From NCBI GenBank assembly GCA_963709345.1, contig CAVPVX010000001.1, forward strand, positions 32,001 to 96,000: a stretch of 64,000 bases of DNA, read 5' to 3'. How positions within the stretch are numbered: position 1 is the first letter of the stretch; every line of letters begins with the position of its first letter. The notes under the pieces were generated by a model that saw nothing but the letters and a program-made list of their open reading frames with translations, was not told the origin of the DNA and searched no databases. Shown here in pieces: positions 1 to 64,000 of this stretch. Source of the stretch: an uncultured Actinomycetes bacterium. GTDB lineage: Bacteria; Actinomycetota; Thermoleophilia; UBA2241. The translations under genes were made by a program, and so were the position numbers.

Positions 1-350
1 GCGGCCTCGATCCGTACCTCGAGGTCGACCGCCTTCTCGTCGTGATTGAGGATCGTGAGCTCTTCGTGGAAGCCGCCGCCGACGGCGCGCTGGCGGATGA
101 CCGACAGCTTGGCGTCGATGTAGACGGTGCCCGTCCCGGGCACGAGGAAGAAGCGCGTCTCGAAGTACTGCAGGTCGTCCACCGAGAGCGGGTTGAGGCG
201 CTGCCCGTCGACCGTGAGGATCCACCGCGAGAGGAACCTGGTGTCGAACGAGAACAGTCCGGTCGGATCGCTCAGCGAGGCCTCGATGTCGCCGCTGTCG
301 TCGCTGACCACGAACGTGTTGCCGTCGAGGATCTTCACGGGGCCGCTCAT
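1..350 (-). CDS. Amylo-alpha-1,6-glucosidase / glycogen debranching family protein, N-terminal part (runs off left edge)
   Basis: Manual translation from ATG at 350: MSGPVKILDGNTFVVSDDSGDIEASLSDPTGLFSFDTRFLSRWILTVDG; matches the N-terminus of actinobacterial debranching-like enzymes; ATGA overlap with upstream gene. Confidence 0.8.
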   Translation of the reverse strand, partial: MSGPVKILDGNTFVVSDDSGDIEASLSDPTGLFSFDTRFLSRWILTVDGQRLNPLSVDDLQYFETRFFLVPGTGTVYIDAKLSVIRQRAVGGGFHEELTILNHDEKAVDLEVRIEA

Positions 351-730
351 GACACGCGCTCCGCGTAGCCCGCTGCGGGCAGCCCGAGAGCGCCCGGCGA
401 GCCGGGGAACAGACGTTGCAGCGCGGTCAGCAGGACGATCTTGCCCTGCGCCTCGAGCGCCCCGCGCAGCAGAGCAGCCATGGCGTTCGCCTTGCCGCTC
501 AGGACCGCGTCGAACGTGGTCGCGTCTCCCGTGAGAATGCAGTCGGGCTTGTCGCCCTGGCGTGCGACGGTCACGACGCCCTTCGCGCTGGTCAGGTACC
601 ACTCGTCGACACGATCGCCGTCCCTGACGTCGAAGCGCACCACGCCGCTGAACGCTGCGAGCGGCCGCTCCACGGACCGCTCCGCGACAGCGTCGAGCAG
701 GCTCTGATCGAGTCTTGCCATTGTCTCCAT
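347..730 (-). CDS. SCP2 sterol/lipid-binding domain protein
   Basis: GVVRFDV..EWYL..GVVTV..PDC..FDAVLSGKANAMAALLRGALEAQG pattern; GGAG RBS; start may be 721. Confidence 0.8.
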   Translation of the reverse strand: METMARLDQSLLDAVAERSVERPLAAFSGVVRFDVRDGDRVDEWYLTSAKGVVTVARQGDKPDCILTGDATTFDAVLSGKANAMAALLRGALEAQGKIVLLTALQRLFPGSPGALGLPAAGYAERVS

Positions 731-736
731 CTCCTT

Positions 737-1504
737 CTACAGACCCTTGTTCCAGCGGGACATGCCGCCGTCGATGTAGTAGGTGCTGCCGGTGACGTAC
801 CCTGCCTCGTCCGAGGCGAGGAAGACGGCGACGGACGCGACTTCGTCGGGCTCGCCGAGCCGGGCGGCGGGAATCACATCCTGCAGGGCGTGCAGCAGCT
901 CGCCGTCGCCGAGGGTGCGCTTGTTGATCGGCGTGGCGATCGCGCCCGGGGCGATGTCGTTGACGGTAATGCCGTGCGGAGCCAGCTCCTGGCACACGGT
1001 GCGCGTGAACATGCGCATGCCGCCCTTGGACGTCGTGTAGGTCGTGTACTCGAGGAAGGCGACGTCCTCGTGGATCGAGGACACGTTGACGATGCGGCCG
1101 CCGTCGCCGGCGGCGATCATTAGCTTCGCAGCGGCCTGTGCGGCGAAGAACGCGCCTTTGAGGTTGACGCCGAGGACGAGGTCGTAGTGCTGTTCGCTGA
1201 CGTCAACGAACGGCTCGCGGACCTCGACGCCGGCGTTGTTCACAAGGACGTCGAGACGGCCGAGGGCGGCGTGCGCGTCGCGCACCAGGCCCTCGGCTTC
1301 CGCGGCGACGCCGACGTTCGCGCCCAGCGCGACCGACTTCCTGCCCAGGGCCTCGATCTGCGCGACCACCTCATGCGCGCTGTCGGCCTCTCTGTGGTAG
1401 TGCACCGCCACGTCGGCGCCCTCGCGGGCGAAGCGCAAGGCGATCGCCTCGCCGATGCCGCTCGAACTGCCGGTCACGAGTGCTGCTTTGCCTTCGAGTC
1501 TCAT
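737..1504 (-). CDS. SDR oxidoreductase, glucose 1-dehydrogenase-like
   Basis: TGSSSGIG, NNAG, SSIHE, YTTSKGG, IAPGAIATPIN motifs typical of the GDH subfamily. Confidence 0.85.
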   Translation of the reverse strand: MRLEGKAALVTGSSSGIGEAIALRFAREGADVAVHYHREADSAHEVVAQIEALGRKSVALGANVGVAAEAEGLVRDAHAALGRLDVLVNNAGVEVREPFVDVSEQHYDLVLGVNLKGAFFAAQAAAKLMIAAGDGGRIVNVSSIHEDVAFLEYTTYTTSKGGMRMFTRTVCQELAPHGITVNDIAPGAIATPINKRTLGDGELLHALQDVIPAARLGEPDEVASVAVFLASDEAGYVTGSTYYIDGGMSRWNKGL

Positions 1505-1525
1505 CGTCGTTCCGCCTTTCGGTGT

Positions 1526-2407
1526 TCACCCGGCGAACGCGTCGGTCGGTAGGCCGGCCACACCGACATCGAGGCGCAGCAGCGCCCCGGCCAGAGGCTG
1601 CCGGGCCACCTCGGAGTCGCTCAGCCCATCGCGGCGCGTGGTCACGTACAGGTCGCGCAGCTCTGGTCCGCCGAAGCAGCAGCTCGTGACCCTGGCTACG
1701 GGCAATCGCACTTCGGCGAGGAGCTCGCCGTCGGACGAGTACCGGTTGAGGCCCCAGCCGCCATGAAGCGCGACCCAGACGCAGCCCTCGACGTCGACGG
1801 TCATGCCGTCCGGGACGGCCCCATCGACCTCGACGGCGGCCAGCGGCCGCCGGTTCTCGAGCGTACCCGTCGCGAGGTCGCAGTCGAAGACGTCGACGCG
1901 CCGCGTCGGGCTGTCGATGAAGTAGAAGCTCCGCCCCGACGGGCTCCAGCCGAGGCCGTTCGAGATCGTGGTCCCCGTGAGCACCGTCGTCACGCTGTAG
2001 TCCGGGTCGACGCGATAGAGCGCCGCCACAGGCGAGCGCTCGTCGAGCGCCATCGTGCCGACCCACAGCCGCCCGGCCGCGTCGCAGGCGCCGTCGTTGG
2101 TGCGCGTGTCGGCCCTCTCGGACTCGATGGCCACGAGACCGATCGAGTGCTCTCCGTTGAGGAAGTGCAGCCCGTCGGGGAGGCCGACGACCACGCCTCC
2201 GCGTCGTCGCGGCAGGGCGAGGCTGACGACGTCGGAGACCTCCCGCACGGCGTCTTCACCGCTTGCGGGGTCGTACCGATGCAGGCGCCTTGCGGGGATG
2301 TCGACCCACAGGAGGGTGTTGGAAGCACTGTCCCAGCGCGGACCCTCGCCGAGCCCGGCGGTGGGCAGCACGGCGATCTCGAAATCGGTGAAACGGGGCA
2401 CGCTCAT
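1526..2407 (-). CDS. SMP-30/gluconolactonase/LRE family protein
   Basis: LGEGPRWD, RTNDGACDAAGRLWVGTM, ISNGLGWSP, PDGMTVD, TSCCFGG; start moved to ATG 2407. Confidence 0.9.
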   Translation of the reverse strand: MSVPRFTDFEIAVLPTAGLGEGPRWDSASNTLLWVDIPARRLHRYDPASGEDAVREVSDVVSLALPRRRGGVVVGLPDGLHFLNGEHSIGLVAIESERADTRTNDGACDAAGRLWVGTMALDERSPVAALYRVDPDYSVTTVLTGTTISNGLGWSPSGRSFYFIDSPTRRVDVFDCDLATGTLENRRPLAAVEVDGAVPDGMTVDVEGCVWVALHGGWGLNRYSSDGELLAEVRLPVARVTSCCFGGPELRDLYVTTRRDGLSDSEVARQPLAGALLRLDVGVAGLPTDAFAG

Positions 2408-2447
2408 ACTCGCCACCTCCAGCCGCCCGGCCGGGTCACGCCCGGGC

Positions 2448-2828
2448 TCACGTCGAGCCCCCGCGAACACGCTCGACTGCGCTCAGCAGGTCGGTCGCGA
2501 TGTCTCGCTTGAGCACGAAGGCGTCGGCGCCGGCCGCGATGGCCGCCCGGCGCACACTCTGCTCGTCGTGGACGCTGACGACGATCACTTTGAGCTCGGG
2601 GCAGCGGCGACGAAGCTCCCGAAGCCAATCCAAGCCGCTCTCCTGGGCCAGAGACAGATCCACGACGGCCACTTCGGGCCGAACCCGGCAGGCTCCCTCG
2701 AGGAGCGACGCCTCATCAGCCACCATGACCACGGTCCCAAACGCCGTCTCGAGCAACCCACGCACGCCCTCCGTGAGGCCGTGATGGCGGTCCGCCAGCA
2801 GCACGCAGCCCGGAGGTGTCTCGTGCAT
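2448..2828 (-). CDS. Stand-alone response regulator receiver domain protein
   Basis: VLLAD, VVDLSL (phospho-Asp), VSVH, AGADAFVLK; no output domain. Confidence 0.85.
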   Translation of the reverse strand: MHETPPGCVLLADRHHGLTEGVRGLLETAFGTVVMVADEASLLEGACRVRPEVAVVDLSLAQESGLDWLRELRRRCPELKVIVVSVHDEQSVRRAAIAAGADAFVLKRDIATDLLSAVERVRGGST

Positions 2829-2890
2829 CGATGCCCAGCTTTCTCCGCGACCGTGAACGCGGCGCTACCTGTCCGTGGGAGGTCCATCGC

Positions 2891-2961
2891 AGACTAGCCG
2901 GGATCGGCAGGGCTGTGACCTCGGGAAAGTACGGGGCTCGTCGCTGGGGAACTACGGGGTC
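2891..2961 (-). promoter_or_regulatory. Conserved promoter/operator copy A (two boxes + GTCACA-17-TAGTCT) facing the leftward operon
   Basis: Near-identical to 7870-7940 and 7980-8050. Confidence 0.65.
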
Positions 2962-3009
2962 TCCGGGCGGGAGGCGGAAGGCCGGCCACTACTGCCCCGC
3001 AGCCCGCCA

Positions 3010-5028
3010 ATGGTGTACCTTGGTCTCGTGAGCAGCACCGGTGAGATACCACGCTCGGCGCAGCACGAGACCGGCCGCCTCGAGTTCGAGACGCTGATCT
3101 CCGACCTCTCCTCCCGGTTCATCAATCTCCCCCCCGAAGACGTGCACGGGGAGATCGAAGACACGCAGCGCCGCGTGTGCGAGGTCCTCGGCATCGATCT
3201 CTCGGCGCTCTGGGAAGGGCCGGCCGCGGGCGGAGGCCCCCTCACGCTCACCCACTTCTACAGCTCGCAAGAGGGACTGCTGCCGCCCATGCGAGGGATG
3301 AGCGCCGCGGAGTACTTCCCCTGGCTCCAGCAGGAGATGCTGGCCGGCCGCACCGTGGCGGCCGCCGCCCTCGACGAGCTTCCGGAACCCGCCACCCTCG
3401 ACCGCGACAATCTGCGCCTGTTCGGAGTCAAATCGAATCTGACCATCCCGCTCACCGTTGGAGGGACGTCGCCGATCGGCGCCTTGGGCTTCAATACCAC
3501 GCGAGCGGAGCGCGACTGGCCCGCGACACTGGTGAAGCGGCTGCAGCTGGTCGCCCAGGTCTTCGCCAATGCGCTGGCGCGAAAGCGCACCGACGAACTG
3601 CTGCGGGAGAGCGAAGCGCGTCTCGCGATGGCGGCGGACGCCGCCGAGGCGGGGCTGTGGAGCCTGGACTACCGCACCGGGGTCTTCTGGGTCACAGACA
3701 GGACTCGGGCGATCTTCGGCTTCTCGCCGGACGAGGTCGTCACCATGGAACGGTTCGAGGCTACCGTGCATCCCGACGAGCTCGATCTTGTCCGGAGGAC
3801 CATCGAGCGGTCCGTGCAGGCGACCGACGAACCCGCGTACGCCGAGTACCGGATCCTGTCGAGCGACGGCGCCGCCCGCTGGGTGGCGTCGCGCGGGCGA
3901 CCGCGATCCACGTCCGGCGGCCCGCCGGACCGCCTGATGGGAGTGACCGTCGACATCAGCGAGCGCAGACGCGCTCAGGAGGAGCTGCGCGCGAGCGAGG
4001 CCCGTCTCGCGGCGGGAGTCGAGCTCGCCGGCCTCGGGTTCTACGAGCTGGACTACGGCGCCGGCGTCGCCTGGGCCGACGACCGGTTCCGTGACATCAT
4101 CGGCGCCCCTCCCGACGACGGCAGCGATCTCCGGATCCTGGAGTTCTGGACGGAGCACCTGCATCCCGACGACCGGCAGATCCTGCTCAGCGCACGCGAG
4201 AAGCTGCACGACGGGAGGCTGGACCTGCTCTCCGTCGAGTACCGCTTCCTCCACCCGACCCGTGGGCAGAGGTGGATCCGGCACCTCGCCCGCGTCGCCA
4301 CGCGCGACGCCGACGGACTCAGGATCAAGGTGTACGGGGTCCTCCGCGACATGACGTCACGCAAACAGGTCGAGGAAGACCTGCACGAGCTGAGCCGGCG
4401 CCTGATCGGGGCTCACGAGGAGGAGCGGGCGATGCTCGCGCGTGAGCTGCACGACGACGTGACGCAGCGGCTCGCCGTGCTGGCGATCGACGTCGGCCGC
4501 GCCGAGCTCGCGGCGCCGGATCCGGCGCAGGCCGAGGCGATGCAAGCGGTCCGCGCGGGGCTCGTGCGCCTCAGCGAGGACATCCATTCCCTGGCCTACC
4601 AGCTGCACCCCTCGGTCCTCGAGGAGCTCGGCCTCGCCGAGGCGCTGCGGGCGGAGTGCGAACGGCGGGAGCGCCAGGGTCGGCTCGACCTCGCGCTGAA
4701 CGTCGAACCGCTGCCTGCCGGTTTGGGGACGGACGCGGCGCTCTGCCTGTTCCGCGTCGCGCAGGAGGCGCTGAACAACGTGGCCCGCCACGCCGGCGTG
4801 CGCACCGCGAGCGTCACGCTGCGGCCGATGGACGGCGGGTTGCTCCTCGCCGTCTCCGACGCCGGCGCCGGCTTCGATCCGACGAGTCCCAAGGAGGGGA
4901 TGCACCTCGGACTCGCGAGCATGCGCGAGCGCGTGCGACTCGTGCACGGCACGCTCGACATCGAGAGCGCGCCCGGCCAGGGCACGACTGTCCTCGCCTG
5001 GGTGCCCACCGAAGAAGCGTCGCGATGA
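3010..5028 (+). CDS. Cytoplasmic sensor histidine kinase, GAF + 2 PAS/PAC + HisKA_3 + HATPase
   Basis: EEERAMLARELHDDVTQ H-box, QEALNNVARHA, DAGAGF, GLASMRER, GQGT; HPDE/HPDD PAS motifs; no TM segment; start 3010 or leaderless GTG 3028. Confidence 0.92.
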   Translation: MVYLGLVSSTGEIPRSAQHETGRLEFETLISDLSSRFINLPPEDVHGEIEDTQRRVCEVLGIDLSALWEGPAAGGGPLTLTHFYSSQEGLLPPMRGMSAAEYFPWLQQEMLAGRTVAAAALDELPEPATLDRDNLRLFGVKSNLTIPLTVGGTSPIGALGFNTTRAERDWPATLVKRLQLVAQVFANALARKRTDELLRESEARLAMAADAAEAGLWSLDYRTGVFWVTDRTRAIFGFSPDEVVTMERFEATVHPDELDLVRRTIERSVQATDEPAYAEYRILSSDGAARWVASRGRPRSTSGGPPDRLMGVTVDISERRRAQEELRASEARLAAGVELAGLGFYELDYGAGVAWADDRFRDIIGAPPDDGSDLRILEFWTEHLHPDDRQILLSAREKLHDGRLDLLSVEYRFLHPTRGQRWIRHLARVATRDADGLRIKVYGVLRDMTSRKQVEEDLHELSRRLIGAHEEERAMLARELHDDVTQRLAVLAIDVGRAELAAPDPAQAEAMQAVRAGLVRLSEDIHSLAYQLHPSVLEELGLAEALRAECERRERQGRLDLALNVEPLPAGLGTDAALCLFRVAQEALNNVARHAGVRTASVTLRPMDGGLLLAVSDAGAGFDPTSPKEGMHLGLASMRERVRLVHGTLDIESAPGQGTTVLAWVPTEEASR

Positions 5029-5676
5029 GGCCGCTGCGCCCTCCGCGGGTCCTGCTCGCCGACGACCATCTGATGGTCGCCGAGGCGCTCAAGAGCCTGC
5101 TCAGCTCCGAAGTTCGACCTGGTCGGCGTCGTCGAAGACGGGCGCGCGCTGGTCGAGGCGGCCGGGCGGCTGCACCCGGACGTCATCGTCGCCGACATCA
5201 CCATGCCCCACCTCAACGGCATCGACGCCTTGATCCGACTGAGGCAGAGCGGCGACCAGGTGCCGTTCGTGTTTCTCACGATGCACCGGGATGCGACCTT
5301 TGCCCGGCGCGCGCTGGAAGCGGGGGCTTCGGGCTTCGTACTCAAGCACTCGGCGACCGTCGAGCTGATCACCGCGCTTGACGCCGCGCTCGACGGCAAG
5401 ACGTACCTCACGCCGCAGCTCGCGGGGGAGGTCCTCGAGGCCATGCGACGGGGACCGGAGCGGCTCGAGGATCCGATCAACGCCCTCACGCCGCGGCAGC
5501 GGGAAGTCCTGCAACTCCTGGCGGAGGGGCGCTCGGCCAAGGAGATCGCCACGAGCCTCTCGATCTCCGCGCGCACGGTCGAATTCCACAAGTACCAGAT
5601 GATGGAGACGCTGGACCTGCACACCAACGCCGACCTGATCCACTTCGCCATCAAGCACGGCCTCGTCGAGCTCTGA
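5025..5676 (+). CDS. NarL/LuxR-family response regulator (single-base frameshift near 5110)
   Basis: VLLADDH in one frame, continuing EFDLVGVVEDG..ADITMP..LTPRQREVLQLLAEGRSAKEIA..TVEFHK in the next; extra A in GAAG. Confidence 0.88.
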
Positions 5677-5939
5677 TCGGCCGGCGCGCGGCAGGCCGGC
5701 CCGTGTCGGCGAGAACGTCCGCTGTCGCTTGCTCGCCCGAGGGTTTGAAGATGCCCGAGGCCCGGATGCGCCCGACGGCAATGACTGCGGTGGCGGTGAG
5801 CGGGGCTGGAATGCCGCCGCCGATCGGCGTCGCCGCCCTGCGCTGGACCTTCACGACGCCGGCGTCACCCCAGCCAGGTACGGTGCTCTCGTCCTCCCGA
5901 GCGCGGGGTCGCGCAGTCCAGGTCGCACCGGCTCGCAGC

Positions 5940-7243
5940 TCAACCCGGTCGCTCGCTCTTGCGCAGCCGCTCGACGTCCGCGGCCCCGAGCTGGCGCCGC
6001 CGACGCGGCATCGTCGCCGGCGCCGCTTCTGCCGCTGCCGGATGGACCTTCGCGTGGCTCTCGTACCAACGGTGGTAGGCACTCACCAGGGGCGCCGAGG
6101 TGAGGCCGTGGAGCAGGACGCTCAGGGCCACAGTGAGGACCACGGTGGTGAGCAGCGTCTGCTCCTCGGGCACGCCTCGCTCGAGCACGAGCAGGGCGAA
6201 CACCACGGAGGCGAGGCCCCGTGGGCCGAACCAGCCGATGAACGCCACAGTCGGACGTCGCATGCCTTGGCCGGCCAGGGCGATCGCCACCGGGATCATG
6301 CGCACCAGCGTGAGGCTGAGCGTCGCGTACAGCACGACCTGCCAGGTGACGTGCGGGATGGCCCAGGCGAGGGCGAAGGCGCCGAAGCCGATCCAGGTGA
6401 CGGCGGCGAGCAAGCCGCCGGTCTCCTCCGTGAGCAGCGTCACGGCCGAGCCCTGCTGGCCGCAGAAGCGGCCGAAGGCGAGGCCCCCGACGAAGGCGGC
6501 GATGAAGCCGCTGCCGCCGAGCGTCAGGGCCAAGGCATAGGCGAGCAAGGCGGCGGCCAGCACGACGATCTGCCGCCACTCGCCGCCGATCCAGCCCCGG
6601 CGGGCGGCGACACGGAGAAGCAGTGCCCCGAAGAGGCCGGCGGCCAAGCCGGCGGCGAGCCCCAACCGATCTGCTCGGCGGCGTTCGTGACCACCGCCCA
6701 GGTGACCCCTGTCGTCAGTTCGGCGTTGGCGAGGTAGAGAGCCACCAGGAAGAACGGCACGGCGAGGCCGTCGTTGAGGCCGCTCTCCACGTCGAGCGCC
6801 TGCCGCACGCGATCGGGCACCGACGGGTCGGTGACGACCTTCTGGCCGAGGGCAGCGTCGGTCGACGAGAGCATGATCGCGAGCAGGAAGACGGAGGCGA
6901 GCGCCATGCCGGGGAAGATGAGCACGCCGACGCCGGCCCCGGCCAGCATCGTCAGGGGCAGGCCGATGAGCAAGAGGCGGCTCGGCCAGCCGAGCTCGTG
7001 GCGCAGGGCGCGCAAGTCGAGGCGCGCGGCGTCGCTGAAGAGCAGCAGCACGAGGGCGATCTCGGTGACGCGCTGCGCCACCTCGCTCTCGACGGAGACT
7101 CCGAGCAGGCCGAGCACCTTCGGCCCAGCCAGGAAGCCGGCGACCACGAAGACGATCGCCGAGGTGACCCCGCGACGGTCCAGCGGCGCAGAGAACGCGC
7201 CCCAGACGATGATGACGACGGCGATGGTCGCGAGGCCCACCAT
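5940..7243 (-). CDS. Cation:proton antiporter, CPA1/NhaP family (frameshift near 6660)
   Basis: LLFSDA, STDAALG, VESGLNDGL, GWFGPRGLAS; two ORFs join at a G run. Confidence 0.88.
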
Positions 7244-7247
7244 GTTC

Positions 7248-7807
7248 CTATCCCTTCTCGTGTCCCACGGCCGCGAACGGGCCGAGCAGCGCATCCTTCT
7301 GCGAACCGGCGGCGGCGACCTCTATCGTTTGACCGTCGGTCGAGAGGACCGCCACGATGGGATCATCGAGGCGCCGCAGCGCGTGAGCTTCCTCGGCGGT
7401 GAGCTCACGCAGCGCCGCGGACCGCACCCGGTCGAGGGACTCGTTCCAGCTGGACGGGCTGTCGGCGGAGCCCGCGGCCTAGCTTGCGTATCGGTCTGGC
7501 GTCCACGTAGGCCGAACCGCTGCGCCCGTCGTTCACGCTGCCTTCCTCCTCACGTGGACACGAAGTCCCCGCACCGGTGGTCCTGCCCTGAGGTGCGTCG
7601 TGGCGGGCAGATGGCCGAGCGCGGTCACGCCCTTGAGCGCCAAGTCGCCGGCGCCGGCGACCGTCCCGACGGATCCGTGGCGGTGTCGCAGGCCGGGCAC
7701 TCCTCCAGAGTGCTCTCGCCGAGACGCACACGGAGCGTTTTCACGCCGAGCAAGATGGCCGCGCCGCAGCGCTCCCAGGCGCGCCACCCCCAGCGCCCTT
7801 CAAGCAT
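7248..7807 (-). pseudogene. One or two decayed small ORFs, one with a CxxC zinc-finger remnant
   Basis: MLEGRWGWRAWERCGAAILLG..ECPAC then early stop; coding-like SWNESLDRVRSAALRELTAEEAH..HEKG* without an in-frame start. Confidence 0.35.
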
Positions 7808-7869
7808 CTCGCTCTCTCGCCCGTCTCTGCCGCCGCGTGTCGCCACGATCCCCCCCGTCCGGTGCCTGG

Positions 7870-7940
7870 AGACTAGTCGGGATGTGGGGCGGTGTGACCT
7901 CGGAAAAGTGCGGGGCGTCTGGCTGAGAAACTACGAGGTC
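7870..7940 (-). promoter_or_regulatory. Conserved promoter/operator copy B facing left
   Basis: GTCACA-17-TAGTCT on minus strand with two boxes at 23-bp period. Confidence 0.65.
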
Positions 7941-7979
7941 GAGGGCGGCGACGCGGGCACGCCCCAGCTTACCCGGGGA

Positions 7980-8050
7980 CCCCTCGTAGTTCCCGAGCCG
8001 CTCCCCTCGTAGTTTCCCGAGGTCACAACCCTCCTGATCCCGGCTAGCCT
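7980..8050 (+). promoter_or_regulatory. Conserved promoter/operator copy C facing the rhodanese operon
   Basis: CCTCGTAGTTCCCGAG..CCTCGTAGTTTCCCGAGG, GTCACA (8022-8027)-17-TAGCCT (8045-8050). Confidence 0.7.
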
Positions 8051-8091
8051 CCACCGTGACGCACACCGTGGAGTCACGCAAAGGAGGGCAC

Positions 8092-8481
8092 ATGCCCACG
8101 TCCGTCGCCGAGATGATCGCGGAAGCCAACGCCCAGATCGAGACCGTGTCACCGACAGACGCCGCCGCAGAGGCCGCGGCGGGCACGGCGGTGCTCCTCG
8201 ACGTCCGCGAGCCGGTGGAGTGGGAGCACCACATCGCCGGCTCGGTCCAGATCCCCAGGGGCCTGCTCGAGTTCGCCGCCGACCCCGTAAGCCCCCGCCA
8301 CAAGGCAGAGCTGGACCCGGCCGGCCGCGTGATCGTGTACTGCCGCTCCGGCGCACGCTCCGTGCTCGCCTGCGAAACGCTCAAAGCCATGGGCTACGAG
8401 AACGTGGCCAACCTCGAGGGAGGCTTCGGCGCCTGGCAGGCGGCCGGCCTGCCCAGCAACGAGCACCACGACGGTCTGTGA
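8092..8481 (+). CDS. Single-domain rhodanese (sulfurtransferase)
   Basis: LLDVREPVEW..HIAGS, YCRSGARS, NLEGGFGAW; AGGAGG RBS. Confidence 0.92.
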   Translation: MPTSVAEMIAEANAQIETVSPTDAAAEAAAGTAVLLDVREPVEWEHHIAGSVQIPRGLLEFAADPVSPRHKAELDPAGRVIVYCRSGARSVLACETLKAMGYENVANLEGGFGAWQAAGLPSNEHHDGL

Positions 8482-8539
8482 GCACGAACCTCGACCGCAC
8501 TTCCGCCGCGCGAATCGACAGGCAACGAGAGAGGATCTG

Positions 8540-9709
8540 ATGATGGCAGAGCAGGAACGGGTGAGCACCACGGTACCCCTGGACTGGAACGAAGTGTGGT
8601 TCACCAACTGCCCGATGGTGTCCGCCAACAACGTCGACCAGGAGCTGGGCTGGTGCCGCGAGGAGCTCAAGAAGATCGGCGTCGAGTACGCCTACTTCCG
8701 TCACGCACCCGAGAACAACTTCTACCCCCACTACATCCACAATCTCGACAACCTCGTCCGCTTCGGCGGCCTCTACCCGCCGATCCACGTCCACGCCGAC
8801 CTGCGCCGCACAGTGCTTCTGGGCGCGACGCAGGTCCATGAGGGCGGCGTGATGATGGTGCGCGCCCGCGACGACATCTTCCGGATTGAGGAGCTCAAGG
8901 GCAAGAAGATCGGCCTCACCAAAAGCTTGAACACCATCAAGACCGACTGGTGGCGCATCCAGGAGCACGCCGGTATCGAGCTCATGTTGCGCATCCACGG
9001 CATGAGCATGGACGACATCGAGCTCGTCGAGTTTCCCTACCCCGACGACTGGTACGACAAGCCCGAGATGCTCAAGGTGCCGATGAACAACCCTTCGGAG
9101 CTGTGGCTGCGCCGAGACCACAAGCACGACATGGCCTTCCGTCCGTTGGAGAAGGCGCTCCTGGACGGCACCGTGGATGCCATCTACAACCAAAGCAAGC
9201 CCTTGCAGCAGCTCTCGGAGGCCACGGGCAAGATCAAGTCCATCGAGGACCTTTCTCGCTATCCGGACTGGACGATGCAGATGGCCAACTGCCCCGCCGT
9301 CATCACCTGCACCGACGTGATGGCCGACGAGCATCCCGAACTGGTCATCGCCTACATGAAGGCCATGATCAAAGTCGGGCGCTGGGCGAACCGCAACAAG
9401 CACGCCGCCGCCGAGATCCTCAACCGGCAGACCTTCTACCTCGACGCCGAGCACACCTACCAGGGCATCAAGCACGTTGACATGGTGCCGAGCCTGAGCG
9501 CGCAGAACAAAGAGTCGATCAAGATCGGCAAGGACTTCATGTTCAGCCACGGCTACATCAAGCGCGACTTCGACGTCGACGAGTGGGCCCGGCCGGAGTT
9601 CCTGGAGAAGGCGGCCGAGGAAGTGCTCAAGGAGGAATGGGCGGTCAGGAGCTGGAGCAAGCTTCCCCAAGGCGGCGGGCTTGAGGTGCAAGGCACGCGA
9701 CTCGGGTGA
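8540..9709 (+). CDS. DszB-like (aryl-sulfinate desulfinase / PBP2 fold) cytoplasmic protein
   Basis: FTNCP, HYIH..VRFGG.YPP, ELKGKKIGL resemble the DszB Cys/His/Arg-Gly catalytic segments; no signal peptide. Confidence 0.7.
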   Translation: MMAEQERVSTTVPLDWNEVWFTNCPMVSANNVDQELGWCREELKKIGVEYAYFRHAPENNFYPHYIHNLDNLVRFGGLYPPIHVHADLRRTVLLGATQVHEGGVMMVRARDDIFRIEELKGKKIGLTKSLNTIKTDWWRIQEHAGIELMLRIHGMSMDDIELVEFPYPDDWYDKPEMLKVPMNNPSELWLRRDHKHDMAFRPLEKALLDGTVDAIYNQSKPLQQLSEATGKIKSIEDLSRYPDWTMQMANCPAVITCTDVMADEHPELVIAYMKAMIKVGRWANRNKHAAAEILNRQTFYLDAEHTYQGIKHVDMVPSLSAQNKESIKIGKDFMFSHGYIKRDFDVDEWARPEFLEKAAEEVLKEEWAVRSWSKLPQGGGLEVQGTRLG

Positions 9710-9743
9710 CATCGGTCACGACAACGACAATTGAGGAGACACA

Positions 9744-10118
9744 GTGAACGGCAAGTGGCAGGGTTGGGCAGCGACCGGGGGCATCCTGATGCTGGTCGTC
9801 GGCGCCTTCAGGGCGTTCTCGGGCATCATCGGCCTGTTCAACGACGAGTGGATCGTCCGCGGTTTCGACGCCTACTTCTTCATCGACATCAGCGCGCTCG
9901 CGTGGTGGTACATCCTCATCGGCGCGATCCTGATGCTCGCGGGCGCGGCCGTCCTGGGCGGCAAGGCGTGGGGCCGGTGGGTCGGCGTGGTCGCCGTCAG
10001 CATCGCGCTCTTCTCCGAACTCATGTGGATCCCGATCTATCCCTTCTGGTCGATCCTGCTCGTCGTCATGTACACCTTCATCATCGTCGGCTTCGTGCTG
10101 GCCGGCTCAGAGGAGTAG
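9744..10118 (+). CDS. Small 4-TM membrane protein (DUF7144-like)
   Basis: Hydrophobic, WGRWVG..IPIYPFWS motif; GAGGAG RBS. Confidence 0.75.
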   Translation: MNGKWQGWAATGGILMLVVGAFRAFSGIIGLFNDEWIVRGFDAYFFIDISALAWWYILIGAILMLAGAAVLGGKAWGRWVGVVAVSIALFSELMWIPIYPFWSILLVVMYTFIIVGFVLAGSEE

Positions 10119-10296
10119 CGGCGCCGGCCGGCGTCCCCCTTCGCCGGCGGCCCGAGACTCGCTCTGGCAGACCGCCTTCGTCGGCCGGGACCCCTCGCCG
10201 GCGAAGGCGGTCGGCCCGCTATAGTGAGTGCAGAAGCGGCCATTAAAGCGCGCACGTCGAGCCGAAACGAGTGTCCGGAAGAGAGGTCGTGCGACC

Positions 10297-11733
10297 ATGG
10301 AAGTCCAGCGGATCGAGCACCCGAGCGTCGAACAGCGTCGTGCTCGGGGCAAGGCACTGAAGAAGCAGACGCCTCCGTCCGGCCACGCGAAGTGGAAGCC
10401 CGCCGCGGACCGGCCCGACCCGGTCGCGCTCCTGGAAGAGCAGAACACGACCCGTGAGCCAGACCTGGTCCCGGTCCGGCACGGGCGCATGATGGTCTCG
10501 CCGTTCACCTTCTATCGCGGCGCGGCGAAGATCATGGCGACGGACCTCAAGGACACGCCGAGGGCCGGCCTGACAGTGCAGCTCTGCGGCGACGCTCACC
10601 TGTCCAACTTCGGCGTCTTCGCGTCGCCCGAGCGGACCCTGCTCTTCGACCTCAACGACTTCGACGAGACGCTCCCCGGCCCGTTCGAGTACGACGTCAA
10701 GCGCATGGCCGCGAGCTTCACCATCGCCGCCCGCAACAACGGCTTCAGCAAGGCCGACACGAAGAACGTGACGCTCACGTCGGTGGGCGCGTATCGGCGG
10801 GCGCTGGCCGAGTTCGCGGCGATGCGCACGATGGACATCTGGTACGCGCGCCTGTCCGAGAGCGAGCTGCTGGCCGCCGTCGGCAGCACCGCCCTCGCAC
10901 AGAAGGGCAAAGCGCAGAAACAGGCGGCCGCGGCGGCAGTCGCGCGCGCAAAGCTGATCACCGAGAAGGCCCACACCCGCGACAGCCTGCAGGCGCTCTC
11001 CAAGCTCGCGGAGGTCGTCGACGGCGCCTACCGGATCGTCAGCCGGCCGCCGATCGTCGTCCCGGCCCGCGAACTGCACGACGCCTACGGCGTGTCCGCC
11101 GACGAACTGACGCACCACGTTCACGCGGAGTTCCGTGCCTATCGGGCCACGCTGCAGAGCGACCGTCGCCACCTGCTCGAACGGTTCGAGATCGTCGACA
11201 TGGCGCGCAAGGTGGTGGGCGTCGGCAGCGTCGGCACACGGGCGTTCATCATCCTGCTCGAGGGTCGTGACGAGCAGGATCCGCTGTTCCTGCAGGTCAA
11301 GGAGGCGACGGCCTCGGTGCTCGAGGACCACCTCCCGAAGAGCCGCCACCGGCAGCCCGGTTCGCGCGTCGTCCACGGACAGCGCATGATGCAGGCCGCG
11401 AGCGACATCTACCTCGGCTACACCAAGGGCGTGCAGGCCGATCGCTACCTGTACTGGCGCCAACTGCGCGACATGAAGGGGTCCGCCGTCGTCGAGGACA
11501 TGGGGCTCCTCAGCCTTACCTTCTATGCCCGCCAGTGCGGGTGGACGCTCGCACGCGCGCACGCGCGCTCAGGTGACCCCGTGGCGATCGCCGCGTATCT
11601 GGGCAAGGGTGACGGCTTCGAGCGGTCGATCGCGGACTTCTCCAAGCGTTACGCGGATCAGAACGAGCGGGACTACAAGGCTTTCACCAAGGCAGTCAAG
11701 ACTGGGCGGCTGACGGCACTGGAGGGCGTGTGA
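10297..11733 (+). CDS. DUF2252 family protein
   Basis: RHGRMMVSPFTFYRG, CGDAHLSNFG, DLNDFDET, KVVGVGSVGTR, RQLRDMKGS, LARAHARSGD. Confidence 0.9.
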   Translation: MEVQRIEHPSVEQRRARGKALKKQTPPSGHAKWKPAADRPDPVALLEEQNTTREPDLVPVRHGRMMVSPFTFYRGAAKIMATDLKDTPRAGLTVQLCGDAHLSNFGVFASPERTLLFDLNDFDETLPGPFEYDVKRMAASFTIAARNNGFSKADTKNVTLTSVGAYRRALAEFAAMRTMDIWYARLSESELLAAVGSTALAQKGKAQKQAAAAAVARAKLITEKAHTRDSLQALSKLAEVVDGAYRIVSRPPIVVPARELHDAYGVSADELTHHVHAEFRAYRATLQSDRRHLLERFEIVDMARKVVGVGSVGTRAFIILLEGRDEQDPLFLQVKEATASVLEDHLPKSRHRQPGSRVVHGQRMMQAASDIYLGYTKGVQADRYLYWRQLRDMKGSAVVEDMGLLSLTFYARQCGWTLARAHARSGDPVAIAAYLGKGDGFERSIADFSKRYADQNERDYKAFTKAVKTGRLTALEGV

Positions 11734-11913
11734 CGGCTCGGCTGCCGGAAGCAGGGTTGACGTGTACAGAAGGAACAGCGAGGCTCGGCGCCGGCGCCGG
11801 CGCCGCCCTCGACGCCCGCGCGCACCTGAGGTAGACCCGCGTCCGGCCCGTCCCGGTCGAGGCGCTATCGCAAACAGGGCAGACGACTGCCCGCAACGAG
11901 TGGGAGTGACTAC

Positions 11914-12288
11914 ATGAACGTAGAAAGCACGGGCGGCATCCTCTGGACCATGATCGCCTTCTTCTTCTGGATGATGGTGATCTGGATGTTCATCGCCATC
12001 TTCGCCGACATCTTCCGTCGCAACGACCTCTCCGGATGGGGCAAGGCAGGCTGGATCATCCTTGTCTTCGTCCTGCCGTTCATCGGCATCCTGATCTACG
12101 TCATCGCGCGACCCAAGATGACGGAGCAGGACAAGCAGATCATCGCGGCGGCGCAGGAGCGGGAGCGTCGTGCGGCTGGCTACTCGTCCGCCGACGAGAT
12201 CGCCAAGCTCGCGGCTCTCAAGGAGCAGGGCGCCATCACCGCCGAGGAGTTCGAGACGATGAAGCAGCAGGCGCTCACGCAGGTCTGA
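11914..12288 (+). CDS. PLDc_N + SHOCT domain membrane protein
   Basis: DIFRRNDLSGWGKAGW..LPFIG; ADEIAKLAALKEQGAITAEEFETMK. Confidence 0.85.
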   Translation: MNVESTGGILWTMIAFFFWMMVIWMFIAIFADIFRRNDLSGWGKAGWIILVFVLPFIGILIYVIARPKMTEQDKQIIAAAQERERRAAGYSSADEIAKLAALKEQGAITAEEFETMKQQALTQV

Positions 12289-12322
12289 TACGGACCCGCG
12301 ACGCGCGGTGCGGCACGAGGAA

Positions 12323-12358
12323 CAAGGACGGGGCGCCTTTCGGCGCCCCGCCGTCTTG
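12323..12358. terminator. Hairpin terminator between convergent genes
   Basis: CGGGGCGCC-TTTC-GGCGCCCCG. Confidence 0.6.
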
Positions 12359-12389
12359 CGCTTTCCGCCCTCCCCGCGACGGCCGTCGG

Positions 12390-12656
12390 CTAGCGTGAGT
12401 CACGGCGCGCCTGGCGCCGCTTGTGCCGGCGCCACATCAGCGCGAACTGGCCGATCACGAAGGCCACCAGGGCGGTGATCACGAGCACGATCCAGAGCGG
12501 TGCGTCGAACGTCCAGAACAGCCAGGTGAAGGACACCGTCTCCCGGTTCTGGAGGATGAACGCCAGCAGCGCCGCCGCAAGGACTCCGCCGCCGATCAGC
12601 CACCCGCTCCCGGAACCCGAAGCCTGCGAACCGCCCTGCGCTGCGTTGTCTGCCAT
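12390..12656 (-). CDS. LapA/DUF1049-like small membrane protein
   Basis: FILQNRETVSFTWLFWTFDAPLW motif; GAGGAGG RBS. Confidence 0.8.
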   Translation of the reverse strand: MADNAAQGGSQASGSGSGWLIGGGVLAAALLAFILQNRETVSFTWLFWTFDAPLWIVLVITALVAFVIGQFALMWRRHKRRQARRDSR

Positions 12657-12847
12657 GACGTCCTCCTCGTCGGTCCGGCCGGCATGCCCGGCTCAACTCC
12701 CCGGTCGGGGTCTGTTGCCTACGGTCTTCCCGGCGCAGCGATCCGTCACTCGCCGCGATGGCCCCGTCGACCGCCTCACTGGTAACGTTGCCCGGGAGGG
12801 TCTCGATGCGCCCACGAGCGCCCCGGACAGACGGAGAAAGGAAGACC

Positions 12848-13339
12848 GTGGCCAACGAACGACAGGGCAGCCCCAAGGCGAGGGTGGAGGACCGCATCCG
12901 GCATCGCGCCGGCAAGGCGGTCGCCAGCCGGCGCGTGTTCGGCTATCTCGCCGCCGTCACCGCAGTCGTCGGCATCGGCGCCGGGATCCTCGTAAGATTC
13001 ATCGATCACAAGGACTTCGCCACCGTGGGAGACGGCATCTGGTGGGCGATCGTCACGCTGGGCACCGTAGGCTACGGCGACATCGTGCCGCACAGCGCCT
13101 GGGGACGCGTGGTGGGCTCCGTGGTCATCGTCGTCGGCGTGACCTTCCTCTCCTTCCTCACGGCGACCGTGACCTCCATGTTCGTGTCCGCCGACCAGGA
13201 CGAACGGACCGCAGAAGCAGATGCGGCGCGCGCTGCCCGCGAGGCGGACACCCGGGCGATGCTGCAACAGCTGCTGGATCGCACCGCGGCGATCGAGGCG
13301 AGGGTGGAGGAACTCGCCAAGCAGACGCCGCCACGCTGA
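12848..13339 (+). CDS. 2-TM potassium channel (KcsA-like)
   Basis: WWAIVTLGTVGYGD selectivity filter. Confidence 0.9.
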   Translation: MANERQGSPKARVEDRIRHRAGKAVASRRVFGYLAAVTAVVGIGAGILVRFIDHKDFATVGDGIWWAIVTLGTVGYGDIVPHSAWGRVVGSVVIVVGVTFLSFLTATVTSMFVSADQDERTAEADAARAAREADTRAMLQQLLDRTAAIEARVEELAKQTPPR

Positions 13340-13373
13340 TCGGCGAGGAGTTCGGCGTGCTCTGAGACGTTAG

Positions 13374-13406
13374 GAGGCCGGGGGCGGCAGCGCCGCCCCC
13401 GGCCTC
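13374..13406. terminator. Hairpin terminator between convergent genes
   Basis: 15-bp perfect stem GAGGCCGGGGGCGGC / GCCGCCCCCGGCCTC. Confidence 0.65.
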
Positions 13407-13430
13407 TGTCACGTCGTGCTCGTCGCCGAC

Positions 13431-14306
13431 TCAGTACGGCGAGGAGTACTGCGAGGATCCGTCCTCGGCGGGGGCCTGCTCCGGCTGCTGGAAGGAGCCG
13501 CTCTTCATCTGCTCCATCACGCTGATGGCGGTGTTGATCGGTACGGAGAAGCCGATGCCCTCATTGCCGCCGCCCTGCGAGGCGATCTGCTCGTTGATGC
13601 CGATCACCTCTCCACTCGCGTTGATCAGCGGACCGCCGGAGTTCCCGGAGTTGATCGCCGCGTCGGTCTGGATGCCGCCGGTGATCGTCGCGCCGTTGGG
13701 CGACTGCAGTTCACGGTCGGTCGCCGAGACGACGCCCGACGAAAGCGAGAAGTCGAGGCCCAGCGGGTTGCCGATGGCGACGACCTCTTCGCCGACGGAG
13801 ACGGCCGAAGAGTCGCCGAGCGGGATGGCCTGGATGCCGGGCACCTGGCTCGGATCGATCATCACGAGGGCGACGTCGGTCGAGTCGTCCGCGCCGACGA
13901 CCGTGCCCTCGACCTGGATGCCCTCGGTGCCGTCGCCCTTGAAGATGACGGTGACTGCGCTCGCGACCTGCCCGTTCGCGCTCACAACGTGCGCGTTGGT
14001 CAGGATCGAGCCGTCGTCGGAGACCACGAATCCGGTGCCCAGGGCCTGCTGGTCGCCAGAGTACTGGCCCCACATGTCGTAGTAGCCTGGGAAGGTCGCC
14101 CGGATCTCGACGACGCTGTCGACGTGCTCCTCGTAGATCTGCTGTGGCGTCAGGCCCGAGGTCGTGAACGCGGCCGGGACGCCCTTGACCGTCTCCACGA
14201 CGGTCGACTCCGAACCGACGATGCCGGTCGCGTAGGCCCCGCCAAGCAGGAGGGCCGCCCCGGCGAATCCGGCGACCATGGTGGCGAGAAATCGTCTGAC
14301 TCTCAT
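13431..14306 (-). CDS. Exported trypsin-like S1C (HtrA/PepD-like) serine protease without PDZ domain
   Basis: GTGFVV, TNAHVV, STDVA, AIGNPLG, QTDAAINSGNSGGPL; N-terminal signal/anchor. Confidence 0.9.
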   Translation of the reverse strand: MRVRRFLATMVAGFAGAALLLGGAYATGIVGSESTVVETVKGVPAAFTTSGLTPQQIYEEHVDSVVEIRATFPGYYDMWGQYSGDQQALGTGFVVSDDGSILTNAHVVSANGQVASAVTVIFKGDGTEGIQVEGTVVGADDSTDVALVMIDPSQVPGIQAIPLGDSSAVSVGEEVVAIGNPLGLDFSLSSGVVSATDRELQSPNGATITGGIQTDAAINSGNSGGPLINASGEVIGINEQIASQGGGNEGIGFSVPINTAISVMEQMKSGSFQQPEQAPAEDGSSQYSSPY

Positions 14307-14531
14307 GTCCGCTGCCTTTCTCTCTGGCGCCGACCGGCGGCCTGTGGCCGCATCCCCGGCGCCGCGATGCGTTTGCCGGCCGTCATCCGGACTGGCCGTT
14401 ACGGGGAGACCAGGCCGCTCATCCTCGCCCTCGTTGCCGAACCGGAGGCTCCGCAGGGCGCTCTCATGGCGCGTACCCGCCGTATCGGTCCGCGGCGGCG
14501 GTCTCTTGTGCACTCTTTCTACCGCCGCAGA

Positions 14532-14559
14532 CTGGGGATTCCCTGAGAAGGCGCTGAGC
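14532..14559 (-). promoter_or_regulatory. Three 11-bp-period direct repeats (MprA/OmpR-type boxes)
   Basis: GCTCAG-N5-TCTCAG-N5-CCCCAG upstream of the protease. Confidence 0.5.
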
Positions 14560-14660
14560 GACATCTGTGATTACTTCCAGCGCGCGAACGTCATGCGATA
14601 TCTTTCGATTGCCTCTCGGCAGCCGGTCGACCGTGTCTCAAGATCTCTGGAGGAGGACTC

Positions 14661-15332
14661 GTGGGCCCAGCCATCGGCGAGATGCTCCCTCTTGCCATCG
14701 GTATCGCGATCAGCCCTCTGCCGATCATCACCGTCATCCTGATCCTCACGACACCGAGGGGCCGGAACAACGGCCTCGCCTTCCTCGGCGGCTGGCTGCT
14801 CGGACTGGCCGTGGTCGGCGGCGCCGTACTGATCGTGGCGGACGCCGCCGAGGCGGCGACCTCGAACGACACCGCGAGGATCGTGAGCGTGTTCAAGCTG
14901 GTGCTCGGCCTGCTGCTGCTGTTCCTCGCCTGGCGCACCTTCGCGAGGCGCACCAAGGCGGGTGAGGAGACGCCCCTGCCGAAGTGGCTGGGGGCGCTGG
15001 ACGGCTTATCCGCCGGCCGCTCGCTCGCCGTAGGCGTACTGTTCGCGGGCGTGAAGCCCAAGAACCTCATCCTCACCGCGGCGGCGGCGGCTGGCATCGC
15101 CCAGTCGGGCATCGGCGCCCCCCGGCAGGTCGCCGTCCTGGTCCTGCTCATGGCCGTCGCCAGCGTGGGCATCATCGCGCCGGTCGGCGTGTACTTCGCC
15201 CTGCGCAGCAGAGCGGCGCGGGTGCTCGACGGCTGGAGGGAGTGGCTGGCGGCCAACAACGCGACCGTCATGAGCGTGCTCTTCATCGTCTTCGGCGTCG
15301 TGCTCGTCGGCAAGGGCATCGGCGGACTGTGA
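14661..15332 (+). CDS. GAP/Sap family membrane exporter
   Basis: LPLAIGIAISPLPII..LAFLGGW..PKW..KPKNL..WLAANN. Confidence 0.85.
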   Translation: MGPAIGEMLPLAIGIAISPLPIITVILILTTPRGRNNGLAFLGGWLLGLAVVGGAVLIVADAAEAATSNDTARIVSVFKLVLGLLLLFLAWRTFARRTKAGEETPLPKWLGALDGLSAGRSLAVGVLFAGVKPKNLILTAAAAAGIAQSGIGAPRQVAVLVLLMAVASVGIIAPVGVYFALRSRAARVLDGWREWLAANNATVMSVLFIVFGVVLVGKGIGGL

Positions 15333-15480
15333 GGCCACCGAGCCGGAGTGACGCGCCCGAAGCGCAGCCTCCTGGGGCCGCGGCGGCGGAGATCGCCTCA
15401 GACCATGACGTCGGGGGATGTCGTCGTGAGAACGTGGGCACACTGACCCTGACCGCAAGCGACGAGGAGGCGAGACGATC

Positions 15481-15669
15481 GTGGATCGACCAGTCGTGGA
15501 CGAGGAGCTGTGCATAGGGTGCGGCAGTTGTGAGGAGATCTGCCCTGCCGTCTTCGAAGTGGGAGAGGACGGCATCTCGCACGTCCTCGACCCGGAGGGC
15601 TGTGAGGCCGCCGACTGCTGCGAGGAGGCGGCCGAGGAGTGCCCGGTCGACGCCATCTCCCTTGACTAG
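15481..15669 (+). CDS. Single-cluster ferredoxin
   Basis: CIGCGSCEEICP...ECPVDAI. Confidence 0.9.
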   Translation: MDRPVVDEELCIGCGSCEEICPAVFEVGEDGISHVLDPEGCEAADCCEEAAEECPVDAISLD

Positions 15670-15726
15670 CGCTCCCCAGAAGACGTGCGATCGCCACAGC
15701 AGTGACAGCTTGAGCGAGGGCGAGTC

Positions 15727-17325
15727 GTGAGCGCGCGCACCGTCGCTCCTCAGAACGCCGCGACGGCAGGGTCCGGACCGGCACGGGCCGGGCTCGTCCT
15801 CGTGGCGCTCCTTCTGGTCGCCACGGTCGCCAATCTCAACCTCTCGGTGGCCAACGTGGCGCTGCCGTCCATCGCGGGCACCTTCGACTCGTCGCAGACG
15901 ATGCTCGACCTGATCGCCGTCGCCTTCTCACTCGGCCTCGCTGCCTCCGTGCTCTACCTCGGCGCGCTCGGCGACCGCTACGGCCGCAAGCTCATGCTCG
16001 TCCTCGGCACGGCGCTGGCGATCCCCGCGTCGCTGCTCGCCGCCTTCGCCCCAACCGACGCGGTCCTGTTTCTCGCGCGTCTCCTTGGGGGGCTCGCCGC
16101 CGGCATGGCATTCCCCACGACGCTGGCGCTGATCACCGCTCTGTGGGATGGCCCGGCCCGGACCCGATCCATCGCCCTCTGGTCCGGCGTGGGTGGGTCG
16201 ATGGCGGCCCTCGGCCCGCTGTGCGCGGGATTGCTCATGTCGGTGTTCTGGTGGGGCTCCGTCTTCTTGCTCACGCTGCCGCTCGCCGTCGTGGCGCTCG
16301 TCCTCGCCGTCAGGCTCGTTCCCTCACACGTGAACGAGACCACCGGAAAGGTCGACAACGCCGGCGGCATCCTCTCGGTCGTCTTCGTCGGCGCCGGCGT
16401 CCTCGCCATCAACCTGTTCACCGCTCCGGGGCGGGGGACGGCCGCGCTGATCCTGCTGGCCGTCGCGGTCGCGGGAGCGATCGCCTTCACCCTGCGGCAG
16501 CGGCGCGCGCGAGACGCGCTGTACGACCTCCGGGTGGCCGGGCGCAGGGTCTTCTGGGTGGCCGCCTGCGCGGGCATCATCGTCTTCGGATCGCTCATGG
16601 GTGGCGTCTTCATCGGACAGCAGTACGTGCAGAACGTGCTCGGCTACTCTTCCCTGGAGGCCGGCCTGACGGTGCTCCCCGCCGCCGTCCTCATGATCCT
16701 CGTCGCGCCGCGATCGGCAACGCTCGTCGACGCGCACGGCGCACGCTTCACGCTGCTGCTCGGGTACTTCTTCGTCTTCCTCGCCTTCCTCACCATGCTC
16801 TTGCTCTGGGACGCCGACGCCGCGGCCTGGCACGTACTTCTCGGCTTCGCGTTCATGGGCGTGGGCGTCGCCTTCGCCGGCACGCCGGCGTCACACTCGC
16901 TGACCGGGTCGGTCCCGGTGCGCCGCGCGGGCATGGCGTCGGCGACCGCCGACCTCCAGCGCGACCTGGGAGGCGCCGTACTGCAGTCGGTCTTCGGCGC
17001 TCTCCTGACCCTCGGGTACGCCTCGGCGATGGCGGCCGGTGTCGCTTCGTCCCCAGAAGCGTCAAAGGTCACGAGCGAGACGCAGGCGGCGCTCACCAAG
17101 TCCTTCGCCGGCGCCGAGTCGGTGGCGGAGCAGTACCCCAAGTACGCCGACCAGATCGTCGCCTCCGCCAAGACGGCCTTCCTCCAGGGCGACCGCTGGG
17201 CCTACGCCGCCGGCTTGTTCGCCGTCCTCGGCGGCACGGCCCTCGTCTTCTTCCTCTTCCCGAAGCATGACGAGGAGGTACGGCTGCTGCGCGCCTACAA
17301 GACGGAGGACTCCAAGCCGGCGTGA
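15727..17325 (+). CDS. MFS transporter, DHA2-like (14 TM)
   Basis: ANVALPSI, GALGDRYGRK, multiple TM segments. Confidence 0.9.
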   Translation: MSARTVAPQNAATAGSGPARAGLVLVALLLVATVANLNLSVANVALPSIAGTFDSSQTMLDLIAVAFSLGLAASVLYLGALGDRYGRKLMLVLGTALAIPASLLAAFAPTDAVLFLARLLGGLAAGMAFPTTLALITALWDGPARTRSIALWSGVGGSMAALGPLCAGLLMSVFWWGSVFLLTLPLAVVALVLAVRLVPSHVNETTGKVDNAGGILSVVFVGAGVLAINLFTAPGRGTAALILLAVAVAGAIAFTLRQRRARDALYDLRVAGRRVFWVAACAGIIVFGSLMGGVFIGQQYVQNVLGYSSLEAGLTVLPAAVLMILVAPRSATLVDAHGARFTLLLGYFFVFLAFLTMLLLWDADAAAWHVLLGFAFMGVGVAFAGTPASHSLTGSVPVRRAGMASATADLQRDLGGAVLQSVFGALLTLGYASAMAAGVASSPEASKVTSETQAALTKSFAGAESVAEQYPKYADQIVASAKTAFLQGDRWAYAAGLFAVLGGTALVFFLFPKHDEEVRLLRAYKTEDSKPA

Positions 17326-17438
17326 CCCGCATCCGGGCGGCCGCGGGCCGGACCGCCCGTGAGCCGGCCTGGCCCGCGGCCGCCCGAAGCCGGGGCCGGG
17401 ACCGGGACCGGGCCGATGCGGAACGACAGACCGGCCGC

Positions 17439-18321
17439 TCAGGCGACCGGCGCCGGCACTCCCTGGAGGTGCCGGCGCCAGCCGAGCAGCAGCGCATGGG
17501 CCTGCTCGGCGCCGACGATCGGAGTCGCCGGGGCGGGTAGCGCGGCCGGATACAGCAGGAACGGCCGCGTCTGCGACCCGCCCATGCCGCCGTGGAACGA
17601 GATCAGCTCCTCGAAGGCGCAGCCCTCGTCCAGCTGCGCGTCGTAGAAGCTGTTGACCATGATATCGGCGACGTGCGCAAAGCCGTCGCTGCGCAGCAGG
17701 TGATGCGGCGCGGTGCTCGAGAAGCCAGCTAGGGGGTCCTCGCCCTCGACGCGCCCCTCGTCGAGGTAGTTGACCCCGTTCGCCCCGAGTACCAGCGCAC
17801 CATGCTCGCCCGAGCGCACCAGCAACCATCCGACGTGAGGGTGGGCGCGAAGGGCCGGGAGCAGTGCCGGATGCCGCTCCTCGATCTCCTCCATCCTGTA
17901 CCGGCGGTCCTTCTCCATCAGGTACACGAGCCCCAGGTTGCCGGAGCCGAGGACGATGACATCCTCGCCCCCGAGGTCGCTCGCGGCGGGACCCTCCTGC
18001 TCGCGGCCGGTGGCCTCACGCAAGGCCTTGGACACGGCCGAGTCGTTCTCATCGCCGGACGCGAGGCGGGCGACCGAGGCACCGCTCAGCGAACGCTTGA
18101 CCAGATCGTCCAAACCGTACCCGTTGCGCTGCTTGAAGGTCGCGCCCTGTGTCTGGCCGTGGTCGGAGAGGACGACGATCTCGTATGGCCGCGCTCGTGA
18201 CCCAGTGAACGAGCAGGCGGCGAAGGCGCATCCGGGGCCGCTCCGGCCGCCACTCCGGGACCGCCCCGTAGGCCGGATGCGCACAGCCGCCCCTGTCCCG
18301 ACCTCGTCGCTGCGGCTCCAT
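17439..18321 (-). pseudogene. Phage-holin-like/alkaline phosphatase fusion gene with a large internal deletion
   Basis: N-terminus MEPQ..WRPERPRMRLRRLLVHWVTS joined out of frame at ~18190 to RPYEIVVLSDHGQTQG..AFEELISFHGGMGG. Confidence 0.6.
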
Positions 18322-18353
18322 ACGAACCACCTGCCCAGCCTTCGCTCGCGGCG

Positions 18354-19908
18354 TCACTCCACCCCGTTGTCCTCGGCCTGCGGTTTGCGGAACGGCCACT
18401 CCCCGGCCACAAGGCTCAGAGCGCCCTCGAGAAGAACGGCCAACACAATGATCAGCACGATCCAGAGCCATGACCAACTGCCGAACGCCAGGAGCACGAG
18501 GCCGGCGATCAGGACCCCCCAGCGAAGCGCCTGCACGTGCCGCCACACCCAAGCCGTGAGCGGCCGTGCGGTGGTGACGTCGAAGTCGCTTCTGGAGACG
18601 ACACGCCTGCCCGTCTCCACGACGGCGACCTGCAGGTCGCGGCGCCCGGAGAACCAGGCGACCACGGCGACCACGGCGCCGATGACGACGATCCAGATGG
18701 TGATCGTGGTCAGAGGCCCGATGGCCGCGCCGACCACGTCCCTCGCCAGCCCCAGGCCACCGGCCCGTTCCAGGTCGTCGACGATCATGGCGGAACCGCG
18801 CCTGACGAGCACTCGTGTGACGATCAGCGCGATGGCAACGCCGACGCCGAGCTGGATGAGCGTGCGACGACGAGCGCGCGACAGCCAGACGGTCAGAGGC
18901 GATGAGCACGAGGGTGACGATGGGGATGACCCACGTGAGCGTGTCGAACCAGCGCACTGCCGTCTGGGCCGGCCCCAGAGAGTCCGATTTGAGCAGCGTG
19001 ACCTGGCCGAAGTCGTCCGGCAGGGGCCTGCCGGCCCATGACGAGACCTGGCCGATCGCCGTCGCCGGGTCGGTGCCGGGCTCGATCACCGGCGGGGCGA
19101 ACTTGTCGGCGAGCGCGCCCGGCAGCCTGCTGTCGAGCCACACGAGCGCCTGGCTGATGAGGGGCAGCGTGTCGAGCCTCACGTCGCTGCCCTCGATGTA
19201 GGCGTAGGTCGTGTCGCCGCGCAGCAGCGCCACGATCTTGTCGTGCGCCACCTCGTTGATCCTGAGCCACAGCTCGTACGCCTTGTCGCTGCTGAGCACT
19301 TTCTTCACGCCGTCGGTGAGGAAGTCGTCGACGGCTCCGGTGATCGGGCCGGCGAGGAACGACGCCTCTGGAGGCAGGGCATCCGCCGTCCGTCGCTGCA
19401 GGTCGGTGGCGGTCACCACCTCGCCGGCGATGTACTCGCTGAGCGCCTGGATCGCCTTCGGGTTCTTGCCGATGGGAGCGACCAGCTTCATGTAGCCGTC
19501 GGTGCTGAGGACCGAGTAGTGCGTCCAGATGGTGATGCCGCTCACCACGACGGCGAGACACGAGAGGATGACGAGGACGCCGACGAGGTAGCGGCGCCTG
19601 CGAAGACCCCCGCGACGGCCGGCAGGCTCCGCCTGCGGCTCGTCGACGGCCTTCGCAGTCGCCTCCTCGTCCGGCGCACGGGCAGCCGTCACCGCAGTCA
19701 CCGCCGTCGTCTCCGACGCAGTGGGGTCCGCAGCCGGGCGCGTTGCCTCTTCCAGGTCCGGCACGACCTCACCCGAGAGTTGCGTCCCGAGCGCCTCGTT
19801 CTCGGCCTCGAGTGCGGCGATCTTGTCGGCCAGCGCCTTCTGCTTCTTGAGGCTCGCGTTCCGCGCCTCGAGCGCCGCGAGCTGAGCGCGTAGTTCCTTC
19901 TCGTTCAT
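18354..19908 (-). CDS. Multi-pass membrane protein with N-terminal coiled coil (frameshift near 18897)
   Basis: Removing one T joins ..VTLVLIA to LTVWLSRARRRTLIQLGVG and the 18354-18812 ORF. Confidence 0.7.
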
Positions 19909-20030
19909 GTCGTTCGCCTCTCCCGTGCTCGCTGCCCCGTGCGCTCCCCTGTGGCCGGTCCGGCCACTTCAACGCGAAGGACGGCCCCGGTGGGCCGCCC
20001 TTCGCGAATCGATCGATGACCCGGTGACAC

Positions 20031-20531
20031 TCAGTCCTTGGCGTGCTTCTCGGTGCCGAAGGCCTTCTTGAGCTCCTCTTCCTGCTCCGTCGAGAGGTTG
20101 GAGCGTACCAGCTTGGCGTTGGTGCCCTGCACGGCGGCGAGGAACTTGTCCTCGGTCATCTGGCCGATGACGAGGAACCAGCCGGCCTTGCCCGGCGGTA
20201 CCGCGTCGCCCATCTGCTCGAGCACCTGCTTGTCGATGCCGGTCTTGCCCATCTTGCCGAAGAGGGCGCCCATGCCGGCGCCGATGGCGAGGCCGAGGAA
20301 CGGCATGAAGAAGAGCAGGCCGAAGAGCATGCCCCAGAAGGCGCCGCCGAGGGCTCCCGCGCCGACCAGCTTGGTGTCGTGCTTGACGTGCGGCTTGCCG
20401 TCCTCGTCGCGGACGACCATGGCGGCGTCCTGCAACTGCACGATCATGTCCTTCTGCAGCCCCGCCAGCGTAACGCCGAAGTCGTCGGCCGCAGCCTCGT
20501 TGTCGAATCCCAGGACCATCAGTTCGCTCAT
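20031..20531 (-). CDS. DUF1269 family membrane protein
   Basis: DAAMVVRDEDGK, GALGGAFWGMLFGLLF, glycine zipper; AAGGAG RBS. Confidence 0.88.
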   Translation of the reverse strand: MSELMVLGFDNEAAADDFGVTLAGLQKDMIVQLQDAAMVVRDEDGKPHVKHDTKLVGAGALGGAFWGMLFGLLFFMPFLGLAIGAGMGALFGKMGKTGIDKQVLEQMGDAVPPGKAGWFLVIGQMTEDKFLAAVQGTNAKLVRSNLSTEQEEELKKAFGTEKHAKD

Positions 20532-20702
20532 GTGCACTCCTTGTCGCTCTCGCCGAACACTGCATGATGCCCGTACGTCGCACGGGCCAAGCTGACCGTG
20601 ATGCTACCCCAACAGCGCGAACTGGACACCTGTGACGTGACCACATGGTCAGCCCGGAGCACGGCGGAGCGAATGGGCCGGCCCGACCAGGCAAGGCCGG
20701 GC

Positions 20703-21680
20703 TCAGCGAAAAGCGCCGGGTGCATCCTTGACGGCCCGGCTGAGGATGCGTCTGGCGTTCACGCTCTTGATGTGCGAGCCGTCGTAGAAACCCTCCGGCG
20801 TGCCGCCGAACGACTCGATCTCCGTGTAGTCGAGCAGATGGAAGTCGTACTCGCCCTCCAGGCCGCGCAGATACGCTGCGAAGCCGTCGGCCTTGGCCTG
20901 CCAGCCCACCTCGCGGAAGGCGGCGAGCGCCGTCGGGTGATACGGCATGATCACCAGCACCGGCTCGACGCCGTGCAGGTTGAACAGGCGGAGCGTGCGC
21001 TCGAAGTAGCGCCGGGCGCGTGTCTGCGGGTAGGCCGACGGAGTCGCGGCCCTGGGCGCCATGCGCGCCAGGTAGATCCGCATGGACTTCTCGAGCCCGA
21101 CTCCCTGTTCCTCCCGCTGGTCGTAGCTGTTGCGGAGCAGGGACCCACGGCCGCTGTACTCGTGATCCCACTGCACACCCGGCATCGGCTTCGCGCCAAG
21201 GGCGCGCTGGGCCGCGATCAGCTCAGCCGGCAGAAACCGCGTGAGTCGCTCCTCGCCGAGCAGCCCGGGGTGAAGCGGCGAGTCGACGAGCGTCGTCACC
21301 TGCAGCGCCCAGACGCAGCGGAGCTTGACCTCCGGATCTCGCCAGAAGAGGTGGCGCGTGATCGCGTAGACGTCCTCCGGGCGCGAGTTCTGGAGCGCGA
21401 AGTTGAAGGCCGGTAGGCCGGTCAGCCGCTCGACCACCGAGGGCTTGAAGCGCTGCGCCCGCGAGCCGCCGTAGATGACGAGCTCCGGCGGCTCCGGCAA
21501 GAACTCCACCCGGTCGCACTTGTAGGTGCGGTCGTACAGCGGCGGCACCGCGCCGCCGCGCCGGGCGGCGCCGGCCACCGGCGTCACCGCCCAGGCGCCG
21601 AAGACGACGCTCCCCACCGCGGCGAGCGCGGCGAGCGCGATCAAACGGGCGGTGACGATGCCTGTCGCGTGCGAGTGCAT
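20703..21680 (-). CDS. Exported SGNH-like protein
   Basis: Signal/anchor, IYGGSRA block I-like, FNFA, FYDGSH (DxxH); TACCAT-6 nt-ATG leaderless start. Confidence 0.6.
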   Translation of the reverse strand: MHSHATGIVTARLIALAALAAVGSVVFGAWAVTPVAGAARRGGAVPPLYDRTYKCDRVEFLPEPPELVIYGGSRAQRFKPSVVERLTGLPAFNFALQNSRPEDVYAITRHLFWRDPEVKLRCVWALQVTTLVDSPLHPGLLGEERLTRFLPAELIAAQRALGAKPMPGVQWDHEYSGRGSLLRNSYDQREEQGVGLEKSMRIYLARMAPRAATPSAYPQTRARRYFERTLRLFNLHGVEPVLVIMPYHPTALAAFREVGWQAKADGFAAYLRGLEGEYDFHLLDYTEIESFGGTPEGFYDGSHIKSVNARRILSRAVKDAPGAFR

Positions 21681-21788
21681 CCTTCGATGGTATGACGCCC
21701 GGCGACCCAGACAAAGCCGCGCCCAGGCACTGGCAGCCGCACCGAGGCAGGACGTAGACTGTCCGGGTACAGCGAACGGGGAGCGCGG

Positions 21789-22898
21789 GTGGCCGACGAA
21801 CAGGGGTTCACGTACAGGAAGGCGGGCGTCGACGTCGAGGCGGGCAACCGCGCCGTCGACCTGATGAAGCAGCGGCTGAGGAGCACGAAGAACCCTCTCG
21901 TGCTCGGCGGTCTCGGCGGGTTCGGCGGCGCCATGCGCCTGCCGCGCCTCAAGGATCCCGTCCTCGTCGCCGGCACCGACGGCGTCGGCACCAAGATCGA
22001 GATCGCCCGCCGCGTCGGCCGGCTGGACACCATCGGTATCGATCTCGTGGCGATGAGCGTCAACGACGTCTCCGCGTGCGGCGCCGTACCTCTCTTCTTT
22101 CTCGACTACCTCGTCGTCGGCTCCGTCGTGCCCGAAGAGGTCGCAGACATCGTCACTGGTGTCGACGAGGGATGTCTGCGCGCCCAGTGCGTCCTTCTCG
22201 GCGGCGAGACCGCCGAGCATCCGGGGCAGTTCCCCGACGGAGACTTCGACATGGCGGGCTTCGCCGTCGGCCTCGCCGAGCGCGACGACCTCTGGGGTCC
22301 TCAGTTGGTCAAGGACGGGGACGTGCTCGTCGGCATCGACTCGAGCGGTGTGCACAGCAACGGCTTCAGCCTCATCCGCCACCTGCTCGCCGAACACGCG
22401 ATCGACTTGGACAGCAACTTCATCGGCCAGGGCGGGGGCGTCGGCCTCTGCATCACGCCGAAGGAGGGGTTCGGGGCCTGCTACGACCCGCGCTCGACCG
22501 TCGGCGACGTGCTGCTCACGCCGACGGCCATCTACAGCCCCGTGCTGCACGACCTCGGGCACGCCGGCGGCATGCACGCCGCCGCGCACGTCACCGGCGG
22601 CGGCTTCCCCGACAACGTCGGCCGCGCCGTGCCGGGCGACCTGGCCGCCGTCATCGACCTCGCGAGCTGGACGCCGAGCCCGCTCTTCGGCTGGCTCCAC
22701 GGACTCGGCGTGCACCGCCCCGAGATGCTGAAGACCTTCAACTGTGGGCTCGGCATGGTCCTCGTGATGGATCCGGACCACGTGGAGAAGAACCTCATGA
22801 TCCTCGAGAAGGCCGGCCACGCCTCGCGCGTCGTCGGCGAGATCGTCCCCCGTGGCGACGGACCCGCCGTCACGTACAGCGGAGAGCTCCGCGTATGA
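21789..22898 (+). CDS. purM: Phosphoribosylformylglycinamidine cyclo-ligase (AIR synthetase)
   Basis: YRKAGVDV, GTDGVGTK, LFFLDY, GGETAEHPG, SSGVHSNGFSL, HVTGGG, FNCGLG. Confidence 0.97.
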   Translation: MADEQGFTYRKAGVDVEAGNRAVDLMKQRLRSTKNPLVLGGLGGFGGAMRLPRLKDPVLVAGTDGVGTKIEIARRVGRLDTIGIDLVAMSVNDVSACGAVPLFFLDYLVVGSVVPEEVADIVTGVDEGCLRAQCVLLGGETAEHPGQFPDGDFDMAGFAVGLAERDDLWGPQLVKDGDVLVGIDSSGVHSNGFSLIRHLLAEHAIDLDSNFIGQGGGVGLCITPKEGFGACYDPRSTVGDVLLTPTAIYSPVLHDLGHAGGMHAAAHVTGGGFPDNVGRAVPGDLAAVIDLASWTPSPLFGWLHGLGVHRPEMLKTFNCGLGMVLVMDPDHVEKNLMILEKAGHASRVVGEIVPRGDGPAVTYSGELRV

Positions 22899-23902
22899 GA
22901 CCGGTCGACCTGCTCGGCTGCGGAGCGCTCAACCTCGATCTGATCTACCGCCTACCCCCCAGCTTCCCGCTCTGGGACGAACTGGGGCCGCCGGGCGGCG
23001 AGCAGTTGATGGACGAGGCGGTGCGAAGAGCGGTCGAGGAGGCGCTGGCGCACGTCGCCCCGACGCGAGCCGGGGGCGGCCAGGCGTCCAACAGCGTGTA
23101 CGCCCTGGCCCGTCTGGGATACAGGGCCGCGATGGTCGGCCGCATAGGCGACGACGACGACGGCCTCTTCCTGCTGGGCGAACTGGATCCGGCCGACGCC
23201 CGGCTGGTCCACCGGGAGGGCGAGACCGGCCGGGTCTACGTTCTCCTGGACGAGCGGGGCGAGCGCCGCAACCTGGTGTGGCCGGCGGCGAACGACGCCT
23301 TCTCGCCGGCCAACCTCCCGAGGCGCCTGCCGCGTACCCGCTGCGCCCTCTTCACCAGCTTCGTCGGAGACGCGCCGCTCGAGGCCCAGCTGGCGCTGCT
23401 CGAACGGCTCCCCGCCGGCGTCGAGGTCGGCTTCGACCCCGGCGAGATCTACGCGCGAAAAGGCGTCAAGCGCTTTCTTCCGATCCTGCAGCGCTGCGCC
23501 TACCTCTTCTCGACCGAGACCGAGCTCGAGATGCTCTGCGGCCTCTCGCTGGCCGAGTCCATCGACTTCCTCCTCAACATCGGAGTTGGCCTCGTGATCG
23601 TCAAGATGGGCAGCCGGGGTGCCCGGCTGGTCGGCCGCCGCGTTGACCTCTACGTGCCGCCTCTGCCCGCGGATGTGGTCGACGTCACCGGCGCCGGCGA
23701 CCTGTTCGCCGCCGGCTTCATCGCCGGGATGCTCGAGCAGGTCGGCCTCGAGAGCGCCGGGCGCCTGGCCTCCTGGGCGGCGAGCCACGGCATCACCGGC
23801 CTCGGTCGCAGCACCTACCCCGACGCCGAGGCCTGGGGTCTGCGCCTTGCCGAGGAGCGCGGGGACGAGCGGCCGGCCGCGAACGGGCCGGGCGGAACGT
23901 GA
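22895..23902 (+). CDS. PfkB/ribokinase-family kinase
   Basis: GCGALNLD, GGGQASN, FDPG, VVDVTGAGDLFAAG; ATGA overlap with purM. Confidence 0.9.
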   Translation: MRPVDLLGCGALNLDLIYRLPPSFPLWDELGPPGGEQLMDEAVRRAVEEALAHVAPTRAGGGQASNSVYALARLGYRAAMVGRIGDDDDGLFLLGELDPADARLVHREGETGRVYVLLDERGERRNLVWPAANDAFSPANLPRRLPRTRCALFTSFVGDAPLEAQLALLERLPAGVEVGFDPGEIYARKGVKRFLPILQRCAYLFSTETELEMLCGLSLAESIDFLLNIGVGLVIVKMGSRGARLVGRRVDLYVPPLPADVVDVTGAGDLFAAGFIAGMLEQVGLESAGRLASWAASHGITGLGRSTYPDAEAWGLRLAEERGDERPAANGPGGT

Positions 23903-23921
23903 GCGGGGCGGAGGCGGGCAC

Positions 23922-24731
23922 GTGAGGGTCGGCTGGCTCTCCAGCGGCCGAGACCCAGCCGCCACCAATCTCCTCGCGGACGTCGTCGCGCGGGCGCAGC
24001 AGGACGGCGTCCCGCTCGAGATCGGCGCCGTCTTCAGCGACCGCGAGCGCGGCGAGGCGCCGGAGAGCGACCACTTCATCGACCTCGTCGAGCGACTCGA
24101 CCTGCCGCTCGTCACCTTATCGAGCGCCGCCAGCTGGGTCGAAGCCCAGAAGCTCGGCGTCTCCCGCTCCACGTGGCGCGAGGAGTATCACCGAGGCGTC
24201 ATGGACCTGCTGGTGCCACACCGCCTCGGCGTGCTGGTGATGGCCGGCTACATGCTCGTCGCCAGCCCGGCAATGTGCCGTAAGTTCGCCATCCTCAACC
24301 TCCACCCGGCTCTGCCAAGCGGACCCACCGGCACCTGGCAGGATGTCATCTGGCAGCTCCTCGACGACGAGGCCGACGCGACGGGCGCCATGGTCCACCT
24401 GGCGACGGCGCAACTCGACCGCGGTCCCGTCGTCAGCACCTTCCGTCTCTCCCTGCGCGGCGACGACTGGGAACCACTGTGGCGGCAGTTCCGGGAGAAG
24501 CGCGAGACAAAGAGCGTGTTGGAGATCGCCGCCGCGGAAGGCGAGACCGAGCCTCTGTTCGCCGAGATCCGCCGCCGCGGCGAGATCCGCGAAATACCGC
24601 TGCTCTACCAGACGCTGCGCCAGTTCGCCGAGGGCCGGCTCAACACCTCCAGCGGCGCCGTGTTCGCCGAGTCGGTCCGGCTGCCGCTCGACCTGACGGA
24701 GCTGGTCGACGAGGAGGTCCGGCAGCGATGA
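23922..24731 (+). CDS. Divergent PurN-like formyltransferase
   Basis: LVMAGYM, ILNLHPALP, GAMVH..LDRGP (Asn/His/Asp triad); N-terminal loop SSGRD instead of SGxGSN. Confidence 0.8.
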   Translation: MRVGWLSSGRDPAATNLLADVVARAQQDGVPLEIGAVFSDRERGEAPESDHFIDLVERLDLPLVTLSSAASWVEAQKLGVSRSTWREEYHRGVMDLLVPHRLGVLVMAGYMLVASPAMCRKFAILNLHPALPSGPTGTWQDVIWQLLDDEADATGAMVHLATAQLDRGPVVSTFRLSLRGDDWEPLWRQFREKRETKSVLEIAAAEGETEPLFAEIRRRGEIREIPLLYQTLRQFAEGRLNTSSGAVFAESVRLPLDLTELVDEEVRQR

Positions 24732-25813
24732 GCGCCGGTACGGCTGCACCGGCCGGCCCGCCGGCGACCACCGGCCGCATCTACGTCACCGACTGCGAGG
24801 GGCCGCTCACCAAGAACGACAACGCCCAGGAGATCGCGGAGCGCTTCATCCCTGAGGGAGCCGAGCTCTTCGCCAGGCTCAGCCGGTACGACGACTTCCT
24901 CGCCGACGTGCGCCGCAAGCCCGGCTACAACGCCGGCGACACCCTGCGCCTGCTGCCGCCGTTCCTCAAAGCGTTCTACGTCAGCGACGAGGACGTCGAG
25001 CTCTTCAGCGCCGAGGGCGTCCTGCTGGTGCCCAAGGCGCTGGAGGCGCTCGCCGCCGTCACCGCGCTGATGCCCGCGTACATCATCTCGACATCGTACA
25101 CGCCGTACCTCAGGGCGCTGTGCGAGCTGGCGGAGTTCCCCTTCGCGCGCGTCCGCTGCACCGAGCTCAGCCTGGACGCCTGGGAGATGCCCGAGGCGGA
25201 GGCTGTGTGGCTCCGCGAAGCCGCGGAGCAGGTGCTCGCCCGACCGGTGATCGACATCCCGGAGGGGGCGGTCGGCGAAGGCGACCTCACGCCCGACGAC
25301 AACGCGACGGTGGCCGAGCTCGACGACCTCTTCTGGGCGCGAATGATCGGCCGCGTGAGCGGCGAGATGGTGGCCGCCGTCCGCCCCGTGGGTGGCGGCC
25401 AGAAGCTCGCGGCGCTCGAGACGATCGTCGCTGCCGAGGGCGTCGCCGGAACCGGCGTCATGTACGTCGGCGATTCGATCACCGACGCGCCGCCGCTGGA
25501 GGCCGTCAGGGCCTGGGGCGGCGTCTCGCTCAGCTTCAACGGCAACGCCTACGCGATCGCAGCCGCGGAGTTCGCCGCCGCGAGCCCCGACGCGGACGTA
25601 CAGGCGCGGCTGGCGCAGGCGTTTGCGGAGGGCGGCCGTGACGCCGTGACCGCGGCCGTACGCGCCTGGCCGCAGACGAAGAAGGGCGTCCGGCCGGCCG
25701 GCCGGGCTCGCGCGCGCGTCGGCGTCGTCTCCGAAGAACGCGACGCGCTCACCGAGGCATCCGCCGCCACGCGGCGCCTGGTCCGCGGCGAGCGCGTGGC
25801 CCGCCTCGGCTGA
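24728..25813 (+). CDS. HAD-superfamily phosphohydrolase, COG4030/EhaR-like
   Basis: TDCEGPLTKNDNA, YDD..GYNAGDTLRL, ISTSY, VGGGQK, YVGDSITD, SFNGNAYA; ATGA overlap. Confidence 0.8.
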   Translation: MSAGTAAPAGPPATTGRIYVTDCEGPLTKNDNAQEIAERFIPEGAELFARLSRYDDFLADVRRKPGYNAGDTLRLLPPFLKAFYVSDEDVELFSAEGVLLVPKALEALAAVTALMPAYIISTSYTPYLRALCELAEFPFARVRCTELSLDAWEMPEAEAVWLREAAEQVLARPVIDIPEGAVGEGDLTPDDNATVAELDDLFWARMIGRVSGEMVAAVRPVGGGQKLAALETIVAAEGVAGTGVMYVGDSITDAPPLEAVRAWGGVSLSFNGNAYAIAAAEFAAASPDADVQARLAQAFAEGGRDAVTAAVRAWPQTKKGVRPAGRARARVGVVSEERDALTEASAATRRLVRGERVARLG

Positions 25814-25875
25814 GGGAGCGGCCGCCATGCCGCCGCCGGCCGTCTTGCCGCACCCCGCCGACCCGAAAGCCCCCC

Positions 25876-26700
<825 letters not shown>

Positions 26701-26760
26701 CTTCCCGGTGGTCCACCGGCGGCCCGACCGGAAGCGTACGCCGCCGTCCGTCGTTCCACC

Positions 26761-26828
26761 CTTACGCGCGTACGTTGACGAGTCGGCGCCGACACCCGTA
26801 CCGTACTTTGTAAGCCATACAATGTACG
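26761..26828 (+). promoter_or_regulatory. Promoter with three CnTAC-N3/4-GTAnG operators (probable TetR sites)
   Basis: CTTAC-GCGC-GTACG, CGTAC-TTT-GTAAG, CATAC-AAT-GTACG; TTGACG-18-TACCGT. Confidence 0.6.
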
Positions 26829-26851
26829 CCCGGTTCACACAGGAGGACGCC

Positions 26852-27505
26852 ATGCCCGTCGCCGAGGAGACGACCCCGCGCCGCGCCGCCCTGACCCGCG
26901 AGCGCATCGTGGAACTCGCTCTGGAGATCATCGATGAGGACGGTCTCGAGGCCCTGAACATGCGCCGGCTCGCCGCGGGCGCCGGCGTCAGGCCCATGAG
27001 TCTGTACCACCACTTCCCCAACAAGGCGGCGATCCTGGACGCGGTGGGCGAGAGGATCGCCGCGGCGGCGCTCGGAGCCTCGCAGCGTGACCCGCGCTGG
27101 CGGAGCCGCGTGCGCCAGCTGTTCATGGGCCTGCACGCACTCACCGAGGCGCACCCACGGGCGCTGCCACTCATATCCGCGGCCGTCGTACGCACGCCCA
27201 GCGGCCGCCGCTGGATGGAGGAACTGATGGGCACACTCCTCGAGGCAGGCTTCAGCGAGAATCGCGCCGCGACCGTCTATCACGTGCTCGGCGCGTACAC
27301 GCTCGGTCTGGGCTACGCGAGGATGCTGGGCGACGAGGTGCAGACCTCGGACATCGTCGCCCAGCTCGTCGGCCACTGGGCCGACTACCCGAACATGATG
27401 CGCGTCGGCATGCGGCTCGCGGTCTGGGACCGGCCGGGCGAGTTCGAGACCGGGTTGGACGTGTTGCTCGCCCACTTCACGGACCGGCCCGGGAGGCGCG
27501 CGTGA
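26852..27505 (+). CDS. TetR/AcrR regulator (TetR_C type)
   Basis: LTRERIVELAL..LNMRRLA..MSLYHHFPNK. Confidence 0.92.
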   Translation: MPVAEETTPRRAALTRERIVELALEIIDEDGLEALNMRRLAAGAGVRPMSLYHHFPNKAAILDAVGERIAAAALGASQRDPRWRSRVRQLFMGLHALTEAHPRALPLISAAVVRTPSGRRWMEELMGTLLEAGFSENRAATVYHVLGAYTLGLGYARMLGDEVQTSDIVAQLVGHWADYPNMMRVGMRLAVWDRPGEFETGLDVLLAHFTDRPGRRA

Positions 27506-29143
27506 ACGGCGAGGGTCCGGTGGAGGCGGCGCAGGCCCGCAGGGCCCCGCTGCGCCGTCCGCCGCTCGGTCGCTCTCTCCGGGTCAAGATGATCAGCCCA
27601 GCCAAGACGGCCGCCGGCAGCCGCTACTGGCGATCCATCAAGTACTCGCTGTTCCCGCCGCTCGGCCTCGCCACCCTGGCCGGATACCTGGATCCCGACG
27701 ACGAGATCGACCTGCAGGACGAGCACGTCGAGACCCTGCGCCTCGACGACGAGCCGGATCTCGTCGTCATCGAGGCCTACATCACCTCCGCCCGCCGCGC
27801 CTACCGCTACGCCGACCACTACCGCGCCAGAGGGCGCCTACGTCTGCCTCGGCGGGCTCCACCCGACGAGCCTGCCGGACGAGGCGGCCCGGCACGCCGA
27901 CAGCGTGTTCTGCGGCCCGGGAGAGGACACCTGGCCGGCGTTCCTCGCCGACTTCCGCGCCGGCCGGCCCCGGCCGCTGTACCGCTCGACTGAGCGCACC
28001 CTCGCCGGCGTCCCGCCGGCGCGCCGCGACCTCATCAAGCGCGACCGGTACCTGGTGCCCAACTCACTGGTCGTGAGCCGCGGCTGCCCGCACGTGTGCG
28101 ATTTCTGCTACAAGGAGGCGTTCTTCCGCGGCGGCAGGTCGTTCTACGTGCAGGCGGTCGAAGATGCCCTGGCCGAGATCGACCGCCTCCCCGGTCGCCA
28201 TCTCTACTTCCTCGACGACAACCTCTTCGGCAGCCCGCCGTTCGCCGAGGCGCTCTTCGACAGTCTCAAGGGGATGGGCCGCCTCTGGCAGGCGGCCGGG
28301 ACGGTAGAGGCGGTGCTCCGCCCCGGCCTCCTCGAGAAAGCGGTGGAGAGCGGGCTGCGCAGCCTGTTCATCGGCTTCGAGACGCTGAGCGAGGCGAACC
28401 TGCGCGGCGCCGGCAAGACGCAGAACCTGGCCGGCGCCGGTGTGGCCGCCGCCCGGGCGGCCGGCCGCCCGGGCGGCGGCGTCTCCGGCGCGCCGCCCTA
28501 CGACGCCGCCGTCCGCCGCCTCCACGACCTCGGCGTCATGGTCAACGGCGCCTTCGTCTTCGGCATGGACCACGACGACCCGTCGGTCTTCCCGCGCACC
28601 GTGGAGTGGGCAGTCAGCCGCGGTATCGAGACGGCCACGTTTCACATCATGACGCCGTATCCCGGCACCCGGCTCGAACGGCGGCTGGCCGCCGAGGGCC
28701 GCGTCACCAGCCGCGACTGGGACCTCTACGACACGCGACACGCCGTGTTCCGGCCCGCCGGCATGACGGCCGCGCAGTTGGAGACCGGCTACTGGGGCGC
28801 CTACCGCGACTTCTACCGCTGGAGCAGTATCTGGCGAGCCGCGTTCGCCCACGGCGACCTGCGCGAGCACGCACGCCACCTCGCCTACACGAGCGGATGG
28901 AAGAAGCTCGAGCCGATGTGGGACTGGGCCATCCGCAGCGGCCAGGTGCACCGCTTCCTGCCGCTCCTCGAGACGATCCTCGACCGGTTCGGCAGCGGCG
29001 GCGGGGCGATGCCGGGCCGGCTCAGGCTCGATGAGACCCGGCCGCCGGCCGGCGCCCCGCGGAGGGAGCCGGCCGGCCCGGCGGCACGGGAGGTCAGGCG
29101 AAGGGCTGGTCCTTCAGCGACCCTCCCCGGCCCCGCTTCTTGA
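27502..29143 (+). CDS. B12-binding domain radical SAM protein (frameshift near 27832)
   Basis: PPLGLATLA, GGLHPT after correction, RGCPHVCDFC, FLDDN, IGFET, TPYPGT. Confidence 0.88.
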
Positions 29144-29798
29144 ACTGGGAGCGCCACCCCCAGTTGGCCATGAAGCGATAGCCGACCTTGGGGATCGGCG
29201 GTTTGGCCATGAGTCGCACCGCCTCCTCGGGTACGGGCCGGCCGGCCGCCAGCTCTTCGGCCGTGAGGTCGAGGGCCTTGACCGCCGAGCGCATCATCCC
29301 CTGGAGCTTGCGCAGCGGCTGCCCGCCGACCATGCCACCGGCGGCCAGGATCAGGCCGCCGGCCCACTCGAACCCGGCGTCGCGGGCGAAGTTGCGGCAG
29401 ATCTCGACCGCGACCTCGTTGTGCTCGACCTCGGGGAACCCGGACTGGCAGATGGCCACGAAGGCCGGCGCGCCTGCGGCGGCCGGCGCCTCCCCACCCG
29501 CGGTGTGCGCCGCGCCGGCTCGCCCCTCGGCGATCAGTTCGAGCGCGCGGATCGCCGGCGCCGGCAGACTGTCGATGTAGAGCGGGAACGAGAGGACGAC
29601 GAGGTCGGCCGAGGCGACGGCGGCACGCAGTCCCTCCGTCGCCTCCTCAGAGCGCACGGCTTTGGCCGCTCGGATCGTCTCCGTCGCCACGCCGCGCTTC
29701 TCGAGCTCCTCGAGCAGGTAGGCGCCGAGCGACTCGGAGGTGCTCTCGCTGGGCTTGGGGCTGCCGACCAGCAGCAGGACCTTCTGCGGGGCGCTCAT
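29094..29798 (-). CDS. Flavodoxin-like NAD(P)H-dependent oxidoreductase
   Basis: LVGSPK..STS, FPLYIDSLPA, QSGFPE. Confidence 0.8.
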   Translation of the reverse strand: MSAPQKVLLLVGSPKPSESTSESLGAYLLEELEKRGVATETIRAAKAVRSEEATEGLRAAVASADLVVLSFPLYIDSLPAPAIRALELIAEGRAGAAHTAGGEAPAAAGAPAFVAICQSGFPEVEHNEVAVEICRNFARDAGFEWAGGLILAAGGMVGGQPLRKLQGMMRSAVKALDLTAEELAAGRPVPEEAVRLMAKPPIPKVGYRFMANWGWRSQFKKRGRGGSLKDQPFA

Positions 29799-30436
29799 GC
29801 GACCACCGCTTCCCGGCCGGCGCCGACGGCGTCGCGCGCCGGCGTCACGCCGACCTCCGCGAGCAGCGCGTCGACGGCCACCCGGACCTCCCACTCGCTC
29901 GCGCCGCTCTCGAGCACGCCGGTGGTCCAGCGCGGCGGCTGCATATTGTACGTGTTGCGCTCGACCAGCCGCCGGAACGTCTGGGCCTCGGGCCCGTCGG
30001 CCTGACCGGCGGGAACCGTGCCGACGACCAGCAGGTCCCGCCGGCGCTCATAGCGCTGCGGATGACGCGTGTCGCCGGCCCTCCTGCGCATGAACGGCTG
30101 CAGGATCGGGATCACGTGGTCGAGCGCCTTCTTGAGCTCCGACGAGTAGCCGCCGAAGGTCACGGGCGTGAGGAAGACGACGAGATCGCTGTGCGTCCAG
30201 CGCTCGGCCACCGTGCGCCCGTCGTCGTGGTGGGCGCACACGCCCGGCGTCTGCGTCCAGCACTTGAAGCAGCCGGCGCACCAGGCGATCCTGTCGTCGC
30301 GCAGGGTCCAGTCGTCGACGGCCCAGCCGCCTGCGGCCAGGCCGTCGACCAGCGCGTCGTGAGCCAGCGCGAGAGTCGGATCGTCGTCGCGGCGCCCGTC
30401 CAGGAGCAGGGCGGCGCCGGCCGGGTTCGCGCTCAT
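29795..30436 (-). CDS. Iron-sulfur flavoprotein / flavodoxin family protein
   Basis: CAGCFKCW.TPGVC, TPVTFGGYSSELKKALD. Confidence 0.85.
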   Translation of the reverse strand: MSANPAGAALLLDGRRDDDPTLALAHDALVDGLAAGGWAVDDWTLRDDRIAWCAGCFKCWTQTPGVCAHHDDGRTVAERWTHSDLVVFLTPVTFGGYSSELKKALDHVIPILQPFMRRRAGDTRHPQRYERRRDLLVVGTVPAGQADGPEAQTFRRLVERNTYNMQPPRWTTGVLESGASEWEVRVAVDALLAEVGVTPARDAVGAGREAVVA

Positions 30437-31041
30437 GCGTTCATCTCCGGGTGCTTGTGATGGAACGGGGTCCAGCCGTCCGCGCCGGCGCGCGGCTCCG
30501 CCGGCAACTGCTCGAGCTTGGCGATGGTCTCGTCGCACCACTCGATGTACGCCCTGCTCACGTGCTGCCCGCAGCTCACGGTCATCAGCCAGTACGGCGT
30601 CGGTGGATCGTCCTCTTGCGACATCGCTTCGTCGTACTGCGCGTACCTTTGCAGCAGAGCCTCGTGTTCGGCGCGGGTCTGCCTGACGTGCTCGATCATC
30701 ACGGCTGGACCCGTCTCCCAACCGTGGAAGAGCTTCAGGAGCATCTCTACGCGCTCGCGGATCGGGTCCGGCGGCTGCGCGAGCCAGCGGTGCAACTCCT
30801 CTCGGCCGAGGTCGGTGATGGTGTAGACGTTGCGGTCGGGCTTGCCGGTCTGGTGCTCCACCTCGCGGGTGGCGAGCCCCTCGTCATCGAGCCGCCTGAG
30901 GATCGGGTAGATGTGCCCGTAGCTCTCGCTCCAGAAGTTGCCGAGGCTATGGGCGTAGATGCGCTTCACGTCGTACCCGGACAGCGGCGCGTAGGCGAGC
31001 AGGCCGAGCACCGCGTACTTCGTCTTGTTCTCTCGAGGCAT
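30433..31041 (-). CDS. PadR family regulator with Vir_act_alpha_C-like domain
   Basis: LSGYDVK..FWSESYGHIYPIL..KPDRNVYTIT. Confidence 0.92.
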   Translation of the reverse strand: MPRENKTKYAVLGLLAYAPLSGYDVKRIYAHSLGNFWSESYGHIYPILRRLDDEGLATREVEHQTGKPDRNVYTITDLGREELHRWLAQPPDPIRERVEMLLKLFHGWETGPAVMIEHVRQTRAEHEALLQRYAQYDEAMSQEDDPPTPYWLMTVSCGQHVSRAYIEWCDETIAKLEQLPAEPRAGADGWTPFHHKHPEMNA

Positions 31042-31060
31042 CAGTCCTCCGTCGCCGAAC

Positions 31061-31103
31061 ATATGACACAAGGCACTATATCCTTATGTCATATATACGT
31101 CAA
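31061..31103 (-). promoter_or_regulatory. Sigma70 promoter overlapped by a 13-bp inverted repeat (probable PadR operator)
   Basis: TTGACG-17-TATAGT; ATATGACACAAGG / CCTTATGTCATAT. Confidence 0.7.
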
Positions 31104-31201
31104 GACTGCGCGTCACCACCCCGGGCTCTCGCGGTTCGCGGCAGCCCTTGGGTAGACTCAGATGGGTGAACAGACCGTCACGGTCGCAGCAGGAGGCGCG
31201 C

Positions 31202-31414
31202 ATGGGCTTCATGGAGAGGGCAAAGCAGATGGCGGACCAGGCCGCGGCCAAGGCGAAGGAGACCGCGGGCGAGCTCCAGCAGAAGGCCAAGCCGGCCATC
31301 CAGAAGCTGGAGCAGGAGTTCGACAGCCTCGACGAGAAGCTCCAGCCCACCTTCGACAAGGCGAAGCAGGAGGTATCCGATCTCGCCACGGAGGCCAAGG
31401 AGAAGCTGAAGTAG
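31202..31414 (+). CDS. Small hydrophilic helical protein with 11-mer repeats
   Basis: MGFMERAKQMADQAAAKAKE; AGGAGG RBS. Confidence 0.75.
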   Translation: MGFMERAKQMADQAAAKAKETAGELQQKAKPAIQKLEQEFDSLDEKLQPTFDKAKQEVSDLATEAKEKLK

Positions 31415-31540
31415 CGGTGTCTCACGCCGGCGAGACGCGCGCCGCTCCCGGCCGCGCCGCGCGGCCGCGCTTGAGCGGCACGCTCCGGCGGTACACTCTG
31501 GGTAGATCGTGTCTGTAGTAGTACGAAGCGGGAGGTCAGC

Positions 31541-31918
31541 ATGGGATTCACCGACAAGGCCAAGCAGATGGCCGACGACGCCACCACGAAGGCCAAGCAG
31601 ATGGCCGACGACGCCAAAGAGAAGTCGGGGCCGGCGCTGGACAAGGCCAAGGCGACGGCAGCCGACCTCGGCGAGAAGGCCAAAGCGAAGGCCGACGAGC
31701 TGGGCGGGAAGGCCAAGCCGACGACGGACAAGGCGAAGGCGGAAGCGGCCGAGATCATCGAGAAGGCCAGGAAGCAGGGCACGGAGCTCATCGAGCGGGC
31801 GAAGACCCAGGGGCCGGAGCTGCTCGAAAGGGCCAAGAGGGAGGCCGCCGAGCTGCTCGAGAGGGCACAGAGAGAGGCCAACGAGCTCCTGCAGAAGGCC
31901 AAGGAGAAGCTCGGGTAG
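31541..31918 (+). CDS. LEA/YtxH-like 11-mer repeat protein, paralog of the previous gene
   Basis: MGFTDKAKQMADDATTKAKQMADDAKEK; GGAGG RBS; internal 33-bp period duplication. Confidence 0.8.
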   Translation: MGFTDKAKQMADDATTKAKQMADDAKEKSGPALDKAKATAADLGEKAKAKADELGGKAKPTTDKAKAEAAEIIEKARKQGTELIERAKTQGPELLERAKREAAELLERAQREANELLQKAKEKLG

Positions 31919-31925
31919 CACGGCG

Positions 31926-32552
31926 ATGCCGGGCGATGCTCTCGCGGCGGGGCCGGACGGCCGGCCACGCTGCTTCTGGGCCGTCGGCAGCGCGCCCGAG
32001 TACGTCGCCTACCACGATGACGAGTGGGGCCGGCCGTCGCTCGAAGACGACCGGCTGTTCGAACGTCTCACGCTCGAGGCGTTCCAATCGGGTCTCTCGT
32101 GGCTCACGATCCTGCGCAAGCGGCCGGCGTTCCGGGCCGTGTTCGCCGGATTCGACATCGCCGCCGTCGCAGCGTTCGGCGACGCCGACCGCGAGCGCCT
32201 CATGGCCGACGCCGGCATCGTGCGCAACCGGCTGAAGATCGAGGCGGCGGTCGCCAACGCCCGCGCCGCCCTGCCCGTGATCGAAGAGCACGGGTCACTG
32301 GCGGCGTACTTCTGGCGCTTTCGGCCGGAGGCTCACGAGGCGCCGCGCTCGCGGGCCGACTTCGTCGCCGCGAGCCCGGAAGGCGCCGCGCTCGCCAAGG
32401 ATCTGAAGAAGCGCGGCTTCCGCTTCGTCGGCCCGACGACCGCCTACTCGCTCATGCAGGCGGCCGGCATCGTGAACGACCACGCCGCGGGCTGCTGCGT
32501 CCACGACGAGGTCGCGACCGAACAGATGAAGGCGGCGGCGCGCTTCGCCTGA
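31926..32552 (+). CDS. tag: DNA-3-methyladenine glycosylase I
   Basis: RCFW, YHDDEWG, LEAFQSGLSWLTILRKR, GIVRNRLKI, FVGPTT..VNDH..C. Confidence 0.95.
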   Translation: MPGDALAAGPDGRPRCFWAVGSAPEYVAYHDDEWGRPSLEDDRLFERLTLEAFQSGLSWLTILRKRPAFRAVFAGFDIAAVAAFGDADRERLMADAGIVRNRLKIEAAVANARAALPVIEEHGSLAAYFWRFRPEAHEAPRSRADFVAASPEGAALAKDLKKRGFRFVGPTTAYSLMQAAGIVNDHAAGCCVHDEVATEQMKAAARFA

Positions 32553-32577
32553 GGCCGCACTCGCGGCGCACGCCCCA

Positions 32578-33573
32578 CTACGCGCCCGCGTCCTGGTCCC
32601 CCGAGTCGCCGTGCACCCAGACGGTCTGCTGCGGGAAGGGGATGACGATGCCGGTCTCGTCGAAGGCCTCCTTGAGGCGCGCGCGCAGCGCGCGCCCGAC
32701 CATCCACTGCTCGCCCGGCTGCGTCTTGACGGCGAGACGCAGCACGATCGCGCTGGGTCCGAACTGCTCGACGCCCCAGAGCTCGGGCTCCTCGATGATC
32801 GTCGCACCGGGCGCCTGCGCCCGCCACTCCTCGTCGGCGACGCGCTTGATCACCTCGGACGCGTGGGCGATGTCGGTGTCGTAGGCGACCTCGACGTCGA
32901 GCACGATGCGCGACCAGAGCTGCGACTTGTTGCCGACGCGGCGTACCTCGCCGTTGGGGACATACCAGACGGTCCCGTCGACGTCGCGCAGGATCGTGAC
33001 CCGCAGCGTCACCTTCTCGACCGTGCCCGTCGCCTCGCCGACATCGATGACGTCGCCCACGCCGAACTGATCCTCCATGAGCATGAAGGCGCCGCTGAGA
33101 AAGTCCTTGACGAGACTCTGGGCGCCGAAGCCGAGCGCCACGCCGGCGATGCCGGCCCCGGCGATCAGCGGCCCGATGTTGACACCGAGCTCCGCCAGCA
33201 CCATGAGCGTCGCCAGCGTGTAGATGATGATCGTCGACGCATACCTCAGCAGCGAGCCCAAGGTGCGCGCCCGCTGCTCGGCGCGCCTCGCGTCGACCAC
33301 CCTCGCGTGGCGGCGTTCGGCGAGATCCTCCTCCGGCGCGACGGACACGCCGGCCGGCGACTCGTCACCCAAGGCGCGCTCGCGCCGCGACTCATGGGTA
33401 CGGGCGATCCGCTCGACCACGCGACGGATGGCCCGCCGCACGACGAAGTTGAGCACCACCGCGGCGAGGACGATGCCCGCTGCCGTGACCAGGTTGCCCG
33501 CGTTGTCCCCGAACCAGTCGGCGATCGGATCGAGTGTCGAGGCCGCGACCGCGTGTGCGCCGAATGCGATCAT
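32578..33573 (-). CDS. Small-conductance mechanosensitive channel (MscS/YbiO-like)
   Basis: GAGIAGVALGFGAQSLVKD, EDQFGVGD, VPNGE, IPFPQ. Confidence 0.92.
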   Translation of the reverse strand: MIAFGAHAVAASTLDPIADWFGDNAGNLVTAAGIVLAAVVLNFVVRRAIRRVVERIARTHESRRERALGDESPAGVSVAPEEDLAERRHARVVDARRAEQRARTLGSLLRYASTIIIYTLATLMVLAELGVNIGPLIAGAGIAGVALGFGAQSLVKDFLSGAFMLMEDQFGVGDVIDVGEATGTVEKVTLRVTILRDVDGTVWYVPNGEVRRVGNKSQLWSRIVLDVEVAYDTDIAHASEVIKRVADEEWRAQAPGATIIEEPELWGVEQFGPSAIVLRLAVKTQPGEQWMVGRALRARLKEAFDETGIVIPFPQQTVWVHGDSGDQDAGA

Positions 33574-33735
33574 GGACGGAGTCTACCAGAGGCCCTCCGG
33601 CGCGCAGACTGAGGGCGCGGGTGCGCTTGGAACTTGGCGCGCCGGACGATACGCTGTCGTCTCGCAAGGCCCGAGTCGCAACGGCCGGATCGCGCCGGGC
33701 CCTACGCTCCCTGTGGAACTCGAAGGAGAACGGCA

Positions 33736-34897
33736 ATGGGCGCAACAGAGTGGACCATCGTGATCCTCGTCGTCGGCGCTCGCCTGTTCCTCCCGTTCAC
33801 CATCCCGACCTTTCCCCTGATCGGCGCCGTAGCGTGCCTCATCCTCGACGCCATCGACCAGAGCATCTTCCAGCAGTTCCCGGCCATCCCGCTCGAGGGC
33901 TACCAGTCGTACGACAAGTCACTCGACATCTACTACCTGGCGATCATCTACCTGGCGACGATGCGCAACTGGACCAACCCGTACGCGTTCAGGATGAGCT
34001 GGTTCCTGTACTACTACCGTCTCATCGGCGTGGTGGCGTTCGAGCTCACGCAGGTGCGGGCCATCCTGTTCATCTTCCCGAACACCTTCGAGTACTTCTA
34101 CCTCTTCGTCGAGGCTGTACGCCTGCGCTGGAACTGGGTACGCATGGGCCTCTGGACCGTTGTCGTCTCCACGGCGCTCATCTGGGTGTTCATCAAGCTG
34201 CCGCAGGAGTGGTGGATCCACATCGCCCAGCTCGACATGACCGACTTCATCAAGGAGACGCTGTTCGGGGTGACCGCCGACACCGGCTGGGCGGACGCGA
34301 TCGCCAACCGGCCGTGGGTGCTGATCGTCGCCGTCGCCGTCTTCGCCGCCATCGGCTACGTCGGTTATTGGATCGTCACCCGCAAGGCGCCGCCCGGCGA
34401 TCGCCGCTTCAACCTCAGGGCCGACCCGCTGCCGCCGGAGTGCCGAGGCGCCGAGCTGTACCGCACGGCCAAGGCGACGGAGAGGATCTTCGACCTGGCG
34501 CTGCTGGAGAAGATCGTGCTCACGGGTCTGATCAGCGTGATCTTCGCCCTGATGCTGGAGGTCGAGAGCTTCGGCCTGCTCTTCGTCGCCGCCTTCGTGA
34601 TCGTGAACGCCATCGTCAGCCAGTGGCTCGCGCGCCGCGGCCGCGGCTGGCGCTCGGTCGTCACCGAGCTCGTCGGGATGCTTGTCGTCAACTACGGGAT
34701 CGTCGTAGGGCTGCTGGTGCTCGAAGTGGTGTTCGGCCTCATCGATGTGCGCACGCCGCGGGGCACGACGCTCTTCTTCGCCTTCCTGTTCACGGTGCTG
34801 ACCGTCCTCTTCGACCGCTATCGCACGGTGTTCACCGCGCGCCGCGTGCTCGAGAAGGCGGCGGCCGACGGGAGCCCCCGCCGCCCTCCAGGAGTAG
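33736..34897 (+). CDS. Polytopic membrane protein (true stop probably TAG 34895 after an indel; reads to 35070 as given)
   Basis: LDAIDQ..YQSYDKSLD..FPNTFEY..KLPQEWWIH; about 10 TM segments. Confidence 0.7.
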
Positions 34898-35555
34898 TGC
34901 CACGGGCGCGTTCGACCAGGTCGTCGAGTACGTCCTGCACCTGGACGCACACCTCGCCGAGCTCGCCGAGCAGCTCGGCGTGTGGGCCTACGCCGCCATC
35001 GCGACGACGATCTTCGCCGAGACCGGATTCGTCGTCACCCCGTTTCTGCCGGGGGAGTCGCTGCTCCTGACGAGCGGCACACTGGCCGGCGCGGGGATCC
35101 TCGAGATCCTCGTCCTGGCGCCGCTCCTCTTCACGGCGGCCTTTCTCGGCGACGTCTGCAACTACCTCATCGGCCGGTTCGTCGGCCGCCGCATCCTGAG
35201 CAAGCCGCGCAAGCGCATCCGCCCCGAACACGTGGCGAAGGCGCACGAGTTCTACGAGCGGCACGGCGGCATGGCGATCGTGCTGGCGAGGTTCCTGCCC
35301 GTCGTGCGCACGCTGGCGCCGTTCGTCGCCGGCGTCGCCCAGATGGAGTTCCACCGACTGCTCCTCTTCGCCGCGGTCGCGTCGGCGCTCTGGGTCACCA
35401 TCTTCATGGGAGCCGGCTACTGGTTCGGCACGGCCGCGTGGGTCCAGGACTACCTCGCGATCGCCCTGGCGGTCATCGCCGCGGCGTCGACGCTGCCCGG
35501 CTTGATCATCTGGGCGGTGCACCGCATCCGCCGCTCGCGAGGCACGCCGGAGTGA
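34897..35555 (+). CDS. DedA (VTT domain) membrane protein, start uncertain
   Basis: FAETGFVVTPFLPGESLL, GDVCNY, ARFLPVVRTLAPFVAG. Confidence 0.88.
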
Positions 35556-35607
35556 GGCGGCCGGCGCGCGTCCGAGCCCGGCGCCGGCCTCGGACGCCAC
35601 GGGCCTA

Positions 35608-35636
35608 TTCACCGCGTGTTGCCTTTCTTGTAGGCT
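35608..35636 (+). promoter_or_regulatory. Putative purH promoter
   Basis: TTCACC-17-TAGGCT. Confidence 0.45.
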
Positions 35637-35715
35637 TGCGGCGAGGGGCAGCCGGGCGGGCCGTGAGTCCTCGTCGGCAGCGGGCCCGGGGGACGTCCAG
35701 CAAAGGAGTGGTTTT

Positions 35716-37257
35716 GTGAAGGTCAAGCGAGCCCTGATCTCGGTGTTCAACAAGAGCGGAGTAGAGTCGTTCGCCAAGGGCCTCACGAGCATGGGGGTCA
35801 CCGTGATCTCCACAGGCGGGACCGCCAAGCTCCTGAGGGACTCCGGCATACCCGTCACCCTCGTCGAAGAGGTCACCGGCTTCCCGGAGATGCTCGACGG
35901 CCGCGTCAAGACCATGCACCCCAAGCTCATGGCCGGCGTCCTGGCGCGCCGCGACGTGCCCGAGCACATGGAGACCATCGCCGAGCACGGCATCGAGCCC
36001 ATCGACATGGTCGTCTGCAGCCTCTACCCGTTCGAGGAGGTCGCGGGCAGGCGCGGCGTCGAGGACGAGGTCGTGATCGAGAACATCGACATCGGCGGGC
36101 CGAGCATGATCCGCGCCGCCGCCAAGAACCACGCCGGCGTCGCCGTCGTCACGAGCCACGACGACTACGACGATCTGCTCGAGGAGTTGCGCGAGTCCGG
36201 CGGCGAGCTCAGCCACACCACCCTCCGCGACCTTGCCACCAAGGCCTTCCACCGCACCGCGCACTACGACTTCGTCATCGCCAACTGGTTCAGCGAGGCG
36301 GAGGGCGACTTCCCCGACTACGTGATGCGCGACTACGAGAAGGTCCTCGAGCTCAAGTACGGCGAGAACCCGCACCAGCGCGCCGCCTACTACTCCGAGG
36401 TCGGCCTGCGCCAGCACCTGCTCTCGCAGGTGACCCAGCTGCACGGCAAGCAACTCGGCTTCAACAACCTCTACGACCTCAACGCCGCGCGCGCCATCTG
36501 CGACGAGTTCACGCTGCCGTGCGTCACCCTCATCAAGCACAACAACCCCTGCGGGTGCGCCCTCGCCGAGAACCTGGCGGCCGCCTACGACAAGGCGTTC
36601 GAGTGCGATCCCGTCAGCGCGTTCGGCAGCGTGATCGCCGTCAACCGCATCGTCGACGTCGCTCTGGCCGAGCGCCTCAGCGAGCTGTTCGTCGAGGTCC
36701 TCTTCGCGCCCGGCTACAAAGACGAGGCGCTGGAGATCCTCTCGCGCAAGGCCGACATCCGCATCCTCCGCAACGAGGAGCGCCGGCAGATCAACCCCGG
36801 CGAGTTCGACTACAAACGCGTCACCGGCGGCATCCTGGTCCAGGACAGGGACGGCGACATCGAGGAACGCGACGAGATGACGGTGGCCACCAAGCGCCAC
36901 CCCAGCGAGCAGGAGTGGGGCGACCTCATCTTCGCCTTCCGGGTCGCCAAGCACGTCAAGAGCAACGCCATCGTGATCGCGCGCAACCTTGCGACGCTCG
37001 GCGTAGGCGCCGGCCAGATGAGCCGCGTCGACAGCACCAAGGTCGCCATCGAGAAGGCGCGCGGCGACCTCGCGGGCGCGGTCGTCGGCTCCGACGCCTT
37101 CTTCCCGTTCCCCGACGCCGTCGACCTCGCGATCGACAGCGGCGTCACGGCGTTCATGCAGCCCGGCGGCTCCAAGGGTGACGTGACCGCCGCGGAGGCG
37201 TGCGACAAGCGCGGCGCCGCCATGGTCTTCACCGGCCGGCGCCACTTCCTGCACTGA
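35716..37257 (+). CDS. purH: Bifunctional AICAR transformylase / IMP cyclohydrolase
   Basis: [60 protein letters not shown]. Confidence 0.98.
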
Positions 37258-37267
37258 CGAGACGCGG

Positions 37268-37310
37268 GCGAAGGGGCGGGGCGGCCGGCAGAGCCGCCCC
37301 GCCCCTTCGT
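37268..37310 (+). terminator. Hairpin terminator after purH
   Basis: CGAAGGGGCGGGGCGGC / GCCGCCCCGCCCCTTCG. Confidence 0.7.
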
Positions 37311-37324
37311 CGTTCGGAGGCGCG

Positions 37325-38551
37325 ATGAGGGTCCTGAGCGAGATAGAGGAGCAGCCGGAGCTGACGGACGGCCGCGTCAGGCTGCGACCCTGGCGGGCCG
37401 AGGACGCCGCGGCCTGCGCCGCGATGTGCAACGATCCGGACGTCGCCCGGTTCATCCCCGTTCCCCGCCCCTACACCCTCACCGACGGCGAGGAGTGGGT
37501 GGGCGACGCGGCGCGCAAGTGGCGCGAGGACCGCTGGGCGCAGTTCGCGGTGATGGACACCGATTCAGGCGGACCGGCAGCATCCGGCGAGCCGGTCGCC
37601 TCCTGCGGCCTCAAGATCGATGCGGAGCGCGCCACGGGCGAGATCGGCTACCTCGTCCACCGCGACGCACGGCAACGCGGGATCGCCTCGGCCTGCATCC
37701 GCCTGCTCACGAGATGGGCCTTCGACGACCTCGGGCTCCAGCGCCTGCAGATTCGCGCCGACGTGCGCAACGCGGCCTCGCGACGGACGATCACCGCCGC
37801 GGGCTTCCGGCTCGAGGGCGTCCTGCGCGGCAACGACGTGATCGGCGGCGCCCGCGTCGACGACGCCCTCTTCTCGCTCCTCCCCGGCCACCGGCGGGCC
37901 GGGGACGTCGGGGGAGGCGGTGGCGCTTCCGGCGACGACGCGCCGCTCGACCTCGGCTGGCCGCGGCTGCCGGACGGCCGTCTGATCGTACGGCCCTTCG
38001 AGTCGGATGATGCCCCGGCCGTCCGGGCGGCCTGCGACGACCCGGAGGTGGCGCGCTGGATCCACCTGCTTCCGGCGCCCTACACGCCGTCCGACGCCGA
38101 GTGGTTCATCGCCGACGCCCGGCACCGGCTCCTGGCCGGCGACCGAGCCCGGCTGGCCGTCTGCGACGCGCCCACGGGCGAGCTCCTCGGCAGCGTGAGC
38201 CTCGATCTCTTCGCCGACCGGCAGGCCGCGGAGATGGGCTACTGGACCAAGCGCGAGGCGCGCCGCTCGGGCGTAGCACTGGCGGCGGCGCGCCTCGTCA
38301 TCGCCTGGGCGTTCGGCCCGCTCGGCCTCGAGCGCCTCGAACTCCTGACGTATCCGGGCAACGAGGCCTCGCAGGCCCTGGCCGACAGGCTTGGCTTCGC
38401 GCGCGAGGCGCTGCTCCGCGGCTTTCTCGCGCCCGAGCCGGGCAAGAGCCGTGACGGGCGGGTCGTGCCGTCGGCCGACGGCAGCCTCCCGCCCCGCGAC
38501 GACCAGGTGCAGTTCGCGCTGCTCCGCACCGACCTTCCGCCCTCCGGGTGA
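37325..38551 (+). CDS. Tandem RimJ/RimL-type GNAT acetyltransferase
   Basis: Two repeats of L.DGR..LRP..EIGY/EMGY..N.AS..GF..E..LRG. Confidence 0.88.
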   Translation: MRVLSEIEEQPELTDGRVRLRPWRAEDAAACAAMCNDPDVARFIPVPRPYTLTDGEEWVGDAARKWREDRWAQFAVMDTDSGGPAASGEPVASCGLKIDAERATGEIGYLVHRDARQRGIASACIRLLTRWAFDDLGLQRLQIRADVRNAASRRTITAAGFRLEGVLRGNDVIGGARVDDALFSLLPGHRRAGDVGGGGGASGDDAPLDLGWPRLPDGRLIVRPFESDDAPAVRAACDDPEVARWIHLLPAPYTPSDAEWFIADARHRLLAGDRARLAVCDAPTGELLGSVSLDLFADRQAAEMGYWTKREARRSGVALAAARLVIAWAFGPLGLERLELLTYPGNEASQALADRLGFAREALLRGFLAPEPGKSRDGRVVPSADGSLPPRDDQVQFALLRTDLPPSG

Positions 38552-38628
38552 GCAGTCTGGGGGCGGCCGCTGCCGGCCCCGACTGCCACACGTGACCGCC
38601 GCGCCCCGGGTGGTACAATCCGTCTCCC

Positions 38629-38704
38629 GGGCCGCTAGCTCAGTTGGTAGAGCAGGGGACTTTTAATCCCAAGGTCGTTGGTTCGATCCCAACGCGGCCC
38701 ACCA
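38629..38704 (+). tRNA. tRNA-Lys (TTT)
   Basis: GGGCCGC acceptor stem, D-arm GCTCAGTTGGTAGAGC, loop CTTTTAA, GGTTCGATCC, encoded CCA; TACAAT upstream. Confidence 0.97.
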
Positions 38705-38765
38705 GGCATTGCCCACCAGGAATCCCTGGTCGGCATGGCGACTTCGACACATGACTCGACGACCC

Positions 38766-39680
38766 TCAGTGGCGCCACGGCCCGCCCGGCGGCCACTCCT
38801 CCACGAACCCGTCCCCCCGCGCAAGCGCCTGCCACGGCTCGAGGAGAAAGGCGCGGAGGCGGTCGACGGCGTTGGCCAACCCAACGGCTTCAAGCCGGTT
38901 CCGCCGCAGGAATCCGCCCCACCGCTGGAGCATGACCTCGTCGGCTGCGAACGCCGCGGTGAGCGGCGCGGGCAGCTGAACACCTATCGTTCGCCCGCGC
39001 CGCTCGAACGTCAGCCGCACGGCCTCCGTGAGGCTCCGGCCGTCGAAGGCCAGCCTCGCCGCCAGGGCCTGCACGTCATAGATGTCCTTCATGCGGCTGT
39101 TCAGCATGCCGTGCTGCGCCAGCGCGTGGAGCTTCTCCGCCACGACGGCCTCCACCGGATAGGCGCGGAGGCGCGGCGCCGGGAAATCGAGCAGCGTGGG
39201 CATCGTGATCTCAGTATCCCAAGCCGCGAGCGCGTCACCGAAGCCGACGTCGATCTGCACGGTGTACCTTGCAGTGCCAAGCTTCGCCGCAAGACGGACT
39301 CGCTTGCCTTGGTACGCTTGCCCATTTCGGATGTCGCTCACGGCCACGCTGACCGGATCGAAGACCATCCCGTCATCCGGCACCGGAATGCGGCACACGT
39401 CCGCGAACACGCCGCTCAGCCTCTCGGCCGAGTCCTCACCGAAGCCCAGCAGATCGACGTCACGCGTAGCGCGATGCGGGTCTTCTTCCCACACCGCGAA
39501 GAGCGTCGCCCCCTTGAGCATGAACGACGAAGCATGCGGAGAGACCGAGAGCCGATAGAGGAACCGTTCAAGCGCGTATCGGAGGAAGAGGTCGTTGGGA
39601 TCCGCGCCGCTCGCGTGAACTCGGGCGAGAAGCCGATGGTGCACTGAAGCAGCTACATTCGTGATTGCTCGCCCGCTCAC
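38766..39680 (-). CDS. AbiEii nucleotidyltransferase toxin (type IV TA)
   Basis: ERFLYRL, FMLKGA, RATRDVD, AEKLHA, NSRMKDIYD. Confidence 0.92.
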   Translation of the reverse strand: MSGRAITNVAASVHHRLLARVHASGADPNDLFLRYALERFLYRLSVSPHASSFMLKGATLFAVWEEDPHRATRDVDLLGFGEDSAERLSGVFADVCRIPVPDDGMVFDPVSVAVSDIRNGQAYQGKRVRLAAKLGTARYTVQIDVGFGDALAAWDTEITMPTLLDFPAPRLRAYPVEAVVAEKLHALAQHGMLNSRMKDIYDVQALAARLAFDGRSLTEAVRLTFERRGRTIGVQLPAPLTAAFAADEVMLQRWGGFLRRNRLEAVGLANAVDRLRAFLLEPWQALARGDGFVEEWPPGGPWRH

Positions 39681-40285
39681 GCGAGCACCTCGATGTACGG
39701 CCGGATGACGGACCCGATGCGGCATGCCCGCGCCAGTTCCCACAGTTCGTCGGGCGAGCTCTTGCCCTGTTCCAGACAGTCGCGCAGCGCCTCGACGGCG
39801 ACGTCCATCCCGACGAGATTGCGGTAGCGAAAGCAGTCGATGACCGTCTTGGCCGCCGAGTAGACGCGCACGTGCACGCCCTCGAGTTCGTGCGCCTCGA
39901 TGCCCAGTTCGAGAGCGGTCCCCGAGAAGCGCATGATGCGGACCTGTACAGCCGGGGCTCTTGGAGACGCGGCGCGGCGATCGATCGCCATCCAGACCTC
40001 GAAGGGAAGCTGTGTCGTCAGCCCGTGGAACGAGAGGGCGCTGAGAAGACAGACGACGCCATTGGGCACCACCATCGTGGCAAGCACGAGACCGTGATGC
40101 TCGGTCACCGTGACCTCGGCGGCGCGATAGAGGCCACGGCCGACGCGCTCCAACTCGCCCCGCCGCACAAGGCGGTACACGGTCTCTGGATGTATGCCGC
40201 GTGAACGAGCGTCCGCGAGGCGGAAGGCGCCCATCTCCGCGCTCAGTCGCAGCAGGTGGTCAGCTTCGGTGTCCGAGTGGCTCAT
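39677..40285 (-). CDS. AbiEi antitoxin (type IV TA)
   Basis: LERVGRGLY, CLLSALSFHGLTTQLP, KTVIDCFRYRN; GTGA overlap with toxin. Confidence 0.92.
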   Translation of the reverse strand: MSHSDTEADHLLRLSAEMGAFRLADARSRGIHPETVYRLVRRGELERVGRGLYRAAEVTVTEHHGLVLATMVVPNGVVCLLSALSFHGLTTQLPFEVWMAIDRRAASPRAPAVQVRIMRFSGTALELGIEAHELEGVHVRVYSAAKTVIDCFRYRNLVGMDVAVEALRDCLEQGKSSPDELWELARACRIGSVIRPYIEVLA

Positions 40286-40331
40286 GTGTACAAGTATTGA
40301 CGCTTACGCGTACCTGTCAAGCTTTTTACAC
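40286..40331 (-). promoter_or_regulatory. abiE promoter (TTGACA-16-AATACT, leaderless) within an imperfect inverted repeat
   Basis: GTGTACAAGTATTGAC / GTCAAGCTTTTTACAC, 12 of 16 complementary. Confidence 0.65.
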
Positions 40332-40414
40332 GCCGGCCGGCGCCACGGCCCGGCGCCACCACGAGGAACAGCCTGGCCGGGCGCGCAGTCAAGCCTCACC
40401 ATCCCAAGCTCGCC

Positions 40415-40440
40415 GGCTCGGTCCAAACGCGGCCCACCAG
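40415..40440 (+). repeat. Degenerate copy of tRNA-Lys T-arm to CCA (attR-like)
   Basis: GGCTCGGTCCAAACGCGGCCCACCAG vs GGTTCGATCCCAACGCGGCCCACCAG, 3 mismatches. Confidence 0.75.
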
Positions 40441-40568
40441 TATGGTCGCACTATCTGGGTGACAGTGGACAATCCGGCGCCGCGCGGATCGCCTCAGGCC
40501 CCGGCTGAGGTCGTACACTAGCCTCAGGCGCAGGTTAGGTACCAGGTCGCCGCCGGCCAAGGAGAGTC

Positions 40569-41438
40569 GTGTTGACCCGGGTGTCGTTCAAGACGAGCGC
40601 GGTCGTGGGATGGGTCGTCATCGCCGTGACGATCGTCGTCTGCGCCGTCATCGCGATCGTCGTGCACGCCATACTCCCCGAGAAGGTCGACGAAGCCCTG
40701 CTCGACGGCGCTCTGGTGCTCCGCTTCGGCTTCCCGGTGGTCGCCGTTGCCTACTTCCTCCTCCTCTTCGCGCAGTGCTCCGTGAGCGTCGCCGTCGCAT
40801 CGCCCACGGCGCGGACCCGCCCTCTCCGCCACGGGCTGGCGCTCGGGCTGGTCTTCGCCGTGCTGTACATGATCGGGATGCAGGAGATCATGGTGGACAC
40901 GAGCCCGTTCGCGGCGTGGGGCTCGGCCTACGTTACCTATCAAGCGATCATCGGCCTCGGTGACGCGATCCCCGTCATCATCCTGTGCGCGGTGGTCGGC
41001 GCCCTGCTGGCCGGCGGACGCACGCTCGCCGGGGGCGGGCAGCGACACGGTCTCGTCGCGCTGCTGGTGATGACGCTGACCGTCGGGACGGTCAGGTGGG
41101 TGGTGAGCGCCCTGGGCGTCATCCAGAGCGGCATCGCCGAGTACCCGGTCGCGGTCGTGGCGTGGGGCTACCTGCTCGGACTCGGCTTCGGCATCGGCTA
41201 CATCCTGCTCACGAGGACCAACACGGCCGGCAGGGCCGTGATGCTCTACGGCGTGGGGCTGAACTGGCTCATCTTCAACTCGTTCATCGGCCTGGTCTTT
41301 GCCGGCATGATGGGCGACGCTCTGCTCAGGGGCGCACTGGACGTCGCCGCCGTGGGGCTGGCCATGGGGCTGATCGCGCGGGTGACGGCGTCCGGCCTCC
41401 CAGCCGTTGACGCAGCTGAGCGAGCGGGGGATCACTGA
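40569..41438 (+). CDS. Hypothetical membrane protein (about 8 TM)
   Basis: Hydrophobic ORF with AAGGAG RBS. Confidence 0.75.
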   Translation: MLTRVSFKTSAVVGWVVIAVTIVVCAVIAIVVHAILPEKVDEALLDGALVLRFGFPVVAVAYFLLLFAQCSVSVAVASPTARTRPLRHGLALGLVFAVLYMIGMQEIMVDTSPFAAWGSAYVTYQAIIGLGDAIPVIILCAVVGALLAGGRTLAGGGQRHGLVALLVMTLTVGTVRWVVSALGVIQSGIAEYPVAVVAWGYLLGLGFGIGYILLTRTNTAGRAVMLYGVGLNWLIFNSFIGLVFAGMMGDALLRGALDVAAVGLAMGLIARVTASGLPAVDAAERAGDH

Positions 41439-41571
41439 TTCCTGGAAGCGCGCGATCTGCGTTCGCGGTGCCGGCGATCGCAGCCGGCGCGGCAGACAGC
41501 ATGCCGTCGCTGCGCGACCGCGGCAGCGGCCTCGCGCGGCGCGGGGTATAATCCCCCGGCTGTATCCGCGT

Positions 41572-41647
41572 GCCCCCATCGTCTAGCGGCCTAGGACACC
41601 GGCCTTTCAAGCCGGCGGCACGGATTCGAATTCCGTTGGGGGCACCA
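41572..41647 (+). tRNA. tRNA-Glu (TTC)
   Basis: GCCCCCATCGTCTAGCGGCCTAGGAC, stem CCGGC-CTTTCAA-GCCGG, TTCGAAT, CCA; TATAAT upstream. Confidence 0.96.
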
Positions 41648-41836
41648 CTCGTTCCCTGCTCATCGGCATCACGCACCCTCGGTCGGCAATGCAGTTGCTA
41701 TGATGGTCCGGGTACCGCTTCCGTCAGCGGCGTCGGCTACGAGGCTCCGGCCGGACATGCTCACATGCGCAGCGATGCGGTCTCGTGGCACTCCGGCCCG
41801 CGGCGCCTGTGGAAACGCCGATCTGGGAGGGATCTC

Positions 41837-44800
41837 TTGGGCCAGAAGTGGACCTGCATCGACGGCAACGAGGCGGCTGCGCGCGTCGCCTACGCTCTCA
41901 GCGAAGTCATGGCCATCTACCCGATCACGCCGTCCACTCCGATGGGTGAGGAGGCAGACCGCTGGGCGGCGGCCGGAAAGCCGAACCTCTGGGGCACCGT
42001 GCCAGACGTCGTCGAGATGCAGTCGGAGGCGGGGGCCGCCGGCGCCCTGCACGGCGCGCTGCAACGGGGCGCGCTGTCGACGACGTTCACGGCCTCGCAG
42101 GGGCTCCTCCTGATGATCCCCAACATGTTCAAGATCGCCGGCGAGCTGACGCCGGCCGTGATCCACGTCGCGGCGCGTGCCGTGGCGACGCACGCGCTCT
42201 CGATCTTCGGCGACCACAGCGACGTCATGCACGCGCGCACGACTGGCTGGGCCATGCTCGCCTCCGCGTCGGTGCAGGAAGCTCAGGACCTGGCCCTCAT
42301 CGCTCATGTCGCCACGCTGCGCTCGCGCATCCCGTTCATCCACTTCATGGACGGCTTTCGTACCTCGCACCAGATCGAGAGCATCATCCTCGTCGGCGAC
42401 GAAGACATCCGGGCGCTGGTGCCCGAGCAGGACATCCTCGCCTTCCGCGCCCGCGGCCTCAGTCCCGACGCGCCTCTAGTGCGCGGGACGGCGCAGAACC
42501 CCGACGCCTTCTTCCAGGGACGCGAGGCTGGAAACCCCTTCTACCTCGCCACGCCCGGGATCGTCGCCGAGGCCATGGACGCGTTCGAGCGACGGACGGG
42601 CCGGCACTACGGGCTCGTCGAGTACACGGGCACGCCCGATGCGGAGCGGGTCGTCGTCCTCATGGGGTCCGGCATCGGCGCAGCCGAACAGACGATGGAC
42701 ACGCTGGCCGCAGCCGGCGAACCCGTGGGCCTCCTCAAGGTGCGTCTCTACCGGCCCTTCCCCGCGGAGCAACTGGTCGCCGCATTGCCCTCGACCGTGC
42801 GGTCGATCGCGGTCCTCGACAGGACAAAGGAGCCGGGCGCGATCGGGGAGCCGCTCTACCTCGATGTCGTTGCCGCCCTCGCGGAGAACATGGATTCGGC
42901 GCAGCCGCGCTTCGGCCGCATGCCGCGGGTGATCGGCGGCCGCTACGGCCTGTCGTCGAAGGAGTTCAACCCCGGAATGGCCAAGGCGGTCTTCGACGAG
43001 CTCGCCGCAGCCGAGCCGAAGCGCCATTTCACAGTCGGGATCACCGACGACGTCACGCATCTGAGCCTCGCGCCCAACACGGAGTTCCGCTACCAGCGCC
43101 CGCCCGGCGAGGTGCAAGCGATGTTCTTCGGGACAGGCTCGGACGGGACCGTCGGGGCGACCAAGAGCTCGGTGAAGATCATCGGGGAGAACACCGATCT
43201 GTACGCGCAGGGGTACTTCGTCTACGACTCCAGGAAGGCGGGCTCCGTCACGGTCTCGCACCTGCGCTTCGGCCCCAACGCGATGCGTTCCACCTACCTG
43301 ATCGAACGCCCCGACTTCATCGCGTGCCACCAGTTCGGCCTCCTCACCACCGTGAAGGTACTCGCGCAAGCCAGGGACGGCGGCACCTTCCTGCTCAACA
43401 GCCCCTACCCGGCCGACAAGGTCTGGTGCGAGCTCCCCACGTCCATCCAGCAGCTTGTGGTCGAGAAGCAGATGAAGTTCTGGGTGATCGACGCCCAGAG
43501 GATCGCCGCCGAGGTGGGCATGGGCAACCGCATCAACACGATGATGCAGGCCTGCTTCTTCTCGCTGTCCAATGTGTTGCCGCCGGACGAGGCCGTCGCT
43601 CACATCAAGGAGTGGGTCGTGAAGACCTACGGCAAGCGCGGCCCCGTCATCGTGGAGAGGAACTTCGCAGCCATCGACCGCTCGCTGCAGGCACTCGCAC
43701 AGGTCGAGGTACCCGACGTGGTGAGTTGCGGCGGCCCCTCGGGGATCACCGTATCCGACGACGCCCCCGACTTCGTCAAGCGTGTGACCGTTCCGTTGCT
43801 GGCCGGCGAGGGCGACAGCCTGCCGGTGAGCGCCTTCCCCGTGGACGGGTCCTTCATCACCGGCACCGCCAAGTACGAGAAGCGGGCCATCGCCCGGGAG
43901 ATCCCCATCTGGGACCCGGGCCTGTGCATCGACTGCGGCAAATGCTCCCTCGTCTGCCCCCACGCCGTCATCCGCATGAAAGTCTATGAGCCCGCGTACC
44001 TCGAGGGCGCGCCCGAAGGCTTCCGCTCCAAGGACTTCCGTGCCAGGGAACTGCCCGACCACAAGCTGACGATCCAGGCGTCGCCCGACGACTGCACCGG
44101 CTGCGGCGTATGCGTCAACGTCTGCCCGGCGAAAAGCAAGACTGAGGTGAAGCGCAGAGCCATCGCGATGGAGCCGGTGACGGAGCACCGCGAAGCGGAG
44201 CGGATGAACTGGGCGTTCTTCGACACGATCCCGCCGCTTGCCAGGGACTCGCTTCCTCGCCGTTCGGTGAAAGGCTCGCAGGTGCTCGAGCCGCTCTTCG
44301 AGTTCTCCGGCGCCTGTGCTGGGTGCGGCGAAACGCCCTACGTCAAGCTCGTCTCGCAGCTGTTCGGCGACCGGGTCGTGATCGCCAACGCCACCGGCTG
44401 CTCGTCGATCTATGGCGGCAACCTGCCGACGACGCCCTGGACCGTCGATCGCGATGGGCGTGGGCCCGCGTGGAACAACTCCTTGTTCGAGGACACGGCC
44501 GAGTTCGGGATGGGCATGCGCTTGGGCTCCGAGGCACGCATCGCCAGGGCTCGGCTGCTCCTCGAGCGCCTCGCCCCCCGTCTGGATGGCGAGCTCGTGC
44601 AAGAGATCGTAGCGGCCCCCCAGTTCCATGAGGCTGAGATCCGCGCGCAGCGCGAGCGGATCGCCGACCTCGTGAAGGCGCTGGAGGATCTGGGGGCCGA
44701 CGACCCCGATGTGCGACACCTGCTCGCCTTGGCCGACGATCTCTTGAGCAAGGATGTCTGGATCATCGGCGGCGACGGTTGGGCGTACGACATCGGCTTC

Positions 44801-45472
44801 GGCGGCCTCGACCAGGTCCTCGCCTCGCGGCGCAACGTGAACATCCTGGTGCTCGATACGGAGGTCTACTCCAACACCGGCGGGCAGTCGTCGAAGGCGA
44901 CGCCTCGCGGGGCGGTGGCCAAGTTCGCCTCCTCGGGCAAGAGCACTCCCAAGAAGGACCTCGGCGCGCTGGCGATGACGTACGGCAGCGCCTACGTCGC
45001 CCAGATCGCCATGGGGGCTAACGACACCCAGGCGGTCAAGGCCCTGCTCGAAGCGGATGCGTGGCCCGGACCGTCGCTCGTCATCGCGTACTGCCCCTGC
45101 ACCGCTCACGGCATCGACATGTCCAAGTCGATGGAGCACATGAGGGACGCGGTGAGAAGCGGATACTGGCCACTGTACCGATTCCAGCCCACCGCGGCCG
45201 AGGGCGGTCAGCCCTTCAAGCTCGACTCGCCCAAGCCCTCGATGACCGTGCGGGACTTCGCCGCCTCGGAAGCGCGGTTCGCCATCCTGAGCAGGACTCA
45301 TCCGGAGCGGTCCGCCGCCCTCCTTGAGCTCATGCAGGCCGGCGTCGACGAACGCCGGCGCTACTACGAGCAACTGGAGGCGATGTCGAGGACGGTCCCC
45401 TCAGCCGACGACGGTGATCAGACGGATGGGGATCCCGGCGACGATCCACAGGACAAGGAGGCCCAACGATGA
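41837..45472 (+). CDS. nifJ: Pyruvate:ferredoxin (flavodoxin) oxidoreductase, homodimeric type
   Basis: DGNEA, YPITPS, QSEAGAAG, GSDGTVG, two CxxCxxCxxxCP, ACAGCGE, GGDGWAYDIG; TTG start after GGAGG. Confidence 0.95.
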   Translation: MGQKWTCIDGNEAAARVAYALSEVMAIYPITPSTPMGEEADRWAAAGKPNLWGTVPDVVEMQSEAGAAGALHGALQRGALSTTFTASQGLLLMIPNMFKIAGELTPAVIHVAARAVATHALSIFGDHSDVMHARTTGWAMLASASVQEAQDLALIAHVATLRSRIPFIHFMDGFRTSHQIESIILVGDEDIRALVPEQDILAFRARGLSPDAPLVRGTAQNPDAFFQGREAGNPFYLATPGIVAEAMDAFERRTGRHYGLVEYTGTPDAERVVVLMGSGIGAAEQTMDTLAAAGEPVGLLKVRLYRPFPAEQLVAALPSTVRSIAVLDRTKEPGAIGEPLYLDVVAALAENMDSAQPRFGRMPRVIGGRYGLSSKEFNPGMAKAVFDELAAAEPKRHFTVGITDDVTHLSLAPNTEFRYQRPPGEVQAMFFGTGSDGTVGATKSSVKIIGENTDLYAQGYFVYDSRKAGSVTVSHLRFGPNAMRSTYLIERPDFIACHQFGLLTTVKVLAQARDGGTFLLNSPYPADKVWCELPTSIQQLVVEKQMKFWVIDAQRIAAEVGMGNRINTMMQACFFSLSNVLPPDEAVAHIKEWVVKTYGKRGPVIVERNFAAIDRSLQALAQVEVPDVVSCGGPSGITVSDDAPDFVKRVTVPLLAGEGDSLPVSAFPVDGSFITGTAKYEKRAIAREIPIWDPGLCIDCGKCSLVCPHAVIRMKVYEPAYLEGAPEGFRSKDFRARELPDHKLTIQASPDDCTGCGVCVNVCPAKSKTEVKRRAIAMEPVTEHREAERMNWAFFDTIPPLARDSLPRRSVKGSQVLEPLFEFSGACAGCGETPYVKLVSQLFGDRVVIANATGCSSIYGGNLPTTPWTVDRDGRGPAWNNSLFEDTAEFGMGMRLGSEARIARARLLLERLAPRLDGELVQEIVAAPQFHEAEIRAQRERIADLVKALEDLGADDPDVRHLLALADDLLSKDVWIIGGDGWAYDIGFGGLDQVLASRRNVNILVLDTEVYSNTGGQSSKATPRGAVAKFASSGKSTPKKDLGALAMTYGSAYVAQIAMGANDTQAVKALLEADAWPGPSLVIAYCPCTAHGIDMSKSMEHMRDAVRSGYWPLYRFQPTAAEGGQPFKLDSPKPSMTVRDFAASEARFAILSRTHPERSAALLELMQAGVDERRRYYEQLEAMSRTVPSADDGDQTDGDPGDDPQDKEAQR

Positions 45473-46503
45473 GCCGTCTGACCGCGACCTACCTCGGGCT
45501 CGAGTTGCGCAGCCCACTGGTGGCTTCCGCAAGTCCCTTCAACAGAGACGTCGAGGGGGCCATGCGTCTGCAGGAGAGCGGTGCGGCAGCCATCGTCCTG
45601 CCCTCCCTGTTCGAGGAGGAGGTCGTCCGCGAGGAACTGGAGATCACCCAGGTGCTCGAGCAGGGAGCCGAGGGCTTCGCGGAGTCCCTCGACTACTTCC
45701 CGCAGTTCGAGGCCTTCGAGAGCGCGGCCGACCGCTACCTCGCGACCATCGAGGCGATGAAGGCCAAGCTCGACGTGCCGGTCATCGGGAGCCTCAACGC
45801 GACATCGAGCGGCGGGTGGGTCCGATTCGCGAAACTCATCGAGGAGGCGGGGGCAGACGCTCTGGAGCTCAATCTCTACCGGATCGCGGCTGATCCGGCG
45901 CGCCAGGGCTCGGACATGGAGGCGAGCGACCTGGATGTGGTCCGGCGGGTGAGGGAGTCGACCGGCATCCCTCTGGCGGTGAAGCTCTCCGCCGACTACT
46001 CGGCGCTGGCCAACTTCGCCGTCAGCGTGGTCGAGGCCGGAGCCAACGGGCTGGTGCTCTTCAACCGCTTCTACCAGCCCGACATCGACGCGGATTCGCG
46101 AGAGATCGTGCCGAGGCTCGAGTTGAGCCAGCCGTGGGAGCTGAGGCTGCCGCTGCGCTGGATCGCGATCCTCCGTGCACAGGTCGGCGAAGGCACGTCG
46201 CTCGCCGCATCGAGCGGCATCCACTCTGGTATCGATGCGGCGAAGGCCCTGCTCGTCGGCGCGGACGTCGCGATGATGACCTCGGCCGTGCTCCGCAATG
46301 GGCGCGAGCACTTCGCGACCGTGAGGCGAGAGCTCGTGCAGTGGATGGACGAGAACGAGTACGTCTCGGTCGACGAACTGCGCGGCAGCGTGAGCTACGC
46401 GGCCAGCGACGACCCGTCAGCGTTCGAGAGGGCCAACTACCTCGAGACGCTGCGCTCCTGGAACGCCCATCTCGACCTGACGCCTCGCTCCCCGCTCCCC
46501 TGA
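45469..46503 (+). CDS. Dihydroorotate dehydrogenase-like flavoprotein (PFOR-associated)
   Basis: YLGLELRSPLVASASP, SLFEEE, ELNLY, LFNRFYQPD, FERANY. Confidence 0.9.
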   Translation: MSRLTATYLGLELRSPLVASASPFNRDVEGAMRLQESGAAAIVLPSLFEEEVVREELEITQVLEQGAEGFAESLDYFPQFEAFESAADRYLATIEAMKAKLDVPVIGSLNATSSGGWVRFAKLIEEAGADALELNLYRIAADPARQGSDMEASDLDVVRRVRESTGIPLAVKLSADYSALANFAVSVVEAGANGLVLFNRFYQPDIDADSREIVPRLELSQPWELRLPLRWIAILRAQVGEGTSLAASSGIHSGIDAAKALLVGADVAMMTSAVLRNGREHFATVRRELVQWMDENEYVSVDELRGSVSYAASDDPSAFERANYLETLRSWNAHLDLTPRSPLP

Positions 46504-46899
46504 GCTCGTCCGCGCTCCTTGCTGAGGAGGCCGTCGGCCTGAGGCCGTTGGGCGCGACGACGTCCCGAGGGCGCCCTTGACGGCGAGGTTCAACTCGGCT
46601 GCACAATCGGAACACACCAAGGAGTTGCTGTTGTTCTGGACCGCTCTGATCCTGAATGCGGACTCACCGCGATTCGCCGATCTCGACGATGGCGGCGCCA
46701 GACAATGCGATCCAAGGACCTGAAAGGCCAGGCCAGCCCACTTCAGCCGATGACGGCGTCACGCACGCCGATCCCGATCAGGGCCCCCCTTCACAGTACA
46801 CGTCACCTCTCAACGCACCGCGCACGAGCAGACGCAGCCGGCCCGTCGGCGTACCGCAGACCTCATGGCGCTCTGCTCGCTCCGCTCCATGCATGCCGC

Positions 46900-47544
46900 T
46901 CAGTGCACACCGAAGACCTCCAGAGCTTCCGCCAGTGACGGAACGACCGCCCGGGCCACGGCGCGTGCAGACGGCGAGGGCTCGACGAGATCCGGCACCA
47001 CGACGACCGCCATACCTGCAGCCGCGGCCGCGTGAACGCCCGCTTCGGAGTCCTCGAAGACGACGCAGTCGGCGGGGCGCGCGGCGAGTCGCTCGGCAGC
47101 GAGCAGGAAGAGATCCGGCGCCGGCTTGCCGCTCGCGACCTCATCGCCACCGACGACGGCACCGAACCGATCGAGCAGACCCACGCTGGCCAGCCGGCGC
47201 TCGACCTCGGCCCGAGCAGTCGCGCTGGCCACCGCCAGCGGTAGGCGCAGCGCATCAAGACCGTCGAGAAATGTGAGGAGTCCGGGCTTCAGCGGCGGGC
47301 CGGGCTCGAGCATGTCGCGCAGGTAGCGCGCCTTCGCCGCCTCGATTTCGGCGATCGGCACGTCGGGTCCCAAGGCGTCGACGAAGACGCTGCATGCGCC
47401 CTCCACCGTGCGGCCGACCGCAGTCAGATAGGCCTCATCGGCGAGCGCGTAGCCATGCTCGGCCATGGCGCATCGCCAGGCGTCGCGAGCGAGGCGCTCA
47501 GTGTCGAACATGAGGCCGTCCATGTCGAGGATGACCGCGCTCAT
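46900..47544 (-). CDS. HAD family phosphatase (subfamily IA)
   Basis: DMDGLMFDTE, GKPAPD, FEDSEAG. Confidence 0.9.
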   Translation of the reverse strand: MSAVILDMDGLMFDTERLARDAWRCAMAEHGYALADEAYLTAVGRTVEGACSVFVDALGPDVPIAEIEAAKARYLRDMLEPGPPLKPGLLTFLDGLDALRLPLAVASATARAEVERRLASVGLLDRFGAVVGGDEVASGKPAPDLFLLAAERLAARPADCVVFEDSEAGVHAAAAAGMAVVVVPDLVEPSPSARAVARAVVPSLAEALEVFGVH

Positions 47545-47600
47545 GCCCACGGATTCACGCTCCACTCTCTGGCGGGGGCGCCACTTCCTTCTCCCGGCGA

Positions 47601-47783
47601 TCACGCTCCCACGGAGCGCAGCAACGCGTACACGAAGTACGCCGGCCAGACGATGGCCTGAAAGACACCGTAGGCGCCGTCCCAGAACGAAGTCGCGCTC
47701 TGGATGTAGTAGACGAGCGCTCCGATGAACCCGAGTCCGTAGACCGCCCCGGCGCCGGCGGCGCTCCCCTTGCTCTCCGACAT
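47601..47783 (-). CDS. Small 2-TM membrane protein
   Basis: GAVYGLGFIGALVYY..AIVWPA; GGAGG RBS. Confidence 0.75.
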   Translation of the reverse strand: MSESKGSAAGAGAVYGLGFIGALVYYIQSATSFWDGAYGVFQAIVWPAYFVYALLRSVGA

Positions 47784-47953
47784 CGTTCCTCCCTGCTTCC
47801 AGCGCCTGTGACACCCGATTGATACCACTTGCCGACGGCGATGGACAGGGCGGCGGCGGAGCCGGCCTGACGCGGGGGCCGGACCCCGGGCAGTCCACGC
47901 GCGGCGAGGCGGCTCTCATGGTACCCTCGCCTCGGACGACCACGGGAGGGATC

Positions 47954-48625
47954 ATGCTCGTCGCGGCGTTCGTTCCCGGCAGCGGGTGGGACGGCAGGCA
48001 GATCTACTGGGACGACGGCCGGTACGTCCTGTACGGGCACGGGGCGATCAGGGCAGCCGACGTTCTCGAGTACGACCGGTTGGGCCACCTCCAGTGGGCC
48101 TCCCCCGATCTGCGCGGCTGGGTGGTCTCGGTGGCGCAGTGGGAGGCCGGGGTGAGCGCCCCGGGCAACGCGCCTGCCGGCTCGCCTGCGCCCGGCGCCG
48201 CGCCCCGCAAGGGCTTCCCGGCGTGGGCCGTCATCCTCATCGTCTGCGGCATCGCCGTTGTCGTACTGGGGATCCTGCTGGCGATCCTCATCCCCGCCTT
48301 CGTCCTGCGCGCCGGCGAGAGCATCAGCGACCAGGTGGCGCTACGGGCGGGGGTACGTACCATCCAGATGGGCCTCGAGTCCTACTCCGTAGACCACAAC
48401 GGCACCTACCCCGACCCCGCCCTCGTGAACGACTCGCACCTCGGCAGCTACATCGGCTCGTGGCCGCAGAACCCGTACACGGATCTCCCGATGGCGCGCG
48501 GGTCGGGAGTCGGCAACTTCAGGTACGAGGTCGGCGCCGACGGCCGGTCGTACCGGCTCGTCGGGTACGGCGATGACGGCACGGTCGTCATCGACCTGCG
48601 CGGTGGAGGCGGTATCACCTACTGA
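47954..48625 (+). CDS. Membrane protein with C-terminal GspG/pilin-like domain
   Basis: Internal TM ..LLAILIP, IQMGLESYSVDHNGTYP, WPQNPYT. Confidence 0.6.
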   Translation: MLVAAFVPGSGWDGRQIYWDDGRYVLYGHGAIRAADVLEYDRLGHLQWASPDLRGWVVSVAQWEAGVSAPGNAPAGSPAPGAAPRKGFPAWAVILIVCGIAVVVLGILLAILIPAFVLRAGESISDQVALRAGVRTIQMGLESYSVDHNGTYPDPALVNDSHLGSYIGSWPQNPYTDLPMARGSGVGNFRYEVGADGRSYRLVGYGDDGTVVIDLRGGGGITY

Positions 48626-48655
48626 GGACCGGCCGCGAAGACCCCGCCACCGCGG

Positions 48656-48994
48656 TCAGCAGCAGGTGACCCGGCAGGCGGCGCAGTCGCACTCGGGTGA
48701 GTGGCTCCAGCCGGAGGCGGGCGCGAGCGACTCGTCGTCCACCCGCCGTTTGCCTCTGTGGTCACGAGGCATGGTGACGGAGAACACACCGGCCTCGTAC
48801 TCCCACAGCTCGCCGCTCCGCGTCCAGCACTGCGCCGGCGCGTCGAGCGCGATCACCCGCTCGCGGTCGAAGTGAAGGTCGGGCCAGCACAGCAGGCCCT
48901 TGTCGCCGGCGTCGGTGACGCCAGGACCGGTCGGGACGCGCGCCGGTCGCTCAGCGGTGGCGCCGCCGGCGCAGGGCAGTGTGCGCATGCTCAT
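48656..48994 (-). CDS. Hypothetical protein with C-terminal HxxxCxCxxC..CC
   Basis: ORF after GGGG RBS-like; HSPECDCAACRVTCC. Confidence 0.5.
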   Translation of the reverse strand: MSMRTLPCAGGATAERPARVPTGPGVTDAGDKGLLCWPDLHFDRERVIALDAPAQCWTRSGELWEYEAGVFSVTMPRDHRGKRRVDDESLAPASGWSHSPECDCAACRVTCC

Positions 48995-49154
48995 CCCCCT
49001 GGGAGAAGTTCACTACGGTGCGGGTTCGTACCCTACTGGTCTCGGCAGCGGGAGACGTGGCCTCCTGAGGCCGTACACCCCTCTCTCGCAGGGTCGCCTC
49101 CCCGGTTCAGATGGATACCGGGCATGCGGACACGACCGGCGAGATGCGTACAGC

Positions 49155-49174
49155 ATACCCCGAGGGGGTATCAT
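49155..49174 (+). promoter_or_regulatory. CsoR/CstR-type operator overlapping the -10 TATCAT
   Basis: ATACCCC-GAG-GGGGTAT. Confidence 0.6.
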
Positions 49175-49212
49175 CGACTGACGTCAACTCATGACTCACT
49201 GGAGGGTGATCC

Positions 49213-49527
49213 ATGGCTACTGCCGAGATCGCGAGCGGCATCTGCGGCTTCTGCACGACGGTGCGCACCCAAGCGGACGGACGAAGCGTGGGGCTCGAGT
49301 TCGAGACCACGTGCGGCTACGTCGAGAAGCTCGCCGAGCAGCTCACGGAGGTGGATCCCTACCGCGAGATCAGCTACCGGGGCGAAGGCCCGCTGACCCT
49401 GAGGCTCGCCGCCGAGCACCTCGTGCACCCCGCCTGCCCCGTCCCGGCCGGCATCATCAAGGCGATCGAGGTCGAGGCAGGCCTCGCACTACCGAGGGAC
49501 GCGAGCATCAAGCCGGCGAAGGACTGA
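49213..49527 (+). CDS. Small Cys-rich protein (DUF6951-like)
   Basis: SGICGFCT, ETTC, HPACPVPAGIIKAIEVEAGLALP; GGAGG RBS. Confidence 0.75.
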   Translation: MATAEIASGICGFCTTVRTQADGRSVGLEFETTCGYVEKLAEQLTEVDPYREISYRGEGPLTLRLAAEHLVHPACPVPAGIIKAIEVEAGLALPRDASIKPAKD

Positions 49528-49567
49528 GCCCGGCGGACGAAGAGCCGGGGGGCAGCCGCCGCGGACG

Positions 49568-50776
49568 TCAGCGGCTGAGGCGGAACCGCCAGACGGCGAG
49601 CACGAAGAACCCCGCCGCCCACGCGACGGAGACGCCGAGTGCGGGCAGCACGTCGGTGACGTCGAACCCGCGCACCACGATGCCGCGCAGCCCGTCGAGT
49701 ATCCAGGCGGTGGGCAGTGCGTGACCCACGGACTGGAACGTCTCTCCCGTGATCTCGAGCGGGAACCAAGCGCCGGAGAGCGCGGCCATGGCCATGGAGA
49801 CGAGCACCGTGGTCGCGATGAGCGCCTGTTCGCTCTTGAGTACGGAGGCGAGCAGGAGGCCGAGCGTGCTCGCCACCAGCGAGAGCGAGACCATCATCAG
49901 CAGCAGCGCGACCGGGTCGCGCAGGTAGTCCACGCCGAAGAAGAGCTGGGCGACCCCGATCAGCAGCACCTGCTGGAGGAAAGTGAGCAGGAACATGCCG
50001 GCCGCCTTGCCGCCGATGAGCTGCCACTTGCGCAGGTGCGTCGTCATGAGGCGCTGCAGCGTGCCGTTCTGCCGCTCGATGATGAGGGCGATGCCTGCCG
50101 TCATGAGGCTGAACAGGACGAAGTTGACCATCATGCCGGGCGAGCTGAGTACGAAGCCGCTCGGCGTCTGGCCCGCCGCCGTGCCGGCCTCCACCACCGT
50201 GGTGTCCACCGCCGGGTCCGCGAGCGCCTGCTCGACGGCCGGACGCGCCTGTGCCGCCGTCTCGGCGACCACGCCGTCAAAGGCTCCGGCCGGCACGCTG
50301 CGCGTGGACCAGATCACTTGGGCGGCTGCCTTGGACGCCAGTTCCGCCGTCACCTGATCCCCGGCCAGCGAGCGGATCTCGCTGGCCACCGTGGAGGCGC
50401 CGCTCGTCCCCTGGGTGGCGACGATCGTCAGGTCGGCCTTCTCCCCGCCGGCCACGGCGTCACTGTAGCCCACCGGGATGATCAGGCCTGCCGCCGCGCG
50501 CTCGTCGGCCATCCACTGCTCGAACTCCGCGCCGTCCTTGATGACCACGCGGACGACCGGGGACTCCTCGAGGTCGGCCACGAGCGCGTTCGCCGCCGCG
50601 CCGCCGCCAGCGTCCCACACCGCCAGCGGCAGCTTGTCCACGTCGCTGCCGCCGCCGAAGAGCAGCCCGAAGAACAGGGTGAAGGCCAGCGGCATCAGGA
50701 TGATGAAGATGAACGACAGCTTGTCCCGCGCGGTCTCCCGGAGGTCCTTGCCGGCGAGGAGGGCGGCGAGCTTCAC
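49568..50776 (-). CDS. ABC-2 exporter permease
   Basis: KDLRE, ERQNGTLQRL, LSGAWFPLE, LPTAW. Confidence 0.9.
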   Translation of the reverse strand: MKLAALLAGKDLRETARDKLSFIFIILMPLAFTLFFGLLFGGGSDVDKLPLAVWDAGGGAAANALVADLEESPVVRVVIKDGAEFEQWMADERAAAGLIIPVGYSDAVAGGEKADLTIVATQGTSGASTVASEIRSLAGDQVTAELASKAAAQVIWSTRSVPAGAFDGVVAETAAQARPAVEQALADPAVDTTVVEAGTAAGQTPSGFVLSSPGMMVNFVLFSLMTAGIALIIERQNGTLQRLMTTHLRKWQLIGGKAAGMFLLTFLQQVLLIGVAQLFFGVDYLRDPVALLLMMVSLSLVASTLGLLLASVLKSEQALIATTVLVSMAMAALSGAWFPLEITGETFQSVGHALPTAWILDGLRGIVVRGFDVTDVLPALGVSVAWAAGFFVLAVWRFRLSR

Positions 50777-52011
50777 GCGAACCGCCTCCTCATCTTGAGC
50801 ACGGCGAAGAAGAAGAAGGCGACGGCGAACCCGAGCGGGATGAGCACCTGCCAGCGGATGTCGGCCGCCCCGCCGCCGCGAAGGGCGGTGTCCCAGCCCT
50901 GGATGAGCCAGCCGTTGGGCGTGAGCTTCTGCACGACGGCGAAGGCTCCACTGGACTGCGCCGTCCCCGTGAAGTTGCCGCCGAGGAGCGCGAGGACGAG
51001 GTAGATCCCGGAGCCGATAGCGCCGGCTTGGGCAGCGGTCTTGGCGAAGGCGATGATGAGCAGGGCAAGGCCCCCGGCCACGCCGGCGGCGACAAACGTG
51101 AGCAGCACGACGGCGTCGAGGGAACCCCACTGGATGCCGAAGATCAGGCGGCCGGCGACGAGGAGCACGACCGCCTGCGCCAGCACCGTGACGAACACCG
51201 AGACGAACTTGCCGCCGATGATCGTCCCGTGGCGTGTCGGCGTCGTGAAGAGGCGCGGCATGGTGCCGTCACGGTCCTCCGTGAGGATCGTGCGGGCCAC
51301 GTTGGCCGCCCCGAAGAACATGAAGAAGACCATCATGCCGGAGAGGATGACGCCGGTCACGCTCACCTCGTTCTCCGTCTTGCCGACCTTGGGTGAGCGC
51401 TGCGCGATGTCCAGGACCGACGAGATGCCGCCGCTCTGACTGAACGCCTGGGCGGCGGCCGCGGCGACCTGCGCAGCCGGCGGGTCGCCGGCGGCGTCCG
51501 AGCGCACGGCAACGGCGCCGGCGGCTGCGGCCCGGGCGCCGTTGAAGTCGGCGAGCACCTGGCCGACGACGCCCTCGACGATGGAACCGCCGATCTCGCT
51601 GGTCGGGTTCTCGTAGATCTCGACCCGCGCCGTCGCCGACGGGTCGTCGCCGTAGACGGCCTGGCTGAAGTCGGCCGGGACGATGACGGCGACGGCCGCG
51701 TCGCCGTCATCCACGGCCTTGCGCGCCGCGGCGCCGTCCTTCTCGCGTGTCACCGCGAGGACGTCCTTGAGGTCAGGGCTCTCGAAGATGCCGGCCACAA
51801 TGCAGCCCGCCGCCGTCGGCACGCCAGGCGCTCCCGCGTCCTCGACCGTCAGGGCGACCTTGGTCGCGGCGATCTCGAACGACTCGCCGCCGCCGAAGGC
51901 GAGGCCGAGCAGTGAGGCGAGCGCCAGCGGGGCGACGAGCATCATCACCAGCGCGGGCACGTTGCGGATGGTGCTGCGCAGGTCCTTCCAGGCGATGGCG
52001 AGGACCTTCAT
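50773..52011 (-). CDS. ABC-2 exporter permease
   Basis: AWKDLR, EDRDGTMPRL, LGGNF, TPNGW. Confidence 0.9.
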   Translation of the reverse strand: MKVLAIAWKDLRSTIRNVPALVMMLVAPLALASLLGLAFGGGESFEIAATKVALTVEDAGAPGVPTAAGCIVAGIFESPDLKDVLAVTREKDGAAARKAVDDGDAAVAVIVPADFSQAVYGDDPSATARVEIYENPTSEIGGSIVEGVVGQVLADFNGARAAAAGAVAVRSDAAGDPPAAQVAAAAAQAFSQSGGISSVLDIAQRSPKVGKTENEVSVTGVILSGMMVFFMFFGAANVARTILTEDRDGTMPRLFTTPTRHGTIIGGKFVSVFVTVLAQAVVLLVAGRLIFGIQWGSLDAVVLLTFVAAGVAGGLALLIIAFAKTAAQAGAIGSGIYLVLALLGGNFTGTAQSSGAFAVVQKLTPNGWLIQGWDTALRGGGAADIRWQVLIPLGFAVAFFFFAVLKMRRRFA

Positions 52012-52077
52012 GAGCGCCGGCGGTCCTTCACGGCCTCGTGCACCACGTCCCCTTCGGCGATGACCCGGCTTCGCCGG

Positions 52078-53022
52078 TCATTCTCTCAGCGCCCGGCCGG
52101 TGAGGTGCAGAAACACCATCTCGAGGTTGGGCTCGCGCACGTTGATCTCGGTGATGCGCGAGCCGGCCGCGGCCGCCGCCTCGAACAGCCGCGGCAGCAC
52201 GTCGTTGGGGTCGTCGGTCAGAAGAACGGCCTCGTCCTCCTCGATGTCGACCGTCTCTACCCCGGGCACCTCGCGCCAGCGCTCGGCCATCCCCTCCAGA
52301 GAGTGGTCCACACGGGCCGCGACCCGCGACTGCTGGCCGACGATCCTCACGAGCTCGTCGTGCGTGCCGCTTGCGATCATCTTGCCGTGGTCGACGATGG
52401 CGATGCGGTCGCTGAGCTCCTGCGCTTCGGCCATGTAGTGCGTGGTGTACAGGATCGTCATCCCCTGGTCGCGCAGCGCCAGGATGCCGTCGAGGATCGA
52501 CCGCCGGCTCTGCGGGTCGATCCCCACCGTGGGTTCGTCGAGGTACAGGACCTTGGGCTTGTGCAGGAGTGCCACGCCGATGTTGACGCGGCGCTTCATG
52601 CCGCCGCTGAACTTCTCGATGCGGTCCTTCTGGCGGTCGACCAGCGTGATGAGCTCGAGCACCTCGTCGACGCGCGTCTTGAGTGCGTCGCCCGAGAGAC
52701 CGTACATCCGCCCCCAGAAGAGCAGGTTCTCACGAGCGCTCATATCGGGATAGAGGGCGATGTCCTGAGGGACGACGCCGATCGCCTCCTTGACGGCCAT
52801 GGACTGGTGCACGATCGAGTTCCCGGCGACCATCGCGTCGCCGCCGCTCGGCTTCAGCAGGCAGCTGAGCATGGAGATGGTCGTGCTCTTGCCGGCGCCG
52901 TTGGGGCCGAGGAGACTGAAGATCTCGCCCTCGGCGATCTCGAAGCTCACGCCGTCGACGGCCAGCACGCCCTTGGGGGGGTCGTACTGCTTGCGCAGCT
53001 CCTGGACCTCGATGATGCTCAC
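52078..53022 (-). CDS. ABC exporter ATP-binding protein
   Basis: GPNGAGKST, FSGGMKRR, LDEPTVGIDPQSR, TTHYM. Confidence 0.93.
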   Translation of the reverse strand: MSIIEVQELRKQYDPPKGVLAVDGVSFEIAEGEIFSLLGPNGAGKSTTISMLSCLLKPSGGDAMVAGNSIVHQSMAVKEAIGVVPQDIALYPDMSARENLLFWGRMYGLSGDALKTRVDEVLELITLVDRQKDRIEKFSGGMKRRVNIGVALLHKPKVLYLDEPTVGIDPQSRRSILDGILALRDQGMTILYTTHYMAEAQELSDRIAIVDHGKMIASGTHDELVRIVGQQSRVAARVDHSLEGMAERWREVPGVETVDIEEDEAVLLTDDPNDVLPRLFEAAAAAGSRITEINVREPNLEMVFLHLTGRALRE

Positions 53023-53225
53023 CGGCCGACCCTCCCAGTACGGGATGCTTTGACGGCTCCTTATACACCACGGGTCGTGCCGGGGTCACGCTTGTCGGAG
53101 GTCGCACCCGACCGACTCGAGGTCCGTGCGCGAGATCTCCGCCCGTGCGGCCCGTGGTCGCTATCGCGGGCCAAGGTCAAAGTGATAACGTATTGGGCAT
53201 AGTGATTACACATAGGGGTGACGAC

Positions 53226-53474
53226 ATGGTTCGCACGCAGATCCAACTCAGTGAAGACGAAGCCGCCGCCGTCAAGCGCTTGGCACGTGAGCGCTCAGTC
53301 TCCATGGCGGCGGTGATCCGCGCCGCCGTCGACCAGTACGTCAGCCGCGAATCGGGAGTCTCGATCGACGAGCGTTGGCAGCGGTCGCTCGCCGCCGTGG
53401 GCGGGCTTCACTCGGGGAGAAGCGATCTCTCCCAGACGCATGACGACGAGTTCGCCGCGGCAGCCTCCGAGTGA
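53226..53474 (+). CDS. vapB: CopG/RHH antitoxin (VapB-like)
   Basis: MVRTQIQL..SMAAVIRAAVD..DLSQTHD. Confidence 0.85.
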   Translation: MVRTQIQLSEDEAAAVKRLARERSVSMAAVIRAAVDQYVSRESGVSIDERWQRSLAAVGGLHSGRSDLSQTHDDEFAAAASE

Positions 53475-53872
53475 GCGTCTTCGTCGACACGTCCTTCTTC
53501 ATCGCGCTGCTCGACGAAGACGACGAGCAGTCGCCTGCCGCCGCCACCCTGTGGCGGCAGGCGTCGGCCGCACACCTGCCCGTGTTCACGACCAACTACG
53601 TCGTACTGGAGGCGTGCGCCGTGTTCCAGCGACGCCTCGGCTTGGCCGCCGTCCGAAGGTTCGTGCGTGAGCTTCTCGCACCCGTGGATCTCGAGTGGGT
53701 GACGGGGGATGATCACGAGCGCGCCGTGGAGGCTCTGCTCGTCGCCGATCGCCGCCGGCTCAGCCTCGTCGACTGCACCAGCTTCGAGGTCATGCGCCGG
53801 ATGGAGGCGCGCGAGTGCTTGGCCTTCGACCAGCACTTCGCGGAGCAGGGCTTCGCGGTGGTGGCGGGTTAG
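53471..53872 (+). CDS. vapC: PIN-domain toxin
   Basis: FVDTSFF, TTNYVVLE, SLVDCTSF, AFDQHF; GTGA overlap. Confidence 0.92.
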   Translation: MSVFVDTSFFIALLDEDDEQSPAAATLWRQASAAHLPVFTTNYVVLEACAVFQRRLGLAAVRRFVRELLAPVDLEWVTGDDHERAVEALLVADRRRLSLVDCTSFEVMRRMEARECLAFDQHFAEQGFAVVAG

Positions 53873-56634
53873 CTCCGCGAAGGCAGCGGGCCGAGCGGGC
53901 GCAAGACGCAGACGGGCGTCTGCTCGGTGCCCTGCCCGAGCGGGTTGTCGCGCATCAGGTACCCGACGAGCTCGCGGTCGGCGCCCGCGGAGGCGCCGAG
54001 GACGGTGACCGCCAGGTCGCTGGCGTCGATGACGGCGGCATGGACGGTGCCGCCGGCCGCCTCGCTCAGGGCGGCGCTCAGCGTGGCGGCGACGCCGTCC
54101 GGGTCGGCCGGCCCGAGGCTGGCCGCCGTGTTGTGCGGCGGCAGCCGGTTGTATGCGGGGCCGTCGATGGCCTCGACCTCCCGCCCGGCGACCAGGTAGA
54201 ACACGCCGCGCTTGCGCACGAGCCGCCCGGCCGCACCGGCGGCGGCGGCGAGCAGGATGCGCGGCGCCCCGACCTGGTCGATCGCGAGCTGCATCGTCTG
54301 GGGCGTGCCCAGGCCGATGCCGTGGGGTGTCTTGGTCACCGCCGCGCCCAGCTTGCGCGCGAGCCAGGTGGGGTGGATGTCGTCGATCTGGAAGCTGCGG
54401 CCCTGGGCCGCGGAGACGGCGTTCTCGGCCATGGCGACGGTGTCACCGGGCTTCACGTGGGCGGCCACGTACTCACGGCACACCTCGGCCAGGTCGTCGT
54501 CGCGACCGACGACGCTCGTCTTGATCGGCAGACGCGCGAAGACGTACCCGCGCATGGCGGCGAACAGGTGCTTGGCGCCGTGGGGCTTGTACGCGTCGAG
54601 GAGGCGCTCGGCCTCGGCCGTGCCGGCCTCGGCGGCCGCGCCGCCGGCGGCCGCCAGCAGCGCCGGCACCCCCGGGTCGGCGGCCTGAGCGACCGTGCCG
54701 CGGCGTTTGGGCCCGATCTCCGCCGGAGCGGTGAGGGCAGCCTCGACGTCGACGTCCTCGAGCACCACGCTGCGGTCGCAGAACTCGCGCAGCCACAGCT
54801 CGACGTTCGCGGTACGCCAGAAGAAGGGCGACTCCTCGACCTTGCCGCGGCAGGCGTCGCGGAAGTTGCCGACGACGCCGGCCCCGTCCCAGTAGGGCCG
54901 CGACTGGAAGCTCGGTGACTGGTACAGACTGGTGAAGGCCGCCCGGCGCGCCTTGATCCAGCGCATCTCGGGGGTCGTGAACCCGACCTTCCAGCGGCGC
55001 AGGCGGATCTTGTCGGGCAACTGCTCCTTGAGGCCGACGCGAAGGATCCAGCGGCTCCAGCCGTCGCGGATGATGGCGTCGTCCGGGAGCGTGAGCAGGT
55101 AGTCGACGAACTCCTGGTCGAGGAACGGCAGCCGCGACTCGACGCTGAACGCCATGGCGTTGCGGTCCTCGTAGCGCAGCAGGCAGGGCAGGCAGTACGT
55201 GAGCAGATCCTGCAGCAGACGCTCCTTGAGGTGCGTCTGCGATTTGTCGATGCGAGGCTCCTCGACGCGGTCCAGGAAGCCGGGCTTCATCAGCGGCCGC
55301 GTGGCCAGGCGTTTGCTGCGCTGGGCGATGCGCCGGCGGATGAGCGGCCAAAGGACGTCGCGCGACTTCGCCCCCTCGCGACGCAGCTCCTCGTATCTGT
55401 GCTGCTCGCGCAGTTGGCGCAGGTAGACGAGCTGGTACGGCACGTAGCCGGCGAGCAGCTCGTCGCCGCCCTGGCCGTCGAGCAGCACCGTGACCTGCTC
55501 GCGGGCGGAGCGCATGACGCACCACTGCGCGTACGGGCCGGTGCTGACAAACGGCTCTTCCTGGTGCCAGATGAACTCGCGCAGCTCGTCGATGAACTCC
55601 GACGACAGCGGGTTCGTGTAGGTCGTGTCGGCGCCGGTGCTCTCGACGGCGGTCTCGATGTAGTCGCGCTCGTCGATGGGGTCGCCGTCGAACACGGCGC
55701 TGAAGGTCTTGAGCTGGCCGCGCAGCGACGCCGCGTCCGGCGCGTCCGCCTTCAGAAGCTCGCTCATGAAAGCGACGATGCTGGTCGAGTCGAGGCCGCC
55801 CGAGAGACACGAGCCGACGGGGACTTCGGAAACGAGGCGCCGCTCCACGCTGGTGCGGAAGAGGCGGCGGAAGAGCGCCGGGTCGGGCTTGCCGTCGGTG
55901 CGCAGCTCAGGCTCCCAGTACGGCGTGCTCGGAAGAGGCGCCGTGAGGAGGCCGGGCCCGGCGCCGTCGCCGGAGGCGGCCGGCGCTTCCGCCGGCGGCA
56001 GCGCCACTTCCATCCAGGTCGCCTCGGGCACGTGGTAGATGCCGGTGAACATGGTCTCGGCGCGGTGGTCGTGCAGGCCGTGCTCGAGGAACTCGTAGAT
56101 CATCTGCTCGTCCGGAATCGCCTGGAGCTCGGGATCCTGGAGGAGCCCTTTGATCTCGCTGGCAAAGAGAAGACGGCCGGTCAGCGGCGAGCGCGCGTAG
56201 TAGAGCGGCTTGATGCCGAAGTGGTCACGATTCAGGACCAGCTTGCCGTCGCCCGCCCGCAGATCGACGATGGCGAAGGCCCACATGCCGTTGAAGCGCG
56301 CCGCGCAGCCCGGCCCCCATTCCTCGTACGCATGGACGATGACCTCGCTGTCGGAGTTCGTGCGAAAGGTGTGGCCGGCGGCCTCGAGCTCGGCGTGCAG
56401 CTCGCGGTAGTTGTAGATCTCGCCGTTGTAGACGAGCCAGACGGTCTCGTCCTCGTTGGCGATCGGCTGATGCCCGCCCTCGCGGTCGATGATGCTGAGG
56501 CGCCGGTGGCCGAGGCTGACGGAGGGCCGCTCGAAAGAGCCGGCGTCGTCGGGGCCGCGGTGGACGAGGGCGGCGGCCATGCGGCCGAGGAGCTGCCGGT
56601 CCGGTGTACCGACGAAACCGAAGATTCCACACAT
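53869..56634 (-). CDS. asnB: Asparagine synthase (glutamine-hydrolysing) fused to a C-terminal CofE/F420-0:glutamate ligase-like domain
   Basis: MCGI, HRGPD, RLSIID, NGEIYNY, SGGLDS, DGQGGDE; C-terminal PIKT..GDT..QGR..AIDG..NPLGQGTEQTP. Confidence 0.85.
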   Translation of the reverse strand: MCGIFGFVGTPDRQLLGRMAAALVHRGPDDAGSFERPSVSLGHRRLSIIDREGGHQPIANEDETVWLVYNGEIYNYRELHAELEAAGHTFRTNSDSEVIVHAYEEWGPGCAARFNGMWAFAIVDLRAGDGKLVLNRDHFGIKPLYYARSPLTGRLLFASEIKGLLQDPELQAIPDEQMIYEFLEHGLHDHRAETMFTGIYHVPEATWMEVALPPAEAPAASGDGAGPGLLTAPLPSTPYWEPELRTDGKPDPALFRRLFRTSVERRLVSEVPVGSCLSGGLDSTSIVAFMSELLKADAPDAASLRGQLKTFSAVFDGDPIDERDYIETAVESTGADTTYTNPLSSEFIDELREFIWHQEEPFVSTGPYAQWCVMRSAREQVTVLLDGQGGDELLAGYVPYQLVYLRQLREQHRYEELRREGAKSRDVLWPLIRRRIAQRSKRLATRPLMKPGFLDRVEEPRIDKSQTHLKERLLQDLLTYCLPCLLRYEDRNAMAFSVESRLPFLDQEFVDYLLTLPDDAIIRDGWSRWILRVGLKEQLPDKIRLRRWKVGFTTPEMRWIKARRAAFTSLYQSPSFQSRPYWDGAGVVGNFRDACRGKVEESPFFWRTANVELWLREFCDRSVVLEDVDVEAALTAPAEIGPKRRGTVAQAADPGVPALLAAAGGAAAEAGTAEAERLLDAYKPHGAKHLFAAMRGYVFARLPIKTSVVGRDDDLAEVCREYVAAHVKPGDTVAMAENAVSAAQGRSFQIDDIHPTWLARKLGAAVTKTPHGIGLGTPQTMQLAIDQVGAPRILLAAAAGAAGRLVRKRGVFYLVAGREVEAIDGPAYNRLPPHNTAASLGPADPDGVAATLSAALSEAAGGTVHAAVIDASDLAVTVLGASAGADRELVGYLMRDNPLGQGTEQTPVCVLRPLGPLPSRS

Positions 56635-56760
56635 GCGCTGGAGTTCTCCTGAGGTGGGTGGCGGGTCGGCGCGGCGGCGCTTCCCGCCGCCGCGAGGGTC
56701 AACTTTACCACAGCGTCCCGGCCGGCCCGCCGCGGGCCGCCGCGGGCCGCGCCTCGCGTC

Positions 56761-57003
56761 TCAGCGAGAGAGAGCGGCCCGGTTGCCGGGGTGGGACATG
56801 CAGAAGTCGTCCTCGCGCACGAGCGGGAACGCCCCCACCACCGGGAAGGTGCCGAAGGGGAGCTCGCGGCTCGAGCCGCGGAAGTAGTGCTCCGCCTGCA
56901 GCGCGGTCGGCGGAGCCGCCCGGCAGGTCCCGGCGCCACCGGCGCCGGGAAGCGGGCTGAACGCCGGGCAGGTGGTGCACCGCTTCATCCCGTCCTGATC
57001 CAT
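56761..57003 (-). CDS. Small Cys-motif protein
   Basis: CTTC..GTCRAAPP..FPLVREDDFCMSH; AGGAGG RBS. Confidence 0.65.
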   Translation of the reverse strand: MDQDGMKRCTTCPAFSPLPGAGGAGTCRAAPPTALQAEHYFRGSSRELPFGTFPVVGAFPLVREDDFCMSHPGNRAALSR

Positions 57004-57252
57004 GTCGCCTCCTGTGCGGATGGAATGCCGGCGCGGCAGGCTGCGCCCGCGCGCCGGCGCCGGCAACATGTTTGACGCGCGCCGTATGAGCTCCTGCCCC
57101 GCGCGGCGAACCACAGCCCGCGGGCGCCGCGCCGCCGCAGGCCCGCGCGGGCTTCTTCCCGGCAGCGCTCGCACGTGAACGCGGTGTCGTTGCGGCCGCG
57201 CGCGGGCGGCGGATACACTCGGGCCTCCCTGCCGCCGACGTGGAGGCCGACG

Positions 57253-59334
57253 ATGGTCGAACGCGACGAATCGCTTCGCGAGATCGAGCAGTTGGACTAC
57301 GTGTGGATCCCGATGCGCGACGGCGCCCGGCTCGCGGCGCGCGTCTGGCTGCCGGTCGACGCCGCGGATCACCCTGTGCCGGCCATCCTTGAGGCCGTCC
57401 CCTACCGGCTGAGCGACGGCATGGCCACGCGCGACGTCCTCATCCATCCCTACTGGGCACGGCGAGGCTACGCCTGCGTGCGCCTCGATCTGCGCGGCAG
57501 CGGGGAGTCGGACGGGGTGCTCGAAGACGAGTACCACCCGCAGGAGCAGGAAGACCTCATCGAGGTCGTCGCCTGGCTTGCGGCGCAACCCTGGTGCAGC
57601 GGCGGCGTCGGCATGACAGGCATCTCGTGGGGCGGGTTCAACAGCCTGCAGCTCGCCGCCCGGCGGCCGCCCGCCCTCAAGGCCGTCATCACGCTCATGA
57701 GCACCGACGACCGCTACGCCGACGACGTGCACTACAAGGGCGGCTGCGTTCTCGCCACCGACCTTCTCCACTGGAGCACCTGCATGCTGCACGGGCAGTG
57801 CCAGCCGCCGCACGAGGCGGCGGTCGGGGAACGCTGGCGCGAGCTGTGGGAACAGCGGCTCGCGGCGAACAAGCCGTGGATCCACACCTGGTTGGCACAT
57901 CAGCGCCGCGACGGGTACTGGAAGCACGGCTCCGTCTGCGAGGACTACGGCGCCATCGAGATCCCCGTGTACGCCATCGGCGGCTGGACCGACGGCTACA
58001 CGAACAGCGTGCTGCGTCTTCTGGAGCGGCTGCCCGGCATCCGCAAGGGCCTCATCGGCCCGTGGCCGCACGCCTTCCCTCACTACGCGACCCCCGGCCC
58101 CGCTATCGGCTTTCTGCAGGAAGCACTGCGCTGGTGGGACCACTGGCTCAAGGGAGCCGACACCGGGATACAGCACGAGCCCATGCTGCGCGCGTGGATG
58201 CACGAGTCTACGCCGCCCGCCCCGTGGATGGACGAGGTGCCGGGGCGCTGGGTGAGTGAGGACACGTGGCCGTCGCCGCGCGTCGAGGCCGCCCGCTGGC
58301 GCCTCGACGCCGACGGCGTGCTGCGCGACGCCGCAGGCGTTTCGCGCCCGGACGCGGAGACCGCCGCCTCGCTCGGCGCGGACGGCGACGGCCGCCTGCG
58401 CATCAAGGGGTCGCAGCTCTGCGGCGCCGACGCCGGCGCCTGGTGCGCCGAGAGCCAGCCGAGCGACTTCCCGCCCGACCAGCGCGCCGCCGAGGGCCAG
58501 TCTCTCTGCTTCACCTCGGCGCCGCTGGTCGCGCCGCTCGAGATCCTGGGCCACCCGCGACTTACGCTGAGTTTCTCGAGCGATCGCCCGCTGGCCCTGC
58601 TGGCCGCGCGCCTCGACGACGTCGCTCCCGACGGCGTGTCGCGACTGGTGGCCCAGCAGATCGTCAATCTGACGCACCTCGAGAGCCACGAGTATCCGGA
58701 GCCGCTCGAGCCGGGGCGCAGCTACACGACGAGGCTCGCGATCGACGCCGTGGCTCACGCCTTCCCGGCCGGCCACCGGCTGCGCGTCGCGCTCTCGCCG
58801 ACGTACTGGCCGTGGGCGTGGCCGTCGCCGGAGCCGGTCACGCTCACCGTCGCCGGCGGGGCGACCATGCTCGAACTCCCCGTCCGGCCGCCGCGGGCGG
58901 AGGACAAGGCGCTGCGCCCCTTCGACCCGCCCGTCGTCCCCGAGGGCCTCGGCGAGACCACGAGCGGCGGCGGCCCGGGCGGCCGCAGCTACACCCGGGA
59001 CCTCGTCGCCGACGGCATCGTCTGGACGTTCCGCTACGTCGACGGCGGGACCGTCGTGCTGCCGAACGGCTGGGTGACGACGGAGTCGAACCGCGTCAGC
59101 TACGGCGTCCGCGCGGGTGATCCGCTCTCGGCGCGTGTGGCCGTGGACGCCGAGTCGGTGCTCGAGCGCGGCGCGCAGGGTCGTTTCCGCATCGTCACGC
59201 ACGGGGAGATGACGTGCGACGCGACGAGGTTCTTCGTCGATGACACCGTCACCGTGACAGAAGGCGCCGACGGCGCCGAGCGAGAAGTCTTCTCGAAGAC
59301 GTGGCGCCACGAGGCGCCGCGAGACTGCGTTTAG
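57253..59334 (+). CDS. CocE/NonD (S15 peptidase-like) hydrolase
   Basis: IPMRDG, DLRGSGES, GISWGG, GGWTDGY, GPWPH. Confidence 0.9.
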   Translation: MVERDESLREIEQLDYVWIPMRDGARLAARVWLPVDAADHPVPAILEAVPYRLSDGMATRDVLIHPYWARRGYACVRLDLRGSGESDGVLEDEYHPQEQEDLIEVVAWLAAQPWCSGGVGMTGISWGGFNSLQLAARRPPALKAVITLMSTDDRYADDVHYKGGCVLATDLLHWSTCMLHGQCQPPHEAAVGERWRELWEQRLAANKPWIHTWLAHQRRDGYWKHGSVCEDYGAIEIPVYAIGGWTDGYTNSVLRLLERLPGIRKGLIGPWPHAFPHYATPGPAIGFLQEALRWWDHWLKGADTGIQHEPMLRAWMHESTPPAPWMDEVPGRWVSEDTWPSPRVEAARWRLDADGVLRDAAGVSRPDAETAASLGADGDGRLRIKGSQLCGADAGAWCAESQPSDFPPDQRAAEGQSLCFTSAPLVAPLEILGHPRLTLSFSSDRPLALLAARLDDVAPDGVSRLVAQQIVNLTHLESHEYPEPLEPGRSYTTRLAIDAVAHAFPAGHRLRVALSPTYWPWAWPSPEPVTLTVAGGATMLELPVRPPRAEDKALRPFDPPVVPEGLGETTSGGGPGGRSYTRDLVADGIVWTFRYVDGGTVVLPNGWVTTESNRVSYGVRAGDPLSARVAVDAESVLERGAQGRFRIVTHGEMTCDATRFFVDDTVTVTEGADGAEREVFSKTWRHEAPRDCV

Positions 59335-59394
59335 GGCACGGCGCCGGCGACCGCGAGACGCCGCCGGCGACCGGCTACGAGGGAGGCTGCAGGC

Positions 59395-60258
59395 ATGTAC
59401 TTCGGCGCGCACGTGAAGTCGTCGGGCGGCGTCTGGCACGCGATCGAGAACGGGGTCGAGATCGGCTGCGAAGCGGTGCAGTTCTTCGCCGGAAGCCCGC
59501 GCACCTGGGCGCCGACCGTGTACAAGGAGGCGGACGCGGCGCAGTTCCGTGAGGCGCGCGCCGCGTCGCCGATCCGCTTCGTCCTCATCCACACGATCTA
59601 CCTGATCAACCTGGCCAGCGCCAAAGAGGACTTCTACGAGAAGTCGGTCACGTCGCTCTGCGGCGCGCTCGCGGCGGCCGACCAGCTCGGCGCCGACGCG
59701 ATCGTGACGCACATCGGCTCGCACCAGGGCGCCGGCTTCGAGGCCGGTCTTGAGCGCGTGCAGGCGGGGCTGCGGCACGCCCTGGACGAGAGCGAGGGTT
59801 CGGCCGTCCGCCTGTTGCTCGAGAACACGGCGGGCGCCGGCGGCACCATGGGCATCGACTTCGAGGAGCTGGGCGCGATCATCGCCGCCGCCGGCGCCGA
59901 CCCGCGGCTCGGCATCTGCCTGGACACGGCGCACCTGTTCGAGTCCGGCGCCGACATCCGCACGGCCGCAGGGCTGGCCGAGACGCTGACGCGTCTCGAC
60001 GCCGCCTGCGGCCGCGAGCGCCTCGCGGCGCTGCACCTCAACGACTCCAAGACCGCGCTCGGCTCCAATCGCGACCGGCACGAGAACATCGGCGACGGCG
60101 ACCTCGGCGAAGAGGGCTTCCGCTTGATCGTGAACGAACCGGCTTTCTCCGATCTGCCCGGCATCCTCGAAGTCCCGGGGCTGGACGGCACGGGTCCGGA
60201 TCGCGAGAACCTCGCCCGGCTCCGCCGGCTGGCCGGCGGGCGGGCCGGCCCGGCGTGA
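59395..60258 (+). CDS. nfo: Endonuclease IV
   Basis: GAHV, HTIYLINLAS, LLENTAG, CLDTAH, HLNDSK, DRHENIG. Confidence 0.95.
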   Translation: MYFGAHVKSSGGVWHAIENGVEIGCEAVQFFAGSPRTWAPTVYKEADAAQFREARAASPIRFVLIHTIYLINLASAKEDFYEKSVTSLCGALAAADQLGADAIVTHIGSHQGAGFEAGLERVQAGLRHALDESEGSAVRLLLENTAGAGGTMGIDFEELGAIIAAAGADPRLGICLDTAHLFESGADIRTAAGLAETLTRLDAACGRERLAALHLNDSKTALGSNRDRHENIGDGDLGEEGFRLIVNEPAFSDLPGILEVPGLDGTGPDRENLARLRRLAGGRAGPA

Positions 60259-60439
60259 CACGGCGGGCGGTGATCGTCACCGGCGCGGAAGACGCCACCA
60301 CGGCGCATGCCCCGGGCGACGCCTTCGCCACCACCGGCGCCGCGCGGGCCAACGATGCCTGAGAGACCCGGGGCGAGCGCGGGTATACTCGGCGTGCGCC
60401 GCGCACGCGGCGCCGAGACCCGGACCGCGAGGTGACGCC

Positions 60440-60676
60440 ATGGAGCTCGTGACCGTGACCACCGTCAATGACGCAGGGTTGGCCAACGTGGTCAGAGGAG
60501 TGCTCGAACAAGCCGGCATCGAAGCCGTCGTCGGAGGCACCGGCATGGAGGGCGTGTATCCCACGCCGTCGGTCAACCCGCTCCAGATCCTGGTGAGCGA
60601 GGACGACCTTGCGAGGGCGCGTGACGTGCTCGCCCAGTACGAGACGACGCCGGACGACGAGAGCGACGAGGAGTAG
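60440..60676 (+). CDS. DUF2007 family small protein
   Basis: ANVVRGVLEQAGIEA..ILVSEDDLARAR. Confidence 0.75.
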   Translation: MELVTVTTVNDAGLANVVRGVLEQAGIEAVVGGTGMEGVYPTPSVNPLQILVSEDDLARARDVLAQYETTPDDESDEE

Positions 60677-60754
60677 CCCGGCCGCGTCTGCTATCATGTG
60701 CCTGTTTGCAGCGTGTTTTCGGCCCTGCGGGGCGTTCCTGACACGGGAGTAACG

Positions 60755-62423
60755 ATGTTCGGACGCATCTTCGGACGGGGCAAGGACGACCAGGACCAGG
60801 CCGTCTGCGCCGACTGTGGTCGCACCCTTCTCGCCGGCGAGTGGACCCAGACGGTCGTCGGCGACGACGGTGAAGAGCTCCTGATCTGCTCCCTGTGCGG
60901 GCAGGCACACGCACGGGGAGGCGGCGACGCCCTGACGGGCGGAGCCATGCCGGCCAACAGCGGTCGGGTCCGCCAGTCGCGCAGCGAGGCAGCGCCCGTC
61001 GAGCCGGCGCCGCTCGTCGCCGAGCCGGCCCCCCGCGACCAGCGCGCCGAGAGCGACGCGTTCTGGCAGGCGCTCAAGGACAAGGACGCCGAGATCGAGC
61101 GCCTCCAGGCGCAACTCGCGCGCGCGGAAGCCGAGCGCCAGGAGCTGGCCGGGCGCTTCGCGCGACTCGGCAGCGCCGCGCCCGACGCACACGAAGCCGA
61201 GCCGGACGCGTACGCGCCGGCCGCCGCGCCCGAGGTGGAGCCGCCGAGCGCGCTCACCGGCGACTCCTCCGAGCCCGGGGAGCGCACCTGGGGCGAGACA
61301 CCGGCTGAGTTCGCCGCCGAGATGGCGGCGCTTCGCGAGACCGAAGCCGCAGCCGCCGGCGTCGCGGCTGTACCCGCGGTCGCGCCCGCCGCTGCCGCAC
61401 CTGCAGAGCCGGTGATCGAGCAGTCGGTGGCCGAGCGGCCGAGCGCCGAGCCGGTGCTCGGCAGCACACCTGCGCCCGTGGATCCATTGGAGGAGCCGGG
61501 GTTCGCCGCCGAGGCCGGCGCGCCGGCCGGCGCGCCGGCACACGCGGCCCCCGAAGAGCCCGCCGCGGTCCCCGTTCCGGCGCCGGACGCTGCGGCGCCG
61601 GCATCCGTCTTCGAAGACACGCAGCCGATACCGGAGCTCGACGAGGAGTCGCCGCCGAACGAGGACGCGAGCACCGGGGAGATCACCGGCCCCGTGGTCG
61701 CCGCGGCCGTCGCCGCCGCTGCCGTCGCGGTCGCGCCGCACGAGCCCGTCCCTGTGGCGCCGCGGGAGACTCCGGCGCCCGCAGCCGCTCCGGCCGCAGC
61801 GGACGTCCCGGCCGACGCCGTCGTCCCGGCAGGCCCCGCCGAAGCCGAAGCCGAAGCCGAAGGCCGAGGCCGCGGCAGCCTCTCTCACTCTGCTCCAGCG
61901 CGGCGTCGACCTTCTCAACGTCAGCCGCGTGCCCCGTAAGATCGCCGAGACCAACGAGCAGCTCGGGCTGCCGCACGTCCACGTCGGCTTCGACGGCGGC
62001 ATCGTCGCCATCACCTTCCTGTGGACGATGGGCTGGTACCGCTTCCACGTCGACATCGACAGCGGTGACGTCTCGATGAGCGACCGTGGCTACGAGGAGC
62101 GTGCCGACCTGCGGCCGAACGCCGGCGTTCGCGCCGACGGAACCGTCCAGCTCGCCCCGGCGCAGATCAGCCGGGCGGCCGCGCACCGCGCCGACAGCAC
62201 CCCGGCGCCCGCCGCCACTCCAGCGGCGCCCGCCGCCGAGAGCGAGCGGACCGATGAGGAGCCACCCGCCGCAGCTCCGGCGCCCGCGGCGCCGGAGTCC
62301 CCGCGGGTCGCGGCGCAGAAGCCACCCGAGATCCTCAGCAAGTCGCTGCTGGGGCAGCGAAGCGACGACGAGACGGCGTCTTGGGAGCAGACCAAGGCGC
62401 GCGACTTCGACTGGGACCGCTGA
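60755..62423 (+). CDS. Zn-finger / coiled-coil / acidic low-complexity protein (frameshift near 61862)
   Basis: CADCGRTLLAGE..CSLC; Ala-Pro-Glu linker; removing one A joins EAAAASLTLLQRGVD..WTMGWYRFHVD. Confidence 0.7.
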
Positions 62424-62465
62424 GACCGGAGTAGACGGCCGCCGGCCGCTCCGGCAGCGCCAACG

Positions 62466-62507
62466 AGAAACCCCGGGCGGCGCCTCGCGGCGCCGCCCGG
62501 GGTTTCT
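62466..62507. terminator. Bidirectional intrinsic terminator
   Basis: AGAAACCCCGGGCGGCGCC-TCGC-GGCGCCGCCCGGGGTTTCT. Confidence 0.8.
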
Positions 62508-62546
62508 TCTTCGGGCCGCCGCCGGAGCGGCCGCCTCACGATCCGT

Positions 62547-63542
62547 TCAGAAGCTCATGTCCGAGCCGCCCATCATCCCGCCGAACATCTGCTCCATGAG
62601 CTTGTCGAAGGACTGGGCCTTGGCGGGCGGCGTCACGGTCACCGGCTCGTCGAAGTCGGCCATCGTGACGGTGCCCTTCATCGACATGCCGTCGACGCCC
62701 TCCATGTCCTTCTGACCTGCCGTGTCGAGCCCGGCGGAGAACTCGGCCTTGTACATGAGCATGTCGTCGACGCCGATCCAGTAGTCGACCGACGTCTCTT
62801 TGAGACTCTTTCCGAGCTCCGCGGCCTCCTCCTTGCTCTGTTCGAGACCCTGCGTGATCTGCCCGAGCTCGCTGTCCGCACCGCCGAGCTTGTCCGCGAG
62901 ACCCGGATCCTCGGCGGCCTTCATGAGCGCGTCGGCGAGCTTCTGCGGATCGGCGACCGCCGTGAGGTGGTACACCTGAACGCCGCCCAGATCCTCGGTG
63001 CCGACGAGCTCGTAGGTCGTGCCCCACTCGGCGGGGTCGAGGCCGAAGCTCTTGAGCTGCTCGGTCGGAGCCGCTCCCATCTGCGCCTGATCGTCGAGGC
63101 TCTTGGCGTTGTCGCTGTCCAGCGCGTACCAGGTGCCGTCGTACTCGATCCAGGACTTGTCGCCCTGGCTCATCATCCCGAATTCGAGATTCTGCCCGGC
63201 CAGCCCGACGCTCATCGACATGTCGACGGCGGTGGGATCGTTGGCGCTCTTGCCCTCGGCGTGCAGCGAGACGCCGTCGGTCAGCATCGCCTTCGCGGTG
63301 GGGTCGGTCATCTTGCTCTCGTCGCCCTGGATCTGCAGTGCGAAGTCGGCGGTGAAGGAACCGCTCTGGACCGCCGCCATCTTGGCTTCGCTCTCCTTGA
63401 CGATCTGGTCGGCGGACATGTCGGCCGTCGCCGCGGGTGATTCCGCACCTGACGACGACTCGCCGCCACACCCCACGACGGCCAGGGCCAGCGCGAGCAC
63501 AAGGACCAGCACGACCCACGATCTCAGAACTGAACGGCGCAT
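62547..63542 (-). CDS. Lipoprotein, LppX/LprAFG-like fold possible
   Basis: MRRS-hydrophobic-AVVGC lipobox; C-terminal DFDEPVTVTPP. Confidence 0.7.
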   Translation of the reverse strand: MRRSVLRSWVVLVLVLALALAVVGCGGESSSGAESPAATADMSADQIVKESEAKMAAVQSGSFTADFALQIQGDESKMTDPTAKAMLTDGVSLHAEGKSANDPTAVDMSMSVGLAGQNLEFGMMSQGDKSWIEYDGTWYALDSDNAKSLDDQAQMGAAPTEQLKSFGLDPAEWGTTYELVGTEDLGGVQVYHLTAVADPQKLADALMKAAEDPGLADKLGGADSELGQITQGLEQSKEEAAELGKSLKETSVDYWIGVDDMLMYKAEFSAGLDTAGQKDMEGVDGMSMKGTVTMADFDEPVTVTPPAKAQSFDKLMEQMFGGMMGGSDMSF

Positions 63543-63605
63543 CGGAAATTCCTCTCTCTCGACTGTCCTCGTACCATGGCACGCCGACTCGGTGCCCACT
63601 GCTCC

Positions 63606-63633
63606 TATTCGGCCGGGCGACGCAGACCCTTTA
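63606..63633 (-). promoter_or_regulatory. Sigma28 (FliA/WhiG)-type promoter
   Basis: TAAA-N16-GCCGAATA upstream of the lipoprotein. Confidence 0.5.
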
Positions 63634-63654
63634 AGGCAAGGCCGGCCATCCGGT

Positions 63655-64000
63655 TCAACCGGCCGGCTTCTTGGGCGACACGACGACGGCGCGGAAGGGC
63701 TCGTTACCCTCCGAGACCGTCTCCACGCGCGCGTGGTCCTTGAGGTGAAGGTGGATGACCTTGCGCTCCGCCGCGGACATCGGCTTGAGCGCGATGCTCG
63801 CCGACTCGCGGGCGACCTTCTGGGCGGTGCGGTCGGCCAGCGCCGTGAGCGCCGCCGCGCGCCGGTCCCTGTACCCTTCCGCATCCACGATGACCTGACG
63901 GCGCTCGCGTCGGTCGCGGTTGACGACGATGGCTGAGATGTACTGCAGGGCGTCGATGGTGGCGCCGTGACGCCCGATGAGAAGACCGAGATCGTCGCCG
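63655..64000 (-). CDS. jag: RNA-binding protein Jag/KhpB/EloR, C-terminal part
   Basis: GDDLGLLIGRHGATIDALQY KH motif; DAEGYR; PMSAAERKVIH R3H; SEG.EP.R. Confidence 0.93.
   Translation of the reverse strand, partial: GDDLGLLIGRHGATIDALQYISAIVVNRDRRERRQVIVDAEGYRDRRAAALTALADRTAQKVARESASIALKPMSAAERKVIHLHLKDHARVETVSEGNEPFRAVVVSPKKPAG

What the first reader, a model, noticed from the sequence alone, without database searches (positions are those of the whole stretch)
21789..25813. purM operon with kinase + divergent PurN + EhaR-like phosphatase: candidate alternative route to FGAR via a dephosphorylated intermediate
Seen: purM, a PfkB kinase, a PurN-like formyltransferase and a COG4030-type HAD phosphatase are tightly packed (ATGA overlaps at 22895 and 24728, 19-bp gap before the formyltransferase) where purMN normally sits. 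The formyltransferase keeps NLHP and LDRGP, but its first loop reads SSGRDPAA instead of SGxGSN. Known: in canonical PurN that Gly-Ser-Asn loop binds the GAR phosphate; PfkB enzymes phosphorylate ribosides. From recollection, to be verified: the Methanothermobacter eha operon ends in ehaR (this HAD family), ehaS (Ftr-like formyltransferase) and ehaT (ribokinase-like), and those archaea lack clear purN/purT. Inference: the same phosphatase-formyltransferase-kinase trio with interchangeable formyltransferases suggests GAR -> glycinamide riboside -> formyl riboside -> FGAR. That would be an undescribed purine step 3, and EhaR would not be a hydrogenase subunit.
Basis: partly seen in the sequence, partly recalled or inferred. 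Interest (0 to 1): 0.82.

Follow-up and report, generated by a model that had tools for sequence, protein, structure and literature searches.

The report
Three-gene substitute for purine enzyme PurN
A sugar-type kinase, an odd formyltransferase and a phosphatase-like protein sit together where the purine gene purN normally lies, and the same team recurs in bacteria and archaea that lack every known enzyme for that purine step, so it probably fills a gap open since 2011.

Summary
Four tightly packed + strand genes are present: purM, a PfkB kinase, a divergent PurN-like formyltransferase (PurN') and a HAD-fold protein of the AF1437/'EhaR' family.

The genome has purF, purD, purL, purH and formate-THF ligase, but no purN or purT above the curated cut-offs.

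- In 401 genomes of the phylum, 13 carry the HAD, and all 13 lack PurN. Of the other 388, 375 have it.
- In the window's own family, 9 of 11 genomes carry PurN'(-HAD) and no PurN. The two that lost PurN'-HAD have canonical PurN, yet keep the kinase.
- In 11 of 12 distant relatives the order is purM-PfkB-PurN'-HAD-purH, so the trio fills the purN slot.
- In Bathyarchaeia the commonest order is purF-purD-HAD-Ftr-like-PfkB (37 of 80 loci).
- The HAD also occurs fused to PurN' or to a PurT-like ATP-grasp enzyme.
- In 201 archaeal genomes, 81 of the 90 without PurN/PurT have the HAD, against 16 of the 111 with either. HAD and kinase occur together in 94.

The module is very probably an undescribed system for formylating GAR (about 0.85).

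The parts
21789..22898 (+). purM (AIR synthetase), the only copy in the genome
   Evidence: TIGR00878 353.5 bits against a cut-off of 236.35. One locus in the genome. 71% identical to the purM of same-genus G355.
22895..23902 (+). PfkB-family kinase of the EhaT type; its start overlaps the purM stop (ATGA)
   Evidence: PF00294 122.9 bits. No NCBIfam equivalog is reached; the best are ribose-1-phosphate kinase 100.8/330 and ribokinase 92.7/299.65. GALNLD and TGAGD can be read in the translation. It is the only hit in this genome for the Bathyarchaeial HAD-linked kinase.
23909..23913 (+). GGAGG, a ribosome-binding-site-like sequence 8 bases before the GTG start of PurN'
   Evidence: Read directly from the sequence. 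The inferred start matches the N-termini of homologues.
23922..24731 (+). PurN' : a divergent PurN-fold formyltransferase of 269 aa. The catalytic Asn-His-Asp is kept and the GAR-phosphate loop is replaced by an invariant Arg-Asp.
   Evidence: TIGR00639 52.8 bits against a cut-off of 150.1. The model has pLDDT 92.2 and its top 7 PDB neighbours are all GAR transformylases. N126/H128/D166 and R10/D11 are invariant in 16 of 16 sequences. Loop comparison with canonical PurN.
24728..25813 (+). HAD-fold phosphohydrolase-like protein of the AF1437/'EhaR' family; its start overlaps the PurN' stop (ATGA)
   Evidence: PDB 1Y8A at E 8.6e-34. The model has pLDDT 92.1 and TM 0.80/0.91 to 1Y8A; the next neighbours are SerB-type HAD-IB phosphatases. 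Motifs DCEGP, STSY, GGxxK and GDSITD.
35725..37254 (+). purH, about 10 kb downstream here. In 11 of 12 distant cassette carriers it lies directly after the HAD. It is context, not part of this operon.
   Evidence: TIGR00355 606.8 bits at G000:C1:67725-69254, which is window 35725-37254. Positions in relatives compared.

Best explanation
The four genes form one purine operon. In it, PfkB kinase + PurN' + HAD together take the place of purN and supply the third step of de novo purine synthesis, GAR -> FGAR.

PurN' is the formyl-transferring enzyme, presumably using 10-formyl-tetrahydrofolate, since the genome has formate-THF ligase and a folate-type PurH. Its GAR-phosphate loop is rebuilt, so it most likely acts on the dephosphorylated substrate. 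The proposed sequence is:
1. The HAD removes the 5'-phosphate of GAR.
2. PurN' formylates glycinamide riboside.
3. The kinase restores the 5'-phosphate with ATP, giving FGAR for PurL.

The same HAD-kinase pair works with an Ftr-like enzyme (EhaS type) or a PurT-like ATP-grasp enzyme in archaea.

Shown here: the genes, their conserved order, their place in purine operons, the gene fusions, the intact catalytic motifs, and the inverse distribution with purN/purT.

Inferred: that all three proteins are needed, their substrates, the order of the steps, and the formyl donor.

My odds are about 0.85 that the module is the GAR-formylating system of these organisms, and about 0.45 for the riboside route as written. 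The confidence given below is for the riboside route.
For: 1. The pathway is otherwise present, with a gap at step 3. PurF 516.8 bits, PurD 501.1, PurL in two pieces of 492 + 337 bits, PurM 353.5, PurH 606.8 and Fhs 835.7 are found. No PurN reaches its cut-off (best 52.7 bits, which is PurN' itself) and no PurT does either (best 44 bits).

2. Slot. In distant carriers the order is PfkB-PurN'-HAD in 10 of 10 loci with enough DNA. purM lies upstream in 7 of 9. purH lies directly downstream in 11 of 12; the twelfth is cut by a contig end.

3. Complementarity in the phylum sample. All 13 HAD carriers lack PurN, while 375 of 388 non-carriers have it. PurT is over its cut-off in 0 of the 12 other carriers.

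4. A natural swap inside the window's own family. Of 11 genomes, 9 have PurN' (HAD seen in 8; one contig ends first) and none of the 9 has PurN. G355 and G607 lack PurN'-HAD and are the only two with PurN, at 218.6 and 225 bits.

5. Archaeal purine operons. In the 80 best HAD loci, within 4.5 kb of the HAD lie PurD in 70, PfkB in 61, Ftr-like in 60, PurF in 55, PurQ in 45 and PurL in 42. The pattern purF-purD-HAD-Ftr'-PfkB with purQ and purL on the opposite strand just beyond occurs in 37 of 80. Of these genomes 38 were tested: 0 of 38 have PurN over its cut-off and 0 of 38 have PurT at E<=1e-30.

6. The archaeal phylum sample of 201 genomes. The HAD is present in 81 of the 90 without PurN/PurT and in 16 of the 111 with either. 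HAD and kinase occur together in 94, HAD alone in 3, kinase alone in 8, neither in 96.

7. Fusions and adjacency with three unrelated formylating folds. P0296 is a PurN'-HAD fusion. P0330 and P0363 are PurT-like ATP-grasp-HAD fusions. In L047 an ATP-grasp gene abuts the HAD. In G459 a PurT that passes the NF006766 cut-off (346.4 against 339) lies next to PfkB-HAD.

8. Chemistry is plausible. PurN' keeps Asn-His-Asp, but its phosphate loop G-[ST]-N is replaced by an invariant R-D. The HAD keeps the nucleophile Asp, Ser/Thr, Lys and the acidic pair: D-x-E in 99 of 112 and GDSITD in 99 of 112 full-length representatives. The kinase resembles ribokinases and nucleoside kinases.

9. The gap is real and was still open. 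Brown 2011 and Chadwick 2022 both report that no GAR formyltransferase has been identified in Methanobacteriales, Archaeoglobi and ANME-1 (passages).
Against: - No biochemical datum exists for any of the three proteins.
- The kinase is retained next to purM in the two family members that lost PurN'-HAD and gained PurN. Between those two genomes its dN/dS is 0.26, so it has some use without the other two.
- 16 of 97 HAD-carrying archaeal genomes also have PurN or PurT. Of the 15 with PurN, 11 show the HAD-PfkB pair in the DNA fetched. The module is therefore not strictly an alternative to PurN.
- In 18 of 40 archaeal loci fetched, the HAD has no adjacent kinase, and an Ftr-like gene is adjacent in only 3.
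- The invariant Arg of the rebuilt loop could still bind a phosphate, so the loop change does not prove a phosphate-free substrate.
- The route costs one ATP per purine with no obvious gain where 10-formyl-THF is available.
- The counts come from related genomes and from MAGs of varied completeness. They overstate statistical weight, and absences rest on curated score cut-offs.
Confidence: 0.45

Rival explanations
1. PurN' is a self-sufficient, merely divergent GAR transformylase that acts on GAR itself. The HAD and the kinase form an accessory valve: the HAD spills excess GAR or another intermediate as riboside, and the kinase salvages ribosides back into the pathway.
For: The catalytic triad and the PurN fold are intact. 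Arg10 could bind the phosphate. The kinase persists without HAD and PurN' in G355 and G607. The module coexists with PurN or PurT in 16 archaeal genomes. A PfkB kinase for a purine-intermediate riboside is known: aminoimidazole riboside kinase, PDB 1TYY. That identity is recalled; the chain matches the kinase at E 1.3e-13.
Against: A generic valve should also occur where PurN or PurT do the job. Yet the HAD is in 16 of 111 such archaeal genomes against 81 of 90 without them, and in 0 of 375 PurN-bearing genomes of the phylum sample. The HAD was lost together with PurN' in both swaps. The HAD is fused to the formylating enzyme in two different fold contexts. Ftr-like and PurT-like partners would each have had to acquire the same accessory pair independently.
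Confidence: 0.25
2. Phosphate parking. The HAD takes the 5'-phosphate of GAR onto its own aspartate, as HAD phosphomutases do. The bound riboside is formylated by the attached or fused formyltransferase, and the phosphate is then handed back. No ATP is spent in the main path. The kinase only recovers ribosides that escape.
For: The HAD is fused or translationally coupled to the formylating enzyme. Motif I is D-x-E rather than the D-x-D of phosphatases in 99 of 112 representatives. The kinase is separable from the other two. This route avoids an ATP cost.
Against: No precedent is known to me. The nearest structural neighbours after 1Y8A are plain phosphatases of the SerB type. The near-perfect HAD-kinase co-occurrence (94 together, 3 and 8 apart) suggests the kinase belongs to the main path.
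Confidence: 0.12
3. Kinase-first handle. The kinase adds a second phosphate to GAR or to an earlier ribose compound, the formyltransferase needs that extra phosphate (bound by Arg10), and the HAD removes it afterwards. Methylthioribose kinase and the MtnX phosphatase bracket steps of methionine salvage in a similar way (recalled).
For: The invariant Arg in the rebuilt loop. The best NCBIfam match of the kinase is a ribose-1-phosphate kinase that makes a bisphosphate, at 100.8 bits, far below its cut-off of 330. MtnX is among the distant structural neighbours of the HAD.
Against: The invariant Asp next to that Arg would repel a second phosphate. All the closest kinase relatives act on a primary 5-hydroxyl, which GAR no longer has free. 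The gene order in archaea is HAD, formyltransferase, kinase, though this is weak evidence.
Confidence: 0.08
4. The kinase and the HAD are unrelated neighbours, for example in pentose-phosphate or nucleoside metabolism, and only PurN' concerns purines.
For: In the Halobacteriota-type sample the wider neighbourhood is heterogeneous: CBS proteins, a GTPase, an amidohydrolase, ProRS and others.
Against: The order is conserved across phyla and domains at 31-47% identity. There are overlapping start and stop codons and fusions. The distribution is inverse to PurN/PurT.
Confidence: 0.03

Closest known systems
PurN, folate-dependent GAR transformylase (E. coli 1CDE/1GAR, human GART domain)
   Same: Same fold: the top 7 PDB neighbours of the PurN' model are PurN, with TM on the target of 0.71-0.78. 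The Asn-His-Asp catalytic residues and the AGYM/NLHP folate-side motifs are the same. It occupies the same operon slot between purM and purH.
   Different: It scores a third of the family cut-off (52.8 against 150.1 bits). The G-[ST]-N loop, which binds the GAR phosphate in PurN (role recalled), is replaced by an invariant R-D plus a 4-residue insertion. It is longer, at 269 aa, with a variable insert and a C-terminal extension. It is always accompanied by a HAD and nearly always by a PfkB kinase.
PurT, formate- and ATP-dependent GAR transformylase
   Same: It performs the same pathway step at the cost of one ATP. A PurT that passes the NF006766 cut-off lies next to PfkB-HAD in G459, and PurT-like ATP-grasp domains are fused to the HAD in P0330 and P0363.
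   Different: The window has no ATP-grasp gene of this kind. The fused ATP-grasp parts match PurT only locally (about 33 bits) and are about 550-590 aa long.
EhaR-EhaS-EhaT, the last genes of the eha operon of Methanothermobacter
   Same: The same three kinds of protein. EhaS was annotated as an Ftr-type formyltransferase and EhaT as a ribokinase, and both are cotranscribed with eha (Kaster 2011, passages). JGI names homologues of the window's HAD 'energy-converting hydrogenase A subunit R'. Methanobacteriales lack purN and purT (Brown 2011, passages).
   Different: Here the formyltransferase is PurN-like rather than Ftr-like, and the genes sit in a purine operon with no hydrogenase. I could not fetch the Methanothermobacter proteins, so their homology to the window's proteins rests on names and on the Bathyarchaeial and Halobacteriota-type examples.
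AF1437 of Archaeoglobus fulgidus (PDB 1Y8A), a structural-genomics protein of unknown function
   Same: Same family as the window's HAD: E 8.6e-34, TM 0.80/0.91, motif I D-x-E-G-P. Brown 2011 lists the Archaeoglobi among the archaea without purN/purT.
   Different: No function is assigned to it. Its genomic neighbours were not examined here.
Aminoimidazole riboside kinase of Salmonella (PfkB family; PDB 1TYY; identity recalled)
   Same: A PfkB kinase that returns the riboside of a purine intermediate to the nucleotide level. It is among the kinase's PDB matches at E 1.3e-13.
   Different: It is a salvage enzyme and not part of the main path. It is no closer to the window's kinase than ordinary ribokinases are, all at about 50-60 bits.

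Membership tests
PurN (TIGR00639, GAR transformylase) | Score at or above the curated family cut-off of 150.1 bits | tested here: not met
   52.8 bits. The same holds for orthologues in all other carriers, whose best E-values are 1e-14 to 1e-23.
PurN (TIGR00639, GAR transformylase) | Catalytic Asn, His and Asp (E. coli N106, H108, D144; numbering recalled) | tested here: met
   N126, H128 and D166 are invariant in 16 of 16 sequences. They align with NIHPS and ELDGGPV of E. coli PurN. NLHPA + LDxG is present in 120 of 120 close homologues.
PurN (TIGR00639, GAR transformylase) | PurN fold | tested here: met
   The model has pLDDT 92.2, and Foldseek ranks 1-7 are all GAR transformylases.
PurN (TIGR00639, GAR transformylase) | N-terminal S-G-x-G-[ST]-N loop that holds the GAR phosphate (role recalled) | tested here: not met
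   It reads SGRDPA plus a 4-residue insertion, against SGSGTN/SGSGSN in the canonical PurN of G355 and G607. R-D is found in 116 of 120 close homologues.
PurN (TIGR00639, GAR transformylase) | Formylates GAR with 10-formyl-THF | not testable with these tools
   Needs an enzyme assay or complementation.
PfkB carbohydrate/nucleoside kinases (PF00294) | Pfam score over the cut-off, plus the ribokinase-type motifs: N-terminal G-x-x-N-x-D and C-terminal G-A-G-D (motifs recalled) | tested here: met
   122.9 bits against 25.8. GALNLD and TGAGD can be read. No NCBIfam equivalog cut-off is reached, so the substrate is not assigned.
HAD superfamily phosphohydrolases | Four motifs: D-x-D-x-[TV], S/T, K and an acidic pair | tested here: inconclusive
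   The nucleophile Asp, STSY, GGxxK and GDSITD are present, but the second acidic residue of motif I is Glu (D-C-E-G-P). D-x-E is found in 99 of 112 full-length representatives. The fold is HAD type IB. No Pfam HAD model is reached by the window protein itself.
   1Y8A at E 8.6e-34 over residues 16-306, with TM 0.80/0.91. JGI names. The COG number and the Methanothermobacter EhaR sequence itself were not checked.
PurM (TIGR00878) | Score over the curated cut-off | tested here: met
   353.5 bits against 236.35.
Subunit of energy-converting hydrogenase Eha | Encoded with, and dependent on, the membrane-bound Eha complex | tested here: not met
   The HAD lies in purine operons of bacteria and Bathyarchaeia, with no hydrogenase gene among the neighbours examined. 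Whether these genomes encode Eha elsewhere was not searched.

The most novel reading that the evidence does not exclude
A riboside-level shunt is the long-sought 'missing GAR transformylase' of Methanobacteriales, Archaeoglobi, ANME-1, Bathyarchaeia and several bacterial lineages. A HAD takes the phosphate off GAR, one of three unrelated enzymes (PurN-like, Ftr-like, PurT-like) adds the formyl group, and a PfkB kinase puts the phosphate back. On this reading EhaR, EhaS and EhaT are purine enzymes and not hydrogenase subunits. De novo purine synthesis would then have a third, three-enzyme form of step 3 that passes through nucleoside intermediates.
Probability: 0.4. Interest if true: 0.92.

Novelty: new variant of a known kind. 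Interest (0 to 1): 0.88.

Why it matters
Step 3 of purine synthesis is textbook chemistry with two known enzymes, PurN and PurT. Since 2011 it has been on record that purine-prototrophic archaea such as Methanothermobacter have neither (Brown 2011). Chadwick 2022 still calls the enzyme unidentified.

The module described here is a concrete candidate that can be tested directly:
- It sits in the purN slot or between purD and purL.
- It is present in 81 of 90 sampled archaeal genomes that lack PurN and PurT.
- It recurs with three different formyl-transferring folds.

If confirmed, several things would follow:
- It would close a gap in metabolic reconstructions of methanogens, Bathyarchaeia, ANME and several uncultured bacterial groups, which would otherwise be called purine auxotrophs.
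- It would re-annotate EhaR/S/T and the structural-genomics protein AF1437.
- It would show that a central pathway can pass through dephosphorylated intermediates.

Tried and rejected
- **AICAR-step reading rejected.** The idea was that the trio replaces PurH and formylates AICAR by way of its riboside. All 13 carriers have a full PurH over its cut-off.
- **Chimeric bin or transferred contig rejected.** The purM of the cassette is 71% identical to that of same-genus G355, and the cassette is present in 9 of 11 genomes of the family.
- **Complex prediction of PurN' with the HAD**: no verdict, score 0.00 against a mark of 0.32. This counts neither for nor against binding.
- **Search for longer fused forms of the HAD**. 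It found one 682-aa protein, whose extra 330 residues match no Pfam family and do not match PurN'. It is probably a read-through and was not used.
- **First alignment of 27 HAD sequences** was too diverse for the search for related loci. An 11-sequence alignment was used instead.
- **NCBIfam has no model for the HAD family**, so the 14 named control genomes could not be queried for it.
The eha-operon trio itself was therefore not inspected.
- **Regulatory elements near the operon.** Rfam found nothing at 20400-26000. The promoter/terminator scan found no promoter-like site and one terminator-like site inside purM, no more than the shuffles give.
- **Literature.** Searches found no paper proposing this route. 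The terms were ehaR/ehaS/ehaT; COG4030; AF1437; Ftr-like; glycinamide riboside; formylmethanofuran with GAR formyltransferase; glycinamide ribonucleotide with methanofuran; and missing GAR formyltransferase with Methanobacteriales. Subscription journals are not in that library.

Full report
**What is in the window.** Four + strand ORFs fill 21789-25813.

- purM, 21789-22898: TIGR00878 353.5 bits against a cut-off of 236.35.
- A PfkB kinase, 22895-23902: PF00294 122.9 bits. No NCBIfam equivalog is reached; the best are a ribose-1-phosphate kinase model at 100.8/330 and ribokinase at 92.7/299.65.
- A PurN-like formyltransferase, here called PurN', 23922-24731: PF00551 33.9 bits, TIGR00639 52.8 bits against a cut-off of 150.1.
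- A HAD-like protein, 24728-25813: no Pfam hit, HAD-IB 16.5/45.

The flanking genes are unrelated: DUF1269, an ABC ATPase, TetR, radical SAM and an FMN reductase. No Rfam family and no promoter-like site were found.

**The pathway around it.** The genome is 3.11 Mb in 11 contigs and 98% complete.

- Present: PurF (516.8 bits), PurD (501.1), PurL (two adjacent pieces in different frames, 492 + 337 bits), one purM, PurH (606.8, about 10 kb downstream in the window) and formate-THF ligase (835.7).
- Not found above the cut-off: PurN (the best match, 52.7 bits, is PurN' itself) and PurT (best 44 bits).

Every step has a candidate except step 3, whose only candidate is PurN', and 10-formyl-THF should be available.

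**What the three proteins look like.**

- *PurN'.* The model has pLDDT 92.2, and its seven best PDB neighbours are all GAR transformylases; PurU, Fmt and sugar formyltransferases rank lower. Asn126, His128 and Asp166 are invariant in 16 of 16 diverse members. They align with the catalytic residues of E. coli PurN, whose numbering and roles I recall. The N-terminal loop differs. Canonical PurN of two same-genus genomes reads SGSGTN/SGSGSN, while PurN' reads SGRDPA plus four extra residues. The R-D pair is invariant in 16 of 16 and is present in 116 of 120 close homologues.
- *HAD.* It matches PDB 1Y8A (AF1437 of Archaeoglobus fulgidus, function unknown) at E 8.6e-34. The model has pLDDT 92.1 and superposes on 1Y8A with TM 0.80/0.91. 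The next neighbours are SerB-type HAD-IB phosphatases. Its motifs are D-C-E-G-P, STSY, GGxxK and GDSITD. D-x-E and GDSITD each occur in 99 of 112 full-length representatives.
- *Kinase.* It carries GALNLD and TGAGD. It is equally distant, at about 50-60 bits, from ribokinases, YdjH, the MJ0406 nucleoside kinase and 1TYY.

**Conservation in bacteria.**

In 401 genomes sampled from the phylum, the HAD gives strong matches (E <= 1.6e-48) in 13, the window's genome included, and seven further weak matches (E 5e-5 to 9e-4) that I disregard. Around the 12 other carriers:

- PfkB-PurN'-HAD lie in that order in 10 of 10 loci with enough DNA.
- purM is directly upstream in 7 of 9.
- purH is directly downstream in 11 of 12; the twelfth is cut by a contig end.

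Identities to the window's proteins are 31-47%. The trio therefore occupies the purN slot of a purM-purN-purH operon. That this is the classical order is my recollection.

PurN is over its cut-off in 375 of the 401 genomes. All 13 carriers are among the 26 without it. PurT is over its cut-off in 0 of 20 genomes tested, which include the 12 other carriers. These tallies include 15 genomes flagged as unpublished (G001, G018, G048, G082, G088, G120, G148, G174, G226, G239, G268, G318, G336, G343, G391). None of them is a carrier. G082 is one of the 13 non-carriers without PurN, and G391 gave one of the weak HAD matches.

**A natural swap in the window's own family.** A class-level sample of 61 genomes has the kinase orthologue in all 11 genomes of the family and in 0 of 50 from other families. 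In all 11 it follows purM.

- PurN' follows the kinase in 9. The HAD is seen after it in 8; one contig ends first.
- The two exceptions, G355 and G607, are 1.7-1.8 Mb genomes of the same genus. They are the only two with canonical PurN, at 218.6 and 225 bits.

PurN'-HAD and PurN thus replace each other. The kinase stays, and its dN/dS between the two swapped genomes is 0.26, against 0.11-0.32 in the four other pairs computed. This is the main result that does not fit a strict three-enzyme path.

**Archaea.**

- *Spread of the family.* The HAD family has 561 representatives at E <= 0.001, of which 410 are at E <= 1e-10. A scan of species genomes found 566 relatives. The 80 best are mostly Bathyarchaeia, with ANME-2, Methanomassiliicoccales, Aenigmatarchaeota, Thorarchaeota and a Syntrophobacterales MAG.
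- *Gene context.* Within 4.5 kb of the HAD in those 80 loci lie PurD in 70, PfkB in 61, an Ftr-like gene in 60, PurF in 55, PurQ in 45 and PurL in 42. PurN' is there in 3 (one of them a Methanomassiliicoccales MAG) and an ATP-grasp gene in 1. In 37 of 80 the pattern is purF-purD-HAD-Ftr'-PfkB, followed by purQ and purL on the other strand.
- *The Ftr-like gene.* It has both FTR domains. It is a second copy in 4 of 5 genomes checked.
- *PurN and PurT in these genomes.* Of 38 genomes tested, 0 have PurN over its cut-off and 0 have PurT at E <= 1e-30.

**A second archaeal test with internal variation.** A sample of 201 genomes was drawn from the phylum of an ANME-2 genome.

- The HAD is in 97, PurN (E <= 1e-25) in 98, and a PurT of 340 bits or more, or a truncated one, in 15.
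- Cross-tabulated: HAD with neither enzyme 81, HAD with one 16, no HAD and neither 9, no HAD with one 95.
- The HAD-linked kinase is in 102: both proteins 94, HAD alone 3, kinase alone 8, neither 96.
- In 40 loci fetched, HAD and PfkB are adjacent or overlapping in 22. An Ftr-like gene adjoins them in 3. The wider neighbourhood is heterogeneous.

These genomes are related to one another and many are MAGs, so the counts show a pattern and are not independent tests.

**Fusions and a third partner.**

- P0296 (599 aa) is a PurN'-HAD fusion with both motif sets intact.
- P0330 (899 aa) and P0363 (961 aa) join a 540-590 aa ATP-grasp part, with a local PurT-type match of about 33 bits, to the HAD.
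- In an Aenigmatarchaeota contig a 556-aa ATP-grasp gene abuts the HAD.
- In G459 a PurT that passes the NF006766 cut-off (346.4 against 339) lies next to PfkB-HAD.

The HAD-kinase pair is thus tied to three unrelated ways of adding a formyl group.

**Literature.**

- Brown 2011 (PMC3261824, passages) could not identify purN or purT in seven archaeal species. [quoted passage not shown] The four it goes on to discuss are M. thermautotrophicus, Methanosphaera stadtmanae and two Methanobrevibacter species, which I recall as Methanobacteriales. It stresses that M. thermautotrophicus is a purine prototroph.
- Chadwick 2022 (PMC9012536, passages) says the enzyme is still unidentified and that ANME-1 also lacks both.
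- Eight searches found no paper that links these genes to purine synthesis.

**Reading.** That the module is the GAR-formylating system of these organisms seems to me very likely (about 0.85).

It agrees with the rebuilt phosphate loop of PurN' and with a kinase of the ribose/nucleoside type. I put it at about 0.45.
- *Rivals.* A self-sufficient PurN' with a spill-and-salvage pair (0.25); phosphate parking on the HAD with the kinase as rescue (0.12); a kinase-first extra phosphate handle (0.08); coincidence (0.03).
- *What limits the favoured reading.* The retained kinase in the two swapped genomes and the 16 archaeal genomes that have both systems are the main facts against it. No assay exists for any of the three proteins.

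**Novelty.** The folds and the overall reaction are known. New here are the three-protein make-up, the interchangeable formylating member and the link to the missing archaeal step 3. I found none of these in print, so I file it as a new variant of a known kind.

Noticed in passing
G000:C6:8692-10495 (outside the window): PurL (FGAM synthase II) matches as two adjacent pieces in different frames, model positions 1-308 and 308-597, meeting at about C6:9573. This is either a frameshift in the assembly or a broken or split gene.
   Followed up: no
L197 (G355:C1:157070-161137) and L207 (G607): Two same-genus genomes of 1.7-1.8 Mb keep purM-PfkB with overlapping codons but have no PurN' or HAD after it. 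In G355 the next gene encodes a repetitive 'EKAEPAI' protein.
   Followed up: partly
P0352, P0369, P0381 (HAD-family representatives): Three divergent members lack the nucleophile Asp of motif I (NCEGS, NCEGF, GCHGP) and have altered motif IV. They may be inactive paralogues.
   Followed up: no
Archaeal genomes G605, G408, G577, G448 (TAA) and G559, G426, G491 (TAG): The match to the HAD-linked kinase contains one in-frame stop in seven of the 102 genomes with a match. The cause was not examined; it could be a pseudogene, an alignment running past the gene end, or a recoded stop.
   Followed up: no
G480:C1:946200-949046 (L164) and G496 (L165): Two genomes of about 1.0 Mb carry HAD-PfkB-Ftr-like in a row and also a canonical PurN. 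In G480 the HAD-linked Ftr is the only FTR_C match in the genome.
   Followed up: partly
P0397: A 682-aa protein with the HAD at its N-terminus and 330 further residues that match nothing. It is probably a read-through in GC-rich DNA.
   Followed up: yes
window 18049-19908 (-): A 619-aa ORF with no Pfam match. Its N-terminus looks coiled-coil-like, and much of its C-terminal part is Arg/Gly-rich, which may be a frame artefact of GC-rich DNA.
   Followed up: no
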